This document shows, piece after piece, positions 1-13,754 of a stretch of DNA of 13,754 nucleotides. The position numbers were made by a program, and so were the translations under genes. The DNA comes from Candidatus Bathyarchaeia archaeon (GTDB lineage: Archaea; Thermoproteota; Bathyarchaeia; 40CM-2-53-6), in assembly GCA_049517415.1 (NCBI GenBank), contig JBEKSC010000044.1:1-13754 (forward strand), read 5' to 3'. Under the pieces are notes generated by a model that had not been told where the DNA came from, did no database searches, and was given only the letters and a program-made list of their open reading frames with translations. The first letter of the stretch is position 1; each line of letters begins with the position of its first letter.

Positions 1-2
1 CG

Positions 3-3000
3 TCCGCGGCGGGTTATCCGCAGACTCTCTGTGCTAGCGGCATAACAGTATTGAGGGGGCAATCCCTTCACTTCGACTGCTACCTACAACCAGGCCCAGT
101 AATACACGGAGACGTGTACACGAAGCACCAATTCGGCGACGAACCATGGCCCGAGACAACTTACGTTAAAGTGGAATTGTATGATGGCCCAACACTCAGC
201 CACATACCGGACTCAACTGCGAAACTTGTTTCTTGGTCACCGTTACCATGCGTTGCGGGAGGACAGCAACTTTACACTGGAATTTACACGGCGGGCGCCT
301 GTGGCGACCCTAGAAATGGGGGCGCGATCGCGTTCCCGTGGCATGAATACGTTCCATCGAACGGCTACGGCTCACCATCAGCAGCTGCCCCAAGCTTCTA
401 CCAAGTATCAACCGACGCTGCAGGCCTTCTGAATCCAAATGGGATTAAGACACAGGACCCCATGGGCGTTGGCCCACCACAGAATTGGTACGTGGTAGGT
501 GGCACAACGACACCATTCCATTTCGAATTCGGTGTGAAAGGAGAGTACGGTGCCCCAAGGGACCTTGATGGCATGGTGCCCCAGGTTTATGCAACTTGGG
601 TGAACGGGCTTACTCCGGGAAGGTACTATGCGAGAGCCTGGGTCTTCAGGTATGTGCAGTCCGCCCTGGACGGTTCAACCTTCCAGGAGTACTACTTCGA
701 CGTGACACCGAACGAGTGGGCTGGAGACGTGACGCTACCAATCGACCTGCGCTTAAGCAGCTGGATCAACAAGACCGTGTACTTCCACGACTCGGCTAAT
801 ACGATTGAAACGGACCCAATCGATACAGGCGCTGGATTAATGTCCGGCGTACTTGTTGACGCGAAGGGCCAAGTCTGGTCATACAACCAAACCTTACTGG
901 GCTACAATGGTCTCTACTCGACAGGTGCCAAGTCAGGCTGGGCCAGTAATGCGTTCAAGACTACGACAACCGTTAGGACACGGAACGACCTCGACAAGGC
1001 AGGATTGAACGCGCATGCAATTGAATCTGGACGAGCAAATATTCAGTTCTGGGGATGGAACGATACCTGGGGAGGAGAAAACTACGGCATCCCCTCCGGC
1101 ATTTACACGCCACACGTCTACGCCCTAGGATATGTAGAGGATGGCGCGGCGGAACAAGTTTCCGTCACACTCAGCGGCACCCCGACTAGCGTTAGTGATC
1201 ACATGTACCGAGGTACAGGATTCAACATAACTGTCAACTCAATCGACTGGGAGCAGCCAAGCGTAGAGAGGAACTGGGTATGGGGTAACCCCGTCGGTTA
1301 CACTTTCAGCGGCCTAGCATCGCTCGGAAGTGGACCCAGCTTCCCAGGTGACCCGCGAGCATTTATGGTTGGGGAAGAGATTGATTTGGGAATCTACCAG
1401 AACGGCACCTTGATAGACTTTATTGGAGATGAGCCAAGTGTTCTGCAAGATACCGTGCTCACCAGCTGCCTCTTCCAGAGCCAAACAAATTCCTCCGTCC
1501 AGCTCTGCGGCGGCGGATGGGACGCCGAATCCTCCCGCCTAGGCGCACTTATGCCATACGAGGGCAACAGTAATGACGTTTACTTCGGCCAGGAGTTGAG
1601 CGACCCTGGTTTCGTTGGCGGCTACACTGGCGGGACCCTATACTTTACGACGCGGTCGCTTCTGTTCGCGCCAGCGCACTACAGCCCAACCACGCTTCCC
1701 GACGGCGGAACATACGAAAGCGCTGTCATGGGTTACTTGAACCTCTACCCTTCAGCCATTCCTGCAGGACAATATGATTTGCACGGATACACTTACGGTT
1801 ACGTTCAGACGGGTAAGTTCACGGTGGACACGTCACCCACGCAAGTTGCTGATATGAGAATTAACCTCTTGATCGGCGTCAACGTAACCTTAGATATTCT
1901 CTTCAAGAAAGAGAGCATCATCACCCCGACCGACGCCAACATGTCAGCCAGAGTGCGACTGTTCGACGACTCAGGCAACTTGGTCGCTGAATGGATGTCG
2001 AGCGAAGGCGTATACGTGCCCCAGAGCGGGTTTGCGCGCGCCGCAGACGGAACCGACCAGTACCCATTCGGCCCACTCCACCCAGCGGTTCCTGTTCCGC
2101 AGCCGCTTAACACTTACAATTACCTTCCCGGCAACGTAACTCTGCTTCATATCTTGATGGCAGGCCTTCCGCAAGTACCCCCATCAGGAACCGATGCCGG
2201 AGTTCCTTCCCTCGCACGCTTCCACCCCCAGCAGGTTTACTTTAACGACCCCATATTCGCGACGACAACCTGTGGCTTCGAAGTTGATTGCTACACGAGC
2301 CCAGGCGCCGCGCTTGGAGTAGGCGTTCCAGGCTACTTCCCGAACACCGGCATCCTCGGCGCACCGAACTATTCGGGTGGCTGGACTGCGGAAGTTGACT
2401 TCGTGAACTGGTACTCCAACAACTCAGGCTCACCCGAGCTGCTCGACTCAGGACAGGTGGGACAAGGAGTAACGGGAGGAGCACCCTTCCCACAATACTA
2501 CCCGCCAATCAACGGCTTACTCATGGGCGAATCATACCACGTCATCCCAGGCACCACAGCCACATCTGGCATAAGCTTCACGGAAGACACGGCCCTCAAA
2601 CCGGAATTACTGGGCCACACGATGGCCCCGAACCACCTAGGGCCATACTCACAGGAAGGCGTCTGGCAAATAGACAACGCTCACTTGAGCGGTGAGGCCA
2701 GCGGAATCTTCGAAGTCGACCTGAACGGTTTGATCTCAGGCAATGCTCTAGCGTTCACGTGGAGTAACGAGCTGCGGCCTTTGAGCTGGGGCTTAGTTAA
2801 CGTCGTGGGCGCGAGCGGTGCGTCGTGGAACTTCTACAGCTACGACGGCATTTATGAGGCGTACCTGACGCCGGGCACGTACAAGTTCACCATAAGCTCA
2901 CCAGGCTACGCCTCGCAAAGCTTCTCAGTCGTTGTCTCACCTGGCCAAGCTGGGATAAGCCAGACCCAGTACTTGCAACAAAGCAACATTCCAGTCCCCG

Positions 3001-3077
3001 AATTCAGCGCAATCGGAATCGTAGCATTCTCAGCGCTCGCAGCCTCACTATACTTACTACGACGCAGACGCCACTAA
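3..3077 (+). CDS. Large secreted/surface (glyco)protein with repeated carboxypeptidase-regulatory-like beta-sandwich modules and a C-terminal PEF-CTERM sorting signal; 5'-partial
   Basis: The frame is open from nt 3 (SAAGYPQTLCASGITVLRGQ...), so the true start lies upstream of the window. Recurrent P-G-x-Y...GY modules (LTPGRYYARAWVFRYVQ, IPSGIYTPHVYALGYVE, IPAGQYDLHGYTYGYVQ, LTPGTYKFTISSPGYAS). G/S/T/P-rich with N-x-S/T sequons. Ends in IPVPEF + hydrophobic helix + RRRRH. Confidence 0.88.
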   Translation, partial: SAAGYPQTLCASGITVLRGQSLHFDCYLQPGPVIHGDVYTKHQFGDEPWPETTYVKVELYDGPTLSHIPDSTAKLVSWSPLPCVAGGQQLYTGIYTAGACGDPRNGGAIAFPWHEYVPSNGYGSPSAAAPSFYQVSTDAAGLLNPNGIKTQDPMGVGPPQNWYVVGGTTTPFHFEFGVKGEYGAPRDLDGMVPQVYATWVNGLTPGRYYARAWVFRYVQSALDGSTFQEYYFDVTPNEWAGDVTLPIDLRLSSWINKTVYFHDSANTIETDPIDTGAGLMSGVLVDAKGQVWSYNQTLLGYNGLYSTGAKSGWASNAFKTTTTVRTRNDLDKAGLNAHAIESGRANIQFWGWNDTWGGENYGIPSGIYTPHVYALGYVEDGAAEQVSVTLSGTPTSVSDHMYRGTGFNITVNSIDWEQPSVERNWVWGNPVGYTFSGLASLGSGPSFPGDPRAFMVGEEIDLGIYQNGTLIDFIGDEPSVLQDTVLTSCLFQSQTNSSVQLCGGGWDAESSRLGALMPYEGNSNDVYFGQELSDPGFVGGYTGGTLYFTTRSLLFAPAHYSPTTLPDGGTYESAVMGYLNLYPSAIPAGQYDLHGYTYGYVQTGKFTVDTSPTQVADMRINLLIGVNVTLDILFKKESIITPTDANMSARVRLFDDSGNLVAEWMSSEGVYVPQSGFARAADGTDQYPFGPLHPAVPVPQPLNTYNYLPGNVTLLHILMAGLPQVPPSGTDAGVPSLARFHPQQVYFNDPIFATTTCGFEVDCYTSPGAALGVGVPGYFPNTGILGAPNYSGGWTAEVDFVNWYSNNSGSPELLDSGQVGQGVTGGAPFPQYYPPINGLLMGESYHVIPGTTATSGISFTEDTALKPELLGHTMAPNHLGPYSQEGVWQIDNAHLSGEASGIFEVDLNGLISGNALAFTWSNELRPLSWGLVNVVGASGASWNFYSYDGIYEAYLTPGTYKFTISSPGYASQSFSVVVSPGQAGISQTQYLQQSNIPVPEFSAIGIVAFSALAASLYLLRRRRH
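2988..3077 (+). other. PEF-CTERM archaeosortase sorting signal (copy 1, intact)
   Basis: IPVPEFSAIGIVAFSALAASLYLLRRRRH*: motif, TM helix and basic tail, the tripartite layout of PEF-CTERM. Confidence 0.9.
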
Positions 3078-3150
3078 GGTGTGGGTTCCTCGAAGTCGGT
3101 TTCACCTTGTCATGACTATTGAGAAGCTTCAACTTGTAAGGCAAGCTCTA

Positions 3151-3176
3151 ATGTAGTACATGCCTGATGGTAGTAC
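3151..3176 (+). promoter_or_regulatory. Candidate antitoxin autoregulatory operator
   Basis: GTAGTAC at 3153-3159 and 3170-3176, the first inside the palindrome ATGTA-G-TACAT (3151-3161), just upstream of the ATG at 3188. Confidence 0.45.
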
Positions 3177-3187
3177 TTCGATGAAGC

Positions 3188-3418
3188 ATGACGGAAGAAG
3201 TACTGGTTACCAGAAAAGGGCAAACAACCATCCCTGTCAGGCTGAGGAAGAAGTATCGGATCAAGGAGGGTACGCGACTGGAGGTAATCGACTCAGGTTC
3301 AGGCATACTGCTGAAGCCCAAGCCGAACACGGTCGACCTTGCTGGCAGCGGTTCTAAGTACTCGACTCCTCGAGAGATGAAACGCCTCCTAGATAAAATG
3401 AGGGAAGAGGATGCCTAA
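3188..3418 (+). CDS. vapB: AbrB/MazE/SpoVT-family antitoxin (VapB-type)
   Basis: VTRKGQTTIPVRLRKKYRIKEGTRLEV is the AbrB swapped-hairpin signature. 76 aa; its stop overlaps the ATG (3411) of the PIN gene. Confidence 0.9.
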   Translation: MTEEVLVTRKGQTTIPVRLRKKYRIKEGTRLEVIDSGSGILLKPKPNTVDLAGSGSKYSTPREMKRLLDKMREEDA

Positions 3419-4160
3419 CCTTGTCGGTTCTGTTACCTTGTCGTTTGGTAACTCATCTGCATCGACTGAGGGATTACCGTCAGTCTCGGATTCCCATACC
3501 ATCGCTTCACTTGCAGAAGCGACGGCCGCGAACCTCACGGCTCTCGCCTGGCATTCACCAGGCCAGCTAGACCATTCGCCTAGTCAGGGTTTTACGCTTG
3601 GTCAAAAGCAACCACTTACCCAACATCGGCCTAATCGGCTTCTTCGGGTATCAGAACCCACATCCCGCCATTGACTAGGCTTCATCGACTGATGACTAGC
3701 CGAGAGATGTCGTGAAGCCGCAATTAACGCAGACAGGTGAGTAAAAATACCATCCACCAAACAGGAAGGTAACAGAACCAACCTTGTCTATGACACACGT
3801 TTCTTCATCGAACACTTCTACTCAACCAACAAAGGGGTTCAAGAAAGAACGACACATGAGCTCCTGACCAACAAGGCGAAGTACGTCTCAGTGATCACTC
3901 TCCACGAGGTCTATCGACTCACATTGGGAAAGGAAGGGCGTGAGACCGCGCAGCTCAGGGTCAGCCTCATCTCCAAGGATTTTGAGGTGGTCGATGTGAA
4001 CTCCGCCGTCGCTCTGAAGGCGGCTGAGATGCGGCATGGCTTATCCCTGCCGATGGCTGACAGCCTGATTGCGGCTACGTGCTTCACCCTCAAGGCCGCC
4101 TGCGTCTCCGATGACCCGCATTTTGCCGGAGTCCGAGGCCTCTCGACGAGATGGATCTAG
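3411..4160 (+). pseudogene. vapC: VapC PIN-domain toxin interrupted after codon 5 by a MITE
   Basis: Joining 3411-3425 to 3789-4160 gives a 128-aa ORF MPNLVYDTRFFIEHFY...VSVITLHEVY...MADSLIAATC...VSDDPHF...RWI with the acidic PIN residues present. The track ORFs 3411..3674 and 3891..4160 are the broken pieces. Confidence 0.9.
3426..3779. mobile_element. MITE (non-autonomous IS), 354 bp, with 24-bp imperfect TIRs and a 9-bp target-site duplication
   Basis: Left TIR GGTTCTGTTACCTTGTCGTTTGGT (3426-3449); right TIR ACCAAACAGGAAGGTAACAGAACC (3756-3779); outer 14 bp perfect, 21/24 overall. TSD AACCTTGTC at 3417-3425 and 3780-3788. No transposase ORF. GGTTCTGT ends resemble IS6-family ends, but the family is uncertain because IS6 usually gives 8-bp duplications. 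Confidence 0.93.
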
Positions 4161-4516
4161 GCTACCTCTGTAGAAAGATGGGCGAGAAGCCTGATCTCTT
4201 CTTTGGAGAACCAGATTTTCAACTTCTCAAACTGTCCTGGCCTCGCCGCCGCGACAACGGGATCTGCCAACTAAAGCCTCCTGACCGTTTCGAGGCTCCC
4301 GCTTTCCGTTGAGCCCATAAACCCATCTGGCTCAAGTTCCCATTCGAGGTTTGCCGGCAAAGTCGAGTTGCCTTGTTCGCTGCCATAGCCACAATCATCA
4401 TGCCGGCCGTAGTGTACGCAACCGCCGTAGCTAACAACGTCATAATTGCCGCAAAGAAAGTGAAAAAGACCGCCCGCGAAGATGTAGGCGCACTCCCTGA
4501 TAGGGGGAGAACTCCT

Positions 4517-4756
4517 TTGCCATCTGGGAATCCACGGATACAAGTTTTCCTTGACCCCTTGGTGTACACTGGACTACAAGCTCGTGCTATCGATAGAAAC
4601 TTGATCGTGAATGAGTTGGCGAAATCTATCTTGGGCGCTTATGTGAAGCAGGCGGCGGAAGAGAGAAGGAGTCCCCGCAATACTGCGGCATCTGGATACA
4701 TTGGTCGGAACCCTGCAGCTTCAAGCCAACTCAGTGTGAGCCATGAAGAGCCTTGA
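4517..4756 (+). CDS. Small ribbon-helix-helix (CopG/Arc-like) DNA-binding protein
   Basis: Proposed TTG start at 4517 after SD-like GGGGGA (4503-4508). RIQVFLDPLVYTGLQARAIDRNLIVNELAKSILGAYVKQ fits the beta-strand/helix/helix RHH pattern. It is the 3' part of track ORF 4373..4756. Confidence 0.55.
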   Translation: MPSGNPRIQVFLDPLVYTGLQARAIDRNLIVNELAKSILGAYVKQAAEERRSPRNTAASGYIGRNPAASSQLSVSHEEP

Positions 4757-4794
4757 ATGGCTAGAGAATCTCCCGACTTCAGTCGCGGAGAGTG

Positions 4795-5325
4795 TCAAAG
4801 TTTTCTGAGGTAGTCGAGTATCGCGCGGTAGTCATCTTCGCTCAGACGCCAACCTGCTCTTCGCATCTCCGTGAGTTTTCTTATTGCTTCGTCTCTTGGG
4901 ATCTCACCTTCTTGATACATCCTTCCGAGCAGATAACCAGTCCCGTGACATTCTACCTGCATCAGTTTGGCTGTGGACCTCGCGGCGTGGTCATCTGCGA
5001 TCAGAATTCCGTCGAGTTCCTTGGCGATAGCGAGTGCCTCTGCTTCAGCTCTGTGCAGAGGCTTGTTTTCGTCTTCGACAGCGATCTTCATGAGCCTCTT
5101 GACCAGCGAGGTGCTGCGAGGTCGAGTGAGTATCAGTGCGGCTTCTTCTACAAGTTCCCGTATCACTGCAGCCTCTGGTTTCCCTTGGGCTTCACCAGCC
5201 ATGAGCTCTTCGTAGACAGTTTCGGGTAACAACTTCTGGTTCTGCAGCCTCCTAAGGGCTTCCGCCAACGAGGCCTTGATTATGTAAATCACTGGAGTTG
5301 TGTCAAAGACCAAGGGCTTCGTCAA
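4795..5325 (-). CDS. DUF3368-family PIN-domain protein (COG2405-like putative toxin)
   Basis: VFDTTP...VYEEL...LHRAEAEALAIAKE...LIADDHAAR...GTGYLL...GWRLSEDDY, typical of DUF3368; directly downstream of a UPF0175 gene. Confidence 0.85.
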   Translation of the reverse strand: MTKPLVFDTTPVIYIIKASLAEALRRLQNQKLLPETVYEELMAGEAQGKPEAAVIRELVEEAALILTRPRSTSLVKRLMKIAVEDENKPLHRAEAEALAIAKELDGILIADDHAARSTAKLMQVECHGTGYLLGRMYQEGEIPRDEAIRKLTEMRRAGWRLSEDDYRAILDYLRKL

Positions 5326-5334
5326 GCGGGCGCT

Positions 5335-5637
5335 CTACCCTTTCCGCGCTGCCTCGAAGTCTTCGATGAACTCCTCCGCTGAATATCGTGTTGGTATCTT
5401 CTTTTTCTCGAGTTCTTCGAGAAATTCCCAGATAGAGCGGTTGGCGAGACTAGCGGCTTTCAGGGCTGTGACTCTTCCCTCTTCGTAGAGCCTGATCGCT
5501 TTCCCAAGTCTCCATTCTCTGATGTACAGGTCGGTTGCGCGGGCTATCACGGAAGATTTGTCGAGCTTCTCCTCCAACGCGATCCGCTCGATCTGGCGCG
5601 CAACCTCCTTTGGTAATCTTGCTGCTACTACCTCCAT
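5335..5637 (-). CDS. UPF0175-family antitoxin with N-terminal RHH
   Basis: Probable ATG at 5637 (MEVVAARLPKE...DKSSVI, RHH-like), followed by AIRLYEEGRVTALKAASLANRSIWEFLEELEKKKIP (UPF0175 pattern). Confidence 0.85.
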   Translation of the reverse strand: MEVVAARLPKEVARQIERIALEEKLDKSSVIARATDLYIREWRLGKAIRLYEEGRVTALKAASLANRSIWEFLEELEKKKIPTRYSAEEFIEDFEAARKG

Positions 5638-5665
5638 TAGTCGGCTCTTCGCCAAATCACGCACC

Positions 5666-5701
5666 GTTTACAATAGTTAATGATGTTTACAACCATTTAA
5701 G
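5666..5701 (-). promoter_or_regulatory. Candidate promoter/operator of the UPF0175-DUF3368 operon
   Basis: Minus-strand TATA-like CTTAAATGG (5701-5693) followed by the direct repeat TTGTAAAC (5692-5685 and 5673-5666), upstream of the ATG at 5637. Confidence 0.5.
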
Positions 5702-5896
5702 GCGTTCGTTCAAGTCCAAGCCAAAAGTCAATACTGCAAGAGCAGCGTTCCCAACCTCGTAATTCACAAGCCCAAGTGCCTTCAACTCGATGGCATCCTC
5801 GTGGAACTTCTGAAGAAGCAAGTCCGCCTTTTCTGAGAGCTCCTCAAACAGCAGGAATCTTGCCGGCACGGAAGCATCTACAACATAGACCTTCAA
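5687..5896 (-). pseudogene. vapC: Truncated VapC PIN toxin (N-terminal ~50 aa only)
   Basis: MKVYVVDASV...LVNYEVGNA matches a VapC N-terminus. The ORF then ends at 69 aa inside the next operon's promoter and lacks the C-terminal catalytic aspartates. Overlaps the antitoxin stop by 4 nt. Confidence 0.8.
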
Positions 5897-6135
5897 CGGG
5901 TCTTCCTCGCTTCCCGAATTGTCTGATTTATGAATCCTCTTGGCGCGACATGCTTGCGCGTGCGGATGTCCTCAAGAAGTTCCTGCGCAGCTTTCTTCCG
6001 TTCCTCTCGCTCGATCCTCTCCGTAATCGATTCGCGAATATACCGGGACCAGTTGATGGTGACCTGAGCCATCCTCTTCCTCAGCATATCGTCGACCTTC
6101 ACAGTAATCGTCCGCACGACTGACAGTACCCGCAA
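5893..6135 (-). CDS. vapB: VapB-type RHH/CopG antitoxin
   Basis: TITVKVDDMLRKRMAQVTINWSRYIRESITERIEREERKK...QTIREARKTR resembles archaeal RHH VapB antitoxins. The start may be GTG 6117. Translationally coupled to the PIN fragment. Confidence 0.8.
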   Translation of the reverse strand: MRVLSVVRTITVKVDDMLRKRMAQVTINWSRYIRESITERIEREERKKAAQELLEDIRTRKHVAPRGFINQTIREARKTR

Positions 6136-6152
6136 GCATTACCTCAGTACCC
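6124..6152 (-). promoter_or_regulatory. Candidate RHH antitoxin operator (direct repeat)
   Basis: CAGTACCC at 6124-6131 and 6145-6152 (21-bp period, about two helical turns) at the 5' end of the antitoxin gene. Confidence 0.45.
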
Positions 6153-6190
6153 CCCTAGAAGACTCACTTCTGATCCGCACTGATTAACGG

Positions 6191-6290
6191 GAGCAAAGCA
6201 ACATACCCGTCCCAGAGTTCAGCGTAATCGGGATCGTAGCATTCTCAGCGCTTGCAGCTTCTATATTTACTACGACGTAAACGCAAGTAA
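6191..6290 (+). pseudogene. Orphan PEF-CTERM tail (copy 2), frameshifted duplicate of the 3' end of the large surface protein gene
   Basis: Reads EQSNIPVPEFSVIGIVAFSALAAS-[2-nt deletion]-YLLRRKRK*. No start codon or passenger domain upstream. Confidence 0.88.
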
Positions 6291-6307
6291 AGCTCGGAAC
6301 CAAACGT

Positions 6308-6342
6308 GCCACCAGGCGGTGGCCTTCTCTTCCTCGTTTTCT
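6308..6342 (+). terminator. Hairpin plus pyrimidine tract after the orphan PEF tail
   Basis: GCCACC-aggc-GGTGGC (6308-6323) followed by CTTCTCTTCCTCGTTTTCT; lies between convergent units. Confidence 0.55.
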
Positions 6343-6363
6343 GGTTTGATTAGACTCATGTCT

Positions 6364-8151
6364 TCAACAGAGGAAGAGGAAGAGTGCGCTGCCAAGGAAA
6401 AGTGCACTGGGCGCCAACAAAAAGATGACCAGCCACGACCTCCTACTCAGGATGTGCAGAAAGCGAACCTTACGCCCTAGGTTTCCTATTGGCAGCCCAA
6501 TGTAGAATCCCCCAATGAGGACGTCGACAATAAGACTCGACAGCAATACTGATCCGGGCAAGTAGGTTGGGACTGCAACAGAGCAACGCGTTTCAAACTG
6601 CTGACTAGGAATGGCGTTGGTGCTATTTGCGATTGTGATGACGATGCTGACCGTATGGGCATTTGTTCCATCGCTTCCCTGCACGACTACCAGGTGTGTA
6701 CCGGGCGGCGCGGTAGGCGAGATGTTGATTTCGAAATTGGATGAAGCATTGCCTCCCAACGGGACATTGACTGGATTGGGATCAAAGCCGGACAACGCCA
6801 CTCCAGCAGGAAGGTTGGTCGGTTTGAAAGTCACACTTCCCGTATACCCTGAAACGGAAGTGCCGGTGACAGCGAGCGGTACGGAGGCCCCCTGCGCCAG
6901 AGAAATGTGTGAAGAGGAGAGGCTAAGAGCATAATCCGGGTTCGAAACTGAAAGTCGGGCGATCTTGTTCGCTCCCGGTTCACTAATCCAAACACTGCCA
7001 GACGAATCAACCACCACATTCCCCGGCAAGGCTGATCCCAATACATACTGTACAAACGGGCCCTCCTCTGAAGAGGGGAGAAAACTTGTGGTCGGAGCTA
7101 CTGCCTGAACAGCTTCTGTGGCCTGAGTGATTGTTGGCGAAAGGACTCTAGGGGGCCCTCCAGAAGGCGAGGTTAGAGGGGTAGTTGGGTAAAGCGTCCC
7201 GTTACCGAGATCGTTCAAGTACGCTACTGATTCATTCCCTCCTAGAGTAGATTGCTCCACAACCCAGGGTTGTTGGGTCAATGGGTTGATGCTTATCCCT
7301 CTCGGATTCGAACCGGGAACCGGAATACGCCATTCCTGAACTATGTTTCCACGAAGAACCCCGACAAAGTTGTCGGCACTGGACTGGTTAGCTACCCCTT
7401 GAGTATACCAAAGTTCGCCATGTGAATCAAACGTGAGGAAACGACCCACAGCCGATCCGTGACTGGGCAACGGGTACAGCGTGTACTGCTGCGACGCGCG
7501 ATCCCATCTGACGAGCGCGGAGAAACCTGCGAACCAAACGGAATCCGTACCCGCATAAACCCCATAAGCTCCCCCTCCCACGGCAGTGGGAAACGTATCC
7601 TCGTAGAACGTTACATTCCCTGTCTTTGTATCGTAAATGAATTCCCCGTTGCTATTTCTCGTGGTTTCGGTAAACCAAACCCGCGTCACACCACCAGGTG
7701 GTTCAACAGAAATGTAACCGACCCCGGTGTTTCCTCGTTGAAGCGAATATTCTTCAAATGATCCGGATCGAGGTGAGAAAGCGAAGACCTTGTCTGATCC
7801 GAACTCCGTACCCCAGATTGTCATCATGCCGGAGATCGTTGTTATCGCGATGCTGTAAGGGTTAGAATTGGCGGTTGGAATAGGCCATTCTTGGAAAACA
7901 TTTGTTCTGGGATCAAAATGAGCGATTTTGTTTCCGTAATACTCCAGGAACCAACAGCACTCGCCGGACTGGTCTAGCGTTAACGCCCACGGGCCACTTT
8001 GAGGTGTCGGCACTGTCCATTCAGTCAGCGAGGCAGAGGTTTGTGGAGACATTGTTCTGATCGCAAAAACATGTGGAAGGGTAAGTTGGGAGGATATTGT
8101 AACAATGATCGCAATCCCAAACAGGATTTTTGCTGCACCTGAACTGTTCAC
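6364..8151 (-). CDS. Secreted/membrane-anchored Vgb (virginiamycin B lyase)-like beta-propeller protein with an Ig-like domain and C-terminal TM helices
   Basis: N-terminal signal-like helix. Blade repeats (EWTVPTPQSGPWALTLDQSG..WFLEYYGNKIAHFDP; EWPIPTANSNPYSIA; EWRIPVPGSNPRGI; VVVDSSGSVWISEPGANKIARL). DYALSLSSSHISLAQGASV...GYTGSVTF Ig-like domain; two hydrophobic C-terminal segments. Confidence 0.8.
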   Translation of the reverse strand: MNSSGAAKILFGIAIIVTISSQLTLPHVFAIRTMSPQTSASLTEWTVPTPQSGPWALTLDQSGECCWFLEYYGNKIAHFDPRTNVFQEWPIPTANSNPYSIAITTISGMMTIWGTEFGSDKVFAFSPRSGSFEEYSLQRGNTGVGYISVEPPGGVTRVWFTETTRNSNGEFIYDTKTGNVTFYEDTFPTAVGGGAYGVYAGTDSVWFAGFSALVRWDRASQQYTLYPLPSHGSAVGRFLTFDSHGELWYTQGVANQSSADNFVGVLRGNIVQEWRIPVPGSNPRGISINPLTQQPWVVEQSTLGGNESVAYLNDLGNGTLYPTTPLTSPSGGPPRVLSPTITQATEAVQAVAPTTSFLPSSEEGPFVQYVLGSALPGNVVVDSSGSVWISEPGANKIARLSVSNPDYALSLSSSHISLAQGASVPLAVTGTSVSGYTGSVTFKPTNLPAGVALSGFDPNPVNVPLGGNASSNFEINISPTAPPGTHLVVVQGSDGTNAHTVSIVITIANSTNAIPSQQFETRCSVAVPTYLPGSVLLSSLIVDVLIGGFYIGLPIGNLGRKVRFLHILSRRSWLVIFLLAPSALFLGSALFLFLC

Positions 8152-8524
8152 GGTTAAACCTTCCCTGATTGGAGAAGCTTTGAACGCTATTTCTCCATTT
8201 CGAAATTAGCTCAGGAGCCATAGATGCTAAAACTTCACGCCTTCCCACCGATGTGTATCGCTGAGCAATAGGGAGTCAACACATTTCGTGGGACTTGTGT
8301 CTGGCTGGATTATGTCGGATCTGACCTATCGAGCATCGGTAATGTCATTAGCTTCGCGTACATCTAACTCGATCGCGCACTATTGATAACTGCCAAAGGA
8401 TGATACCGAGTTAATCCGTAAATACATGGGCTCTAGATTGAATTCTGTATCGCGAGCGCTGGCCCTCATCCCTGTTGCGGGGGCATAACGCTGAGAAGCT
8501 TGCAACATGGAGCACTAGATACCG

Positions 8525-9595
8525 TTACAATGCACAGGCTGCGAGAAGCCTTGCTATCATGAGCGCATCACGGATGTATATTTTCATTGGGATTAGCATT
8601 GGGCCGGTCCAGTCGTTGAGGGAATCCGAAACGTGTCCTAAGTAATAGAAGGTGTCGCGGAGCGTAGCCTTCTGAGATTCGTTAACAAGCTGAAGTTTAT
8701 GGTATGCCACTTTCTGTTGCTCAAGCAGCTCGTTGTATTCCCGGCGTTCGGTTGCTAGGCGCTGCTCAGAGAGCACGTGACCTACTTCGTTTTGCAAACT
8801 CCGGACTTCATCTTGCCAGCTCCGGACCACATCTTGCGAGCTGCGGGCATTCGTTTCTCTTTCGAGTGTTTCACAACGACGCTTCCAATGAATGACGCTT
8901 TTGTAGAGTGTGGATACCAGGATCAGTTCATCCGATTGCTGGTAGAGAACTTTCCCAATAATGCTGAACATGGGCGGGTTGATGTGACGGGGGACCAGGC
9001 CTGTGTCTTTGAGCCGTTGAATCCAGACGAGTGCATCCAGCCCTGGGCTTGAAAAGGAATACGTGATATCGTTCGACAGGTTGGTGAGCAAAAATCCGAT
9101 TGAGTTGGGTTCACGTGATCGGAAGGTCCACGAATCAGGCCCATGAGGGAACAAGGGTGACAGGATTTTCAAGCCCATTGCGGCCTGAAGCTCCTTTGGA
9201 TCACCCGTGCCGCGTGCCAGGTAGTTGATTCCCAGCAGCGAGTGGCTTCTACGCCACCAGAGGGCTCGGTCTCGGCCCCGAGGCGTGACGGCATAGATGT
9301 TCCTGACGCCTTTATTGTAGCCGCCTCGCACACGTCGGGGACCTTTGAATTTCAGTAGATGCCTTCTTTCGCTTAATCTTGACAAGATTTTTTGAATGTA
9401 ACTGCGAGGATATGATTGCAATGAAGGCCATTGGGCCGCCTGGTCGGAGGTAAAGAAGACGCATCGGTTTATGTCGGCGTCGTGTATCAGTAACGCGAGG
9501 AATTCATTCGCACCTTGTCGGAATCGATCTCTACTGCGTCCGCTCGCCATGATTTCATAGGCGGCCCGAAGGAGTGGAGGACTCATGCTTCTCAT
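8525..9595 (-). CDS. Hypothetical protein with N-terminal winged-helix-like segment and C-terminal coiled coil
   Basis: 356-aa ORF. SYIQKILSRLSERRHLLKF...NIYAVTPRGRDRA resembles a wHTH recognition helix and wing; RCETLERETN...LQNEVGHVLSEQRLATERREYNELLEQQK is heptad-like. The start codon is uncertain. Confidence 0.6.
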   Translation of the reverse strand: MRSMSPPLLRAAYEIMASGRSRDRFRQGANEFLALLIHDADINRCVFFTSDQAAQWPSLQSYPRSYIQKILSRLSERRHLLKFKGPRRVRGGYNKGVRNIYAVTPRGRDRALWWRRSHSLLGINYLARGTGDPKELQAAMGLKILSPLFPHGPDSWTFRSREPNSIGFLLTNLSNDITYSFSSPGLDALVWIQRLKDTGLVPRHINPPMFSIIGKVLYQQSDELILVSTLYKSVIHWKRRCETLERETNARSSQDVVRSWQDEVRSLQNEVGHVLSEQRLATERREYNELLEQQKVAYHKLQLVNESQKATLRDTFYYLGHVSDSLNDWTGPMLIPMKIYIRDALMIARLLAACAL

Positions 9596-9641
9596 CTGCG
9601 GATCGACGTTTCATCAGAGTGTTAAGAACTTACGTCGCGAC

Positions 9642-9675
9642 AAATGTCTGCGCAGAGTTTTTAACGCAGACATTT
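9642..9675. repeat. Perfect 11-bp inverted repeat enclosing a TATA-like spacer, in a divergent intergenic region
   Basis: AAATGTCTGCG (9642-9652) - CAGAGTTTTTAA - CGCAGACATTT (9665-9675). Confidence 0.7.
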
Positions 9676-9783
9676 CAGGCGCTCCATCAGATCTGGACAA
9701 GAATTGTCTGCAGCTCCGGAATCGCCACAAGTCAATCGGTGAGTTTAGAAGACGGCCTCTTCGGATCCTTATTGACTAATCAT

Positions 9784-9999
9784 ATGGCAAAGAAGAAAGT
9801 CACACTCCTCAGCCAGGGTCAGTGGAATTCCATCATTGATTCCCTCGTCCATCCTGCCACGAAAAAACGTCCAGAGTTCTGGGCGCTTGATACGCTGCTC
9901 CATGGCTTTGTTGAACAGAATCCCGAAGTGACCTTGCGAAAATTCGTCAAGTATACCGTTCCGAAACTTCTGAAGGAGGCTATACACGAGAAGAAATGA
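9784..9999 (+). CDS. Small basic hypothetical protein (71 aa)
   Basis: ATG at 9784 (MAKKKVTLLSQGQWNSIIDSLVHP...KEAIHEKK). The longer track ORF from 9574 would overlap the divergent gene start and the repeat region. A hairpin TTCCTTC/GAAGGAA follows at 10013-10033. Confidence 0.55.
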   Translation: MAKKKVTLLSQGQWNSIIDSLVHPATKKRPEFWALDTLLHGFVEQNPEVTLRKFVKYTVPKLLKEAIHEKK

Positions 10000-10080
10000 A
10001 TTTACACTCGAATTCCTTCCCGTAATGAAGGAAAGCGAAATATCTATGATATGCGACGGTCACAAGCGCTATAGATAGCT

Positions 10081-10353
10081 TTGAAAGTGGTTTCGGGCAT
10101 TCTGAATGCGCTTTTCCTTACCATGTTTCTGTTCGGACTGCTCACCTGGCTGTATGTTGTGGTAATCCAGGTATCACATCCTTCTTATTTGCCGACGGCT
10201 CTAAGTCACATTAATGTATTCCCACTAAATCTGCGAGTCGACCTAACCGGCATTCTTGGCTTCGGTATCTCAGCCGTCGGATTCTTCCTCTGGCAACTTT
10301 CTCTCCAACAAAGTGACTCCAAATCAAATGCACGAAATACCGGACGACGCTGA
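10081..10353 (+). CDS. Small membrane protein (two predicted TM helices)
   Basis: Hydrophobic segments ILNALFLTMFLFGLLTWLYVVVI and LTGILGFGISAVGFFLW; polar/basic C-terminus. Confidence 0.7.
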   Translation: MKVVSGILNALFLTMFLFGLLTWLYVVVIQVSHPSYLPTALSHINVFPLNLRVDLTGILGFGISAVGFFLWQLSLQQSDSKSNARNTGRR

Positions 10354-10420
10354 CGCGATTTTTGCAGACTCTATTTGCTGAAAGATCTCAAATCCGCTGG
10401 CGTTCCGTACACTACAATCC

Positions 10421-10471
10421 TCTGCTTTTTCCTATTCTTTAGGGAGAAGAAGTGAAAGAAGAGCCTCTTTG
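10421..10471. terminator. Candidate bidirectional pyrimidine-rich terminator between convergent units
   Basis: Plus strand TCTGCTTTTTCCTATTCTTT; minus strand CTCTTCTTTCACTTCTTCTCCC directly after the TAA of the orphan flippase tail. Confidence 0.4.
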
Positions 10472-10728
10472 TTATTGGGCTACGACTAGCCGCGACAAAA
10501 TGTCGCACATTCTACTGGAACGTGGTCCGAGCGTACGCCGGAGTAGGTCAATGTCGGCTGTACTCATCGCCTTCAATGCCCGCATCGCAAGAAGGTAGGC
10601 GAGGAGCCCGACTGCAAGGTAAGCTGGGAGTAGAAATCGGCTGTAATAGAACAGCTGGAGGGCTTCCATGACCAAGGCCATACCCCCGCTGGCCACGACG
10701 CTCTTCAGGATGGCTTGCGCGTCAAGTT
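10472..10728 (-). pseudogene. Orphan 3' end (84 codons) of a polysaccharide flippase gene
   Basis: Ungapped direct repeat of 13310-13566 (offset 2838). LDAQAILKSVVASGGMALVMEALQ...RLVVAQ is 66/84 identical to the other copy. Similarity stops at 10728, where an in-frame TAA precedes it. Confidence 0.88.
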
Positions 10729-10812
10729 ACCACGAGCCCTACAAGAGGATAGGATCTTCGAATCCACTACGGCTATATGTGATCAGCGAGATGCTGGTTC
10801 ATTGAATCTAGG

Positions 10813-11295
10813 ATGACACGAGCCTCGGATTGGCTGATCCTTATCATCGCAATCCTAGTCGCGGTAACCATGATCGGCCCGCTGTATCCATCAGCTCAGA
10901 TCAACCAGCCTCTGCAACCAAGTTTTGGTCAAGCCATTGTGGCCGTCAATAATGCGGAGGCGGCGGGGGCTACTCCAAACGAAACTGCTCCGCTGGTAAC
11001 TCTTCTCAATAAGGCGCTTGAATTGAACCAAGAAGCATCAAGCTTGCCCCCCAATCAAACCGAACAACGTAATGCCCTATTATCAAGCGTGAACGAAATT
11101 CTGACGAATGTAACTAATCAAGCAAACGATTTAACCTCTACATCAGCCCGAAGAACCTACACGAACAAGATCATAACATACCTCAGCGGCATAGTTGTAG
11201 CAGTCGTCGGAACGTTCGCCTACGTACTCGGCGTGGAACTTTACCAGAGATATCGCATCAAACGAACTTTCCAGATGAGGGTCAAAGCGAAATGA
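10813..11295 (+). CDS. Membrane-anchored helical hypothetical protein (N- and C-terminal TM), partner of DUF1616
   Basis: Signal/TM helix, helical ectodomain (GQAIVAVNNAEAAGA...LVTLLNKALEL), C-terminal TM and basic tail. 4-nt ATGA overlap with the next gene. Confidence 0.75.
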   Translation: MTRASDWLILIIAILVAVTMIGPLYPSAQINQPLQPSFGQAIVAVNNAEAAGATPNETAPLVTLLNKALELNQEASSLPPNQTEQRNALLSSVNEILTNVTNQANDLTSTSARRTYTNKIITYLSGIVVAVVGTFAYVLGVELYQRYRIKRTFQMRVKAK

Positions 11296-11936
11296 AGTTC
11301 ATATCAACACAGAATAAACGAACGCTAATCGCGGTCTTCATCGCCCTCATTGTAGTCGCGGAAACGGCGGCGTTCGTGGCGACCACGCCACGCCCACAGG
11401 AACTATTCTTCCAATTCTACGTCCTCGGCTCGAACAGGCTTGCTGCAGACTACTACCCACAAAACAACACCAACGTTCGCGTAGCCTCGCCCCTGTCATG
11501 GTATGTTGGCGTAACCAACTTCATGGGAAACGTACAATTAGTCGAGATAAGATTGAAGTTAGGAAACGAAACCACAACTCCCCCCAACGACACTAGTAAT
11601 ACCCCCTCATCGGCGCCCGAACTCATAACATTCGACCGATTCCTGATGAACAACGAAACCTGGGAATTCCCATTCGCCTGGAGCATAACCAACGCCACTG
11701 CGACAGGTGGATCCACCCGTATCCTCACAGCAAAAATTAACAATGAAACCTACGAGATATCAAATTGGTCCGCCACCAACGGCTACAACTTCCGGCTCAT
11801 TCTTGAACTCTGGGTATGGCAGACCAACACAAATGCGTTCGAATATGGCTGGAGCAGCAATGGAGAAAGACGAACAGCATGGCTTCAGATATGGTTCAAC
11901 ATGACCAACCCCAGTAGTCCTCCACCACCAGCCTGA
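11292..11936 (+). CDS. DUF1616-family protein, extracellular (C-terminal) half
   Basis: One TM, then TPRPQELFFQFYVLGSNRLAADYYP...WYVGVTNFMG...RLILELW...WLQIWFNMT, resembling the DUF1616 ectodomain; many N-x-S/T sequons. Confidence 0.8.
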   Translation: MKFISTQNKRTLIAVFIALIVVAETAAFVATTPRPQELFFQFYVLGSNRLAADYYPQNNTNVRVASPLSWYVGVTNFMGNVQLVEIRLKLGNETTTPPNDTSNTPSSAPELITFDRFLMNNETWEFPFAWSITNATATGGSTRILTAKINNETYEISNWSATNGYNFRLILELWVWQTNTNAFEYGWSSNGERRTAWLQIWFNMTNPSSPPPPA

Positions 11937-12153
11937 TCCAACCATTGCTATCACTTTAGTAAATAGACGGAATGACTCTGCCTGATTAAGTGTGCAACGA
12001 TTAGGCAGCAAGTATCGATAGCATTACGTTGGCGGTCAGTGCCCTCAGGGACGCAATAAGCTTCGATCTTCTTCCCCTGACAACTTTCTCTGAGAAGTGA
12101 AGACAAAAAAACACACGAAACACGGGACGATGTCGACGTGATGCTAGCAAGCT

Positions 12154-12777
12154 CTATCTGAAGGACGTTAGATCCTGCTGGAAATATCCCCTAACGAGCG
12201 AGACTAAGACCAGTCCGAGGCTGATAATTGTTAGCGAAATCACGATGGGAGTCATCCTGATTCCCCACGGCGTATAGTTCAGCAGAAGGCCGATTAACGG
12301 CACCAATGCAAGACTCAATCCGATGCTCAACGCGAAACGTTCAAGCGAATTAAGCTCGCTCCTCCTAGATAACAGGGCCTCGACCGTCGCATATCCCGGG
12401 ATGAAGAGCACGAACACCGATCCAAGCACCCATCGAATGGACACCCAAGGCAAATCAGCCGGCACTACATATATCGATAAGATTGCCGCGAAAGCGAGCA
12501 CCAACGAACCGTAGAGTGCTAGGTGCCTTTCCCACAGTCCCAGAAACCGTGTGAAGGGTTTGGTAACGGGCCAAGCATCCTCTAACTGTGCTTTGCCCTC
12601 ATCGGACAAACGCCAAACCATGTCCACTACTTCCAATTCAGTTAACGATGGATTACTGATCCTTAACGCTCCATGTAACCGTTGGACACTCGTAGTGCCA
12701 TACTTGCCTAGGAATTCCAGAGTGAGTTGGTCGAGGCTTGATTCAGAGCCGGTGCTATGCGGTTTCTCACTTTTCAT
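12154..12777 (-). CDS. DUF1616-family protein, membrane (N-terminal) half, with an N-terminal wHTH-like domain
   Basis: IRWVLGSVFVLFIPGYATVEAL...ELNSLERFALSIGLSLALVPLIGLLLNYTPWGIR is the DUF1616 TM signature. Confidence 0.85.
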   Translation of the reverse strand: MKSEKPHSTGSESSLDQLTLEFLGKYGTTSVQRLHGALRISNPSLTELEVVDMVWRLSDEGKAQLEDAWPVTKPFTRFLGLWERHLALYGSLVLAFAAILSIYVVPADLPWVSIRWVLGSVFVLFIPGYATVEALLSRRSELNSLERFALSIGLSLALVPLIGLLLNYTPWGIRMTPIVISLTIISLGLVLVSLVRGYFQQDLTSFR

Positions 12778-12787
12778 TACGAGGCTC

Positions 12788-12970
12788 TCATATCCATCGG
12801 CCAGCCAACCTACAGACTGTGCGCATTACTTCGGATTGAGTGAGTGACGAAATTCTAGCTTTGAGCACATCACAGAGGTCCTGCAAGTTTGTTGTACCAT
12901 TTCCTTCGAGCATTTGCAGCGCTTGATCCTCAAGGCTCATGTCATAACTTTGCGATTTAGCAGTGTTCAT
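12788..12970 (-). CDS. Stand-alone (possibly truncated) paralog of the N-terminal wHTH-like domain of the downstream DUF1616 protein
   Basis: SLEDQALQMLEGNGTTNLQDLCDVLKARISSLTQSEVMRTVCRL aligns with SLDQLTLEFLGKYGTTSVQRLHGALRISNPSLTELEVVDMVWRL; 10-nt gap to the next ATG. Confidence 0.6.
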   Translation of the reverse strand: MNTAKSQSYDMSLEDQALQMLEGNGTTNLQDLCDVLKARISSLTQSEVMRTVCRLAGRWI

Positions 12971-13079
12971 TTGTAGATTTCACCGCCGCCATTTCATGCG
13001 TGCGGATACTTGAATGAATCTCAATTGATTCTTGGCCGCGGAATAGCCTCAAATCTCTCCAACGATCCTGAAGCAGTAA

Positions 13080-13223
13080 CTGGACCCAATCCGCCCAATT
13101 CGCTACGGTATCATCGCAAACAGCCTACACACCATACCCGTACCAGAATTCAGCGGAAGCGCAGCAGTCGCCTTCTCCGCGCTCGCAGCAAGCCTATACC
13201 TACTCAGACGCAGACGCAAGTAG
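13080..13223 (+). pseudogene. Orphan PEF-CTERM gene remnant (copy 3)
   Basis: Not in the ORF track: LDPIRPIRYGIIANSLHTIPVPEFSGSAAVAFSALAASLYLLRRRRK*, bounded by TAA at 13077-13079 and TAG at 13221-13223; no ATG/GTG/TTG start. Confidence 0.85.
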
Positions 13224-13238
13224 AATCACAGGGCGAAC

Positions 13239-13256
13239 GGGGCGCGAATGCGCCCC
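13239..13256. terminator. GC-rich hairpin between the convergent PEF remnant and the flippase
   Basis: GGGGCGC-GAAT-GCGCCCC, a perfect 7-bp stem. Confidence 0.5.
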
Positions 13257-13309
13257 TAAGCTTCCACTCAGATAGCCGTTGGTCACAGAGAAGCGGGAGA
13301 GTTTCGCGG

Positions 13310-13754
13310 TTAGGTGGATAGGACGAGGCGCGACAAGAAGTCGCATATTCTACCAAAGTGTGGTCCAAGCATACGTCGGAGTAAATCGATGTCGGCCGTA
13401 CCCATTGCCTTCAATGCCCTCATCCCGAGAAGATAAGCGAGGAACCCGACCGCAAGGTAAACTGGGAGCAAGAATCGACTGTAATAGAACAGTTGGAGGG
13501 CTTCCATGACCAAGGCCATACCCCCGCTGGCCAGTAGGCTCTTGAGAATGGTGTGAGAATCAAGTTTGACAGTGATCTTTCGCCGCACGAAATACCACGT
13601 CAGCCCGAGACTAAGCAGCATTGCAAGCGCGCGGGCAATCGAGGCGCCCACTATGCCCATCACCGAGACCAAGATCAATGCGGCGGCAACGCCGAGAGGG
13701 ATAGGAAGTATCGAGGTTAGGGCGGCAAGCCTTGTCTAGTTCAGAACGATCAGG
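13310..13754 (-). pseudogene. Wzx/MATE-like polysaccharide flippase, 3' part, with an in-frame TAG; 5'-partial
   Basis: The frame from the window edge reads LIVLN*TRLAALTSILPIPLGVAAALILVSVMGIVGASIARALAMLLSLGLTWYFVRRKITVKLD..., the C-terminal polysaccharide-biosynthesis (flippase) pattern. TAG at 13738-13736. Confidence 0.75.

Follow-up and report, generated by a model that had tools for sequence, protein, structure and literature searches.

Orphan gene 3' ends behind toxin-antitoxin and other cargo in a cell-envelope island of a peat archaeon

How does a gene come to be followed by a diverged orphan copy of its own 3' end, with cargo in between and no recombinase? The question is raised by a 13,754-nt window (the whole stretch of DNA analysed), contig JBEKSC010000044.1 (C44) of assembly GCA_049517415.1 from Candidatus Bathyarchaeia archaeon (genome G000), which is a portion of a cell-envelope gene island. 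The host is an uncultured archaeon of peat and is abundant there. An earlier note described the arrangement twice, at a PEF surface-protein gene and at a flippase gene, and read both as insertions of incoming DNA that had recombined at the 3' end of an envelope gene in an attL/attR-like manner. On recheck, the coordinates, stop codons, exact cores (20 nt, 3018–3037/6233–6252; 40 nt, 10656–10695/13494–13533) and cargo lengths (3113 and 2581 bp) of the two pairs proved exact.

That the duplicates are a strain-chimeric misassembly is hardly conceivable. G000 is a MAG with 6.86% contamination and unitigs are interrupted at the 40-nt repeat of the flippase pair, but window positions 1–10074 are matched at 100% by two long metagenome contigs. 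Unitigs also cross the orphan–cargo junctions, spanning 3488–10685 in two runs and 10666/10669–13523 in all seven distinct runs, unbroken, with no differences and at nearly level depth (six of the seven sequencing runs had been flagged as possible sources of the window DNA). Misassembly was rejected on this agreement, and the duplicate pairs are real. Both target genes are whole, their missing 5' parts lying at the ends of contigs C24 (surface gene) and C38 (flippase). An Rfam search gave no match at E 0.1, and cargo GC (0.52 and 0.50) is near that of the surroundings and uninformative.

The first pair comprises the following features.

3–3077, + strand: surface-protein gene, 3' 1024 codons, ending in a PEF–hydrophobic–RRRR sorting tail; whole protein about 1400 aa
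2979–3077, + strand: surface-gene 3' end as it now stands, probably the allele that came in; about 5 nt separate its stop from the start of the AbrB module
3188–3418, + strand: AbrB/MazE-type antitoxin (Pfam PF04014)
3426–3779, no strand: 354-bp non-coding element with inverted ends, inserted at the vapC start (joint 3416–3780)
3780–4160, + strand: VapC (PIN) toxin gene (Pfam PF01850), severed from its first codons by the 354-bp element
4733–4799, + strand: short palindromic element, repeated in relatives
4795–5722, − strand: DUF3368 (PIN-like) and UPF0175 toxin-antitoxin-type module (family matches)
5739–6189, − strand: VapB antitoxin and truncated PIN gene (NCBIfam NF050799, slightly below cut-off), upstream edge abutting the orphan tail
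6190–6290, + strand: orphan PEF tail 1, lacking 2 nt; the gene's old end, resembling the resident allele
6291–6363, + strand: spacer with hairpin and pyrimidine tract, aligning to the empty-allele spacer
6364–8151, − strand: Vgb-like beta-propeller membrane-protein gene, which faces the surface gene directly in empty alleles

The window surface gene is 91% identical to its G014 orthologue over 3070 nt. The PEF motif is present, and the match to TIGR03024 (PEF-CTERM) scores 13.2, below the cut-off of 23; an exosortase-family gene adjoins a paralog on contig C26. In a whole-genome search the gene end (2979–3077) and the orphan (6194–6290) aligned at 84.8% over 99 nt (E 4e-23), with an open frame of only 8 codons before the orphan's PEF motif. 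The hairpin behind the orphan, which had been called terminator-like, does form (about 6308–6323), but its stability is no better than chance (z −0.74).

An empty site, with the surface gene facing the Vgb-like gene, was found as the earlier note had anticipated, in four relatives (G014, G018, G002 and L247); the G018 spacer is longer by about 200 nt. G003 has a 4.6-kb insert at this site without an orphan. In the 34 nt with which the tail begins, the orphan agrees with the G014 empty allele at 33 positions and with the window gene's own end at 29, while that gene end agrees with the C26 paralog at 33; the informative sites are few (five differences), and further along the G014 tail departs from both window copies. 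The stranded end is thus the resident-like allele and the present end a different one. Purifying selection has acted between the two copies (dN/dS 0.04, dS 0.55, 21 codons), as it has in the flippase pair, and in both pairs this low ratio implies that the copies diverged as working alleles. In-place duplication of a short piece followed by neutral decay is ruled out by these values (0.04–0.14). Pair 1 directly fits displacement of an old gene end.

The cargo of pair 1 consists of modules that recur elsewhere. Copies of the antitoxin at 3188–3418 (81–87% nucleotide identity) lie at other sites of G018 and G004, copies of the DUF3368/UPF0175 module (90–92%) at other sites of G032 and G013, and copies of the VapB/PIN module (92–94%) in G003, G014 and G004. 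In G003 the VapB/PIN module sits between a vapC 3' end and that vapC's orphan. The 354-bp element is flanked by a 9-bp target duplication (3417–3425/3780–3788), and G004 keeps the AbrB–VapC pair whole. The palindromic element at 4733–4799 (fold z −2.27) presumably corresponds to an IS200/IS605 right end.

The right part of the window holds the second pair together with two duplicates that had been overlooked in the first reading.

10081–10353, + strand: membrane ORF of 90 aa from a family that recurs in these islands; Pfam and NCBIfam gave no match
10472–10728, − strand: orphan 3' end of a flippase gene, with an unbroken frame and 87% identity to the allele that is intact in G033
10813–11936, + strand: 160-aa ORF and DUF1616 gene, island residents, 84–85% nucleotide identity to the flippase-adjoining block of G033 and G013
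12069–12181, + strand: weak, degenerate duplicate of the ORF 10081 3' end, oriented towards the second DUF1616 gene
12154–12777, − strand: second DUF1616 gene (family match)
13130–13222, + strand: orphan PEF tail 2 with GC hairpin, pointing towards the flippase stop; identity to the surface-gene end 76%
13310–13754, − strand: polysaccharide flippase-type gene, 3' part (the G033 protein, 79% identical, matches Pfam PF13440/PF01943)

The flippase end (13316–13566) and its orphan (10478–10728) aligned at 82.5% over 251 nt in the whole-genome search (E 4e-67); the orphan frame is intact over 84 codons, with dN/dS 0.14 and dS 0.65 over 82 codons. The weaker pair 10282–10400/12069–12181 is 71% identical (E 1e-4). 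By coordinates, each of the four orphans in the window faces a convergent gene.

The insertion reading, which fits pair 1, is doubtful for pair 2. The genes between flippase and orphan are normal island residents, and no empty allele was seen in the relatives examined. The orphan-type allele was instead found attached in G033, where a whole flippase, with the end closest to the window orphan, lies left of the same 160-aa/DUF1616 block; at the corresponding place in G013 the flippase orphan is an internal deletion. G033 also has orphan PEF tail 2 in the same adjacency to the flippase, and its PEF remnant begins at an IS-like end and carries an internal deletion. Flippase "fragments" in relatives, considered as numerous further orphans, were mostly frameshifted whole genes or contig ends; G013 is a clear orphan, and G008, G011 and G015 are possible ones. 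Pair 2 is ambiguous, its orphan resembling a 5'-deleted flippase allele. The same DNA traffic more likely produced it and PEF tail 2 as by-products, through the arrival of a second flippase allele and loss of the 5' part of the other.

Some integrative elements, such as tRNA islands and E. coli e14 in icd, supply a new 3' end to the gene that holds their att site, and so likewise restore the gene and displace its old end. They need an integrase and a fixed core, and the window has neither. The cargo carries no recombinase, as had been observed from the sequence: tyrosine recombinase PF00589 gave no match on C44, and a Pfam scan of 17 window ORFs found no recombinase family. A search of the window for inverted repeats bracketing either cargo found none, the cargo-flanking repeats being 99–251 nt long and 82–85% alike. 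The exact cores, considered as crossover sites, are ordinary conserved stretches. Runs of at least 20 nt are common to 30% of 325 intact-tail pairs at the same identity, and 38 of the 40 nt of the longer core are conserved in an intact relative. Nor are the orphans chimeric at the cores: the flippase orphan is nearer G033 on both sides (29/33 vs 23/33 and 154/181 vs 141/181), and before its core the PEF orphan keeps its 33/34 likeness to the empty allele. Measured from the PEF proline, the edge of the orphan varies from 474 nt before it to about 24 nt after it, a spread of about 500 nt, and the genes targeted are not related to one another. Neither a crossover in the cores nor an attL/attR-like site agrees with these data.

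The genome-wide count of gene/orphan-end pairs that had been suggested showed that the layout recurs, at six other G000 genes and three other loci of the surface-gene family. Unrelated genes thus carry it too, contrary to the idea that envelope genes are targeted. Among 71 distinct surface-family loci with at least 1 kb of downstream DNA, a same-strand orphan tail is present at four (the window, L263, L282 and L319); it occurs at 3 of the 4 loci with a detected downstream toxin-antitoxin gene and at 1 of the 67 without. L263 and L319 have a vapC piece in common and so may represent one event. Low-copy duplicates of G000 gene 3' ends lie downstream in seven cases and upstream in none (p 0.016; pair 2 included, pair 1 excluded). 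At C3:12553–13620 a gene, a VapC module and an orphan correspond to a single-copy empty allele in G014 and G018, and gene end and orphan look nearer each other than to that allele; at C3:116066 the "cargo" is a core gene present in 12 relatives. Direct repeats of 30–400 nt bracket 5 of 14 PIN genes in G000 and 8 of 200 control ORFs (p 0.004, one paralog pair removed from the PIN side). They surround 18 of 50 such loci in relatives, a figure that has no control set and includes multi-copy repeats and toxin-antitoxin remnants; from that set we draw on individual cases only.

Allele switches lie at or upstream of the orphan edge, although their direction is not fixable at most sites. Within the last few hundred nt of the gene, identity falls from 85–100% to 73–78% between L282 and L283/L284, and from 86–93% to 74–85% between the flippase and G002. 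Tail and body synonymous identity across 74 genes correlated at r 0.56 with few discordant pairs, from which we draw no proof. At L282 and C3, donor and resident are indistinguishable because tails have been exchanged so often. For most of the orphan PEF tails found in relatives, the 7–8 kb upstream contain no intact gene; together with the G013 internal deletion, this indicates that plain deletion makes orphans as well.

We consider that the layout probably arose when incoming DNA recombined by homology on one side only and was joined illegitimately on the other, a process that has been proposed for C-terminal displacement in rhs and that would not be envelope-specific. Each of the following steps is read from genome comparisons. 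A donor fragment, from DNA of related archaea, would bring a portion of the target gene or of a paralog, together with the stop and the DNA downstream of it, often including a toxin-antitoxin pair. Host recombination, presumably by RadA, would then place the crossover within the gene, no further downstream than the 5' edge of the future orphan and outside the exact core, and the donor's far end would be joined illegitimately. The target gene would thereby gain a new 3' end and extra genes while its old end was stranded downstream. Joints just before the old stop would leave the gene whole, with neither the former terminator nor the facing neighbour disturbed, so that such joints would survive.

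Other routes would also leave a duplicated end. Tandem copies, or two alleles side by side, may have lost one 5' part, the tail being kept as terminator of the facing gene and the cargo accumulating separately. The convergent gene opposite all four window orphans is in line with this account, as are the G033 flippase, the G013 internal deletion and the deleted G033 PEF remnant with its IS-like end; it suits pair 2 and PEF tail 2 better. As an explanation of the layout it is nonetheless unlikely: no second full surface-gene 3' part lies within 1–7 kb downstream at the 71 loci, a single gene stands beside the Vgb-like gene in four relatives, the duplicates are all downstream, and orphans are associated with toxin-antitoxin inserts. 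Recombinase-free circles, a model put forward for rhs (Jackson et al. 2009, PMC2935791) and similar to the earlier note's reading, would have the cassette excise between gene end and orphan and re-enter elsewhere by one crossover at any similar gene end. Minimal cassettes of one toxin-antitoxin pair (0.8–1.35 kb) between 65–133-nt repeats do exist (C3, C4, G015:C64, G003:C4), variable orphan length is expected (PMC2935791), and the near-identical paralogous tails of G017 would offer many landing sites. Yet a crossover within the repeat predicts a donor-type 5' end on the orphan, and in both pairs the orphan follows a single allele from its very start; the same module also occurs at unrelated sites with different flanks. 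Neither an excised circle, which the earlier note had proposed to look for, nor an empty site appeared in the contigs of the sequencing runs: no joint skips either cargo at 97% likeness in four runs, though contigs drop rare forms, and one low-depth joint (10716–13557), seen at 85% likeness in two runs, was gone at 97%. We regard circles as distinctly improbable here.

Far less probable still is integration by a recombinase acting in trans, either a relaxed tyrosine integrase like Int-pTN3, which recombines segments down to 104 bp with low sequence specificity (PMC5495485), or a Cas1-type transposase. G000 has six Phage_integrase matches on four contigs, and both an integrase-like ORF and a Cas1 piece are present in the gene–cargo–orphan case on C9. 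Against this stand targets with no core in common, the varying orphan edges, copies that are diverged working alleles rather than fresh target duplications, and multi-copy repeats near C9, C12 and C39 that match nothing in the window.

Although described as mobile, toxin-antitoxin pairs seldom carry a mobility gene. Under one-sided recombination with an illegitimate joint, stranded ends would be a countable scar recording which allele entered, making this route of gain testable by comparative genomics and long reads. A doubtful extension is that in Bathyarchaeia such pairs and small envelope cassettes might spread without their own recombinase, using gene ends as landing pads; each insertion might build a tail–cargo–tail unit able to circularise and land at any similar tail, and the near-identical sorting-signal tails of the multicopy surface gene might form a genome-wide hub from which new surface proteins also obtain their anchors.

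By title or abstract start, and with subscription journals mostly outside coverage, no archaeal report of the layout, no literature on Bathyarchaeia toxin-antitoxin islands and nothing on stranded ends in the PEF-CTERM literature was found. Among archaea, the Haloquadratum walsbyi cell-wall genomic island also holds surface-protein and glycosylation genes reshuffled by homologous recombination, with short S-layer gene patches; that study reports clade I to be free of gene duplications, and no stranded 3' ends are described in the passages considered (PMC4535781). Mobile endonuclease ORFs with a foreign C-terminus in fungal mitochondria (Allomyces atp6; Glomus atp6/atp9/cox2/nad3; PMC3630166) likewise leave a gene restored by a foreign 3' end and the native end downstream, nearer a relative's allele. 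Those ORFs encode the endonuclease that drives the move, whereas Pfam and NCBIfam searches of the window ORFs found no endonuclease gene in the insert, which has several short ORFs without a family. Homology-facilitated illegitimate recombination, shown experimentally in competent bacteria (Acinetobacter, Streptococcus pneumoniae, Pseudomonas stutzeri; as described in PMC2884548 and PMC5361080), shares the one-sided homologous anchor, the illegitimate joint opposite and the lack of an element-borne recombinase. Here the process is inferred, a genome search found no DprA in G000, and duplication needs a joint before the old stop.

The closest parallel is the C-terminal displacement described for rhs, vgrG and T6SS effector loci, for which either a circle or homology-facilitated illegitimate recombination has been invoked (PMC2935791; Kirchberger et al. 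2017, PMC5361080; PMC8125069). There, as here, an intact gene has an incoming 3' end and extra genes, with its old end on the same strand downstream, the fragments vary in length and no dedicated integrase is present; relatives retain the stranded end attached, as G014, G018, G002 and L247 do for pair 1. In the sources cited, the swapped tip is a non-homologous toxin at specialised bacterial loci, whereas the end exchanged here combines a near-synonymous sorting signal with a terminator, the payload is what follows, and the targets are many unrelated genes of an archaeon. Pfam and NCBIfam searches of the window ORFs found no Rhs/VgrG core with toxin tips and immunity genes, and the ends are homologous. 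The process thus works like rhs-type displacement but is no member of that class. If the reading is true, 3'-end displacement, a mechanism of an already known kind, reaches beyond the specialised toxin loci of bacteria to the ordinary genes of a peat archaeon, whose surface-protein tails would be swapped between lineages about 25% apart.

Recomputation confirmed both repeats of the window, their exact cores, the cargo lengths and the stops as the earlier note had given them, with E-values against the window's own genome (G000; 2.65 Mb in 59 contigs, the window being complete contig C44) of 4e-23 for pair 1 and 4e-67 for pair 2. Two further duplicates, a third PEF tail and a copied ORF end, were absent from that note. 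The features concerned are as follows.

2979-3077 (+), end of the PEF-tailed surface-protein gene (pair 1)
6190-6290 (+), orphan tail, the stranded copy of that end, beyond toxin-antitoxin (TA) cargo
13566-13310 (-), flippase end (pair 2)
10728-10472 (-), orphan flippase end, beyond an ORF/DUF1616 block
13130-13222, third PEF tail, opposing the flippase stop
12069-12181, 71% copy of the 3' end of ORF 10081
4373-4756 (+), 127-aa ORF without a confident family
8525-9595 (-), 356-aa ORF without a confident family

A convergent gene faces each of the window's orphans (4/4). Nucleotide matches to the 356-aa and 127-aa ORFs were sought in the genus, and only a short piece was found. Unitigs of seven distinct runs, six of them possible sources of the window DNA, crossed the junctions with 0 differences and nearly level depth, and two metagenome contigs matched positions 1-10074 at 100%. 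The 5' parts of the surface gene and the flippase lie at the ends of contigs C24 and C38, respectively. Runs containing window DNA were metagenomes from peat, wetland and soil, and 27 of 28 loci of surface-gene relatives are assigned to Candidatus Bathyarchaeia/Bathyarchaeota. Adjoining genes in relatives encode glycosyltransferases, epimerases, flippases and TA pairs; by gene content, the region is an envelope-glycosylation island.

The earlier note had proposed that incoming DNA recombined at the 3' end of an envelope gene and stranded the old end downstream. For pair 1, the empty alleles that it anticipated do exist: the surface gene lies directly opposite the Vgb-like gene in relatives G014, G018 and G002 and in locus L247. 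The spacer beyond the orphan PEF tail is alignable with that of G014, whose surface gene shares 91% identity with that of the window as far as about position 3000. In the tail's initial 34 nt, the orphan agrees with G014 at 33/34 positions; the current gene end agrees with G014 at 29/34 and with a paralog on contig C26 at 33/34. The orphan is therefore best read as the resident-like end, with the allele switch at or 5' of its 5' edge, on only five informative sites. Three TA modules make up the patchwork cargo, and each has copies elsewhere in relatives at 81-94% identity. Of the toxin genes, one is truncated and another is interrupted by a 354-bp element flanked by a 9-bp target duplication. 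This element (3426-3779), non-coding and with inverted ends, splits an AbrB-VapC pair and occurs in multiple copies in the genus; positions 3449-3548 within it match DNA immediately 3' of the only TnpB-domain gene in G000 (C17:50851-51151). In G003 the site holds another insert of 4.6 kb without an orphan. The Vgb-like gene of G014 is 89% identical to that of G018 (L016 versus L019) and 69% to the window's, while its surface gene shows the contrasting pattern of 72% and 91%; these opposite trends point to whole-gene swaps between lineages at this site.

Pair 2 is ambiguous. The flippase orphan has an intact reading frame and is nearer the intact G033 allele on either side of the 40-nt core. 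G033 carries a whole orphan-type flippase left of a 160-aa/DUF1616 block that shares 85% identity with its window counterpart; the flippase at that position in G013 carries an internal deletion. Six relatives (G014, G018, G003, G002, G004 and G011) have the DUF1616 block close to the Vgb-like or surface gene, so that the block is native to the island. A search of 23 genomes turned up no empty site for pair 2. Even the intact flippase is mosaic: its first 900 nt share 86-93% identity with G002 and the remainder 74-85%. The PEF-tail-facing-flippase unit of 13130-13754 is found again in G033. Two alleles side by side, one losing its 5' part, would explain the layout at least as well as insertion.

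Since purifying selection acts between the copies (dN/dS 0.04 at dS 0.55 over 21 codons for the surface-gene end and its orphan; 0.14 at dS 0.65 for the flippase), two working alleles evidently met at these sites. The simplest process, we infer, would be homologous recombination on one side of the incoming DNA with an illegitimate joint on the other; no DprA was found in G000. Selection could yield the downstream bias described below, since a joint 5' of the old stop would preserve both the gene and the neighbour's 3' end. A circular cassette, excised and re-entering by one crossover, is less likely; no joint skipping the cargo of pair 1 or pair 2 was found at 97% likeness among run contigs, which drop rare variants. 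Ordinary deletion also leaves stranded tails, and for most orphan PEF tails no intact gene lies within 7-8 kb upstream. The note's likeness to attL/attR was not borne out. A single att site is excluded, as the targets are unrelated, the edges vary and the orphans are not chimeric. The exact cores, ruled out as special sites, are ordinary runs shared among alleles: 30% of 325 intact tail pairs at the same identity have a common run of at least 20 nt, the 20-nt PEF core is present in one further allele, G033 and G002 match the 40-nt flippase core at 38/40 and 36/40, respectively, and the flippase orphan has a 46-nt run in common with G033.

The layout is real and recurrent. About 12 of 57 PEF-tail hits, taken from loci selected in part for short open frames, are orphans, from eight genomes (one uncertain); their 5' edges are spread between 474 nt upstream and about 24 nt downstream of the PEF proline. 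Among 71 distinct surface-gene loci with at least 1 kb downstream, four have an orphan tail and three an internal fragment. The minimal case (G015:C64) consists of the gene, one AbrB/VapC-type pair and a 68-nt orphan; in locus L282 three metabolic genes, absent from sister loci L283, L284 and G004:C48, replace the TA cargo. Low-copy repeats of G000 place gene 3'-end duplicates downstream in seven cases and upstream in none, in a census of which some rows are spurious frames because ORFs were called mechanically. The seven genes encode a 141-aa ORF and a 355-aa ORF (no Pfam family), a luciferase-like oxidoreductase, two long or Thr-rich surface-type proteins, an ABC-2 permease and the flippase; their cargo includes a TA pair in two, an integrase-like ORF in one and a core gene in one. 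Unrelated genes thus carry the layout too, contrary to the envelope targeting that the note had suggested. For the C3 case of G000, G014 and G018 carry empty alleles in single copy. The mirror arrangement, in which a 5' end is stranded, occurs at amt in G000 and also in G013. Direct repeats bracket 5/14 PIN genes versus 8/200 control ORFs.

Several neighbouring observations deserve record. In four of five clear TA cases (window 5739-6189; G000 C3:12697-13437 and C4:112130-112928; L086), the TA operon beside the orphan lies antisense to the target gene and has its promoter side next to the orphan, G015:C64 being the exception. In G000, an ABC-2 permease end is duplicated around 6.3 kb that contains an integrase-like ORF and a C-terminal fragment of Cas1 (C9:14696-21131, L142); an 80-nt repeat beginning with an apparent tRNA 3' end surrounds 6.5 kb that encodes transporters and decarboxylases and has no integrase match (C13:24639-31316, L152); and a 141-nt direct repeat encloses SMODS nucleotidyltransferase and DUF6602 genes, possibly a defence pair (C2:105286-106170, L149). 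Proteins unrelated to the surface gene carry its tail (G000 C18:27407-27931 and C2:140502-141481; L118, L119); they are short secreted-looking proteins and one beta-propeller protein, with tails at 75-85% nucleotide identity in G000, so new genes may have captured the sorting signal. Four surface-gene copies at dispersed positions and one orphan (G017:C4, L087-L090; L113) have near-identical tails and terminators, which suggests gene conversion among paralogs. An actin-family match (Pfam PF00022, E 7.5e-13) lies beside a JAB-domain gene in G015 (L104:9597-11060).

The note's core idea thus stands for pair 1, fails in its att-like and envelope-targeting parts and is ambiguous for pair 2. No archaeal report of a gene-cargo-orphan layout was found in titles and abstract beginnings. 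An archaeal integrase, Int-pTN3, can mimic homologous recombination on 104 bp (PMC5495485), and recombination reshuffles the H. walsbyi cell-wall island (PMC4535781). Fungal mitochondrial elements displace gene ends and so resemble the window in the stranded end, a displacement driven by their own endonuclease, a feature of those elements (PMC3630166). For T6SS modules, homology-facilitated illegitimate recombination was proposed (Kirchberger et al., PMC5361080). Bacterial rhs loci have a gene-cargo-stranded-end layout identical to the window's, for which a circle with a variable-length core fragment was proposed (Jackson et al., PMC2935791); the rhs/T6SS proposals are repeated elsewhere (PMC8125069, PMC2884548). 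With its layout already described at rhs loci, the process proposed here would be of a known kind.
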